From NCBI RefSeq assembly GCF_963676685.1, contig NC_092353.1, positions 1,364,001 to 1,428,000 on the forward strand: 64,000 nucleotides of DNA, given 5' to 3'. Under the pieces are notes generated by a model. That model ran no database searches, was not told where the DNA came from, and saw only the letters and a program-made list of their open reading frames with translations. The translations under genes and the position numbers were made by a program. Source of the DNA: Mytilus edulis (lineage: Eukaryota). Positions 1-64,000 of the stretch are shown here, piece by piece. Every line of letters starts with the position of its first letter. The stretch's first letter is position 1.

Positions 1-137
1 TGAGTTTTCTAGTTTTTATATTAATTTTAAACTTGTAATAAATACCACTTAATTGTTATTTCTTTCTGTTTCTATACATGCAACATAAGTTTAGCGGAGG
101 AAAATACATTTTAAAGTTCATAATTCTTCTTTTGCAG

Positions 138-672
138 GTCCAAGATGCATAGTTGAATTCTATGAAAAATATACTTGAAGGCAATTGGATCTGGCGTATT
201 TTGTCGCAAGCCACTTATTTCTGATGTCCAAGATAAGAATCGCTACGGAAAGTCCGCGTTAGGAGTGAACAAGTTGAATGGTTTAATGCGTGAAATGTGC
301 GAAAAGGGGGGCTTGGTTGGCAACTTTACCAACCACTCGGGAAAAAGAACATGTGCTACTGCGCTATATCAAGCAGGAATAGATGAGCAAAAGATTATGG
401 AAAGGACTGGGCACCGCTCTACGATAGGCGTTCGAACATACAAGACCACTAACAGAAACATTCAAAAGCGAGTATCGGATGTCTTGAACCCCCCGTCCAA
501 TTGTGATATGAATGACAGTTTACAGGAATCCGTTCAAACCAAAACTGCTGTGGCCGAACCGTTTGGAAGGAATTTGAACAAGAAACACTGCCTGGGTGAT
601 ATCACAAATACATGCCGTTTGAATGATTCTGGTGCCGTTACATTCTCAAATTGTAACTTTAATTTTCATTGA
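138..672 (+). pseudogene. Crypton-like (DUF3504-type) tyrosine recombinase, last exon, frameshifted
   Basis: Acceptor ttcttttgcag ends at 137. The exon reads (G)PRCIVEFYEKY, then shifts frame at ~170-175 into LKAIG...NFTNHSGKRTCATALYQAG...IMERTGHRS...VRTYK. This gives the YR box II H-x-x-[K/R], GH and catalytic Tyr, plus the C-terminal FSNCNFNF tail typical of Crypton-type proteins. Antisense within a DCAF6 intron. Confidence 0.8.
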
Positions 673-1246
673 ATTAATATGTTGCCGAGTTATTAACTGA
701 CTAACTTTGAATTTGTTTCATTTAATGTAAAGCATAACGGTGGGCTTTTATATATTTTCACTTGAATGTATTACCGTACTAGTAATTAAAATTTCATTTT
801 AAAAGTATTCAGTTTTTGCTATTTTCAGAGATATTCCCTATGATGTTCTACACAAGAGTTTAATTTTAGTGCGAATCTAAAAAAACACACTATTCTCTTC
901 TTTCAGGTAAAAGAAGTTTGTTTATGTAAAAAAGAGGTGGAGCCTTACTGTGCACTTTCAGTGAAGTTAATGCACTGCTTTTTGGCTCCTCCCACCAATG
1001 GTTTTCTAATGGGAGATTGTTGAATAATCCTACAACAGTGCAATAACGTTCAAATCGGGAAGTTAATGCACTCCTTTCCAAAACATCAGATTTTAAAGCA
1101 CACAAAAGATCAAAGAAATTAGTAAAAATCATATTACAATATCATTTCATGCACTGAGTCTGTTTCTGTTAATTTGTGTCTAGAGTGTCATATAAAATCT
1201 TTGTAATTGGTATTCCTAGATGAGTGCCTTTTTGAGTGATTTATAT

Positions 1247-2340
1247 TAGGGATGTCAAAAGATCTGAAATTTAATACTCGGATACTCGGTCAAGATACTC
1301 GAGTACTCGCGAGTACTCGGATGAATCTTAAACGTCTATTGAAAAGTTGAGATTTAAGGTGGGATGCAGTGTTTTGTTACATATAAAACTAACGTACTAT
1401 AAACATTGCTCCTCTGTTTTTGTGTCAATTAAGCAATGAATTACCGACTGCCGTTTTCTACAAATAACCTATCATAATAGCAATTATTGTTTGTGTACGT
1501 GTTCATGAACCAAATTACAATAAAAAAAAAAAAAAATATTTGCATATAAAGTCCGACAAAGTAGCCAATATATGTATCATCTATTCATGAGGAGTTGGTA
1601 TGAAAGGACTTGTCCATTAATTTAACAACAATAATATTGGACTTCAAATTACTTTTTTGTGTTGCTCAGTCTTCCCTTTTTGCACCATCGTTTGTCTGAT
1701 TATCTTTTTTTTAAAGCCATGACGTTGTCAGTTTATTTTCGACTTTTTTTTTTTTTTTAAATTAAACAATTATAGTTAAGTTTAAAATACAGAGTGATTA
1801 AATTAATTTAAATGTACATCTCATACCAATCACGTTTACATAGAAGTCTTGATTAACAAACAAAGGTGAGTTTTATGGCTTGTGACGAGTTAATTATTAA
1901 TCCATGAAAGTGTTGATCCGTATACAAACACCGTTAAAAATGTCCCTAATCTGTTGCGTAGGGTTCACCGCCGGTCACTTTGATTTTGTTCTTATTTAGA
2001 AATATGATCTGGTCAACAATTTCAGACGAAAGACTGTTTGACTTTCTATTTTTTGTTACAAGTTGTGCACATGAAAACATTCCCTCAGAAGGAAAGGACA
2101 TTGCTGCCGGTACTACTATAACAAATAGTATCCTCATGATAAACATATTTATAATCTTAATTGATTTTATTTAATATTACGAAGGGGATATTTCAACGGA
2201 TTTAAAGTGAGTGGAAATGTGAAGAGAAAATATCTCAAAATGTATAACAGGCAAACGAGTATCCGAGTTCTAAAACTGTACTCGAGTACTCGGCCTTCCG
2301 AGCGAGTACCCGAGTACTCGAGTACTCGTTGCCATCCCTA
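1247..2340 (-). mobile_element. Internally deleted hAT DNA transposon (~1.1 kb)
   Basis: TIRs TAGGGATGTCAA / TTGCCATCCCTA. Perfect 8-bp TSD ATTTATAT (1239-1246, 2341-2348). Subterminal TACTCG(AG) repeats at both ends. Minus-strand remnant of the hAT C-terminal dimerisation domain (VPAAMSFPSEGMFS...SLSSEIVDQIIFLNKN, ~1960-2130). Confidence 0.92.
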
Positions 2341-2661
2341 ATTTATATATAATATGAGTTCATAATTATTTGTAGCACATTAATTTTCATGAATTGTAGT
2401 TCTTATAGGTGCATCACCAATTTATGTCTACAATAATATAATATTTTTCTAGGCTGTTATATAAAAGCTGCAATTAGCGAAATTAGGCATTAAACTTAAA
2501 TTGTAGGCAACAAGCTTTTTACGCATTGACATTAAAGAATCACCTTAATTTTGCCATGATTCTCAAAAAATACAAAATCATATATCCAGGAAAATACTAT
2601 TATGAATCTTATAATTTTATTTGTGAGTAACACAATTTTGAATAAGATTATTAGTGCTTAC

Positions 2662-2775
2662 ATCTTTACAATCTTCTTTAAGACAGCTAGTTTTGATTCG
2701 TAAATCAAACCATCGAACCGTCCCATCTTCTCCACAGGATAAAAACGTTTTTGCTTCATTAGGGATCACAATTAC
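2662..2775 (-). CDS. DCAF6: DCAF6 coding exon 6 ([38 protein letters not shown])
   Basis: 114 nt bounded by tttacag| and |gtaagc. The peptide matches DCAF6 [29 protein letters not shown]. The gene continues beyond the left edge. Confidence 0.93.
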
Positions 2776-3788
2776 CTGTAAATATATAGTGATTTCTGTT
2801 TATAAAGTTAAATCAAAGGACATTTCACTATAGAAACATGTGGTCTAAGACACTTTCATTAGAACTTGTTTCATGATTGTCTTAGGATAACAGCAATATG
2901 AATCAAACATAATTCAATAATGGATGGCTGGGTTATATACATGTACATTTGCCTTATACCTCATCCTTCTGAAGTTCTCTACATATTAAATTCTAGACAG
3001 CCCTAATTATGGACTTGCATTTCTATTTGAAAATATGATGGTTTTAATGACATCTAAGTATCATTCAAGTGTAAAGTTTCACAAAGGCCAAGCTTAAAAT
3101 ATAATACAGTTATCTCCAATATAATGCAGCATATTAAATTAAATGCCATTTATTAACAAAAAAATTGGTGTAAAATGACATAAATAAAAAGTCTGCAAAA
3201 CTGTTTCACTGTCTTCAACAATATGACGTCATATGTATACTAACGATGTCAAACGTAAAACTCTAGACTTATTTACACCTTTCTTTCGCTTCAGAATGGC
3301 TTCTACATTAACAAATCAAAGCGCGAAAGCGCTGTAAAGGCAGTTAATTACAGGTTGTGTGTATTTCTAGTCCAGTTATATCATTATCTTCCATAGAACA
3401 GAGGTGGTTTGTAGTATTTAAGATTTAGAGTTCTCTTGTACCTAGTTCACCTATATCTATAGTCTACTGTTTACAGTATATTTTCTGTACCTCGCCATGA
3501 AATGCATTTTCAAGACATAAGAACTTTTCCTTTTTAATGTAAATAAAACTATTTTTAATTATTGATTATAGACACATATTCAATTACTCCTATCCTATGA
3601 AAAATTATTCACAAAGATTGACTAGTCTCCGTTCTGTGTGTATTGCTAGAACATCAAGTAACATAATGGTTAATGTACATAGTAACATGTCAACTCTTTT
3701 AAAGACAAAACTTTTTTAAAATTTTCCCTCCAAGCAAAATTATTTTTCAGTATAAACATGATAAAGTTATCTACCTGTATTAATGACC

Positions 3789-4549
3789 TAGAGACTCTCA
3801 AGAGCCTGTGTCGCTCACCTTGGACGGTCTATGTGCATATTAAACAACGGACACATATAAAATGACAAAATTGTGTTTTTGATGATGGGGATGTGTTTGT
3901 AGATCTTTCTTTACTGAACATTCTTGGTGCTACAATTATCTCTATCTATAATAAACATGGCCCAGTATTTACAGTTGAAAATATTTTTTAAAAATTAACA
4001 AAAAATACAAAAATTTATGAAAATTGTTAAAAATTGACTATAAAGGGCAATAACTCTTTAAGGGGTCAACTTAAAATTTTGGTCATATTGACTTATTTGT
4101 AGATCTTACTTTGCAGAACATTATTGCTGTTTACAGTTTATCTCTATCTATAATAATATTTAAGATAATAACCAAACTCTGCAAAATTTCCTTCAAATTA
4201 CTAATTTGGGGGCAGCAATCCATCAACGGGTTGTCAGATTTGTCTGAAAATTCCTGGGCAGATAGATCTTCACTGAAGAGACAATTTCATCCTATGTCAG
4301 ATTTGCTCTAAATGCTTTGGTTTCAGAGTTATAAGCCAAAATCTACATTTTACCTGTATGTTCTATTTTTGGCCATAGTGGCCATCTCGGTTGGTTGACC
4401 GGTTCTAACCACACATTTTTTAAATTAGATACCGCAATGATGATTTTGGCTAAGTTTGGTTAAATTTGGCACAGTAGTTTCAGAGAAGATTTTTTGTAAA
4501 AGTTTATGGACGATGAAACCAAGTGATGAGTCAGGTCAGGTGAGCTAAA
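3789..4549 (+). mobile_element. Non-autonomous Pearl/HINE-like interspersed element
   Basis: Starts CTAGAGACTCTCAAGAGCCTGTGTCGCTCACC and ends CAGGTGAGCTAA. The subterminal inverted motif GCTCACC/GGTGAGC and internally repeated modules fit bivalve Helentron-associated elements. Confidence 0.5.
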
Positions 4550-5012
4550 GAGGAGTTTTTAATCAAGGTAACAATGACATCTGGTGGCCATAAAAGCTGT
4601 CTCATTAGCATTTTAACCACTTCCCATATTTGCTTTTAAGACAATAGAAGAAAATTATTCAATGCAAAAACAAAACTTACTTGTAAATATGAAATTCTCT
4701 TTACAGTATGAGTTTTTCTCATTGTTGGAGATTGTACAGTAGTACAGTCCTGTAACTGCTTATACCCATTTCTTATCCCCTTTAGTTTGATAAACTCACA
4801 GAATATCATATATTTACATTGTGCCACATCTCCTTATTTTTATATGCATTACAATAACATGAACAATTGTAATTCAAATCTATATATCAAAGCAAAATGA
4901 ATTTCACTACTTTCATTCATGCATCCTTTGGAAAAATATAAGTTCTAAAATGACACAATATATGTTTATTTATATAAAAATAATATTTAGTTTTCGACTC
5001 TTAACAGGTATA

Positions 5013-5300
5013 AACAAAAATGTGTCCCCAGTACACGAATGCCCCACTCGCACTATCATTTTCCATGTTCAGTGGACCGTGACATTGGGGTAAAAACTCT
5101 AATTTGGCATTAAAATTAAAAAGATCATATCATAGGGAACATGTGTACCAAGTTTGAAGTCGATTGGACTTCAACTTCAGCAAAAACTACCTTGACCAAA
5201 AACTTTAACCTGAAGAGGGACAGACGGACGGACGAACAGACGAACGGACGCACAGACCAGAAAACATAATGCCCCCCTACTATCGTAGGTGGGGCATAAA
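5013..5300 (+). mobile_element. Pearl/HINE-like MITE with GACG/GACA microsatellite and 3' hairpin
   Basis: 5' AACAAAAATGTGTCC, core repeat, (GACG/GACA)n, then hairpin GCCCCCTAC..GTAGGTGGGGC. A related copy lies at ~55005-55522. Confidence 0.7.
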
Positions 5301-6097
5301 AATGCACAGCTGTGTCATGATTTGTGAAATCTGTGCTGAAAACATAGGCATTTATGGTGTTTGAGTAATTCCATCTGTGAAGCTTAACATTAGCTCGTCA
5401 GTTGGTGGTGGACAGTTATAAATCTTTCCTGCAGGATGAATGTACATCTGTTCAGGAAAACCAATTTCACAAATCAAAACTTTCCTCTAGATTTCTCCTA
5501 CAATATTCATCCAGTTTAGTTCTTTTGGTTTAACGGGACACCGTCCTGATTTTTAATTTTGTAAACCATTCAGTCTCTTGCTTACAAATGGTGCATGAAA
5601 ATAGGATGGGAAATTATGCATGGCAGTAGACAAGTCTCTATAAAGTGGGTATGTGCCCTGAAAAAAGTTTTATAACATTAGCTTTTTTGAAACTTGTGAA
5701 AGACTTGTGCAACACACATACCTAAATAACTATAATATAGGTGGAGAGCATCATTCATGTCAATGTTTTGTTCCTGTTTACATTGTCATTGATATTTTTC
5801 AAGAAAGCCCGAGGCATAGCTCATGAATTCTTGTCATTACAACCGAAATTTACATAATTATTGCTAAAATAATTATCAGTATAATATATCTCTTGTAGAA
5901 AAACCATACAATTGTAGTATTAACCAAAAAATGTCAAACAGATGATATTGAATCGGAATCCCAAAAGTTATGACGTCTTGAATTCACCCCCCTTTTTATT
6001 CTAAAACGATAATTGCGGTTGCAAACAGACTTTGGTTTACTTGCATGGCGATTATATAAATAACAGTATATATTTCTTAAAGAAAATAAAGTTTTAC

Positions 6098-6306
6098 CAT
6101 GAATAGTTTCCTGAACGTAGTCGTTTTCAGTAAAATGTGCCTTGCAAACAACAGCTGATTGATATGGGTTCTACGATTGCATCGCACATGACAATCTACG
6201 TTTGAGCCATGGCGTTGATCCAACTTTTCCATCTTATTAAGTCATTTAGAAATGCAAGTCCTCCTCTTAAATGACACTCAGGTACACACCAACAAGGACT
6301 AGGCAT
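6098..6306 (-). pseudogene. Decayed THAP zinc-finger exon (probably transposon-derived)
   Basis: ATG at 6306 reads MPSPCWCVPECHLRGGLAFLNDLIRWKSWINA. After a stop and frameshift it reads NPYQSAVVCKAHFTENDYVQETIH|gtaaaa. This is the C2CH THAP signature (CxVPxC ... W ... VCxxHF). A possible degenerate second exon starts at an acceptor near 5658. Confidence 0.7.
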
Positions 6307-6363
6307 CGTTAATTGTGTGATTGTTTTGCAGTGCAAAAACGGAAGTTAAGGACGGAACTGACT

Positions 6364-6980
6364 GGTCTCACTAATAAGAGACAAGAAGAATTTTAGAGAC
6401 AAACAGCGACAAGAAGTTTAATTTAGTGATGAAGCGACAATAACTAACAAGGGACAAGCGAATCGTAATTCTCTCACGAGGGCCCCTCAGGCTATTCTCA
6501 TTTGATGTGATAGGGTGAAGCTACACCTATCAAATATGTCCCTATGAAAAAGAAGAATTTCACTGTTGGAAAGGAAATGATATTGCATGGTTTTGATTCA
6601 ATAAATTCTTTAAAAGGAAATTGAAATTTTTTTGTTTTGATGGCCAATTTTTAGCGTGTGCTTAAAATATATATATTTATATCTAATAAAAACTAATCCC
6701 TTTCTTCTTAATAAAAACATATTTTTATCTATCAATGTACAGTAATATAAAAAATGTTTTATAACCGCCCCTATAATAAAAAATAATGCATGTTTTTTTT
6801 AATATCTATGGGGAATAAGTTGTCGCAATGACATTTTTTTTATTTATGTATAGTCGCTATATAGTCTTCTTGACGCTTCTTCTCGCTAAATTAATTATAT
6901 TGTCGCTTCTTATCGCTATTTTAATTTTATTGTCGCTTCTTATCACTTTTTGACGCTTCTTGTCTTTAATTAGTGGAACC
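6364..6980. mobile_element. MITE with imperfect ~25-bp TIRs
   Basis: Left end GGTCTCACTAATAAGAGACAAGAAG versus reverse complement of right end GGTTCCACTAATTAAAGACAAGAAG. Mirrored subterminal AGCGACAA / TTGTCGCT repeats. Confidence 0.6.
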
Positions 6981-7680
6981 CTATTCAGGAACGATAATTT
7001 CATATTTTACATAACTGAGACCGAAATAACTATAACGTCATACGGCTTCACGTACAGAAATACTTTAAATTGTATATTATGCAATATAATTCACGGTCAG
7101 TCGACTTTTAATTATAATATCATGTTATATCAACGAGTGAAATGATTTTAAAATATCTTTAGATCGCAAATAGTACTCGAAATTGAACGGACCTCTTTCC
7201 ACACGGAATTCGAATAATGATAGTTTGTAATCAGATTGACTGCTTATAATGCAAAAGACACATTAATAAACAGATTTTTAAAACGAACAATACACACTGA
7301 TGGTTTCTTTATTTCCCAATATAAATGAAAGGAACAAAAACCAATACATACCACAAAAAGTAGAGAAGAAATTTAAACATTTCCGGATCTATTTCTTGCA
7401 AAATGACCCCCAGCAAAGATTTGCGTAAGGAAAGATGAACCTCATGACTTGAAAGTCAGGCCTAAAAGCACTGCCTTTAAAAATACATTTTAAGGCTCAA
7501 AATGTGACTTTCATGTTTATGTAGTGAGAAATTAAATACCTCAAAAAAATCGTAATGGTGGCTTTCTTAGTAACAGACTGGTAGAACATAGAATTAACCC
7601 CTTCAAAATATTTGTCCAATGGAAATTATTGTTTCAAACAAATTGCACTAGAATAAATTATAATTAAATTTACTACAAAC

Positions 7681-7785
7681 CTCATAAGTTGTTCCAAAAT
7701 GACAGTCAAATAAACTAGCCTCATGTTGATCTTCTTGACCTACTTTTGTATAGTAAATTTTTCCATCACCAGAGCAACTTATTAT
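7681..7785 (-). CDS. DCAF6: DCAF6 coding exon 5 (IISCSGDGKIYYTKVGQEDQHEASLFDCHFGTTYE)
   Basis: 105 nt, tttgtag| and |gtttgt, phase 0/0. Matches DCAF6 IVSCSGDG...FxCHxGTTYE. Confidence 0.92.
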
Positions 7786-8014
7786 CTACAAACAAAATCT
7801 CAAATAAATAAACTGTATCAACTAATAAATCATTTATATTATAATTGGTCATGAAAAATGAATGAGTTACTAATTCACATTGGACAATTCTAACACCTTC
7901 TCATTTACTTTTAAACTTATTCTCAAATAATTGATGATGATATGGGGTTAGTGTCTTTCATTTGTGAGAGTGTTTGGTTGGTTTTTTTTCTGTTTTTACA
8001 CTTGTAAAGTGTAG

Positions 8015-8332
8015 GGATTATAGAATTGCCCGTGTTAAACTCCCATCTTACCCAAAGGTTTCAATGATCTAAGAGATAATAGAACTGCCTGTGTTAATCT
8101 CCCATCTTACCAAAGGTTTTAATGATCTAAGAGATAATAGAATTGCCCGTGTTAAATTCCCATCTTACCCAAAGGTTTCAATGATCTAAGAGATAATAGA
8201 ACTGCCTGTGTTAATCATCCCTCTTACCAAATGTTGCCTAAGATATAATAGAACTGCCCATCTTACCTAAGGTTGTCATGATCTAAGAGATAATAAAATT
8301 GCCCATGTTAAACTCCTATTCTTACCCAAGGT
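8015..8332. repeat. Degenerate ~59-bp tandem repeat (~5 units)
   Basis: Repeated ATAATAGAAYTGCCYGTGTTAA..CCCATCTTACC(C)AAAGGTTTYAATGATCTAAGAG. Confidence 0.8.
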
Positions 8333-8462
8333 TGCATGTATATGTGCTATAAGCATACTTTACTTTTTTATTTGTTCTTTTTTTCCTAATTATCCAATAA
8401 TTAACATAAGTGTTGAGAAAATGGCATTTACATTTGACAAACTTACGAATATATAAAGATAT

Positions 8463-9052
8463 CACTGACCTGACTATCTCCAGTAAAAAGAAGGTATTTA
8501 GCACTGACCTGACTATCTCCAGTAAAAAGAAGGTATTTAGCACTGACCTGACTATCTCCAGTAAAAGGAAGGTATTTAGCACTGACCTGACTATCTCCAG
8601 TAAAAAGAAGGTATTTAGCACTGACCTGACTATCTCCAGTAAAAAGAAGGTATTTAGCACTGACCTGACTATCTCCAGTAAAAGGAAGGTATTTAGCAAT
8701 GACCTGACTATCTCCAGTAAAAGGAAGGTATATAGCACTGACCTGACTATCTCCAGTAAAAAGAAGGTATTTAGCACTGACCTGACTATCTCCAGTAAAA
8801 GGAAGGTATTTAGCACTGACCTGACTATCTCCAGTAAAAGGAAGGTATATAGCACTGACCTGACTATCTCCTGTAAAAGGAAGGTATTTAGCACTGACCT
8901 GACTATCTCCAGTAAAAGGAAGGTATTTAGCACTGACCTGACTATCTCCTGTAAAAGGAAGGTATTTAGCACTGACCTGACTATCTCCAGTAAAAGGAAG
9001 GTATTTAGCACTGACCTGACTATCTCCTGTAAAAGGAAGGTATTTAGCACTG
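8463..9052 (-). repeat. 39-bp x15 tandem repeat made of the DCAF6 exon 4 3' end plus splice donor
   Basis: Minus-strand unit AGTGCTAAATACCTTCCTTTTACWGGAGATAGTCAG|GTC encodes SAKYLPFTGDSQ(V). The first unit is inside the exon. Confidence 0.95.
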
Positions 9053-9093
9053 AAAATGTTCGCTCTGTGTCCTGATCTTATGGATGTTATTTT
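9016..9093 (-). CDS. DCAF6: DCAF6 coding exon 4 (KITSIRSGHRANIFSAKYLPFTGDSQ), shortest form
   Basis: atttcag| acceptor, CAG|gtcagt donor, 78 nt. Matches DCAF6 TIRSGHRANIFSAKFLP. The 3' boundary is ambiguous in 39-nt steps down to 8470. Confidence 0.9.
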
Positions 9094-9394
9094 CTGAAAT
9101 ATAATAAAATTCATTAATACATACATGACATTATCACAAGGGTGTTCCATTAACACATACATAGTACCACGGGTTCTTTTTTTATTGAGATGAATATTCT
9201 GTATGGAAAAGACCTGCCTGCAAAAGTTTTAGTTTAAACAGTATTTATTAATGAAAAATTACAACAATAAAGTATTACAATGTAACATGAAATTCAAATA
9301 TGGGATTTTGAAACAAGTTTGGAAAAACTTATATAAATCTGTCTCCCAAAATTTTTACTCGTGCTGTCAGTGTTCTTCCAAGGGCCTTTTAGCA

Positions 9395-9608
9395 TCATGT
9401 TCATGTGATGCTATATTGGTCATGTGATGCTATATTGGTCATGTGATGCTATATTTGTCATGTGATGCTATATTGGTCATGCGATGCTATACTGGTCATG
9501 TGATGCTATATCTGTCATGTGATGCTTTATTGGTCATGTGATGCTATACTGGTCATGTGATTCTACATTTGTCATGTGATGCTATATAGGTCATGTGATG
9601 CTGTATTG
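9395..9608. repeat. 19-bp minisatellite (~11 units)
   Basis: Unit GTCATGTGATGCTATATTG. Confidence 0.9.
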
Positions 9609-10167
9609 CTTGAATGTGAATCTATCTGAAATTATTTCCTTATAGATAGCGTAATGAATGTGATACTTTAATTTCTAGAAACATGATGGTATAATTTGCT
9701 GTTTACCTGAATGTTATGTGGAATTGGTAGGGAGAACACTGACTGTCATGACTTGGTTGGCCATTACAGTAAATCTATTTTGTGAATGCTGATTTGTTCA
9801 CTTTGTTATTGAATCCATCCTGTTTTGTTTTGTTTCTAAAGTTTATATTTTTTTTTCATTTTTGCCATGTTTTTTGTGTCCATCTTCAACTTATGGTTTG
9901 TATTGCTTCCTTGATATCCAATACATTTTTTTTCATTATTCTGTTTTTTTGGATACACGTACTGTAAATCCAGAAATTATTATTTTCATTTATTATTGCA
10001 ATTTTGTGTTTTATACTGAGATGTGATTTTAATTTTTGAGATAATGAGACAAATCCTATTCTTAAAAAAAAACAAATTGCGATTTTAAATTATTGTGATT
10101 ATACCTATGTCACATTTTTCGCAATAATAAAAACATCACAATAATTTCTGAATTTACTGTATATGTA

Positions 10168-13100
10168 TACATGTATTTGGACATTGAATTAGTGATTGAA
10201 GGACCTATTTATTACTACATGTATTTGGACATTGAATTAGTGATTGAAGGACCTATTTATTACTACATGTATTTGGACATTGAATTAGTGATTGAAGGAC
10301 CTATTTATTACTACATGTATTTGGACATTGAATTAGTGATTGAGGACCTATTTATTACTACATGTATTTGGACATTGAATTAGTGATTGAAGGACCTATT
10401 TATTACTACATGTATTTGGACATTGAATTAGTGATTGAAGGACCTATTTATTACTACATGTATTTGGACATTGAATTAGTGATTGAAGGACCTATTTATT
10501 ACTACATGTATTTGGACATTGAATTAGTGATTGAAGGACCTATTTATTACTACATGTATTTGGACATTGAATTAGTGATTGAAGGACCTATTTATTACTA
10601 CATGTATTTGGACATTGAATTAGTGATTGAAGGACCTATTTATTACTACATGTATTTGGACATTGAATTAGTGATTGAAGGACCTATTTATTACTACATG
10701 TATTTGGACATTGAATTAGTGATTGAAGGACCTATTTATTACTACATGTATTTGGACATTGAATTAGTGATTGAGGACCTATTTATTACTACATGTATTT
10801 GGACATTGAATTAGTGATTGAAGGACCTATTTATTACTACATGTATTTGGACATTGAATTAGTGATTGAAGGACCTATTTATTACTACATGTATTTGGAC
10901 ATTGAATTAGTGATTGAAGGACCTATTTATTACTACATGTATTTGGACATTGAATTAGTGATTGAAGGACCTATTTATTACTACATGTATTTGGACATTG
11001 AATTAGTGATTGAAGGACCTATTTATTACTACATGTATTTGGACATTGAATTAGTGATTGAGGACCTATTTATTACTTACATGTATTTGGACATAGAATT
11101 AGTGATTGAAGGACCTATTTATTACTACATGTATTTGGACATTGAATTAGTGATTGAAGGACCTATTTATTACTACATGTATTTGGACATTGAATTAGTG
11201 ATTGAAGGACCTATTTATTACTACATGTATTTGGACATTGAATTAGTGATTGAAGGACCTATTTATTACTACATGTATTTGGACATTGAATTAGTGATTG
11301 AGGACCTATTTATTACTACATGTATTTGGACATAGAATTAGTGATTGAAGGACCTATTTATTACTACATGTATTTGGACATTGAATTAGTGATTGAAGGA
11401 CCTATTTATTACTACATGTATTTGGACATTGAATTAGTGATTGAGGACCTATTTATTACTACATGTATTTGGACATAGAATTAGTGATTGAAGGACCTAT
11501 TTATTACTACATGTATTTGGACATAGAATTAGTGATTGAAGGACCTATTTATTACTACATGTATTTGGACATTGAATTAGTGATTGAAGGACCTATATAT
11601 TACTACATGTATTTGGACATTGAATTAGTGATTGAAGGACCTATTTATTACTACATGTATTTGGACATTGAATTAGTGATTGAAGGACCTATTTATTACT
11701 ACATGTATTTGGACATTGAATTAGTGATTGAAGGACCTATTTATTACTACATGTATTTGGACATTGAATTAGTGATTGAAGGACCTATTTATTACTACAT
11801 GTATTTGGACATTGAATTAGTGATTGAAGGACCTATTTATTACTACATGTATTTGGACATAGAATTAGTGATTGAAGGACCTATTTATTACTACATGTAT
11901 TTGGACATTGAATTAGTGATTGAGGACCTATTTATTACTACATGTATTTGGACATTGAATTAGTGATTGAAGGACCTATTTATTACTACATGTATTTGGA
12001 CATAGAATTAGTGATTGAAGGACCTATTTATTACTACATGTATTTGGACATAGAATTAGTGATTGAAAGGACCTATTTATTACTACATGTATTTGGACAT
12101 TGAATTAGTGATTGAAGGACCTATTTATTACTACATGTATTTGGACATAGAATTAGTGATTGAAGGACCTATTTATTACTACATGTATTTGGACATAGAA
12201 TTAGTGATTGAAGGACCTATTTATTACTACATGTATTTGGACATTGAATTAGTGATTGAAGGACCTATTTATTACTACATGTATTTGGACATTGAATTAG
12301 TGATTGAAGGACCTATTTATTACTACATGTATTTGGACATTGAATTAGTGATTGAAGGACCTATTTATTACTACATGTATTTGGACATTGAATTAGTGAT
12401 TGAGGACCTATTTATTACTACATGTATTTGGACATTGAATTAGTGATTGAGGACCTATTTATTACTACATGTATTTGGACATTGAATTAGTGATTGAAGG
12501 ACCTATTTATTACTACATGTATTTGGACATTGAATTAGTGATTGAGGACCTATTTATTACTACATGTATTTGGACATTGAATTAGTGATTGAAGGACCTA
12601 TTTATTACTACATGTATTTGGACATTGAATTAGTGATTGAAGGACCTATATATTACTACATGTATTTGGACATTGAATTAGTGATTGAAGGACCTATATA
12701 TTACTACATGTATTTGGACATTGAATTAGTGATTGAAGGACCTATTTATTACTACATGTATTTGGACATAGAATTAGTGATTGAAGGACCTATTTATTAC
12801 TACATGTATTTGGACATTGAATTAGTGATTGAAGGACCTATTTATTACTACATGTATTTGGACATTGAATTAGTGATTGAAGGACCTATTTATTACTACA
12901 TGTATTTGGACATTGAATTAGTGATTGAAGGACCTATTTATTACTACATGTATTTGGACATTGAATTAGTGATTGAAGGACCTATTTATTACTACATGTA
13001 TTTGGACATTGAATTAGTGATTGAAGGACCTATTTATTACTACATGTATTTGGACATTGAATTAGTGATTGAAGGACCTATTTATTACTACATGTATTTG

Positions 13101-14477
13101 GACATTGAATTAGTGATTGAAGGACCTATTTATTACTACATGTATTTGGACATTGAATTAGTGATTGAAGGACCTATTTATTACTACATGTATTTGGACA
13201 TTGAATTAGTGATTGAAGGACCTATTTATTACTACATGTATTTGGACATTGAATTAGTGATTGAAGGACCTATTTATTACTACATGTATTTGGACATTGA
13301 ATTAGTGATTGAAGGACCTATTTATTACTACATGTATTTGGACATTGAATTAGTGATTGAAGGACCTATTTATTACTACATGTATTTGGACATTGAATTA
13401 GTGATTGAAGGACCTATTTATTACTACATGTATTTGGACATTGAATTAGTGATTGAAGGACCTATTTATTACTACATGTATTTGGACATTGAATTAGTGA
13501 TTGAAGGACCTATTTATTACTACATGTATTTGGACATTGAATTAGTGATTGAAGGACCTATTTATTACTACATGTATTTGGACATTGAATTAGTGATTGA
13601 AGGACCTATTTATTACTACATGTATTTGGACATTGAATTAGTGATTGAAGGACCTATTTATTACTACATGTATTTGGACATAGAATTAGTGATTGAAGGA
13701 CCTATTTATTACTACATGTATTTGGACATTGAATTAGTGATTGAAGGACCTATTTATTACTACATGTATTTGGACATTGAATTAGTGATTGAAGGACCTA
13801 TTTATTACTACATGTATTTGGACATTGAATTAGTGATTGAAGGACCTATTTATTACTACATGTATTTGGACATTGAATTAGTGATTGAAGGACCTATTTA
13901 TTACTACATGTATTTGGACATTGAATTAGTGATTGAAGGACCTATTTATTACTACATGTATTTGGACATAGAATTAGTGATTGAAGGACCTATTTATTAC
14001 TACATGTATTTGGACATAGAATTAGTGATTGAAGGACCTATTTATTACTACATGTATTTGGACATAGAATTAGTGATTGAAGGACCTATTTATTACTACA
14101 TGTATTTGGACATTGAATTAGTGATTGAAGGACCCTATTTATTACTACATGTATTTGGACATTGAATTAGTGATTGAAGGACCTATTTATTACTACATGT
14201 ATTTGGGACATTGAATTAGTGATTGAAGGACCTATTTATTACTACATGTATTTTGGACATTGAATTAGTGATTGAAGGACCTATTTATTACTACATGTAT
14301 TTGGACATTGAATTAGTGATTGAAGGACCTATTTATTACTACATGTATTTGGACAATTGAATTGAAGGACCTATTTATTACTACATGTATTTGGACATTG
14401 AATTAGTGATTGAAGGACCTATTTATTACTACATGTATTTGGACATTAAATTAGTGATTGAGGACCTATTTATTACT
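10168..14477. repeat. 48-bp satellite, copy A (~90 units), in DCAF6 intron 3
   Basis: Unit TACATGTATTTGGACATTGAATTAGTGATTGAAGGACCTATTTATTAC, nearly invariant. Confidence 0.98.
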
Positions 14478-14605
14478 ATTGGGAAATAATTATCCTTTTG
14501 TTCTTATTAGCTGTAGCAATCAGCTTTAATGAAATAAAGAGAAAATGACAAATAATTTTCAGTAGAATCTGCACCTTTTTTTACTTCTATTATCTGATTA
14601 TTTAC

Positions 14606-14698
14606 CTTCCTCTTGAATGGATCTGTTATAACCAAGTGCTGATCATCTGATCCTGATAAAATATTCTGACCTGAAGAACTCCAACATAAAGTGTTTAC
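14606..14698 (-). CDS. DCAF6: DCAF6 coding exon 3, copy A ([31 protein letters not shown])
   Basis: 93 nt, tttttcag| and |gtaaat. Identical to 19205-19297. One of the two copies is probably an assembly artefact. Confidence 0.6.
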
Positions 14699-14919
14699 CT
14701 GAAAAATAAGGCATTTTCCATAATAAATTTATTAAAGTACAGATTCTTTTTTTTTTTAATTATCTCCCTTGGAATATGTATGTATACTCTCTTTATTATT
14801 ATATTAATTATAATAAATTAAAGACAAATTCTTATGATGTCATGATCAGATTTTGAGACTGGTTCTAAAACTCGTTGTACAACTGTATAAGTAGTTAAGA
14901 ACCCATGCACATCATTTGT

Positions 14920-15019
14920 NNNNNNNNNNNNNNNNNNNNNNNNNNNNNNNNNNNNNNNNNNNNNNNNNNNNNNNNNNNNNNNNNNNNNNNNNNNNNNNNN
15001 NNNNNNNNNNNNNNNNNNN
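14920..15019. other. Assembly gap (100 N)
   Basis: Run of N. Confidence 1.
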
Positions 15020-18000
15020 CATTGAATTAGTGATTGAAGGACCTATTTATTACTACATGTATTTGGACATTGAATTAGTGATTGAAGGACCTATTTATTA
15101 CTACATGTATTTGGACATTGAATTAGTGATTGAAGGACCTATTTATTACTACATGTATTTGGACATTGAATTAGTGATTGAAGGACCTATTTATTACTAC
15201 ATGTATTTGGACATTGAATTAGTGATTGAAGGACCTATTTATTACTACATGTATTTGGACATTGAATTAGTGATTGAAGGACCTATTTATTACTACATGT
15301 ATTTGGACATTGAATTAGTGATTGAAGGACCTATTTATTACTACATGTATTTGGACATTGAATTAGTGATTGAGGACCTATTTATTACTACATGTATTTG
15401 GACATTGAATTAGTGATTGAAGGACCTATTTATTACTACATGTATTTGGACATTGAATTAGTGATTGAAGGACCTATTTATTACTACATGTATTTGGACA
15501 TTGAATTAGTGATTGAAGGACCTATTTATTACTACATGTATTTGGACATTGAATTAGTGATTGAAGGACCTATTTATTACTACATGTATTTGGACATTGA
15601 ATTAGTGATTGAAGGACCTATTTATTACTACATGTATTTGGACATTGAATTAGTGATTGAGGACCTATTTATTACTACATGTATTTGGACATAGAATTAG
15701 TGATTGAAGGACCTATTTATTACTACATGTATTTGGACATTGAATTAGTGATTGAAGGACCTATTTATTACTACATGTATTTGGACATTGAATTAGTGAT
15801 TGAAGGACCTATTTATTACTACATGTATTTGGACATTGAATTAGTGATTGAAGGACCTATTTATTACTACATGTATTTGGACATTGAATTAGTGATTGAG
15901 GACCTATTTATTACTACATGTATTTGGACATAGAATTAGTGATTGAAGGACCTATTTATTACTACATGTATTTGGACATTGAATTAGTGATTGAAGGACC
16001 TATTTATTACTACATGTATTTGGACATTGAATTAGTGATTGAGGACCTATTTATTACTACATGTATTTGGACATAGAATTAGTGATTGAAGGACCTATTT
16101 ATTACTACATGTATTTGGACATAGAATTAGTGATTGAAGGACCTATTTATTACTACATGTATTTGGACATTGAATTAGTGATTGAAGGACCTATATATTA
16201 CTACATGTATTTGGACATTGAATTAGTGATTGAAGGACCTATTTATTACTACATGTATTTGGACATTGAATTAGTGATTGAAGGACCTATTTATTACTAC
16301 ATGTATTTGGACATTGAATTAGTGATTGAAGGACCTATTTATTACTACATGTATTTGGACATTGAATTAGTGATTGAAGGACCTATTTATTACTACATGT
16401 ATTTGGACATTGAATTAGTGATTGAAGGACCTATTTATTACTACATGTATTTGGACATAGAATTAGTGATTGAAGGACCTATTTATTACTACATGTATTT
16501 GGACATTGAATTAGTGATTGAGGACCTATTTATTACTACATGTATTTGGACATTGAATTAGTGATTGAAGGACCTATTTATTACTACATGTATTTGGACA
16601 TAGAATTAGTGATTGAAGGACCTATTTATTACTACATGTATTTGGACATAGAATTAGTGATTGAAGGACCTATTTATTACTACATGTATTTGGACATTGA
16701 ATTAGTGATTGAAGGACCTATTTATTACTACATGTATTTGGACATAGAATTAGTGATTGAAGGACCTATTTATTACTACATGTATTTGGACATAGAATTA
16801 GTGATTGAAGGACCTATTTATTACTACATGTATTTGGACATTGAATTAGTGATTGAAGGACCTATTTATTACTACATGTATTTGGACATTGAATTAGTGA
16901 TTGAAGGACCTATTTATTACTACATGTATTTGGACATTGAATTAGTGATTGAAGGACCTATTTATTACTACATGTATTTGGACATTGAATTAGTGATTGA
17001 GGACCTATTTATTACTACATGTATTTGGACATTGAATTAGTGATTGAGGACCTATTTATTACTACATGTATTTGGACATTGAATTAGTGATTGAAGGACC
17101 TATTTATTACTACATGTATTTGGACATTGAATTAGTGATTGAGGACCTATTTATTACTACATGTATTTGGACATTGAATTAGTGATTGAAGGACCTATTT
17201 ATTACTACATGTATTTGGACATTGAATTAGTGATTGAAGGACCTATATATTACTACATGTATTTGGACATTGAATTAGTGATTGAAGGACCTATATATTA
17301 CTACATGTATTTGGACATTGAATTAGTGATTGAAGGACCTATTTATTACTACATGTATTTGGACATAGAATTAGTGATTGAAGGACCTATTTATTACTAC
17401 ATGTATTTGGACATTGAATTAGTGATTGAAGGACCTATTTATTACTACATGTATTTGGACATTGAATTAGTGATTGAAGGACCTATTTATTACTACATGT
17501 ATTTGGACATTGAATTAGTGATTGAAGGACCTATTTATTACTACATGTATTTGGACATTGAATTAGTGATTGAAGGACCTATTTATTACTACATGTATTT
17601 GGACATTGAATTAGTGATTGAAGGACCTATTTATTACTACATGTATTTGGACATTGAATTAGTGATTGAAGGACCTATTTATTACTACATGTATTTGGAC
17701 ATTGAATTAGTGATTGAAGGACCTATTTATTACTACATGTATTTGGACATTGAATTAGTGATTGAAGGACCTATTTATTACTACATGTATTTGGACATTG
17801 AATTAGTGATTGAAGGACCTATTTATTACTACATGTATTTGGACATTGAATTAGTGATTGAAGGACCTATTTATTACTACATGTATTTGGACATTGAATT
17901 AGTGATTGAAGGACCTATTTATTACTACATGTATTTGGACATTGAATTAGTGATTGAAGGACCTATTTATTACTACATGTATTTGGACATTGAATTAGTG

Positions 18001-19077
18001 ATTGAAGGACCTATTTATTACTACATGTATTTGGACATTGAATTAGTGATTGAAGGACCTATTTATTACTACATGTATTTGGACATTGAATTAGTGATTG
18101 AAGGACCTATTTATTACTACATGTATTTGGACATTGAATTAGTGATTGAAGGACCTATTTATTACTACATGTATTTGGACATTGAATTAGTGATTGAAGG
18201 ACCTATTTATTACTACATGTATTTGGACATTGAATTAGTGATTGAAGGACCTATTTATTACTACATGTATTTGGACATAGAATTAGTGATTGAAGGACCT
18301 ATTTATTACTACATGTATTTGGACATTGAATTAGTGATTGAAGGACCTATTTATTACTACATGTATTTGGACATTGAATTAGTGATTGAAGGACCTATTT
18401 ATTACTACATGTATTTGGACATTGAATTAGTGATTGAAGGACCTATTTATTACTACATGTATTTGGACATTGAATTAGTGATTGAAGGACCTATTTATTA
18501 CTACATGTATTTGGACATTGAATTAGTGATTGAAGGACCTATTTATTACTACATGTATTTGGACATAGAATTAGTGATTGAAGGACCTATTTATTACTAC
18601 ATGTATTTGGACATAGAATTAGTGATTGAAGGACCTATTTATTACTACATGTATTTGGACATAGAATTAGTGATTGAAGGACCTATTTATTACTACATGT
18701 ATTTGGACATTGAATTAGTGATTGAAGGACCTATTTATTACTACATGTATTTGGACATTGAATTAGTGATTGAAGGACCTATTTATTACTACATGTATTT
18801 GGGCATTGAATTAGTGATTGAAGGACCTATTTATTACTACATGTATTTGGACATTGAATTAGTGATTGAAGGACCTATTTATTACTACATGTATTTGGAC
18901 ATTGAATTAGTGATTGAAGGACCTATTTATTACTACATGTATTTGGACATTGAATTAGTGATTGAAGGACCTATTTATTACTACATGTATTTGGACATTG
19001 AATTAGTGATTGAAGGACCTATTTATTACTACATGTATTTGGACATTAAATTAGTGATTGAGGACCTATTTATTACT
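15020..19077. repeat. 48-bp satellite, copy B (~84 units)
   Basis: Same unit and same order of variant units as copy A. Confidence 0.98.
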
Positions 19078-19204
19078 ATTGGGAAATAATTATCCTTTGT
19101 TCTTATTAGCTGTAGCAATCAGCTTTAATGAAATAAAGAGAAAATGACAAATAATTTTCAGTAGAATCTGCACCTTTTTTTACTTCTATTATCTGATTAT
19201 TTAC

Positions 19205-19297
19205 CTTCCTCTTGAATGGATCTGTTATAACCAAGTGCTGATCATCTGATCCTGATAAAATATTCTGACCTGAAGAACTCCAACATAAAGTGTTTAC
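19205..19297 (-). CDS. DCAF6: DCAF6 coding exon 3, copy B
   Basis: 93 nt, phase 0/0. Matches DCAF6 VNTICW...ILSGSDD. Contiguous with exons 1-2. Confidence 0.9.
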
Positions 19298-19567
19298 CTG
19301 AAAAATAAGGCATTTTCCATAATAAATTTATTAAAGTACAGATTCTTTTTTTTTTTAATTATCTCCCTTGGAATATGTATGTATACTCTCTTTATTATTA
19401 TATTAATTATAATAAATTAAAGACAAATTCTTATGATGTCATGATCAGATTTTGAGACTGGTTCTAAAACTCGTTGTACAACTGTATAAGTAGTTAAGAA
19501 CCCATGCACATCATTTGTCCAAAGGATAGATAACTCTTGATATGGTATAAAACAACTTAATACTTAC

Positions 19568-19629
19568 ACATCCTGTGTGGGCCTCTACTTTACTGTCCAA
19601 CTTCAGTCTTTGTAGGAAGTCTTTGTTTT
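19568..19629 (-). CDS. DCAF6: DCAF6 coding exon 2 ((E)NKDFLQRLKLDSKVEAHTGC)
   Basis: 62 nt, ttttctag| and |gtaagt, phase 1/0. Matches DCAF6 FIQRLKL...HxGC. Confidence 0.92.
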
Positions 19630-20284
19630 CTAGAAAACAAATTAAAATAAAAGTCTATTTTTTGTTAGTCCAAATAATTTGTTTCTTTTCATTTCTTTAA
19701 CAAATTTATTTATCTTCGAAGTTTCATAATCTAAAGTTAAATGAACTTCAATATGAATGGAAGTTTTGTTTTAAAACTGTAAACTGGGTGATTTTCCATT
19801 TTCTATTAGTTTTAGTTGTTAAAAGTGATGTTCTTCACACAAAGTGGCCTACATCTAAATTGAATAGGTAAAAACCTTTTAAATTATGGTGGGTTTTTTT
19901 ACTTAAATGATTTTTGTTTTCTTTGTGATAGGAACCCGTTCATTAAATAAACAGAGTTACTAGTTATGGAGAAAAACAGCTATATATAGTCATTATGTAT
20001 TTTTGATCGAGATAGCATAAAACACTTAATTTTCTAACCATACACAATCAAACAAAAATGAAATATTTATTGTATATAGCATCTGGCATTTAGGAGTAAG
20101 AGAGGTCTTCCTGCTGTCTGTTATCTTGTGATTAGCATTTCAAAAATCAGGCTGTGCATGTCTATCTACTAAGTTTGGTTGGAAATAATTCACTGAACTA
20201 TCCATAAATGCAGGATACTTTTGTAGTGTAAATAAAATGTGTTTTTTATACACATTTAATACCTGAAAAGGCCCATATTAACAA

Positions 20285-20730
20285 CCAACAAGAGTACACA
20301 TGCTGAAATGTCTTGCATTCTTTACAAACCATTGATATTATGTTGATAGTTCTAAATATAAAGCTTTACTTATAAAACTATCACATCAACTTAACATGAT
20401 CCAAGAAAATGAGGTAAAGGTCATATAAACCAAACGAAAAATACATGTACACCTTACAACATGTACAATCATTCAATCCACTAAATATAGATGACCTATT
20501 GATTATAGTTACTAGGAAACAGACTTAACCAAGACAACTAAACATTGACCAATATTAACCATGAAAATTAATGTCAAGGCCAGATGAACCATTCCAGGCG
20601 GACATGTACAGCTTACAACAGTGTACATTTCTTCCATACAGCAAATATAGTTGACCTATTGCCTCAAGAAAAACAGACAATGCATTTTAATTTTATTTAT
20701 CGAGGGCATGCTATGCCTTAAAAATGTCCA
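20285..20730 (+). mobile_element. Degenerate Pearl/HINE-like element with two core modules
   Basis: AACAAGAG start and two diverged ~190-bp modules containing AAATATAGxTGACCTATTG and AAGG(T/C)CA. Confidence 0.45.
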
Positions 20731-20872
20731 GGTGCACATGTTTGTCTGTACTCTGAGTAAATTTTTTGAGGTGAAAATGCAGCCATTTTTGCCCTAATGC
20801 CGATATTATTGGGCCTAGACAGCTAGATGCAATTTATCAGATAAAATTTAAAAAGCATAAAAGTTAATTAAC

Positions 20873-20942
20873 CTTTTGCGATGTTGAAAAGCTTAGCCTT
20901 TTCAACAAACCCATATTCACGGGACTGAAGAGGATGAAACAT
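20873..20942 (-). CDS. DCAF6: DCAF6 coding exon 1 (MFHPLQSREYGFVEKAKLFNIAK)
   Basis: ATG at 20942 and a phase-1 donor G|gttaat that joins exon 2 in frame. The RExG motif is typical of DCAF6/DCAF8 N-termini. The true start could lie upstream. Confidence 0.75.
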
Positions 20943-21790
20943 TTTACAATAACATCTCAAACAAACGTTTCCTTTGCTGTCAGACTGTTGTTGGTTTGTA
21001 TTTTTTTGACAGATGTAAGGGAGATAATAAAGTAAATGAGTACATCTGAAAACCAAATTAGGTTTCACTAAATACCAACGGTCCAATATCAAAATGTTGA
21101 TTGTTAACTTTTTATCATCACTGACATAAATAAATTTTATCACATATTTTTTTATCTTTTACCAACAAGTTTTACCATTCATCCTTATTATTTTTGTTTT
21201 ACTAAAACAAAGTTACATTTTTAAACTTAATAGAATTTTAATATTTTATAAAAAATACGCATTTTTACAAATTAATATCTAAAACTAGAATATGTTTAAT
21301 GCGGTGACCCTGCAAAGGGTTACTTTCGTCAGCAACGTTTTCGGTCTTTTAATTTCACGTATTTTCGTGTTTTGATGTTTTATTTCTCGTTTTCTCGTTT
21401 TTTGCTCGATTTGCGTGCTTCGTGTTAATTCCCCTTATTTTTTCCGTGTTTCGTGTCGGTTCTCTTAATTTCTCGTGGATGTCCCGCATTTGATTAAAAA
21501 GTCAGTGTGTTATGGTACCTTTAAAGCTTGAGTAATCTAAAAGAAATTGATGTGACCATTCTACTTTTGTAATGTGTATGGAATTAATGAAAGTTTATCA
21601 AATTACTATGAATAATATTTTTTTCAAATAAGATGCAAGTAGGGGATGCTAAAAGGTCTTCATGTCCATTATTAATGACTGCATGATCTCCAAGAACGGC
21701 TGAGTAATAACTTCTGGCGTGTTTCCGTGTTCAGTATTCCCCTTTCCCCTTTACCACCCTCTGCAAATAGAGTGAACTTCCGAAGCCGAA

Positions 21791-21935
21791 NNNNNNNNNN
21801 NNNNNNNNNNNNNNNNNNNNNNNNNNNNNNNNNNNNNNNNNNNNNNNNNNNNNNNNNNNNNNNNNNNNNNNNNNNNNNNNNNNNNNNNNNNNNNNNNNNN
21901 NNNNNNNNNNNNNNNNNNNNNNNNNNNNNNNNNNN
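21791..21935. other. Assembly gap (145 N)
   Basis: Run of N. Confidence 1.
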
Positions 21936-22797
21936 TTTATTTCATAGACGATCTTCTCTATTTATTTTTTTAAATGAAAATCGTCCTCTTAAAAACAAAT
22001 AAGATGCAGATTTAAATAGAAACGTCAGATCAATCATACAGAGCACTATCTGCATGAATTGCATCACGTTTTCAACGTGGAAAGCAAAGCATTGGGTTAA
22101 GCGATTTACAGAAAAAAGAATATAAAGACTAAACAAAATAATATATCATGAAATGTCTTCTTATAAAAGGTAAAACTATATAAAAAAAATATTGTTTGTT
22201 TCTGTGTTACATTTTTTTTCGTTCATTTTTTGTACATAAATTACTTTTTTACATTTGATTTGTTTTACATTGTCTATATTTATACTGTGTGTGTATTGCA
22301 TATGTTATTGTTTATAATAATATTGTCTGTATCATATGCCCTCCTGGGGCCCTAATTTGGTAAAATAAAATATTCTATTCTATTCTATTCTATTCATTGT
22401 CATTTCGGGGCCTTTTATAGACTGCTTGTTGCTTATACTATCATAATTGTTAATTGTAAATGCCCCTGTGGATTGGAACAAGGACGTATAACTTGATTGG
22501 AATAATAAAATATTTGATATTTGATTTTGATATATATATTGTTATAACATTTGCGTCTCTTCTAGAAATACCAGAAGTATTTTTACAACATGCACGTAAG
22601 TGAGAACGTTAGTCAGATCGATGCCTCAACAAGATCAATAATGACAAGGAACCACTTTGCAATGAAGTTATCATATCTTGTTAGTGTATCCGCATAGTAA
22701 CGTATTATGACGTTAGATTGTTAGAATAGCAACGTTGTTAGTGAAATCTAAACGCGACTGTCTTGATCAGGGATGACCAGTTTTCAACGCTTTAATT

Positions 22798-23736
22798 ATG
22801 GCTGGGAGAATTTTTAACATTTTTAGAAAACGCCCGAGTAGATACATAGCAGCAACTCAGACATTGGCGGCTTGTCAGAAAACATTCACAAATGGAGTGG
22901 GAGAAATAAGTTTGGCCAACGGAAACTTGAAGACTTTTTATGATAATTTTTCTGATCTACTTCGCTTTAATCAGGTAAAGTTACAATTAGCCGAAGAACT
23001 TATAAACAAACTTTATGATGAAATGTCATCCTTAGGAGGGGTGGCAGTGAAACTAAGACAGCAAATTGAGAGAGATGAAAAACATCTAGAAGAAAGGAAG
23101 AAACTCGTGTCGGTTATACAGAATGAAATTCAACAGCTCCGAAATAATCTGAATACGATGAAAGAGGAGCACGGATTTAACGAATGGATCGCTAAAAACA
23201 AAGAAGATAACTCTAGTTTAGAAAACTACCAAGCAGATCGGTTAGCTGTTGAAATGGACATTTTTAGATGTCTACAGAAAATACAACAGTTGTCGGGAGC
23301 GCACGATGAAACAGATAACGAAACTATCATACTTCAAGATTTGAGGGAAAACTACAATGAAGTACACGATGAAGATATCAAAGCTTTATCAGCACAGTTA
23401 GACATGGTCAGACAGAAACGTAAGCTATTTAGCGTTCAACCAATAGAGAAAGCTCGAGAAATTATTTTCTTGTTTTCATCAAAAACAGCGGAACTTGAAT
23501 TAAATCAACAAGAACTTCTTCAAACAAGAACTTTGGTCAAATTAAGACAAGATCAGATAATAGCACTAAAAGAAGAACATGGAGCTTTAGGAGAACACAA
23601 CGACGAACTTATGTATAGATTAATGGAAGATAAAGATGAGCTTAATAAGCTCAAGAATGAAACAGACAAAAGTCAGCCTTTGGAATATAATCTACCATCT
23701 GGAGAAAAAATCAAACGCTGGGTAGTTAACAAGTAA
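22798..23736 (+). CDS. Single-exon 312-aa coiled-coil protein, function unknown
   Basis: 939-nt uninterrupted, non-repetitive ORF in AT-rich DNA with ATG start, E/K/L/Q heptad-rich composition and AATAAA at ~23823. Confidence 0.75.
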   Translation: MAGRIFNIFRKRPSRYIAATQTLAACQKTFTNGVGEISLANGNLKTFYDNFSDLLRFNQVKLQLAEELINKLYDEMSSLGGVAVKLRQQIERDEKHLEERKKLVSVIQNEIQQLRNNLNTMKEEHGFNEWIAKNKEDNSSLENYQADRLAVEMDIFRCLQKIQQLSGAHDETDNETIILQDLRENYNEVHDEDIKALSAQLDMVRQKRKLFSVQPIEKAREIIFLFSSKTAELELNQQELLQTRTLVKLRQDQIIALKEEHGALGEHNDELMYRLMEDKDELNKLKNETDKSQPLEYNLPSGEKIKRWVVNK

Positions 23737-24171
23737 AAAAAGATCTAACCTAAAAATCAAACGCTGGGTAGTTAACAAGTTAAAAAAAAGATCTAACATA
23801 TTATCTTAGTTGTACTTACTTGAATAAACTTATATTTAAGTAAACATCAACAGATGGTTGTTATAACTTATTACTTGAGGGAGGGATGACTCTGACAAAA
23901 GATGTTGACTTTTAGCGCATTGTGCTCATATTAAACTTATTTCGTACATAAAGCATCATTATAGCTCTTTTATAAACGATTCCTATCAAAAAGTTTATAA
24001 AGAGTCCACTCGTTTAGTCAGTGTTATCTGTAAAGATGTTAACATATTTTACCAATTTTCATATCATCTTAATAAAAGTAAAATTGCTAAAGTTGGTCGA
24101 AATCGTTTAATGACAATAACACAAATACTATAGAAACCCACAGAAGTCAATTATCGGTTTTAGTCCTAACG

Positions 24172-25988
24172 ACATTTGTATATAGATGTTGTATTGCTGG
24201 TCTGAGTTTCTGTTGATCAATTATAGGTTTCAAGTCATTGTACATTTGTGTAGATCTTGTATTGCTGGTCTGAGTTTCTGTTGATCAATTATAGGTTTCA
24301 AGTCATTGTACATTTGTGTAGATCTTGTATTGCTGGTCTGAGTTTCTGTTGATCAATTATAGGTTTCAAGTCATTGTACATTTGTGTAGATCTTGTATTG
24401 CTGGTCTGAGTTTCTGTTGATCAATTATAGGTTTCAAGTCATTGTACATTTGTGTAGATCTTGTATTGCTGGTCTGAGTTTCTGTTGATCAATTATAGGT
24501 TTCAAGTCATTGTACATTTGTGTAGATCTTGTATTGCTGGTCTGAGTTTCTGTTTATCAATTATAGGTTTCAAGTCATTGTACATTTGTGTAGATCTTGT
24601 ATTGCTGGTCTGAGTTTCTGTTGATCAATTATAGGTTTCAAGTATAATCATTGTACATTTGCGTAGAACTTGTATTGCTTGTCTGAGTTTCTGTTGATCA
24701 ATTATAGGTTTCAAGTCATTGTACATTTGTGTAGATCTTGTATTGCTTTTCTGAGTTTCTGTTGATCAATTATAGGTTACAAGTATAATCATTGTACATT
24801 TATGTAGAACTTGTATTGCTTGTCTGAGTTTCAGTTGATCAATTATAGGTTTCAACTCATTGTACATTTCTGTAGATCTTGTATTGCTTGTCTGAGTTTC
24901 TGTTGATCAATTATAGGTTTCAAGTATAATCATTGTACATTTGTGTAGAACTTGTATTGCTTGTCTGAGTTTCTGTTGATCAATTATAGGTTTCAAGTCA
25001 TTGTACATTTGTGTAGATCTTGTATTGCTTGTCTGAGTTTCTGTTGATCAATTATAGGTTTCAAGTATAATCATTGTACATTTGTGTAGAACTTGTATTG
25101 CTTGTCTGAGTTTCTGTTGATCAATTATAGGTTTCAAGTTATTGTACATTTGTGTAGATCTTGTATTGCTTGACTGAGTTTCTGTTGATCAATTATAGGT
25201 TTCAAGTCATTGTACATTTGTGTAGATCTTGTATTGCTTGTCTGAGTTTCTGTTGATCAATTATAGGTTTCAAGTCATTGTACATTTGTGTAGATCTTGT
25301 ATTGCTGGTCTGAGTTTCTGTTGATCAATTATAGGTTTCAAGTCGTTGTACATTTGTGTAGATCTTGTATTGCTTGTCTGAGTTTCTGTTGATCAATTAT
25401 AGGTTTCAAGTATAATCATTGTACATTTGTGTAGAACTTGTATTGCTTGTCTGAGTTTCTGTTGATCAATTATAGGTTTCAAGTCATTGTATATTTGTGT
25501 AGATGTTGTATTGCTTGTCTGAGTTTCTGTTGATCAATTATAGGTTTCAAGTATAATCATTGTACATTTGTGTAGAACTTGTATTGCTTGTCTGAGTTTC
25601 TGTTGATCAATTATAGGTTTCAAGTCATTGTATATTTGTGTAGATCTTGTATTGCTTATCTGAGTTTCTGTTGATCAATTATAGGTTTCAAGTCATTGTA
25701 CATTTGTGTAGATCTTGTATTGCTTGTCTGAGTTTCTGTTGATCAATTATAGGTTTCAAGTCGTTGTACATTTGTGTAGATCTTGTATTGCTTGTCTGAG
25801 TTTCTGTTGATCAATTATAGGTTTCAAGTCATTGTACATTTGTGTATATCTTGTATTGCTTGACTGAGTTTCTGTTGGTCAAATATAGGTTTCAAGTCAT
25901 TGTACATTTGTGTAGATGTTGTATTGCTTGTCTGAGTTTCTGTTGATCAATTATAGGTTTCAAGTATAATCATTGTACATTTGTGTAC
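24172..25988. repeat. 68/73-bp tandem repeat (~26 units)
   Basis: Unit TACATTTGTGTAGATCTTGTATTGCTKGTCTGAGTTTCTGTTGATCAATTATAGGTTTCAAGTCATTG. Some units carry a 5-bp insert (AAGTATAATCATTG). Confidence 0.97.
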
Positions 25989-26699
25989 TTGAAATAGATC
26001 CGGAAAAACCCGCTATACGATAAGAGAGAAAAATAGAACATATCAATTCATGACAATAAGGAATTTTGTGATTCTTTATGTAGAAATGAGAAGTACGTAT
26101 ATCTCAGCACTAATTTTTTTACAACTTTATAGACCATATTTTGTTGAACTATATATCACACACCAGGAATCTACCATGTGAAGCCTCTACCAGGGTGACA
26201 CCCTCGTACCTTGTACCTGGAAATTAATCAAAGTACTGAAGTATTGAACATCGGATAACATCAAGTTCTGGGTGATGGTCACTATTTTAGGAGCTTTTCT
26301 AAATTTTGGGGCAATATAAAGTTTAAAAATTGTATAAACACTTATCTATTGTTTCAAGACCATATTTTGACCTCCAGGTGTCATTTGGTTGATATCCCAT
26401 TAACGTGAAGACCTTACAAAACATGACAGGGATATGTTGTATGATTTCCAATGAAACGATTATTAACAGAAAGCACATAATGTGGATGTAAACATGAAAC
26501 TACACGTCACCATATGTAACCTTCGACAATGAGAAAACAAATTCCGCACAGTGAAAGATAAAAGTCATCGGTATGACACAATTTCAAAACAAAATAAAAG
26601 ACCTAAAAGATCCGATTTATGCTAAAACAATAAACCACAGTAAACGAGAAAACAAATATGACGGACAACAACCAACTACAGAAACTAAACAACTGCTGG

Positions 26700-27310
26700 G
26701 TATGGACTGAAATCAAGGATACACCAGATACAGTCAAGGCTGCATTCTATCTTTATATACATCTAGAAATTGACAATGAGGGTCGGTTGAGTTAACTTTA
26801 CTATAAAGAGATGATTTCAGCTGTCGGATAGTGAACTTTCCATTTCTATGTAGAAATATATAGGAGCGCCTGCATATGGAGTATATATCTTCAGGAGTTT
26901 GCATTTTTATCATGAGTTCCTTGATACTTACAAGGAAGTTCATGATCATCTCTTCGAAAATGTTACGGACGTCATTACGAGAGAATTGAACGTTATTGAA
27001 TATCTGTTTCAAATATGACTACAGATTACGGATATGTTCAAATTGTCGTACCCAAAATCACGTCCTCTTTTCCTCGTATGTAACTTACCGAATTAGATTT
27101 ATCATCGTTTTAATTCTTTCATGAGTAACACGACGGTTGCCACATATGGAACACCTGATATCGCCTGGTTTTCGGTGGGGTTCGTGTAACTCTGTCTTTA
27201 GTTTTCTATGTCCTGTTTTGTTAACTGTTGTTTGTCTGTATGTTTCCTTTTTTTGAGACACGACATGGTCAGGTTAGTTACCCATTTGGTATCTTTCGCC
27301 TCTCTTTTAT
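26700..27310 (+). mobile_element. Decayed Penelope-like retroelement RT fragment plus 3' repeat tail
   Basis: Broken frames read LKSRI/IKDTPDTVKAAFYLYIHLEIDNEGRL...RDDFS..IVNFPFLCRNI..APAYGVYIS, the RT thumb region of Penelope-like elements. The tail family recurs at ~36056-36235 (reverse) and ~1660-1745. Confidence 0.75.
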
Positions 27311-27824
27311 TTTCTTTAAAGATATTCATAGATTGTCCGGCGTTGGTCATCTCAACGAGATTGATTTTCTCGCTTGAGTCGGTACGGCGAAAGTGAGAAA
27401 AGCAATCGAGTTGAGAAGACCAATGATAATCTGTTTATTCGGCGCTATTTTACATATAACGACGTTGTTAATTTCACTAACAACGGCAAACGCGGCCTTA
27501 GTTTCTAGCGATAATTGTTTGTATCACTCTACTGTGCAATTTAGTCTGTGTTGAGAAAGAAAATTATCAGTCAGAAGATCAAAGAAAAATTTCGTAAAAT
27601 AGAGAAAACAATTTATATTACAAATTCTTAACTTTTGTCCATACTTACTAATATGTGCTCATAAAGCAAACATGATAAATCTTTTGTTTGCTCCGTGTTG
27701 AAGGTTCTCACTGTGACTTATATATGAAGATCGGCAATAAATGTGCTGTTCCTAAGCTTTTAGCTGTATATGTGCTGATATTGTGTCATGGATGGATACC
27801 CCTTTCTTTTTTATTTTATTCAGA

Positions 27825-29205
27825 TAACGTTCTATCTTATCAAGGTCATGTTCTGTCTTGTCATTGTCATGTTTTATTTTATTAAGGTCATGTTCTATCA
27901 TATAAATGTCATGTCCAACTTCATTAAAATCATGTTCTATCTTGTCAATGTCGGTCATGTACTATCTTCACATAAAGGTCATGGTCTATCTTATCAATGT
28001 TATGTTCAACCTTACTAAGGTCATGTTCTATCTTACTAAGGTCATGTTCTATCTTACTAAGGTCATGCTCTCATCTTATTAAGGTCATACTCTCATCTTA
28101 TTTAGGTCATGTTCTATCTTATCAAGGTCGTGTTCTATTTTATTAAGGTCTTGTTCTATCTTACTAAGGTCTTGTTCTATCCTACTGAGGTCATGTTGTA
28201 TCTTAATAAGGTCATGTTCAATCTTATTAAGGTAATGTTCTATCTAATCAAGGTCATGTTCTTTCTTGTCAATGTCGTGTTTTAATCTATCTTATTCAGG
28301 CCATGTTCTATCTTCACATAAAGGTCATGGTCTATCTTATCAATGTTATGTTCAACCTTACTAATGTCATGTTCTATCTTACTAAGGTCATGTTCTATCT
28401 TACTAAGGTCTTGTTCTATCTTATTAAGGTCATGTCGTGTTTTATTAAGGTCATGTTCTGTTTTATTAAGGTCTTGTTCTATCTTACCAAGGTCATGTTG
28501 TATCTTATTAAGGTCATGTTCAATCTTATTAAGGTAATGTTCTATCTAATCAAGGTCATGTTCTTTCTTGTCAATGTCATGTTTTAATCTATCTTATTCA
28601 GGCCATGTTCTATCATATTAAGGTCATATTCTATCGTATTAAGGTCGTGTTTTAAATTATTAAGGTCATGCTCTAGCTTATTAAGGTCATGTTCTATCAA
28701 TTTCATGTTCTATTTTATCACGGCCATGTTCTATCTTATTAAGGCCGTGTTCTATCTTATAAATGTCATGTTTTATCTTATTACGTTCTTGTTCTTTCTT
28801 ATAAAGGTCATGCTCTCATCTTATTACGGTCATATTTTATCTTTATATCAAGGTCATATTCTATCTTATCAAGGTCATGTTTTATCTTATTATGGTCATG
28901 TTCTATTTTATTAAGGTCATGTCGTGTTTTAAGGTCGTGTTCTGTTTTATTATGGAAGGTCATGTTCTGTTTTATTAAGGTCATGTTCTGTTTTATTAAG
29001 GTCATGTTCTGTTTAATTAAGGTCATGTTCTATCTTTTTAAGGTCATGTTCTAGCTTATTACGGTCATGTTCTAGCTTATTAAGGTAATGTTCTATATTA
29101 TTAAGGTAATGCTTTATTTAATTAAGGTCGTGTTCTGTTTTATTAAGGTCATGTTCTGTTTTATTAAGGTTGTGTTCTATCTTATGAAGGTCATGTTCTA
29201 TTTGA
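27825..29205. repeat. Degenerate ~21-bp minisatellite
   Basis: Unit approximately AAGGTCATGTTCTATCTTATT, with larger internal block duplications. Confidence 0.93.
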
Positions 29206-29575
29206 TATTACAGATTTCCATCAGATTTTAATTAATTAAAGTGTACATATACAATTTAAATTAAATATAATGCATTTATCTGAATTATTTTCAATAATAA
29301 TATTGAAATAGTTGTTTCAGACGTTGATATTCCTTTGGTCCATTCAAAATCTATATGACGAATAAACGAATAAATGATGATGTCAAGAGATTTCGTCAAC
29401 AAAATGACATAATACCCTTCATGAATTCTTTCATAGAAAAAATGATTTTGTTCGGAAGTTTGGCTTTACCTGTAGACTAGCAAAACAAATAGATTTACGG
29501 TTTACCACACCCAAAATATTTAGTGCTCATGTTGTTTACCGAGATCATAAACTGAGAACTACCCACATCCACTCC

Positions 29576-29728
29576 CAGGCGCGGATCCAGAGGGGGGGGG
29601 GGTTCCGGGGGTTGGAACCCCCCCCCCTTTTTGGACGATCAATGCATTTGAATGGGGACATGTAATTGGAACCCCCCTTTGTCCTGGCTTAGGAACCCCC
29701 CTTTTTAAAATGGCTGGATCCGCCCCTG
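29576..29728. mobile_element. GC-rich MITE with 5-bp TSD
   Basis: TIRs CAGGCGCGGATCCAG / CTGGATCCGCCCCTG, flanked by ACTCC on both sides. Relatives at ~39517-39667, ~41812-41935 and 59946-60064. Confidence 0.85.
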
Positions 29729-30507
29729 ACTCCATTGTACTAAACAACTATTCCCAAAAATAAAAATAAAAGCATTATTGTAGCATTTACGAACATCTAT
29801 CTCATATTTACCAATTTATAACATAACTAATCATCTATCGCCATCCAATTATGTATGTGTATGGTCCTTCCCTTATATAGATACTCATATTTTAGAATTT
29901 TTCACTCAGGATAATGCTTTTCTCAGACTGCTAAATATATATGACGTCTTCATATCAAATTTTTCATATTAACCTTTCTAGTTGAGAAATAATTCAGGAC
30001 AGTCATAGATTTGTTTTCATTCAACCATCGGGTTGCCTTGGGCATTTGCATTCGATTATTTTATACCGAGCGAGTGTTGATCTAAAACATAATACATCAT
30101 CTGTGCAAGCATTAATAAAAGCAGATTCGGGGTATACCTCAATGAGATAGTAACGCAACAACACAAAAAGACTGATACTTTATATGTTTCACCTGAGACT
30201 ACTATAACACATGATATAGTAGTCTCAGGTTTCACTCGAATTCTAAACTGTACAATTTTTGGCAAAAGGAGACAGCAAACGTTTTTTTTCATAAAATTAT
30301 TTTATATAAAGGATAAAACAGTAACATATAAAAAGGCAACATCAACAATGCAACAAATAAAATAAAAGATACAATAACATCATATGCGATCAAATTCTTT
30401 TAAATGAATATCAACAGGTCAACCGGATTATCACGAGATTTCACGAGAAATGTCATGCTCGAGTGTTCTTGCTTAAATGTTTTACAATGTCTTAGTCATA
30501 TGAAAGT

Positions 30508-31064
30508 TTATATGAGATCATTCCACAGTGTGCACATCCCGACTTTTGAAATGTTTACGTCCCGGATACAGCTGACCATAGCTTCTTTGGACTTTTTTGA
30601 TTTCGTAATTTCGACCAACCCATCTAATGATTGTAAATCTTGGTTGGCAATATCGTATAAATTTTGTTCTAGCTTATTATGGTAACGAATCGAACATGTG
30701 AAGCGTACACGAACCATCTTAGTGACGTCACCTTTACAACACTTCATCGACTCTTCGACTTGTGGTCCCTCAACTGATTCAATAATTACATCACCGATAC
30801 TTTGATTCAGTGAATCATAAATCACGAAGTTATCTCCCTTACTAACAACTCTAATGGCGAAACCGTATCCTTCTGGGTTGTTATCTGTCCAGAAATAACA
30901 GTCATTTAGATTCAGCTTGTCTCCCTTGAATGTCAGACGCTTTCCATATCCCATTCCGATCGATTGGAGCACACGTGGTTCCCCTTCTAATACCTCTCTG
31001 TCTGTTCGTAGATCTCTCACGTGGTATGTAAAGCCAGGACATACTCTGTTATCTAGATGGAAAC
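30508..31064 (-). CDS. Uncharacterised GMGYGKRLTF-motif protein, exon 2 (last)
   Basis: Acceptor tacttttcag|GT. Reads GFHLDNRVCPGFTY...SIGMGYGKRLTF...YFWTD...LWNDLI*. Joins exon 1 in phase 1. Confidence 0.85.
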
Positions 31065-34000
31065 CTGAAAAGTAAAGACCAGTGTCAGACAAACTAAACA
31101 GTGACCAGTTACAGCCAAAACTGTAACTGAGGAAAATATATTGCACGACGTTTATACAAAGAAAATAAACATTTAAACAAAACGAGTTAGTTGTGGTATG
31201 TGTTATAAACTTATAATAGAGACACTCCAATACAAAATTTATTTGACTTTTATCAAGGTTTTGTTACTAGCTCATTGCTTATTTAGGAAGCCTTCAATGA
31301 TTTCCCTAAACTGTGTTAACACAAAGACCAACGAAACTAAAAGCTTACTGGTAGCGTCTAATTAATATATATATAATATACAGATAAAATTAGAACAGTT
31401 ATTTAACAGTTCTAAATGGTCGGTTTATTTATGGGAATAATGATAGTGTCATTCCAAGAGCTACACTGCCAAACCGAAAATTTAGAATTTCATATAATTA
31501 TTTTTACTCTTTGCAGATGAACTCAACATATGTCTCGTTGCGTAATTTACATGTAGAGTTCTCCACTGTTCTGGACTGGTGTCGACAGACAAATTATGTA
31601 TTTTTGACCTACATCAATCTTGTTTATTTGATATACTAAGTTTATATTCACATATCATTTTTCTCGAGTGTTGCATGTTTTGAAAGATCAATTTGTTTTG
31701 CCTCCAGATGTGTGTATATTTTGATGAGAACTGTGTGAATCTATGTAATGGTGTTTGTGTAGTTCTTCGTCCTTAACATTTTTTTCTATGCGAAATTTGA
31801 ACTTGTTCTACTTGTTTTAGGGTCCGAAGTACTTTCCCCGTCAGCACAACCACCAATAAATATGCGAGAGTTACCGCTCTTTGAATGTATCCCCCCTTTC
31901 CCCCCTCGATTATAAATTATATTTGTTCATGTGTAATGTAAAAGCCTTTTGTAACTTCCAAATAATGAATATGGCACCATTCGCAGTGCTATAACTTTAA
32001 ATATCAAGTGCACCAAAACAAAATTCCTATAACCCACTTCATTCAGTATACCAAAAACGACCAGTTTCTGAATTTTTTTCCCAAAGTTTAAACGAACATA
32101 AACAATTTCTTTCCTAATCCCCATCATGCCCTGCCCTACAAATATATTACACCATACAAAGCCCCTTTAAAACCCCACATTACGATATTACATTCCACCA
32201 TTTTTTTTCCACCTCAAACCCTGGTCACTGTAGTTATACACCCCTCCCCCTTGCCGCCTATGAATACAGCAAGATATGTTTGAAACACAATATATATCAT
32301 AAATTACAATACAATATGTATAAACAGACTTGAGATAGATATTTATAGGACTACCTTACTATACTCAAATATTGAGTACGTATGTATTAAGGTCATCCGC
32401 CATCAGGCCAAAGACTTGAGACAACTGTAAAAGAAAATCTCGTGAAGACATGGCACAAATATACAATGCAGTAGAAAATACACAATGCAATATATCTTAA
32501 AAGCTTTCAAGAACTACTTGTCAAGAGATAAATATGCTATTTGCCAATACTTTTATGATTAAATATCGTTTTCTTAAAAAAAAGGGGGGTTTTAAAATTG
32601 AATTTTGAAATTCAAAGTTAAGGTTGTTTTGAATACCAAGATCTTCCAAGTTAAGAACATAGCTACGGTTAACTTCATCTCCTTTGATTAAAATTTTCAA
32701 GACATCCAAAAAATCCAGCACAATAATAATAACATAGTTTTTATGTTAGTAGACGTTTCTTTTACAAAACTGAAGTGAATGAATTCCTCAGATGAATTCT
32801 CGTGTAGCTGTATTCTAACCACTGTATATATATATATATGCATATTTAGGCATATCATCACCAAATATATTTCACCTAAGTTTATTTTATTCAACCAATG
32901 TCCAGAGATGCATATTTTGTGATAAGACCACTAATTTTGAGAAGTAGGTGCACTGGCAAATAACTTATATATCTAATACATTCCGTTAAACTTACCATTT
33001 GACTTATTTGATATACATAAATAATTCACATTAATCGTAATGTAAATGCAATGACTTGACTAATACAGTTAAATAAAACTTGATATTCTCATTCATTCAC
33101 TAATATAATGAATCATCACTTTTATCTTCTTTTTCTCTCTAAATTTTTGTGTGTTTTGTTGTAATGTTGACAATTTGCAACACTATTTCCATTACGACTG
33201 TAATTGCTTAACCTGAACGCCCAGTGGCAAATATTTCATGCATGTTCAGGACGATATTCCCTTCAATACCCTTAAAAAGATCTTTGTCAACCATGACGGC
33301 TTAATACGGGTTCATATTTGTTGAAAACTATTTTCATTGAATAGACAGATATTCTATTTATTTTATAGTTCGAGTTATTTCCGCAGTGAAATTTCATACT
33401 ATAGAAGTAATTTAAACTATCAAGCGATAAGTGCACACAATCTTTTATCCGGAGGAAGTCAGCATTACTTCACAATCATTTAATTATACAGTGCAGGTAT
33501 AACATCAGAACATAAACCGTTGATGAATCATTCTTATCGTGTACCTGTTGACGATCATTGACGCGTGCACTAATCGTAGATAATATGATAAGTGAGAACA
33601 GATATATTATATCAGTTTTCTTGCCTTATAAAATTGCCAAAATAAGTATATAAAATGTGATTTGGCATGCCAAACCTTTATTTAAGAATAAATTAACACC
33701 ACTGTGAAAACTGCACATTGAAAACAAATTATACAAAATTATTGGATTCAAATGACGTCAGGCTAACAGACATGACAGACAAAAACAGAATATGGAAAAG
33801 CGATAAAATGTTGCAGTAATGAAAATCAATAATCACCAAATGCATATCAATTAGTTTGCAACCCACACTTACTTTTTGAGTAATACGTTTAAGCAACATA
33901 AATTTTAAAATTTACTGAAAAATTTACATCAATCAATATCCAATAGGTTTTGTATACTTTGATTCACCTTTTTTCAATAATATTACAATATATTTTTATT

Positions 34001-34080
34001 AAATACAAATTTCAGTTTAAACAAAAATCAAATTCTTAAATAGTTCATAAAATTAAAAGAAGTACATATTAGTTAATTAC

Positions 34081-34465
34081 CTATGACTGGAAATTCATGT
34101 TTCTTGATCCCTTGTACTGTGTATTCAATCCCTAATTGGTCACATACAACTAGGTCTATTTTGACAACATCGTCACGGTTCAATGAGTCTGTGGAAGAGC
34201 TCTCCTTGATCGGTCCATCAGCACTGTACTGTAGTTGTTGTTGAGAAAACAAATCTTGCAAAGAAAGTCCGGTTCCGACCTTTTTATCTATTTTTTGTTT
34301 ATTCAAACCATTTCCACTGAGGTTTCTGAGATCCTTCAGGTCGTCTCCACGAATGGTAGCATATAAAGACAATCGCCGAACATCGTCAACGTCTATCAAG
34401 GATTGACCGTGAAATCCTCCGATGGTTTCTAATTCTATTGTTTGGTCAACCAATTTCAAAGACAT
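34081..34465 (-). CDS. Uncharacterised GMGYGKRLTF-motif protein, exon 1
   Basis: ATG at 34465 (MSLKLVDQ...HEFPVI), 385 nt, donor AG|gtaatt, phase 1. The joined product is ~313 aa. Confidence 0.8.
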
Positions 34466-35163
34466 TCTATATAGATAATTTGTTTTCTGAATTGTTCTCT
34501 TTAATATCAACTGTAGTATCTAAATAATTCGTGCGATTTGAACTATCTTGTTGGCGTGCCTAAATATTATGAATGCAATGTGATGTTCATACCAGTATAT
34601 ACCGGTGTAATCAGATATCAACGATCAATACTATTTTTCATCCAATCAATTTACTGCTATATCAGCCGAAAGTGTTTTCATTGGCTTGTTTTTCCTGATC
34701 ACGCTAGTGTTGTCTGTTTTTCGAGTGATTTTAATGTTTACATTCTATCAATGCATGTACGGTATTTTCAAGGACGAAACTAAATAGTATCCGATTTTTC
34801 CATCACGCAGCTAACTATTACATAAATTTCAACTCGAGATTCAATATATAATTTCTCCATTTTATTAATGTAAAAGTTAAAATTGGTTTTAACAGAAATA
34901 GCTTAAAACACATGTATTTCTCATCAATATTATGTAAACATTAGACCGGGAAATATGTTTGGACGAATATACCCGAAGGGAGTGAATTTCACGACATATA
35001 GAAGACATCGAGAAAAAGGATCGTTACACATTTGTTGTCTTCCAAAACTTAATAAGTCATAAATGAAAGCGTGTTTTTCCAAAGTTAACTTAACAGCCAC
35101 TAGATATCATATTCCAAAAATCTTTGACCAAGTCTTTCGAAAAATAAGAATTTCACGGTCTGA

Positions 35164-35177
35164 GTTTCCATAGGAAC
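35164..35177. promoter_or_regulatory. Candidate RFX X-box
   Basis: GTTTCCATAGGAAC fits GTHNYY-AT-RRNAAC, ~700 bp upstream of the ATG at 34465. Confidence 0.3.
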
Positions 35178-36055
35178 AACGAATTAAACAAAACATGTAG
35201 AGACTATTGATTTTCCATATTGTTATAAGGATGTAATAGCTAGCAGTATATATATATATAAGACATATATTAAGTACTTGTTTCGTTGTAAAGAAAAAAT
35301 GTTAAAATTCTTGATGAGAATACTTGAGTTGTCTCGCTTTATATAGCATCGACTGACTCGCTGATCACAATATAGACGGTTTATATAAAATTGATTTTCT
35401 TATAATGAAATTTCTCGTCTCGAAAAAGATTTGTTTTGGAAGGTATTTAACACATAGTTTTTTATTATTGAAAATCATATTAGAATAGCATTGGTGATTT
35501 TTTTATAAGCAAGTTAAACGTAAGGAAAAAGTCGACGATATATATTTGTTTGTCTGTTTGTCTTTTTATTTTAAGCCATGGTGTTGTCAGTTTATTTTCA
35601 ATTTTCAATGTCTCAAACAAATATATCTAATATAGATATAGAATAAATCTGCGGTCCAACTACATTTATTTATGTATATTTCACACATGCAAAATATGTT
35701 GTATTGTATATATTATCATCTCTGTAACTATGTTATTTAGTTAATGAGAATAAAGATCTATCTATCTATCTAAGTAATTTTATTTTCACATTGTTTGTCA
35801 TTGTTACCTATAAATAGTTTAAGGTAGGTCTACCAAATTGCACATGGTAGATGTATAATAATGGTTTTATGTTATGTAAATCAGAAGAACTTATAATTAA
35901 GTTGGTAAAATATATGTGTCCGATCCTATTTTTCTCTTTGAGAAGATAATAGATATATTAAGATGTGGTATGAGCGCCAAGGTTGTCTCTGTTATATCTG
36001 ACGCATAAGCAAGATAATGATTTTAATCAGATTAGTCATCTTTGCATCAGGGGTT

Positions 36056-36235
36056 ATAAAAGAGGGACGAAAGATACCAGAGGGATAGTCAAACTCATAG
36101 TTTGAAAATAAACTGACAACGCTATGGCTACAAATAAAAAGACAAACAAACAAACAATAGTACAGATGACACAACATAGAAAACAAAAGACTAAGCAACA
36201 CAAACCCCACCAAAAACTGGGGGTGATCTCAGGTA
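36056..36235 (-). repeat. Interspersed repeat (retroelement/SINE-like tail)
   Basis: Reverse complement resembles 27170-27310 and 35545-35600. Confidence 0.7.
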
Positions 36236-36284
36236 ACGCTTTAGTCATGGAAGTGGGTTGAAATTCGCTTAAGATGTTATCTAG

Positions 36285-37250
36285 TAAAATTGAGAATGGA
36301 AATGGGGAATGTGTCAAAGAGACAACAACCCGACCAAATAAAAAACAACAGCAGAGGGTCACCAACAGGTCTTCAATGTAGCGAGAAATTCCCGCACCCG
36401 GAGGCGTCCTTCAGCTGGCCCCTAAACAAATATATACTAGTCCAGTGATAATGAACGCCATACTAATTTCCAAATTGTACACAAGAAACTAAAATTAAAA
36501 TAATACAAGACTAACAAAGGCCAGAGGCTCCTGACTTGGGACAGGCGCAAAAATGCGGCGGGGTTAAACATGTTTGTGAGATCTCAACCCTCCCCCTATA
36601 CCTCTAACCAATGTAGAAAAGCAAACGCATAACAATACGCACATTAAAATCAGTTCAAGAGAAGTCCGAGTCTGATGTCAGAAGATGTAACCAACGAAAA
36701 TAAACAAAATGACAATAATACATGAATAAAATTGAGAATGGAAATGGGGAATGTGTCAAAGAGACAACAACCCGACCAAATAAAAAACAACAGCAGAGGG
36801 TCACCAACAGGTCTTCAATGTAGCGAGAAATTCCCGCAATAACAACAGACTACTAGCAGTTAACTGACATGCCAGCTCCAGACTTCAATTAAACTGACTG
36901 AAAGATTATGATTTCATCATATGAACATCAGGCACAATCCTTCCCGTTAGGGGTTTAGTATCATACCATCATAACATATATGAGAAGAACATAACCCGTG
37001 TCATGCCAACAACTGTTTTTAGAATAAATGTGTTTAGTTCCGATGCAAAGACCTTATCAGTGACTCAATATTAACGCCAAAATATGCAATCTTTAATGAC
37101 TTGACAACAGTATCGTAATTATATCCCTTCTTAATAAGTCTATTCAAAGGTTTTGTAAGTTTCTGAGGTGAATACTGACACCTTTGTGCTTTATAAAGAA
37201 TATTTCCATAAAAAATTGGATGTGAAATACCTGAACGTATTAGAAGTCTG
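36285..37250. mobile_element. ~1-kb interspersed element with an internal copy of its own end
   Basis: Begins TAAAATTGAGAATGGAAATGGGGAATGTGTCAAAGAGACAACAACCCGACC (short relatives at ~42260 and ~50935). Flanked by CTAG on both sides. 36285-36396 recurs at ~36727-36838. Confidence 0.65.
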
Positions 37251-37661
37251 CTAGAATTATTGCATATACACTATACTATTCTATACGGAAACTACTCGTA
37301 AAAAGAAAGATAATTCATGGGATATAGTTTTGATCCGAAACAAACTTTTGATAATTTAGTAAACTTATGGACATTATCTTTATATATAGCGACTGGCTGA
37401 GTCAAATCATTTCCCTACGCGATTCACAATCGATTAGTGCCATTTGCATCGTAGAAACAGGATCGCAGTAGTTGAACTCACGCTTTGCAGATAAATACTT
37501 GGAAATGGAATCTTAAACACCACAATAAGTTTGTATGTTCGCTTAAAGCAAAAGTCACAAATCCCACTTAAAGCGCAAAACACGAAGCACATAGCAAAAA
37601 TTAAATTGTACTTTGATAAGATTTCTTCATGAACAAAAATTCGTATTTGATTTTAATATTT

Positions 37662-38159
37662 TTATTCAAAATAAACTCCATGTACAATACCTATGGCGAA
37701 CAAAGAAGTGTTTTTGTATACAACGTAAGCAAAACTGTCGTGTTTTGGATCCCATACGGAACGACTGGCTGTTTCTAGTCCCTGGTCTTTACACTGTCCT
37801 ATAATCACATTACTTATTATTTTGTAGCGCGGGAAACCCAAAGATTTCACTTGATTTTTCACAAGAACTGACAAATCCAAACACAGTTTTGAACATCTTT
37901 CAGGGTCATATTTGATGTCGCCTAGGTAATTTTCAAAGGTCTTATAAATTTCTGATTTGACCTTACAAGTCGCAAATTTTGTACCATCATCAGGATCCAT
38001 TTTGAAAGTATTTTCCAATTTAACTTTTGGCTTGTCGTCTGGTTTTTCCTCTGCTAGATCTGAGAGTCCGGCTCTCGTCATTCGCCGATGACGCAGCATT
38101 TCTGTTTGAGATGCCGTAAGTTTCACAAAAGAAGAACGTCTTCTATTACGCATGCTCAT
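37662..38159 (-). CDS. Tctex-1-domain dynein light chain (TCTEX1D1/DYNLT5-like), paralogue 1
   Basis: LENTFKMDP...Y.PERC...VKSLGFPRYKIISNVIIGQ...QG...ASRSVWDPKHDSFA...NTSLFAIGIVHGVYFE, a complete Tctex-1 domain. A splice acceptor lies 81 nt upstream of the ATG. Confidence 0.93.
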   Translation of the reverse strand: MSMRNRRRSSFVKLTASQTEMLRHRRMTRAGLSDLAEEKPDDKPKVKLENTFKMDPDDGTKFATCKVKSEIYKTFENYLGDIKYDPERCSKLCLDLSVLVKNQVKSLGFPRYKIISNVIIGQCKDQGLETASRSVWDPKHDSFAYVVYKNTSLFAIGIVHGVYFE

Positions 38160-41100
38160 GGTTGGAGTCTTGAGAAGCTTGCTGTTGGAAGATGATTCGG
38201 AATCATCAAGGAAGTTGACAGATTCCTTTTTTGACTCCGTCTAAACAAAAACAAACATATATATTTGTTAACATTTAACAACCAATAACATTAAAATGAC
38301 AGTAATTATAAAAAAAGAAGATGAGGTATAATTGCTAATGAGACAACTCTCCACAAGAGACAAACTGACCGTGACAGAAATTAACAACTATAGGTTACTG
38401 TACGGCAAATATTTTGCTTTGAGGTTTGGCTGTACGTGTGAAAATCTTTATCTAAATGGGATGACACCTTATTATATTTACAATGATATTGTCAATAGAG
38501 CTCGTCATATTAGATACGATCCATGTTAACTTATTGGTTTTTTTTATGTAATAAACCTGAAGTAAGACCTTCTAAAGCTTTCAAAACAAAGATATTTTAC
38601 CCCGTCACATTCTTTATGCGCATATCTCAACATGGCATCGTGTATAATTCAGTGCTTGGCTTTTGTTGCTGTTCATTATATTTATTTTTCTTTCACTGTT
38701 TTTTTAAATAATGGCCACTGATTTTCTCTTTTGGATTGGATTGCGTTTTTGTGGTGCTTCTTTAAGAGTTTGATGAAAGGCATGAGTTTTGCTTATGGTT
38801 GAAGTCCGTACTGTGACTTAATATATACTCATACTAATATAATGTACTCACACTGACTGAATCTGACATAATGGCTCTATATATATATCAAACTGGTCGT
38901 CCTGGTAAATAAAAACAATAATGAACAACTGAATCTGACATTTTGCAGATAACATTAAGATTACAACATGAATTGCCTGGTAAATAAAACAAATAGATAC
39001 TCTTACCAAATATGATGTCCCTAACTACTCTTACAAACATATAAAGATTCAAAAGACCATTCTAATAAGACACTTTTGACAAAATGAGAGAATCACCCAG
39101 GCAGGTCGATGCCACTGATGCATGGTAGACGTTTCGCTTCATAGAGTATCAACATCACAGCAAAGTGAACACGAATATGACAGCTAATGTCTCTTGAAGG
39201 TTTTGTTGTTTTAATCTATTTAGTGGTTTCGGGTCTTTCAAAGAAACCCAAATAAAGATTAAGCAGGCACCGCGAAGATGACCCCAAAGCGAACGGTCGT
39301 GCCAAAAGTAATATTCACGTTATGGGACTGTCATACTAGTCAGAGGTTTCAATTAGCTAGTTATAAAACCAGTATTAATCCACCATATTCTTCAGAAGAA
39401 TATGTCTGTACTAAGTTAGGAATATTACAGTTGTTTTCCACTCGTTTAAGTTTTGTGTTTGAGCTTTTGATTTTGCCATTATAGGGACTTTCTTTTTTGA
39501 ATTTTCATTTTCATACAGTGGCGGATCCAGAAATTTTTATTGGGGGCCCACTGACTGCCTAAGAGGTGACCCGCTCCGGTGATGCTTCAGTAATTCTCTA
39601 TATAATTAACCAAATTTTTCCCAGAAAAGGGGGGGGGGGGCTGGGCCTCTCCCTAAATCCGCCTCAGGGTAATTCTGTTAAATTTCTTTTTACTCAATAT
39701 GGGAGTCTTTATTTGTACAGGTATACATAAAGCAATGTTGGATAAAATGAAAGTACAAATAAAGCAATGTAGGATAAAATGGAAGTAAAAATAGAGTAAT
39801 CATATTGTTATTAAGTTAAATGTTATGATTTACATGATCAAAATTCAAATACTCATAAAACACTTGTAAAAATTAAACAAAGACCTATTTTGAATCCGTT
39901 TAAAAGACAAGTTGGATTGCTATGTCCATGGTAGATAGGTGCTTTCAATAACCAACTCGCCAATGGGCATAATTGGCAGTAAGTAAAGTAATAACCAACT
40001 CCGTGATTTTGCATTCAAACAAAAAATCTGTTTTGGAATATTTTACTTTTCTAGAAATCGCGATAGCAGTTATAAGATTTATTTGTTCGAGGCTGCACTA
40101 ATATCTAATATAGTGACAATTGACAATAAACAGTTAATTCTTAATTACGATGAGTTCAAAAATAAGTATACATTTGTGAATTTTATCGATGTTTCACGTA
40201 TAGGGGTACACGTGGGGAGCTGATCAATGTTATATATATATAATAGTTAAATATATTTAAAATATGGGTACAAATGTGAATATTTTCGGTCACGGTACAA
40301 ATATAAAAAAAGCGTACATATGTGAATATGATCGATGGTACAGAAAAAAAAGTACATATCTAAGTACAGTATTCTTTTCGATCGTACAAAATAAAAAAAA
40401 GGGGTACATAGTATGAATTGTATCGATGTTTAACTCTTGAATGGTCAATACACGAGCAACACGATTCTAAATAGTTTCCACTCATTTCATCGTTATTTTA
40501 AAGATATCTGGACTTCGGATCGCTCGTCGATTTGCACCAAATTATAGAGAAATATATTTCATGTATATTAGTCATAATTTACAATAAAAATATTTGCTGT
40601 ACTTACCAACAGATTTTCACTTTTTTCCTTTGATTGTTTAAAAGAATAATAACCTGTCGCCGAACTTTAACTTCACCCCTATTAATCTTTTAAAACCATT
40701 TTACACATCGTCTATCAAATCTAAACAAATATACAAGCTATAAACATATAAATATTCTATATATCGAATACTTAAGCTGCTTAAACCATACTTTAAAAGT
40801 AATTAAAACTTAAATTATTTATTTTGTTAAATGTTAAGTTACGTATTTTATTAAAACATAATTGTTTCATTATAAAAGTACGACCAGCTGAAATATCGAT
40901 TACCTTGTAGTTTATACATCTTCACTTCATTGGTTTTTATATCTTCTCAACATTTTGGCTACTCACAATTTAATTTGTATCTTTTAAATATGAAATTGAT
41001 TTTTTAAATTCTTTAGATTTATATCGTATCAGACGTTTCGTTCGTAATGCTTTTTATATATATATATATTTTTTTATCTTGAAACGAAACGAAAAGAAAG

Positions 41101-42359
41101 AAAATACAATAAAATAAATAAATAATAGAAATGAAAATAAAAGCCTGACATTCTTTACAAAAACCAAGGATTTTTATTGTAAGATACCATGCAAATCCTT
41201 GCAATAACACAATAGAAATGTAAGAATACTTTTTTCAAGCAGTAGTTTAACCTTAAATCCGCATTTCTGTAGTCGTTCTCTTCTTTCTCGCAGATAAGTA
41301 AATTGGTGTGTTCTGCAATTGTTTCATGGAAGTCATTTTTTCGTGGAAAAATTAAAAATAAAAACTTAATAAATCAATTTGATAAAAGAACAACACTGTG
41401 TTTCTGTTTCTTTCATTGAAACGCGAAAAGTTTCCCCTTTTCCCAAAAAATAATAAGACGTTTAATTTTGTTACCTTCTGTCTACTCTTTGAGCGGGTTG
41501 CTGTCTTTTTGACATATTCCGTATTTATATTCTCAATTTTATTTTGTATTAAAAACTGTTCAAAAAACAGAACACATCAAGAGGCATATCGATTCGCTGC
41601 TTTGTGTATATCAATGAGTCAACAGATAGATATAAGAAGATGTGGTATGAGTGTCAGTTAGACAACTCTCTATCCAAGTCACAATTTGTAAAAGCAAACC
41701 ATTATAAGTCGAATTATGGTCTTTAACACGGAGCAAAGTTTACGATGTGCAACTATCATATAGAGACACCTAGGACCATGAGGAGTACCTGTGTATCTGT
41801 GTATCTACACGCAGTGGCAGAATCAGGGGGGGTGGGGGGGGGGTACGGGGGTTGGAACCCCTCTTTTTTTGGGAAGGATCAATGCATTTGAATGGGGACA
41901 TATGGTTGGACCCCCGTTATTCCTTGGTTGGGGGATAAAAAAAACATTACGCGTAATCACTTTTAACACAAAACACACATATATGTAATTGTGGAACATT
42001 TAGAAAACTTTCTTAAAGATATTTAATTACAAACGTGGCGAACGGGTATGCACTAGAGATAAATATCCTCAAACGGTACGTACTGTTAAGGCAGCTGTCG
42101 AAATAGGTTGTTAAGGTTAAACACAAATGAGTCCTGGAATGAATGGTTTATTTTGTCTTTTTCTACGCCCGAACCTAAAACCCAAGGAGGTATAAATGCC
42201 TGAATTTGGGAAGAGTTTTATCACTTATAGGTACCCAAAAGTAATAACTAATAGAACTGTGAATGGAAACAGAGAATATGTCAAAGAAAACACAACTCGA
42301 CCAAAGAGCAGTAAACAGCCTCAACGCAACGACAAGGCAGGCTTCAACTGGACCCTATG

Positions 42360-44513
42360 TAGTTGATCTTAGATCAACTTTGCCGGAAAAAATAGGATGT
42401 GATTTTCCGTTTTAAATAGGATTTCTACAGTTATAGCCAACTGAATACCAAACCAAAAATTGTAGCCAACTGAATACCAAACCAAAAATTGTTCATTACT
42501 ACTTTTAGAATTACCTGACAAGCATTATTACATCTCGACAATAAAATATGCACTGGTATATGGGTCATTATAAAAAAAAGTGCAAATTTCGACGAGGTAA
42601 TATTATGAAAAATGATGTCATTGTTTAAAATATTTTAATGTGTTCCTTTATTCTATAGTATAGTAGCAACGGTATTCAGAAATATGCAATGGGAAAAATG
42701 AAGAGTTCTTTCAATTTTAACAATTTTAGGTCATCCTTTGATATAATCGTGTCAATGGTGTTATCAATTTAAAACATGCATTTAGGTACTAAATATTATT
42801 GTTAAACATCAAACAACTGTTCCAATTTGTTATTTAGGTCAAAATTACAACTTATTGACATTATTCATATAGCTGTGCATTCTATTTAAACATAAATTTC
42901 AGCATACATTGTCGTAAAAAGTTAATTGGCTGTCCTAATTATGGCTGTTGTAAATACTAAAAAAATAAACTTAAACTGAATATATGAATAGTGTATAAGA
43001 TAAGATGATAAGAATATGCCTAATCTTCCGTATACGACATAAAAACACTTTCATTTATGAATGAAAATTAAAAAAAATATCCCATTTTTATATAATAACA
43101 CCACTGACTCTCCAGTAACTCCAATGACACAAAAGTATCACCATTGACAACACATTTCAAATTTTACTTTTAATAAGTACTGAACACAAAACAGAGAACA
43201 CTGAGCAAAAGAAAAAGAAGAAAAAATAATTCTTAGGCTATAAAATCTCAAATCATATAACATAATATCAATACCTAAAAATGTCAGTAGTGTTACTAAA
43301 TAGTGTCATTGGTGTTACCAAAATACACCAGTTTTTGAAAACTTTGTATATGTAATACATGATATTGTTAAAACATTGTTAAATAAGTATTGTTTTTCAT
43401 AAATAATATGATGTTTCGCTTGTTAAACATGAAAGAAACACAAAAAAATGCTGATTGTCATTATATATTCAGTGGTGTTACTAAACTGGTCAATGTTGTT
43501 ATTTTATTTAAAAGGTATCACGATTGACATTAACATCATTGATTTTCATGTGTGTTCCATTCCCCTCTTTTATATGGTGTTCCTGGTGCAAGCTTCTACC
43601 ATTAATATATTTCATAATTCAAAGTTCAGGAATTTATTAAAAAAAAAGATTTTTATAAGGGTACACCATGGACAATATTTTCAATTACGATATAGCTTTT
43701 TCTTACTTTTAATATTTTTTTACTAAATTTTCAACATGAATGTTTGTTTTCTTTTATATAGCATGCTTACATGTAACATTGATAAGAAAGAAACTATTCA
43801 GTAAATGCTGAAATCTTGAGAAAGATAACTCTTATCCTACCAATTTATCCTTTGGTTACACCATTGACTTAAGATATGAGACTTTTCCTTTTGGTGATTT
43901 TTTTTTATTATAAAACCAACATACACCTTCCAAATCCTTAAAAAAATGTTTGCATGTATCAAAAAAGCAATAAAAAGGGATAAATCCTAACAACAAATGA
44001 TATGAAAAATAGTCCTATCTCAGGTCTGAAGGGATTTATAGCAAAAAATAACAGTTGATTCTGGCTATATCAAAGAGTTTGAGAAAAAAAATTAAGGATG
44101 TTTTTATAACATGTCATACTGCAAACTGTGTATAGTGTATGTCTTTTGACTTAAAAAGACCAAATAACATAGTTTTGCATGTTTTTTTTTATAATGACCC
44201 ATATATATCCGAAATGAAAATAACACTTTATGTATTTTGTTCGTCCGAGTTGCAGTTTTGGATATACCTCCATCAGGAAATCACAAAAAAAACTTTTGAC
44301 ATCCAAGGTGTAAAAATACTCAATACTTACAACTGTAAGATCAAACTGGACCTTATATTTTCTAAAGATTAACGTTTAAAGACATAAAATTAGAAAGATT
44401 GACCTTGTATGGCAGGTTATTTACACTTGATTAGAAAAAACCCCACTTAACAATTCATGCCATGGATATTTTTAGTAATCTCCCAACTTAAGCGGATGTT
44501 GAAAGATCAATTA
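42360..44513. mobile_element. Possible non-autonomous DNA transposon
   Basis: Ends TAGTTGATCTT / AAGATCAATTA (1 mismatch). Many internal ACACCATTGACA-like motifs in both orientations. No clear TSD. Confidence 0.3.
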
Positions 44514-44899
44514 TTAGTAAACCTCGTTCAACCTTTAAACTTTAAGATTACATTCTTATGCTATATATGCTTTTAATGTGTTTTTGGTTAATTAGACAGC
44601 TTAATCTTTTTATGCAATATTCTACAAATTATTTTTATAATATATACGATATTGTTACATGAATACGATTATAGGATTTGACATACATCGCACGGTTGTT
44701 TATGTTTTTGTTTTTGTGGTGTTTTCCTTAAAAACAGCAATTTAAATATAGAAACAATTAATTAAATCTATATATTTATTCATAACACTCAGGAAAATAA
44801 TTGAAATATTGTTTTATACGAATGAAAATGAGACAGCTATCCAACGAAAAGAATAAACCAAAGTCAATATTCAATCCTCAACTACAGTTACGATATAAA

Positions 44900-45245
44900 A
44901 ATGATGAGATGTGGTATGATTGCCAACGAGACTACTATCCACCATAGTTCAAATGAAGTAAATGTAAGCACTTATAGGCAACCTTACGCCCTTTAACAAT
45001 GAGAACAATCCATACCGTGTGGTCGGCTATACAAGGTCCTGATTTATAACAAAACATTTTACGAAAAACAAATATGACAGAAATGAACCAACGACAACCA
45101 CTGAACTACAGGCTCCTGACTTGGGTAAGGCACATAAATAATGTGGCGGGGTTAAACACGTTTGCGAGCGCGCAACCTCCCCATAACCTGAGACAATAGT
45201 GTAACAGTACAACAAAATAACAAAACTATAAAAATCAACTGAAAG
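44900..45245 (+). repeat. Interspersed SINE-like repeat family
   Basis: The head AGATGTGGTATGATTGCCAAxGAGAC recurs at ~35960, 38318, 41636, 48150, 48696 and, reversed, ~54690. Confidence 0.7.
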
Positions 45246-45842
45246 TCTATGCAATATGTCAAGCTCTAAATCGCATATCATCGCACAGCGTCGAAAAGGC
45301 TGTATCTCAACCCTCCTTTTTTTGTTGTTGATCTCGGTTGATTGTGGTCTAACAAAAAATACATAAAACTTGACAATGGGGACAAGAGGCACCAGTGAAA
45401 AGTGAAGGTCAGGGACACAAATGTTCATGGTGTCAATCTAGATACTAAATATATAAGGAAATGAGGTGATTGCCAATTATATAACTTCCCACCACAGTTC
45501 AAAGGACGTTATGTCACCTTGCGACTTTCCACAATGAGCAAATAATCATATACTGTATAGTCACCTATATATGATAGGTCCCAACATTACAAAATGTGTG
45601 AAACAATCCTTACTAGGAAACTAACGAACCAAATAATAACAACAACAAGCGAAAGGTTAAAATGACAGACAGAAACCAACGACAACGACTGAAATAACAC
45701 TCTTCTGTTAGGTCAAACATGTGAGAGCTCAACCCTGCATTACAAAAAGAAATGTACAAATGCTGGCTTTTTAGATCAGTATGTAGCACAAAACAAGCAA
45801 CATAAAAACAAAAGACCTCAAGAACTAATGTTCATATATACG

Positions 45843-46147
45843 AAAAAAAGTAAAATCACAAAAATACTGAACTTAGAGGAAGATCAATTCGGAAAGTCCA
45901 TAATCACATGGCAAAATCAAATATCAAAACGCATAAAAAACGAATGGACAAAAACTGTCATATTCCTGACTTGGTACAGGCATTTTCAAATGTAGAAAAT
46001 GGTGGATTAAACCTGGTTCTATAGCGCTAACCCTCTCACTTTAATGACAGTCTCATCAGTTTCCGATATTTTTACATTAATGCGTTAAATAAACAGACAC
46101 AATAAATATAATAGTCAAAATATGGGTACATCAGTCATCATCGTTTA
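45843..46147 (+). repeat. Interspersed repeat
   Basis: A diverged reverse-complement copy lies at ~39330-39510. Confidence 0.55.
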
Positions 46148-47382
46148 ACGAAGTTATTGAAAGCCAGTCAAAGTCTATTTAACTTATAAATAAATTATGT
46201 TTCCCCAGGTTAAAGTGTCAATCAGTGCACACCAATGAATATGATAGTCTTAGAAAAGCATGACCTTGTACAACGCCAAACTATAAGTACATAGTATCGA
46301 CAGGATGTAGGACCTTACATGTCAAAAGTGATCATCAGTATACAAGATCTAGACAGAAAATGCTGATATGGCTGAAACTTTAGAATACTGACCAAATATA
46401 GAAGTCATTTTACATAAAATGGCGATAGTTAACACATTTAAGCATTTCGATCCATCTTCCTGTTTTTCATAGATAGGCAGACATTTTAGATATAAAAAAA
46501 AAGAAATATAGGTTCCACCACTAATTGACGCTTTTAAAATGTTTCTGTCCTATAAGGGTTCAATTTATACTGTATCGGCCAAGTTAACATTTTTATTGAT
46601 CTTGTATTGTTGATTATTTTTGGATTGGATCTTAAATATTCTTCAACCTTGTATCATATTTGGCTTTGTTTTTACTTTTGGGATTCAAGCGTGATCTCAG
46701 ACGACTGTCGATGGTCATGTTATATAAAACGATATAATCATAAATATACATTTAAATAGATAGCGAACACGTGCAATTGTATTTTTCTAGGTCTGTTGTT
46801 TGATTTCATATTATGGGTAAAAATGTATGTTAATCATCATTTTTAAATGTTTAAAAATGAGTTTTTGTAAATAGAACCAGTTAACGAAATTGTTTACCCT
46901 TGTTTCACTTTCAATGTTGACATTCTTTTCCGTTTAACAACTGAAAACGCTTAATTCATGCGTAATCCGTCTCTAGCTAAAGGGTTAAATTGAAGGTTAA
47001 ACTTGCAAGTGAATAATTCATCTTCAATGTCTATTAGCTTGTTTTGACAAAATTGAACTAAACTGGCTTCTAAAAGCAAAAATCATTTCACTATTTCACT
47101 TTCATCAATGATTGAACAAAACAAATTCATATTTTATTATTTTTATATCTCGTAGTTGATGCCCCTTCAACGAGGGCGTTATAAAATAAAACACATATAT
47201 AAATTGTTTTACAAATAATCACAAAGTGAGCTGATATCGATGTTATACGTAGCTATATACAGTATGAAAATCTCGGTATGTTCCAACCTTCGCTATTATA
47301 CCTCCTTTATGAAGTTGGATAAATATTCACAAGCACAAAACATAATGATATAAATACAAATGTCTCTTTATACACAATACTT

Positions 47383-47895
47383 TTACTCAAAATACACTGC
47401 ATGGACTATTCCAATTGCATACAAAGATGAATTATTGTACACATAATACGTAAAATTATCCGTTTTGGGGTCCCAGATAGATCGACTGGCGGTTTCTAGA
47501 CCCTGTTCGTTACATTGTCCCATTATAACATTACAGATAAATTTATAGCGCGGGAAAGCCAGTTCCTTCATCTTATTTTTCACTAGTACGGACAGGTCTA
47601 AACATAGTTCTGAGCATCGTGCGGAGTCGTAGGCCATATCACCAAGATAATTTTGAAAAATATTGTGAATTTCTTTTTTTGCTTTGGCTGTAGAGAATCT
47701 CTTGTCTTCATCGGGGATCATTTTAAAAGTGTTTTCCATTTTGATCTTTGGTTTTTCTTCTTGTTTTGTGTCGGACGTGTCTCCCGGAAGTTGAAGATTT
47801 CTAGCGGTTAGTGTCATCCTTCTGGTTGTCAGTTTTTCAGTGGCAGAAATTGCCAGTTTGGCAAATGATGGTTTTCTTTTGGACACGGCAGCCAT
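47383..47895 (-). CDS. Tctex-1-domain dynein light chain (TCTEX1D1/DYNLT5-like), paralogue 2
   Basis: MENTFKMIP...LAFPRYKFICNVIMGQ...ASRSIWDPKTDNF...SLYAIGIVHAVYFE. An acceptor lies 80 nt upstream of the ATG, with in-frame stops in the leader. Confidence 0.93.
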   Translation of the reverse strand: MAAVSKRKPSFAKLAISATEKLTTRRMTLTARNLQLPGDTSDTKQEEKPKIKMENTFKMIPDEDKRFSTAKAKKEIHNIFQNYLGDMAYDSARCSELCLDLSVLVKNKMKELAFPRYKFICNVIMGQCNEQGLETASRSIWDPKTDNFTYYVYNNSSLYAIGIVHAVYFE

Positions 47896-50800
47896 TGCTG
47901 TTGGTCTGACGATTTTACAGGATTTTTATGTAACACTCTGTCAGTACATCCAAATAATTGAAGTCTTAGTTGGTTCTGAAATGTAAAAATGATATGTTTA
48001 TTTTTAGATTAAGCAATTGAGCATCTTTCATTCCAAAAAAAGAGAAAAACCGAAACGGATCTGAAAAACCTTATTTCAGAAAAAGTGTATTCTCTCTGGT
48101 AAGAGGTTACAACAAGCAACAATATTACATCAGTTCAGCATATAAATAAAAATGTGGTATGATTGTAATTGAGACTAGTACCACCCAATTTCAAGAACCT
48201 CGCCAGTGGTTGAATTGTCATATCTAGTTGTTTTTGTTATAATATATAGAGTATTTGACAATGCTTCCTTCATCTGATTATTGAAGGTCTAACAGTGACT
48301 TATATTTGTTTTCATCCTCATCCTGCTGATTTTTGTAGGTCTTACAGTGACCTATATTTGTTTTCATCCTCGTCCTGTTAATTTTTGAAGGTCTCACAGA
48401 CACCTATTTTTGTTCGTCTTTTGATCTATGATGGACGAATCAGTTATAATTTCTATTTAATTCATTCACACGACGATTTAGAGTTCGGCATTTCTTGTTT
48501 TGCCTGTCGATTACACACAAGGCCTTTGTATAACAAGGAAACTGCCAAGAGCCTTTTTATTATAAAACAGTGTACGGAGATTAAAAAAAAAAAATACTCG
48601 CAAGCCATTACATGTGCAATTTCAGTTAAGCTAATTATTGTTTCAAATCTGAAGATGTTTGTGAAGGGAACCCATGGTTTCCTGTCCCAATATAAAAAGA
48701 TGTGGTATGATTGCAAATGAGACAACTCTCCACAATAGACCAAATGATACAGAAATTAACAACTATACGTCACCGTTTAAGGCCTTCAACAATTAAGACA
48801 GGTAATTTCAAATCAAAGAATATGAATTACACATGGTAATTAATAAGAAATACATACCTACCCCAAACAGTAACCACCTTAAAATAGAACAGAAGTAAAA
48901 TATCCACGCTGTTAAAACATATAAATCTACAATGTAAGTGCTTGACACGAATTAACCATAGGTAGAATAACAAAGAAGTAAGAAGATTAGTCCTTCCCTA
49001 ACACAATACATTCACATGGCTCTCTCTCTCAATAACCCGTACAGTTTACACTCTGTCAAAGTTGACCATCCAATATAACCAATAAAATAAAAAATAATAA
49101 TATCGATTTAATTTAGCAGCAATTCAGTAATTTAATTAAAAGTCAAATAGTCATTAATCGTAGGAATGCTCATAAGCGCCAGAAAATTATGAAATCACAA
49201 GTTCACTGTTTTAATGTAAAGTTTTAGTAATTAATTACATATACTTTGAACTCTTAAGCTCGAACACATGGCAGGAACAGTACTATACACGGTTCCAGTT
49301 TATATTAAAGGTTCCTCCAAGACAGCACTGTCATTTTGTTTCTACTACTTTTAATTTCCCTGATATCTACAATTATCATTGTTTATTTACTCCATTTTTA
49401 TTTCAATCCTCCACATTTGCATGGTAAATACAACATACGTGCAGGTTAAATAGGTTTACAATTACAACACGACCTTGTCTTCTATTTTCTTAGTGTTGAA
49501 ATTGATAATGAAAGAAAAAAACTATTATAGAATGAATATGAAATAAGTAAATAGCAGGTAGGATAACAGAAAAGAACATACGGGGATAATATTAACATCT
49601 CTAAGTCCTCGCAGTCCACTTAGCTTTGACATTGAGCATCATCGACTAACAGTTGATATAATGATATATGTATGTCGCTAAGGTTTGCTTCAATAGTTAT
49701 CATTTTTAGTCGAAATACGATACAATAACAGCTGCAGGTGATTGCAATCTTCTTGACCTTCAACAGTGAGCACCAGAGATCAAAAAGCAATTAAATGACA
49801 TCACATGTCGCTGTTATCCGCTGAATCTTCAGCTGTGAGCACCAAAGACAAGAAGGCAATAAAATAACGTCATATGACGTCCCTAATATTATATTGCATT
49901 TTGATCTTTATCCTTGAACACCAGAGACCAATCGACGATACAATGACTTAAAGGGGTCGCTGCAGTCAGCTTAGTTAGCTTTCATTCATACCAACTTTTA
50001 AAGACGATATAATGTTATTCCTATGGACTTTAACAGTGAGCACCAGAGAGAAAAGCACGAAAACGTGACATTTACTGGTCCCAATAGAATGCTTGAAGGC
50101 CTGAACAATGAGCGTCATAGATAAAGGGACGATAGGGCGACATCTACTACTTCACATAGTCCCTGTGACATTCAACAATGAACACCATAGACTAAAGGCC
50201 AAGAGGAAGGCATTTTCATATACAACTTGTCCGTATGGTCTTCAACATTTTTAACAGCAGATGCCAATGAACTAAAATCAACAGTTTAACCACAAAATAA
50301 GAAAAAATCTGATGATTTGATTAATTAATTGCTCAACGTGCAGTGGCAATATTTCAAAACAGATAAGTTACTTATAAAATTCTAGTAAAAAGCGAAAATA
50401 TGGAGCATGTCAGGGGAAAATGCAGATATAGATTGTAGATTACTGGCTTCTGGTTTAATATGTTTCTGAGCGAACAGACCAAAAAGACAATAATAATAAC
50501 CAATATAGAACAATGACACCAATCTACTTTTGTTTTACATTCTGAAAGGTACCAAAATAGCGCAAGTGGTAATTGAAGCAGTCAAGCTTGTTGTATTATC
50601 TGATTGAGGTTAACTCGAGGCCATAAATGCATTGTATTATACTTTTATTTGAAATTTGGAATTGTAAGGGATGACCGAATTTTGATTGATGTACGCCACT
50701 GTACACATCGATAGAAAAATATACCATGTACATACAAATTTTTGACGGCTTTACTTAATCGCCACGCCAACGCCGACGGATTAGCATCCGTTCAAGGCGA

Positions 50801-51439
50801 GACAATAAACGGACAAAGTTATGCGATAACTAAGATTTGTACTGTGTTCTTATTTGGCTAATAATCAGTTCTTGTGTAGAGATTCCACCTAAGGACACGT
50901 ACTGTACTCTCGTTGTATTATATAAAACATTAAAATAAAATTGAGAATGGAAATGGGAACGTGCCAACGAGACAACAACCCGACCATAGAGCAGACTACA
51001 TGCAGCAGACGTTCACGGCAACACTCTGTTACCTCTCTATATAATCAATGTGATGCATCATGTGGTTCTGAGAGATAAGAGAGAAACCAAAGAAGGGCAA
51101 TGGCCAAAACTTCTTATGAATGGGTTATGTTTAAATTCTACCTATTTGAGTTATGTGAAAGTGATGATTGAATATTCGAGATCAGAAAAAAGAGAATACT
51201 AATACACAATGAAAACATTTTAATAACCATTTAATGCATTAAGTAGTAGAGCTATTCACAGGATTGTAATAAACACAAAATATTTAAAATGAAGTGCAAT
51301 ATACAATTAATTTAAATATAAAAGCTGATTAAATTTAACCTATTTGAGACAAACCAAATCACCTAACGACAAATAATGAAAAAGTTAAGTTTACAAAATG
51401 ATTAAACCCTTTACCTATTTAATCCATGACAGGACACTC

Positions 51440-51945
51440 AGTAATTCCCACGAAACCACCCTCTTATTCGTTTAGCGTTTAACACCACTCTCAGAAGTTA
51501 ATGGGTGCAGAAAGACGGAATGCCTTGAGAAAACCACTTATCTTCGGCAGAAAAACTAATAATACATGTATTAGTCAATGAAGAGATGAGTCTAGCGCAC
51601 CGACAACGTGTGGGATTTGATCTCACATACTGATAATTGTCAGGCTAGTGACACAGTAGTTGTGGGATTTGATCTCACATACTCAGAATTGTCAGGCTAG
51701 TGACACAGTAGTTCGACTGTGGGATTTGATCTCGCATACTCAGAATTGTCAGGCTAGTGACACAGTAGTTGTGGGATTTGATCTGACATACTCAGAATTG
51801 TCAGGCTAGTGACACAGTAGTTGTGGGATTTGATCTGACATACTCAGAATTGTCAGGCTAGTGACACAGTAGTTGTGGGATTTGATCTGACATACTCAGA
51901 ATTGTCAGGCTAGTGACACAGTAGTTCGACTACTTAGACCAATCT
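51440..51945 (-). mobile_element. Degenerate tRNA-derived SINE whose head is amplified into a 52-bp tandem repeat (x6)
   Basis: Minus strand: A-box-like TGGTCTAAGTAG (~51930-51941), then six units each with B-box-like GAGATCAAATCCC, then GGTGGTTTTCTC-like V-domain remnant. Plus-strand unit TGTGGGATTTGATCTSACATACTCAGAATTGTCAGGCTAGTGACACAGTAGT. Confidence 0.6.
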
Positions 51946-52034
51946 GTTAACAAGATCCTCATAGTAGGAAGAAGATACTGCTCTACCCATTTAGTCATAT
52001 ATAATGAAACCGTTAAAAAGCTCAAGTTTAAAAT

Positions 52035-54372
52035 ATAATGATTGATCCTGTTGAAGGTCATTGTCGATGGAAGATAATGATTTAACTTGTTGAAGGTCAT
52101 TGTTGATAGAAGATAATGATTTATCCTGTTGAAGTTCATTGTTGATATGATTATGATTTGTCCTATTGAAGGTCATTGTTGATAAAAGATAATGATTTAG
52201 TATGTTAAAAGATAATGATTTAGTATGTTGAGGGTCTTGATAATAGAAGATAATGATTTATCCCGTTGAAGGTCATTGTTGATAAAAGATAATGATTTAT
52301 CCTGCTGAAGGCTATTGTTGATAGAAGATACTGATTTATCCGGTTGAAGATCATTGTAAAATAGATGATTTATCTTGTTTTGATCATTGTTAATAGAAGA
52401 CAATTATTCATCCTGTTGAAGATAATGATTTATCCTGTTGAAGATAATTGTTGATAGAAAATAATGATTTATCTTGTTGAAGGTCATTGCTGACAGAAGT
52501 TAATGAATGATCCTGTTGAAGGTCATTGTTTATGGTAGATAAAAATGTATCCTGTTGAAGGTCATTGTTTATAGTAGTTAATGTTTATCTTGTTGAAGGT
52601 AATTGTTTATAGTAGCTAATGATTTATCCTGTTGAAGGTCATTGTTGATAGAAGATAATGATTATTTTGTTGAAGGTCATTGTTCATAGAAGTTCAGGAT
52701 TTGTCCTGTTTAGGGTCCTTGTTGATATAAGGCTATGAATTATCTTGTTGAAGGTCATTGTTGATAGAAGATAATTATTTATCCTGTTGAAGATCAATGT
52801 TGATAGAAGATAACGATTTACCCTGCTGAAGGTTATTGTTGATAGAAGATAATGATGTATCCTGTTGAAGATTATTGTTGATAGAAGTTAATAGTTTATC
52901 CTGTTGAAGGCCTCTGTTGAAAGAAGATAATAATTTATCCTGTTGAAGGCCATTGTTGATAGAAGATAATGATTTATCCCATTGAAGGTTATAGTTTAAA
53001 GAAGATAATGATTTATCCTGTTGAAGATTAAAGTTGATAGAAGTTAATAGTTTATCCTATTGCAGGTCATTGTTGATATTAGAGAATATTTTATCCTGTT
53101 GAAGGTTAGTGTTGATAGAAGATAATTATTTATCCTGTTGAAGATCATTATTGATAGAAGATATTGATTTATCCTGTTGAAGATGATTGTTGATAGAAGA
53201 TAATAATTTATACTGTTGAAGTTAATTGTTGATATAAGATAATGATGAATCCTGTTGCAAGTCATTGTTGAAAAAAAGATAATGATTTATCCTGTTGAAG
53301 ATCATTGTTGATAAAATAAAATGATTTACCCTATTGAAGGTCATTATTGATAGGAGATAATTATTCATCCTTTTAAAGGTTATAGTTGATAGAAGATAAT
53401 AATTTATTCTGTTCAACGCCTCTGTTGAAAGAAGATAATGATTTATCCTGTTGAAGATTATAGTTGAAAGAAGATAATGATTTATCCTGTTGAAGTAAAT
53501 TGTTAAAAGATGATAATAATTTATCCTGTTGAAGATCATTGTTGGTAGAAGATAATGATTTATCCTGTTGAAGATCATTATTGATCGTAGATAATTATTC
53601 ATCCTTTTAAAGGTTATAGTTGATAGAAGATAATAATTTATTCTGTTGAAGGCCTCGGTTGAAAGAAGATAATGATTTATCCTGATGAAGATTATAGTCG
53701 ATAGAAGATAATGATTTATCCTGTTGAAATAAATTGTTAAAAGATGATAATAATTTATCCTGTTGAAGTAAATTGTTAAAAGATGATAATAATTTATCCT
53801 ATTGAAGATCATTGTTCATATAAGATAATGATTTATCTTGTTGAAAGATGATAATGATTTATCCTGTTGAAGATCTTTGTTTATAAAATAAAATGATTCA
53901 CCATATTAAAGGTCATTATTGACAGGAGATAATGATTTATCCTGTTGAAGGTCATAATTGATAAGAGATAATGATTTTTCCTGTTGAAGGTCATTGTTGA
54001 CAGAAGATAATGATTTGTCCTGGTGATGGTTATAGTTGATAGAAGTTAATAGTTTATCCTTTTAAAGGCCTCTGTTGAAAGAAGATAATGATTTATCCTG
54101 TTGAAGGTTATAGTTGATAGAAAATAATAATTTATCCTGTTGAATGTTATTGTTGAAAGATGATAATGATTTATCCTGTTGAAGATCATTGTTGATAAAA
54201 TAAAATGGTTTACCCTATTAAAGGTCATTATTGACAGGAGATAATTATTTATCCTGTTGAATGTCATTATTGATAGGAGATAATGATTTTTCCCGTTGAA
54301 GGTCATTGTTGACAGAAGATAAAAATTTGTTCTGGTGATGGTCAGTGTTGATAAAAGATAATGATTTATCCT
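52035..54372. repeat. Degenerate 39-bp satellite (~60 units)
   Basis: Unit approximately GATAATGATTTATCCTGTTGAAGGTCATTGTTGATAGAA. Confidence 0.93.
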
Positions 54373-55004
54373 TGTTTAGGTTATTGCATTGTTCAAAGCA
54401 AATTTATTCATGCAGTGTATGTTTACTTGTCTTTGTTTATAATACTTTTGATTGAGTTAAGCTATTTCAATCTATATTTTATAGTATTTCTATGTTGTGA
54501 TGTTACACTAGAAATACAGGTTGGGGAGAAGAGTTGCACCTGTTAAAATTTTTAAATCTTCTGCATTTGTTTCGACCTGTCCTAGGTAAGGAATATGCTG
54601 TTCAGTGGTTGTTGTTTGTTGACATGGTTCATAAGTGTTTCTCGTTTTATATATAGATTAATTTACCTTTACAACCTGACTTTGATGGGGAATTGTCTAA
54701 TTGGCAATCATACCACATCTTCTTCTATCTTTTTACACAAATATATGGCAAAATTTAACTAGTTTGTAATTTTTATCTTCCTGGTCATTTTTCCTATCAA
54801 AAGAGTCAATCTTTCTTTTTTTCAAGATAATAGGCAAAAAAGCAAAATATTGATAAATAATCCTCATTATAGAGCAAGAACTCCAAAAAGAGTGGACTGA
54901 CAATTTCAACCTTGTTGACATATTTCTAGATATTGCCTTGCTCATCATTTTTGCTATTTAAAACCTATCTATTATATCATTCAAGAAAAGATACAGAACA
55001 CAAA

Positions 55005-55522
55005 ATAAGAATGTGTCAAAAGTGCATGGATGACTCACTCACACTATCCTTTTCTATGTTCAGTGGACCTGGAAATTGTGGTCAAAAATCTAATTTGGCA
55101 TTTACAAATGTAAATTATAAAGATCATATCACATGGAACATGTGTACTAAGTTTCAAGCTGATTGGACTTCAACTTCATCAAAAACTACCTTGACCAAAA
55201 ACATTAACCTGAATCTCGTACTTTCATTTTCTGTGTTCAGTGGACCATTGTACTTAGTTTCAAGTTAAATGGACTTCAACTTCATCAAAAACTACCTTGA
55301 CCAAAAACTTTAACCTGAAACTTGTACTTTCATTTTCTGTGTTCAGTGGACTATGCAATTGGGGTTGAAGATATAAATTGGCATTAAAATTAGAAAGATC
55401 ATACCATAGGGAACATGTGTACTAAGTTTCAAGTTGATTAGACTTCAACATCATCAAAAACTACCTTGACCAAAAACATTAACCTGAAGCAGGGACGGAC
55501 TAACAATTGTAGGTGGGCATAC
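55005..55522 (+). mobile_element. Pearl/HINE-like MITE with ~3 tandem core modules
   Basis: Same family as 5013-5300. GACTTCAACTTCATCAAAAACTACCTTGACCAAAAAC occurs three times. Confidence 0.7.
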
Positions 55523-55969
55523 AAATGATAAAGTTTGTCACTAAAGAGCAATAACTCCAATAAAGAGTGAACTTGAGTTGTTGATACATTTTTGCTTATT
55601 CTAGTTTCATTCAATCTATTTTTTTAGGGTATTAGATAAGAATGTAAACAGAAAGGTAAACATCTTCATTAAAGGGCAATAACTCTAATAGTAAGGGGTA
55701 GTCAGATGATTTCAACCATGTTACTCATCAAAAGACTTCTAAAGAGCAATAACTCCATAAAGGAGTTGTCTGAAGATTTCAATAGTTTTAGAGAAGATTT
55801 TTGTAAAAGTAAAGTTAACAACACCAGACATTCAATTCATGTATGTACAAGGCAATCTAAAAATATATAAAATATTTATTGCATAAATAAGTAGATTCAT
55901 AACACAATTTATAAAAAAATTTAGAGTCCATAAGTACACTTAAATATAATACTTTCAAGTACTGAGTAA

Positions 55970-57529
55970 TTACAATTTATTATCCTGTGATGGATTTTTA
56001 TCAGAACTATGACCGTTTTTACAATTCATTATGACATGTTTAGCATCTTCAATGTTGGTTTGTAACAAACTATAATAGTATACAGCTATATTTTGTAAAC
56101 ACTCATCATTATCAGAAAAACAAATTTCAAAAACTCTACCAAGCATGTGCTGGCAAATGCCTGGATAATGGAAAAACATTTTCATACAACAATATAAAAG
56201 ATGAACTTTGACCTCAGTAGAAAAGTTTTCAGCATCTTCTATAAAATCTTCCAGAACATAAGGAGGAGCATCTTCATAAATGTTACCATAGTTACCAAGA
56301 AGAGTTAACATTGCACACCTACCGCTATCATCTTTTATAAATTGTAAACTATGACACAACATTGATAAAAACTCAGCACAATTGTCTGATTTTGATAGGT
56401 CTATTTTTTGCATCACACGGAGACAATTTGTGATCACATGACTGATATTGGATTTGAGAAGTTGAGTGAAAATAGCGCAACATTTCTCTGAGGTGTCAGG
56501 GTATGTCTGTTGTACAACAGCTATTATTTGTAATGCACTGAGTGATACAGCCTCGTTAGAATCAGTAGAATGGAGTTGTATTTCATCTAAAATATCTGAC
56601 ACATTTCCCTCATTTAAAAGATTTCTCATAAAATCAATCTTCTTTACTTTCAGGTATGCAGGATCTTTTTGTTTACATTTAAACATTTTATAATGTACGC
56701 TTAAAATCTGACCCGATTCATTCGTATACTTTTCAAAGAATTCTATAACACAGAAAACGACTTCTGCATTTCCTGATTTAATAACATTTACAATATTATC
56801 AAAACACCTTTTAATTACTTCTGTTTTTAAAGATGGAAATTCTTTAACAAAATGTAAAAACAGTTCAAAACAGTGTACTGCTACACTGTTGTTATTATGT
56901 GTTAAATACGGGTCTAATATATTCAATATGTCAAAGATTTCATTCTCTGCTTTGGGTTGATACTTTTGTAAAATTTGAAAACAGTATAAGACTCCCCATG
57001 GTGTTAATGTTTCTATCTTCCCCAAAATAAAATGAGCTATGTTTTTATTAAGTACTATTCCACCTTCTTTAGCTAGAATTTCTTCCAGAACGACAATTGA
57101 ATTTACCATAACAACAGGGTCATGGTCACGTATACACCTGTACAACTGATCCACTATGCCATGCTCATGACAGACTCCTTTTGATCGGAAATTTAACTGT
57201 CCACATCCTAACACAGCTGTTCGTCTTACGTAGGCACTACTATCTTTCAGACCTATCACAGCACTTCTTATTCCATATTCTAGAAAAGTTTCATGGTTAA
57301 ATGTACATATTGTTTTGATTGCGAGTCCACGAACCATTGGGTTGCTGTCTGAACATTCCTGTAGTAAAGTATTCGTAGCCAATAGAATTACATCAGGATC
57401 ACTGAAGGAGTATGTTATCAGAATGTTATAAAGAGCTTTCTTGACAACTAAATCTTGGTTGGCTAGAAGCTTGACGATCTTTGGTAATGCTTCTCTGACA
57501 TCAAAACCTTTTGCATGAAGTGACATCAC
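55970..57529 (-). CDS. AP-4 beta-adaptin-like protein (AP4B1-like, Adaptin_N trunk only), large last exon
   Basis: Acceptor cttttag|GTG. Motifs collinear with beta4: NTLLQECSDSNPMVRGLA, LKDSSAYVRRTAVLGC, DPVVMVN..LEEIL..EGG, EIFDILNILD, PYVLEDF, CQHMLGR, YYYSLL. Stop follows the trunk directly. Confidence 0.9.
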   Translation of the reverse strand: MMSLHAKGFDVREALPKIVKLLANQDLVVKKALYNILITYSFSDPDVILLATNTLLQECSDSNPMVRGLAIKTICTFNHETFLEYGIRSAVIGLKDSSAYVRRTAVLGCGQLNFRSKGVCHEHGIVDQLYRCIRDHDPVVMVNSIVVLEEILAKEGGIVLNKNIAHFILGKIETLTPWGVLYCFQILQKYQPKAENEIFDILNILDPYLTHNNNSVAVHCFELFLHFVKEFPSLKTEVIKRCFDNIVNVIKSGNAEVVFCVIEFFEKYTNESGQILSVHYKMFKCKQKDPAYLKVKKIDFMRNLLNEGNVSDILDEIQLHSTDSNEAVSLSALQIIAVVQQTYPDTSEKCCAIFTQLLKSNISHVITNCLRVMQKIDLSKSDNCAEFLSMLCHSLQFIKDDSGRCAMLTLLGNYGNIYEDAPPYVLEDFIEDAENFSTEVKVHLLYCCMKMFFHYPGICQHMLGRVFEICFSDNDECLQNIAVYYYSLLQTNIEDAKHVIMNCKNGHSSDKNPSQDNKL

Positions 57530-57753
57530 CTAAAAAGATAAATACATATAATCTAATAATTATGTTAAATAAATAATCAATTTCATTAAAGTCTGATTTT
57601 TGCAGCCGATGAACGTGTGGGCATTCCAGTGTTAAGTTGCCACAGACATTTCTATTTGACTTGGGTTTTTGACTGATAACAGAATGTACATTTGTATTTC
57701 GAAAATTACAAGGATATTATCGAGTGCAAAACTAACAGTCCTTGTTGCTTGTT

Positions 57754-58780
57754 ATATATGTAGGACTCTAAAGACAGTGCGATGGTACTCTAAAGTGCGA
57801 TGGTCTACGCTAAAGTACGATGGTTTATCAGGCTAAAGTGTGATGGACTAAAAGGGTAATGGTAAAGGGCTTAAAGTATTAAAGAACACGGATTTTAAAA
57901 AAAGTCTTCTTGCGAAAGCTAGTACAAGGTTTTATGACATATTTGATAGGCTGTATAATTACCGGAAGGCTTAATTGATCATATTTTTAAATTAAGAAGA
58001 ACGACCACGTAATAATTGTTAAAATGGTAATTTAGGTGTGACAAAAATCTATATATCCTGTATATGTTGTTTTTTTTTCTAATTCAGGCCGGTATCACTT
58101 ATCTGGATAATTGATGTAGCTTGCCGTTCACACAGTCTATCACTAATGTGAACATCTCCTCTCAAAGTCGCCATTGTAAATTACAAATACAAAATTCGTT
58201 CGAATTTTTTAGCAGACAATTTATGATTTACGCATGGAAACAAGACGTACCATTATTTAACCGACTTTACTTTGCATTAAAATCGACAATATTTGAACGG
58301 GGACGGCAAAGTAAACTGCATCATAAACAATGATTTCAATGTTTCTGTCAGCTTCAAATAGAAACAGGATAAAGGATACTTATGCGTATACTTTTGTATC
58401 TGTATAGTAAGATGGTAGACTGCAGGACAAAAGACCGTCTTTTAGCACCGAAAAAAAACCACATTTGTTTCAGCCTACAAAACATGGTTATCATGTTTAA
58501 ATTGAGTAAGTCACGGACATTTGCTAATCAAATATTCTACATTTATCTTTCTGAATGTACACTTTTTGTTTGTATAAAAGACTGTTCATGTCATAATCCA
58601 TAGTACGTTTATTACGTCTATACTTTTGCGGACCATCACACTTTAGCGTGTGTAGGCATCGTACTTTAGCGTAGACCATCGCACTTTAGCATGACCATCG
58701 TACTTTAGCGTAGACCATCGCACTTTAGCATGACCATCGTACTTTAGCGTCCCCATCGCACTTTAGAGTCCTACATATAT
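57754..58780. mobile_element. Non-autonomous DNA transposon in the intron of the beta4-like gene
   Basis: Inverted ends ATATATGTAGGACTCTAAAG / CTTTAGAGTCCTACATATAT. Mirrored ~19-20-bp subterminal repeats (GCTAAAGTRCGATGG / CCATCGYACTTTAGC). Confidence 0.85.
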
Positions 58781-59549
58781 TAACCTCATGTGTAAATGCA
58801 TGCAGAAGAATATCTCAAGAATGTTTTGCAACAAACATGGTAAAATATGAAAACGAATTACTACAGAAGAGTGTCCACCATGTACTTTCACTGCACTATC
58901 ATTTGAAAAGAGATATGATTTTTTTCTGAGACAAGTGCTGTGACCATCCACCAGAATTACATGGGGTCATCCGATGTTCAGTTCTTTATTACTTTAAATG
59001 TGTAACATGTTTAATGATCCTTTGCTTTCAGATCAATATTTTATGAATCCCAATCTGTGCAACTACAGGTGTTATTATATATACATGTATATCAAATAGT
59101 CATATAACTATTATATATGAAAGCAAGCATGATTTAATAACCAATAAAAACAATCCATCCTTAAATGCTATGAAACCATTACTATTATTGTTTGTCCTTA
59201 CATCTGAAAGGGTTTGAGCTAAAATAGAAATGGGACAGAGCCTGAGCAGTAGAGGATCCTGTAATATCTATAAAACAGGAAGTAGAATGGTGCGTTTTCA
59301 GTTCCTTGTAAGTCAATCGTGATCACATTTTCCATTTTCTGTAATTTAATCAGATTGTTTCATGATGTAATTGAAAGTTGAGAGAAGATTATGTCCTCGC
59401 GATCCTCCAACAAAGTTTTATTTGTTGTAACCATTTTTTGTGCATCAACATTTTAAACAAATTGCATATGAACATGACTTTGTAACCATTTAATAACAGG
59501 AAATTTTACCTGTGGCCATCCCTGAGTGATCCTTGAATTAGCAGTTTAC

Positions 59550-59645
59550 CTTAGATAAAATAGTCCTGATATAAAGTAGATCAGTTGAGTTGTTTAATTC
59601 TTTTAAGGTCTTCAATACAGCGGAAACATCTCCAATGACAGCCAT
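59550..59645 (-). CDS. AP-4 beta-adaptin-like gene, first coding exon (MAVIGDVSAVLKTLKELNNSTDLLYIRTILSK)
   Basis: ATG at 59645, 96 nt, AAG|gtaaac phase 0, joins 57529 in frame (total 551 aa). An acceptor at 59684 implies a 5'-UTR intron. Confidence 0.8.
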
Positions 59646-59945
59646 TTGTGAATCTTTTTACCATGCTCGACCCATCTCTTACACCTACAAAAAACAGGGA
59701 AATTAATTAAACATTTGTGAATCTTTTCTCTGCTTCTAAATACAATGGCAGCATAGTTCTATTTGATTACCAGACTTAAAGATATTTTATTCTCATAAAT
59801 CTAAACAAGAACAAAGATTTATTACGGCTTTGAGAATTCCTAATGAAGGTAAATCCAGAACAGTTTAGGGATAAAGGGAAATAACTCTTACTTATTTGAA
59901 TAACTAACTAGTGCCAACAAATCTTCATATTACTTTCATGAAAAT

Positions 59946-60064
59946 CAGTGGCGGATCCAGAACTTTTCCTAAGGGGGGGCCCGCTGACTGACCTAAGAGG
60001 GGGCCCGCTCCAGTCATGCTTCAATGATTCCCTATATAATCAACCAAATTTTTCTCCGCCTATG
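59946..60064. mobile_element. Short GC-rich MITE with 5-bp TSD
   Basis: CAGTGGCGGATCCAG ... TCCGCCTATG, flanked by AAAAT on both sides. Confidence 0.7.
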
Positions 60065-60419
60065 AAAATGCTAGTCTAAGAGTTTGTTATCATACATTCA
60101 ATATTTCCTTTGTTCTTTTCATTTCCATAGTCTCACATTTAAATTTCGATTTTTGATATTGATACAAATCATTTTGGTATTTCAATTGAAGCATGTCAGA
60201 TGTTTTTTTATTACTGATAATTGTAACTTAAATAGACTTAAAGTCTTAAATTATTAACTTATGTCAGATGATTTTACAGGTGAAAAATAATCTGGTTGAT
60301 TTTTTCATACATATTTTATTTTTAGTCTTTTAATGTTTGAAAAAAAATTCAGACAAGTGAAATTACAAGCGTTATTATCATAATGTATTTATGTATGTTC
60401 GGGTTTATACCTTTGTAAT

Positions 60420-61160
60420 TTTGCTTTTTTAAGATTTGTATATGACAACTACTTATCATCCTCTGATTATCTGCTTGAGAATGCGAAGGTTCCAACCCTA
60501 CAAGTGAGACGCATCAGGACAATGGCACTTGAGACTTATAAAATTTTAAGTAATTTGGCTCCTGTCTGTTTACAAAATTTACTCCAAATTAAACACACTA
60601 AATATTCTTTTCGATACAGTATTATTTTGGAATACCATAGGTAAGAACTTCCACATATGGAAAAAATCTTTTAGTTTTTGCTGCTGCTTCTTTATGGAAT
60701 AGCTTAGCAGACAATTTCAGGACTGTTAACAGCTTCTCACATTTTAAAAGTCTTGTTCAGTCCTGGAGTGGAACAGAATGTTTTTGCTCTGCCTGTAGAT
60801 AATTTGTGTTACAATATTTATGCTTTTTATGCTGCATTAACAGCTTGCATTGCAACTGAAATTTTGTTATAACATTTTTAAATTTGAAAGATTTGAAATT
60901 TTTACTTTATAAATCATCAATTATTTAAAAAATTATTTTTAAACTGCAAATTTTTAGTGCTTCATACATACATGTATTATATATGTTTTGGTATTTCGCA
61001 AGATACATGTATATGCTATTGCTAAGAGTTAATTTTTTGGTGCTGCTTTTTATTATTTATTTTGCATGCTGCATGCCTTGTATTATTTGTTCTTGCATTA
61101 ATATATGTTTTTATATTCGGTGAAAAGCTCATTAGAGCTTATGTTTATACTGTTTGTCAA
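60420..61160 (+). mobile_element. 5'-truncated CR1/L2-group LINE (ORF2 C-terminus plus 3' UTR)
   Basis: Broken frames read LRFVYD...LLENAKVPTLQVRRIRTMALETYKIL...YSFR...VRTSTYGK.SF.FAAASLWNSL...FKSLVQSWSGTECFCSACR*. Confidence 0.8.
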
Positions 61161-62095
61161 AATGCCTAATATTTTGAGAGTCACTAGTATACTTGTGCAT
61201 AAAATAATTGTATCGGAAATATATTTCAATCTTTAATTTTGTTTTTATTTGAGTTCTTTAGATCGATGGCACCTTTGTTGACAAAAACAAGCGTCCTGTG
61301 TTTTTGACCTATCTAAAAAATCGGGTTAAAAGTCGGAAACGACATGTCATACAAATCCAGAATTGGTTTATAAATTTGATACCAAAGTTTATATCAAAGT
61401 GTTAGAGGCGATCACACTTATGAATTAATGAATTAAATGGTTAAATATATAACTAAGATATAAAATATTATTTTGATGTCTTTTTTGGACAAGTTGTACA
61501 CATTTCAGAATGAGGCACTTTTGGAAGCCTTGCATGGTCTTGTATACATTCAAAAAGGGGTCTTACTGAACGGTTAGAACCTACTCCTTTGTTTATTTCA
61601 GACCGATTCTTTTGGAATGTAAAACTAGTATTAGTGAAAGGGTACAAAAATGTGATATCAAATAAAAAAAAAACCTTAATTCTTAATTATAATAACTTCA
61701 ATTGAAAAGTAATTTCACCACACGTGGTATCATTTGCTATTGTTATTAAGTATAGCAGTCGAATATGACATCATGCGGGGATGCGCAGCATACGGGAAGT
61801 GAAAGTAGAATTAGGTCGAAAACCTAAGACAGTCAAAAACACAATAAGAGACGATACTTACTTACATTTGTACTTATTTATCTAAGTAAGGGCACCGGAA
61901 AAACTAAACACTGCCCCCAGTGATGTGGGATATGAGAATCTGACAAAATAATAGAAAGGATCGTAACCCCCAATGACACCTCCCTACTTGGACAAATTCT
62001 ATTAGTAAATATATTATATTATCAATATAAAACTTTTTAAAGAGGTACAGACGTACAGTCAGTCAGTGCACAGGAGTTTAAAATCCTATCAATGA

Positions 62096-62599
62096 TGTGA
62101 GTTCGTGGTCTAGTGGTTAAGACCGATGGCTACAGTGCTGAAGGTCCCGAGTTCGATTCTCACTCGGGGTGCTAAAAATATCAGCACATCAGAAGGGTAA
62201 TTTTCACCCTCTCACACACATCTCTGGTACCCAGACCGGAGTTTAAACTAGAATGGGTACTTTGGGGGCCTCGGTTGGTCAAAGTTGTCCCTTACTTTGA
62301 CCTGGAGATCAATCTTCTGATATCTCTCTGGTTTGTCTGTTTCCATCAGATGGCCCGGTGGTTCTCTCCGAGTACTTCAGCTTCCTCCACCATAATAACA
62401 GACTGCACGTTGTCCTAGCACTCCCTTTGTGTTGGGTGGGGATTGATTGTCCTTGTAAAAATAATTGTCGTATAAATATACGTTAGTGACACATTTCCAT
62501 TAATCCCGTTAGGGAGTGTACGTGGATGCCACTGTACCCTTGCAGTTTTCGAGGGGTTCTTCGGATATCGGAGGCATTTACCAGTACATACATACATGA
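62096..62599 (+). mobile_element. tRNA-derived SINE with V-domain-like core and (ACAT)n tail
   Basis: A box TGGTCTAGTGG, B box GAGTTCGATTC, core GGTGGTTCTCTCCGAGTACTTCAGCTTCCTCCAC, tail ACATACATACAT. Confidence 0.8.
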
Positions 62600-62610
62600 G
62601 GGGGTAAAAA

Positions 62611-63118
62611 GGTAAACGGACAGAAAGTCACAGGACAAAAAGTCACAGGACATAAAGTCACAAATTTGGTAGGACAAAAAGTCACAAACAATTTGTTGAC
62701 AATTGTTTGAATATATAAGAGAAATATCTTGAAATATTTACTTTTTAATACATATATTCATATTAAAGTTGAGGAAATGTGTCATTATACTTGAAAAATC
62801 AAGATTTATTTAATTTTAATCATGCAAAAGATATATTTCTTGGCACCATGAAGCCATTTAAGTGCCAAGCCATTTTGACATTTGTTTTTTTAACAATTAT
62901 TTGATCATCTTTGATATTTTTTGGATACATTTTGTTAACAAAGTTGGTTTATATATACAATAGTTCAAGAAAAATACAAAAATATTTTTCTAGAAATAAG
63001 CAGTTTTTATTCAAAGAAAATAATCAGAAAAAATGAATTGTGACTTTTTGTCCTGTGACTTTTTGTCCGTGACTTTTTGTCTGTGACTTTTTGTCCTGTG
63101 ACTTTCTGTCCTACATTC
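62611..63118. mobile_element. MITE with GGACA(A/G)AAAGTCAC subterminal repeats and 8-bp TSD
   Basis: TSD GGTAAAAA at 62603-62610 and 63119-63126. Mirrored 15-bp repeats at both ends. Confidence 0.85.
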
Positions 63119-64000
63119 GGTAAAAATATACCAAAGTCGACTATCACAGCTTTGGTATATTTTTACCCCCTCATTGATAGGGTTTCATTCGATAGAAGCT
63201 CTACTGTGATAGTCGACTTTGGTATATTTTTACCCCCTCATTGATAGGATTTCAAACTCCTGTGGTCAGTGCCACTCTTTTCTGTTTGGGTGCACCAAAT
63301 TTATAGTGGTTGAGGACAGTGGGGCGTTCAGACAAGCTAAGTATATCTAAAGATTGAAGATTGTCAAATTTTTCCAAAACAAGGATTGAATTGTGAGATA
63401 CAAATCCTTTTTCAAACTCATACTTGCCCCGTTCAGAAAATTTCTAAAATCTGGTGGACACAGTCATATGAATCGGTCAGAGAAGTTCCGGGAGACTATA
63501 TTCCGAAAGACGCCGTCTGCACTTCCGGTCCGGGAAAACGTTGTGCAAGCATAAAAAAGTACAAGAGAAACTACCAGACTTGTTTTGTGTAAAGGTAACA
63601 CTATTTAACACTGAAACTAGTTGATAGGGTCAGTGATACCGGTCTTCACGGACAGTTTAATGTATTAATGGCCCAAGATTTTAAGAAAAAAGATAGAAAA
63701 AATATGGTCTGTTATCCACTCACCAAAGTCACAGCGACAGGTGCTTGTTTCTATCAATCGCAATAGTTAGTAATCATCAAAAATCTGATGGATAACTGGA
63801 TACCATAAGAAGAATACACCTTATCGCTATTTTTCTGCCATTACTGGATATCACACAGGTTCCCGTAAAATTTTGACATCATAAAACAAAATATCTGACA
63901 CAACAATGGAAAAGTAATTGTTGTATGCGTCAAAAGTTCCGGTACCTCGAATTACCGAATAACAGTGTTATTATCCGAATAACTCATGTAATTACCGAAT

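What the first reader, a model, noticed from the sequence alone, without database searches (positions are those of the whole stretch)
8463..9093. Ladder of 15 in-frame splice donors: tandem amplification of the DCAF6 exon 4/intron boundary
Seen: the 39-bp unit is the last 12 codons of exon 4 plus GTC, so each unit regenerates CAG|GTCAGT (one reads GTCATT). All units are stop-free and in phase with exon 5. TCAGTG microhomology (TTTTCAGTGCT in the exon, GGTCAGTGAT in the intron) explains the origin. The exon-proximal units keep the Pro of FSAKxLP, while Pro-to-Leu variants sit in distal units, which hints that the first donor dominates. Inference: donor choice or repeat-number polymorphism could insert 0-14 copies of VSAKYLPFTGDSQ (up to 182 aa) into a WD40 blade of a CRL4 substrate receptor. 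Reiterated CAG|GT sites, two downstream units with a pyrimidine tract plus ACAG, also fit the tandem-duplication model of intron gain or recursive splicing.
Basis: partly seen in the sequence, partly recalled or inferred. Interest (0 to 1): 0.8.

Follow-up and report, generated by a model that had tools for sequence, protein, structure and literature searches.

The report
Splice-donor minisatellite in mussel DCAF6 intron
An intron of a DCAF6-like gene begins with 14 extra tandem copies of the preceding exon's end and its splice signal, but the RNA reads examined use only the first signal, as in a repeat type already known from human factor VII and from amphioxus.

Summary
A 39-bp x 15.2 tandem array (8463-9053, gene on the minus strand) repeats the last 36 nt of a 78-nt exon plus GTC. 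It gives 15 donors: 14 CAG|GTCAGT and one CAG|GTCATT. All units are stop-free and in frame. The gene is DCAF6-like.

The proposed isoform ladder is not supported. I laid three RNA-seq runs. Twelve junction reads (10 start points) join 9016 to 7785 unambiguously. Eight more (3 start points) were placed at 8860, but carry only 23-30 nt on the array side. Those letters are identical before donors 0, 2 and 4. RNA depth is zero over the array bins 8476-8841 and 8903-8963. So only the first donor is seen in use, and the other 14 are silent pseudo-sites inside the intron. The bound is loose: 0 of 20 reads puts other donors below about 14%.

This kind is already known: the human F7 IVS7 37-bp VNTR, with IFI6, CBS, LMNB2 and PDGFA (PMC1557585), and amphioxus "mirages" (PMC3087553). 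Earlier notes of this scan report several such arrays elsewhere in this same genome, so it is recurrent here. Verdict: a new member of a known kind, of low to moderate interest. Copy-number polymorphism and rare donor use remain untested.

The parts
9016..9093 (-). Exon 4 of the DCAF6-like gene, 78 nt (KITSIRSGHRANIFSAKYLPFTGDSQ). Its last 36 nt are the exonic part of unit 0.
   Evidence: Translation. Acceptor at 9093: 8 X22 reads run on into the exon 3 sequence (loose ends). Aligns to residues 77-101 of the spliced relative P0002, 23 of 25 identical.
8463..9054 (-). 39-bp minisatellite: 15 units (9054..8470) plus a 7-nt partial copy. Unit 0 spans the exon/intron boundary.
   Evidence: TRF, unit table, 5 distinct unit types, 14 junctions against 0 expected.
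9010..9018 (-). First donor CAG|GTCAGT, cut between 9016 and 9015. It is the donor seen in use.
   Evidence: Joint 9016 to 7785 in 6 + 5 + 1 reads (5 + 4 + 1 start points), with up to 71, 59 and 72 nt on the shorter side.
8464..8979 (-). 14 reiterated 5' pseudo-sites at 39-nt steps: cuts after 8977, 8938 ... 8470. Thirteen are CAG|GTCAGT and one is CAG|GTCATT.
   Evidence: No unambiguous RNA joint, and RNA depth is zero in bins 8476-8841 and 8903-8963.
7786..9015 (-). Intron 4 as spliced, 1230 nt. It holds units 1-14, 677 nt of unrelated sequence and a 59-bp x 3.8 array at 8016-8235.
   Evidence: Joint 'skips 1230' with ends that read GT..AG on the minus strand. TRF.
7681..7785 (-). Exon 5, 105 nt (IISCSGDGKIYYTKVGQEDQHEASLFDCHFGTTYE), phase 0 with exon 4.
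   Evidence: 34 of 35 identical to P0002 residues 102-136. Loose ends at 7679 run on into the exon 6 sequence.
14606..14698 (-). Exon 3, the copy nearest the array (VNTLCW...DPFKRK). A second, 99.7% identical copy lies near 19205-19297 beyond an N gap.
   Evidence: ORF. The end ...AAGAGGAAG|GTAAAT matches the loose-end consensus of 8 X22 reads at 9095. The start is inferred from the alignment to P0002, not from reads.

Best explanation
This is a 'mirage'-type minisatellite, a tandem array whose first monomer spans an exon/intron boundary. It sits in a DCAF6-like gene of a mollusc.

Origin (inferred): replication slippage or unequal exchange between two TCAGTG microhomologies 39 nt apart, one in the exon and one just inside the intron. 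This duplicated the last 36 exon nucleotides plus GTC. The array then grew to 15 units by single- and multi-unit duplications. Alternating ACA/ACT units 0-4 suggest 78-bp steps. The pattern Ile/x/Leu in units 5-7 and 8-10 suggests 117-bp steps.

Effect on RNA (shown): the pre-mRNA carries 15 near-identical 5' splice sites, and the mRNA reads examined join only the first to exon 5. Units 1-14 are removed as part of the intron, and the protein keeps the conserved spacing.

Cause of the choice (inferred): the 36 nt before and 39 nt after most sites are the same, and no stable RNA structure is predicted. The choice therefore has to be positional: nearness to the upstream acceptor (a 78-nt exon, exon definition) or a 5'-to-3' first-site preference, as shown by mutagenesis for human F7. 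The array is most likely a neutral intronic VNTR.
For: Anatomy.

Splicing: joint 9016 to 7785 in 12 reads (10 start points) from 3 RNA runs of 2 studies. Eight reads (3 start points) were placed at 8860 with at most 30 nt on that side. The 23-37 nt before donors 0, 2 and 4 are identical, and 8860 is the ACA-type donor nearest exon 5. RNA depth is 0 in bins 8476-8841 and 8903-8963, against 5.9-7.0 in the exon 4 bin of X21 and X22.

Protein: a spliced relative (P0002) has exon 4 and exon 5 adjacent at residues 101/102. The spacing FSAK[FY][LM]P-(9 aa)-xxxDG is 9 aa in 55 and 8 aa in 2 of the 57 proteins that hold both motifs, out of 121 stored.

Structure: exon 4 plus four units folds worse than all 200 shuffles, z = +2.34.

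Background: 26% of the window is tandem arrays, so arrays arise easily here.

Precedent: F7, LMNB2 and PDGFA use only the authentic donor (PMC1557585, Introduction and Discussion). Amphioxus mirages do not disturb regular splicing (PMC3087553, passages).
Against: Depth is small: 20 junction reads, 13 start points, with only about 6, 6 and 18 in 100 of the three runs read, and tissues unknown. Zero of 20 bounds other donors only below about 14%, and zero of 12 below about 22%. The 8 short-sided reads cannot be assigned formally. In human IFI6 and CBS the second and third donors are used as well (PMC1557585, Introduction), so low-level use here would have precedent. In-frame products would escape nonsense-mediated decay. 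The copy number 15 and neutrality were not tested. The slippage origin is inferred from the microhomology alone.
Confidence: 0.85

Rival explanations
1. Alternative-donor ladder: several of the 15 donors are used, or repeat-number alleles change the choice. This would give DCAF6 isoforms with 13 to 182 extra residues between two strands of a WD40 blade.
For: All units are stop-free and in phase, so the products would escape nonsense-mediated decay. The donors are identical 9-mers. Eight reads were placed at donor 4. IFI6 and CBS use up to three reiterated donors (PMC1557585, Introduction).
Against: Those 8 reads have at most 30 nt on the array side, and that sequence is identical before donors 0, 2 and 4. 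No RNA read covers 8903-8963 or 8476-8841. All reads with more than 37 nt on that side are first-donor. The loop length at the insertion point is 9 aa in 55 of 57 relatives. In the model of P0002 the junction lies at the loop-to-strand border between strands 88-93 and 101-106, at pLDDT about 96.
Confidence: 0.08
2. Assembly artefact: the array exists, but its length or unit order in this assembly is wrong (collapsed or over-extended).
For: The same scaffold holds a 4.5-kb, 99.7% identical duplication that abuts a 100-N gap, so local assembly errors do occur. No long genomic read was examined.
Against: Contigs of an independently labelled organism B run 50 nt into the distal end of the array with 0 differences (8187-8519). 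A 69-nt ACA-type piece there has depth 30.8, against about 7-12 in the flanks, which fits about three such units, as here. The five unit variants form an ordered pattern, not a collapsed consensus.
Confidence: 0.1
3. Recursive splicing or a nascent new intron or exon: the pyrimidine-tract + ACAG sites in units 2 and 4, followed 11 nt later by a donor, act as recursive or micro-exon sites (tandem-duplication model of intron gain).
For: TTTTACAG occurs at 9034, 8956 and 8878. The mirage literature proposes such a route to new introns (PMC3087553, section 16 passages).
Against: No joint ends or starts at these sites, and 8 X22 reads join exon 3 to 9093 only. The intron existed before the array, because 677 nt below the array are unrelated to the unit. 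Recursive intermediates are short-lived and would be hard to see at this depth.
Confidence: 0.03

Closest known systems
Human F7 intron 7 VNTR, 37 bp x 5-9 (Borensztajn et al. 2006, PMC1557585; I read the abstract, Introduction, Discussion and reference passages)
   Same: The first monomer spans the exon/intron boundary. The authentic donor is followed by identical pseudo-sites, and only the most upstream site is used. No masking structure was found there, nor here.
   Different: The F7 unit is 4 nt exon + 33 nt intron and not a multiple of 3. Here it is 36 nt exon + 3 nt intron, in frame and stop-free, with 15 copies, in an invertebrate. No mutagenesis has been done here.
Amphioxus 'mirages': Adh3 and globin genes (Ebner et al. 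2010, PMC3087553, passages only; the original Adh3 paper was not seen)
   Same: Minisatellite-like tandem duplications of exon/intron boundaries in an invertebrate. Regular splicing is kept, and length instability and an intron-gain model are discussed.
   Different: Units there are 10-160 bp and may copy acceptor or donor sides. Polymorphism is shown there and not tested here. Additional files 4-7 of that paper (alignments) could not be seen.
Human IFI6 (6-16) and CBS intron 13 minisatellites (known to me only as cited in PMC1557585; Turri 1995 is not held)
   Same: Long runs of reiterated donors: 25 pseudo-sites in IFI6, 15-20 repeats in CBS.
   Different: [quoted passage not shown] Here no unambiguous use of any pseudo-site appears in 20 junction reads.
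Human LMNB2 (100 bp x 10-15) and PDGFA intron 4 (81 bp x 16-18) (as cited in PMC1557585)
   Same: The exon/intron junction is reiterated and only the authentic donor is used.
   Different: Longer units. Details not read.
Rogers-type intron gain by tandem duplication of AG|GT (as cited in PMC3087553; PMC2891723 seen only in a search listing)
   Same: A tandem duplication that carries an AG|GT.
   Different: That model makes a new intron inside a former exon. Here an existing intron is merely lengthened.

Membership tests
Exon/intron-boundary minisatellite ('mirage', F7 IVS7 type) | Head-to-tail array of minisatellite-sized units | tested here: met
   39 bp x 15.2, 97% matches, no indels
Exon/intron-boundary minisatellite ('mirage', F7 IVS7 type) | The first monomer spans a real exon/intron boundary, so the splice site is reiterated in the intron | tested here: met
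   Reads cut at 9016|9015. 15 donors: 14 CAGGTCAGT and 1 CAGGTCATT
Exon/intron-boundary minisatellite ('mirage', F7 IVS7 type) | Regular splicing at the authentic (most upstream) site is kept | tested here: met
   12 unambiguous and 8 compatible junction reads of 20. Zero RNA depth over array bins 8476-8841 and 8903-8963. Low depth.
Exon/intron-boundary minisatellite ('mirage', F7 IVS7 type) | Variable copy number among alleles (VNTR) | not tested
   The single read-laying run used short-read contigs for DNA, which cannot count units
Multi-donor minisatellite (IFI6 / CBS type) | mRNAs made from the second or third reiterated donor as well | tested here: not met
   No read needs a donor other than the first. 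The bound is only below about 14-22%.
DCAF6 (DDB1- and CUL4-associated factor 6 / NRIP) orthologue | Sequence closest to proteins named DCAF6 | tested here: met
   Exons 4, 5 and 6 are 23 of 25, 34 of 35 and 38 of 45 identical to P0002. P0002's best named relatives are DCAF6 of a bat, a sea star and a clam, at E 1e-99 to 1e-108.
DCAF6 (DDB1- and CUL4-associated factor 6 / NRIP) orthologue | Full-length architecture and DDB1 binding | not tested
   The gene runs off the window's low end. Only the N-terminal propeller part was seen.
Recursive splice site | Junction reads or a sawtooth at an intronic AG|GT site | tested here: inconclusive
   No such joints, but the depth is too low to exclude intermediates
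Intron gain by tandem duplication | A new intron bounded by the two copies of a duplicated exonic AG|GT | tested here: not met
   The spliced intron runs on 677 nt past the array into unrelated sequence

The most novel reading that the evidence does not exclude
In some tissues, stages or long alleles the second or third donor is used at a few percent, as in human IFI6 and CBS. This would give nonsense-decay-proof DCAF6 isoforms with 13 or 26 extra residues (a repeat of strand-plus-loop SAKYLPFTGDSQ) at the hairpin between two strands of the second WD40 blade. Repeat-number polymorphism would then tune a CRL4 substrate receptor. More broadly, this genome's many donor arrays would be a natural library for testing the 'first donor wins' rule outside mammals.
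Probability: 0.1. Interest if true: 0.45.

Novelty: new member of a known kind. Interest (0 to 1): 0.2.

Why it matters
Fifteen identical, in-frame donors in one pre-mRNA are a clean natural test of how a 5' splice site is chosen when sequence cannot decide. Here, in a mollusc, the most upstream site is the only one seen in use, which matches the F7 result obtained in mammalian cells. That points to a positional rule wider than mammals.

For annotation it is a warning. The 261-codon open frame across the array invites gene models with a false 182-residue insertion in a conserved WD40 blade.

For DCAF6 biology nothing unusual is shown.

Tried and rejected
1. Pfam on single exons gave only weak WD40-type hits. 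The hits on the read-through array ORF (Inos-1-P_synth, DUF7737 and others) are repeat artefacts and I disregard them.
2. PDB sequence search with the exon 6 ORF gave generic WD40 chains and DCAF8 at E 0.05. No chain named DCAF6 was among the 60 listed.
3. A word search with the 208-aa exon 4 + array read-through found no protein that carries the repeated unit. It returned P0002 (useful) and P0001, an unrelated repeat protein that shares KYLPFTGD by chance.
4. A metagenome-contig scan for the 31-nt unit junction gave 0 hits.
5. RNA structure masking of the downstream donors is rejected (z = +2.34).
6. Selection as the cause of the Pro/Leu gradient is rejected as unnecessary (and reasoning).
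7. Print searches: searches found F7 and related cases. One search (DCAF6, bivalve, mussel, tandem repeat) listed no paper with DCAF6 among its 10 rows, so I found no report of this array in that library. The library lacks most subscription journals.
8. I did not use the large representative-protein search or fold search, because the protein was not left open.

Full report
**What is there.** On the minus strand, a 78-nt exon (9093-9016) encodes KITSIRSGHRANIFSAKYLPFTGDSQ. TRF reports a 39-bp array of 15.2 copies at 8463-9053, with 97% matches and no indels. In the gene's register the 15 units run from 9054 to 8470. Unit 0 is the exon's own last 13 codons. Units 1-14 begin GTC, the first three intron bases, followed by the same 36 nt. 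None has a stop, and 39 nt is 13 codons.

Each unit ends CAG and is followed by GTCAGT. The one exception is GTCATT, at the donor after unit 8. After the last unit the unique intron continues GTCAGTGATATC. The 31-nt unit junction occurs 14 times in the window, against 0 in 100 shuffles. The array matches a single place in the 1.37-Gb genome. The exonic TTTTCAGTGCT and intronic GGTCAGTGAT share TCAGTG exactly 39 nt apart in a single-copy reconstruction, which accounts for the period and the 7-nt partial copy. This part is what the sequence shows. Origin by slippage is an inference from it.

**Unit variants.** There are five unit types:
- ACA type: units 0, 2, 4.
- Plain ACT type: units 1, 3, 6, 12.
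- Lys-to-Ile type: units 5, 8.
- Ser-to-Ile type: unit 9.
- Pro-to-Leu type: units 7, 10, 11, 13, 14.

The alternation in units 0-4 and the Ile/x/Leu pattern in units 5-7 and 8-10 look like 78- and 117-bp multi-unit duplications (inference). The Leu units do cluster distally (exact rank test p = 0.0095 over 2002 arrangements). But if only donor 1 is used, all of units 1-14 are intronic, so this is better read as identity by descent than as selection.

**The gene.** Single exons give only weak WD40 hits in Pfam and generic WD40 chains in the PDB. A word search with the read-through ORF returned P0002, a 303-aa protein from a 1114-nt Logan contig.
- Exon 4 aligns to its residues 77-101 (23 of 25 identical).
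- Exon 5 aligns to residues 102-136 (34 of 35 identical).
- The exon 6 ORF aligns to residues 136-180 (38 of 45 identical).

The pieces are therefore adjacent, with no insert. P0002's best named relatives are 'DDB1 and CUL4 associated factor 6' of a bat, a sea star (X4 isoform) and a clam (Mya arenaria, partial), at E about 1e-99 to 1e-108. The DCAF6 label therefore holds for the part seen.

Among the 121 proteins stored, 57 hold both flanking motifs. The spacing between the motifs is 9 aa in 55 of them and 8 aa in 2. An AlphaFold model of P0002 (32-row alignment A1, mean pLDDT 82.7) puts strands at 88-93 and 101-106. The exon 4/5 junction (101/102) sits at the loop-to-strand border, at pLDDT about 96. 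An insertion would therefore fall inside a blade whose loop length is strongly conserved.

**RNA evidence.** This came from the one read-laying run, on window 7500-9300. I laid three raw-read RNA runs with the species label of the best DNA holder, plus DNA contigs of 'organism B'. About 6, 6 and 18 in 100 of the RNA runs were read.
- Joint 7785-9016 (skips 1230, GT..AG on the minus strand): 6, 5 and 1 reads, with 5, 4 and 1 start points and up to 71, 59 and 72 nt on the shorter side. These reads cover the unique 5' half of exon 4, so they are unambiguous.
- Joint 7785-8860: 2, 6 and 0 reads, with 1, 2 and 0 start points and at most 23 and 30 nt on the array side.

The 23-37 nt before donors 0, 2 and 4 are identical, and 8860 is the ACA-type donor nearest exon 5. 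These reads therefore fit the first donor equally well. The depth table decides between the two readings. RNA depth is 0 in all three runs over the array bins 8476-8841 and 8903-8963. The 0.74 and 2.49 in bin 8842-8902 equal the short ends of those 8 reads. A transcript that used donor 4 would have to cover 8903-8963.

Loose ends confirm the other junctions:
- exon 3 to 9093: 8 X22 reads, whose consensus equals the end of exon 3 found;
- exon 5 to exon 6, at 7679.

All X21 and X22 reads have the first mate on the plus strand, which fits a minus-strand RNA in the usual stranded libraries. In sum, 20 of 20 junction reads are compatible with the first donor and none requires another. Zero of 20 bounds other donors below about 14%, and zero of 12 below about 22%. 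By the 13 distinct start points the bound is near 20% (my arithmetic, same formula). Because the products would be in frame, nonsense-mediated decay cannot explain their absence.

**DNA evidence.** An organism B contig covers 8187-8519 with 0 differences, reaching 50 nt and one unit junction into the array. A 69-nt ACA-type piece has depth 30.8, against about 7-12 in the flanks. The array therefore exists, with several units, in a differently labelled sample. The number 15 and any polymorphism remain unchecked.

**Mechanism.** Sequence cannot distinguish the 15 sites. Exon 4 plus four units folds worse than every one of 200 shuffles (z = +2.34), so masking by structure is unlikely. The donor matches 8 of the 9 consensus positions MAG|GTRAGT as quoted in PMC1557585, with C at +3. 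That is no weaker than the used donors of exon 3 (AAG|GTAAAT) and exon 5 (GAG|GTTTGT). The choice must therefore be positional. It could be nearness to the upstream acceptor, since a 78-nt exon suits exon definition. It could also be the 5'-to-3' first-site preference shown by mutagenesis for F7. This step is inferred, not shown here.

**Comparison with what is known.**
- PMC1557585 (abstract, Introduction and Discussion read) describes exactly this arrangement in human F7: 37 bp x 5-9, with only the first donor used. It also lists IFI6, where the authentic donor is followed by 25 pseudo-sites and the two most proximal are used as well, and CBS, where two pseudo-sites are likewise used. In LMNB2 and PDGFA only the authentic site is used.
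- PMC3087553 (passages read) names such exon/intron-boundary repeats 'mirages' in amphioxus Adh3 and globin genes. Its Additional files were not seen.
I had found the F7 paper myself before that.
- The notes report several further donor- or acceptor-anchored arrays elsewhere in this genome. The notes call it a mussel, one of them a blue mussel. One follow-up states that only the first copy is used there. I did not test those loci or the species name.
- Tandem arrays cover 26% of this window, so an array that happens to capture a splice junction is not surprising here.

**What is particular to this case.** The unit is 92% exonic, in frame and stop-free. The host is a highly conserved WD40 blade. 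RNA reads were laid directly on the array.

**Verdict.** The isoform ladder, recursive splicing and intron gain are not supported. This is a new member of a known kind, recurrent in this genome, and of low to moderate interest.

Noticed in passing
window 10421-14919 and 15020-19518, with an N gap at 14920-15019: Two blocks of 4.5 kb are 99.7% identical and abut a 100-N gap. Each holds about 4 kb of a 48-bp satellite plus exons 2-3 of the same gene. This looks like a false duplication made at scaffolding, not a real exon duplication.
   Followed up: partly
window 10168-19078: TRF merges a 48-bp satellite into one call of 185 copies. It lies in intron 3, and tandem arrays cover 26% of the whole window.
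   Followed up: partly
window 9208-9300 and 7500-7621: Very high word depth in the organism B contigs (up to 1128 and 288, against about 10). RNA reads with many different loose ends also lie at 9208-9300. These are probably dispersed, transcribed repeats inside introns 3 and 5.
   Followed up: no
window 7735: T>C in RNA reads: 7 of 10 in X22, 2 of 2 in X24, 0 of 8 in X21. By my reading it is a synonymous third-base change in a Gln codon of exon 5, so it looks like an allele and not editing.
   Followed up: no
protein P0001 (ENA, 331 aa): An unrelated metagenomic repeat protein carries GKYLPFTGD in each of its roughly 44-aa repeats. It shares 8 residues with the array unit, which I take to be chance.
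   Followed up: no
window 8016-8235 and 9401-9608: Two more minisatellites flank the exon: 59 bp x 3.8 in intron 4 and 19 bp x 10.9 in intron 3.
   Followed up: no
window 8446-9228, minus strand: A 261-codon open frame runs through exon 4 and the whole array. Gene predictors could turn it into a false long exon.
   Followed up: partly
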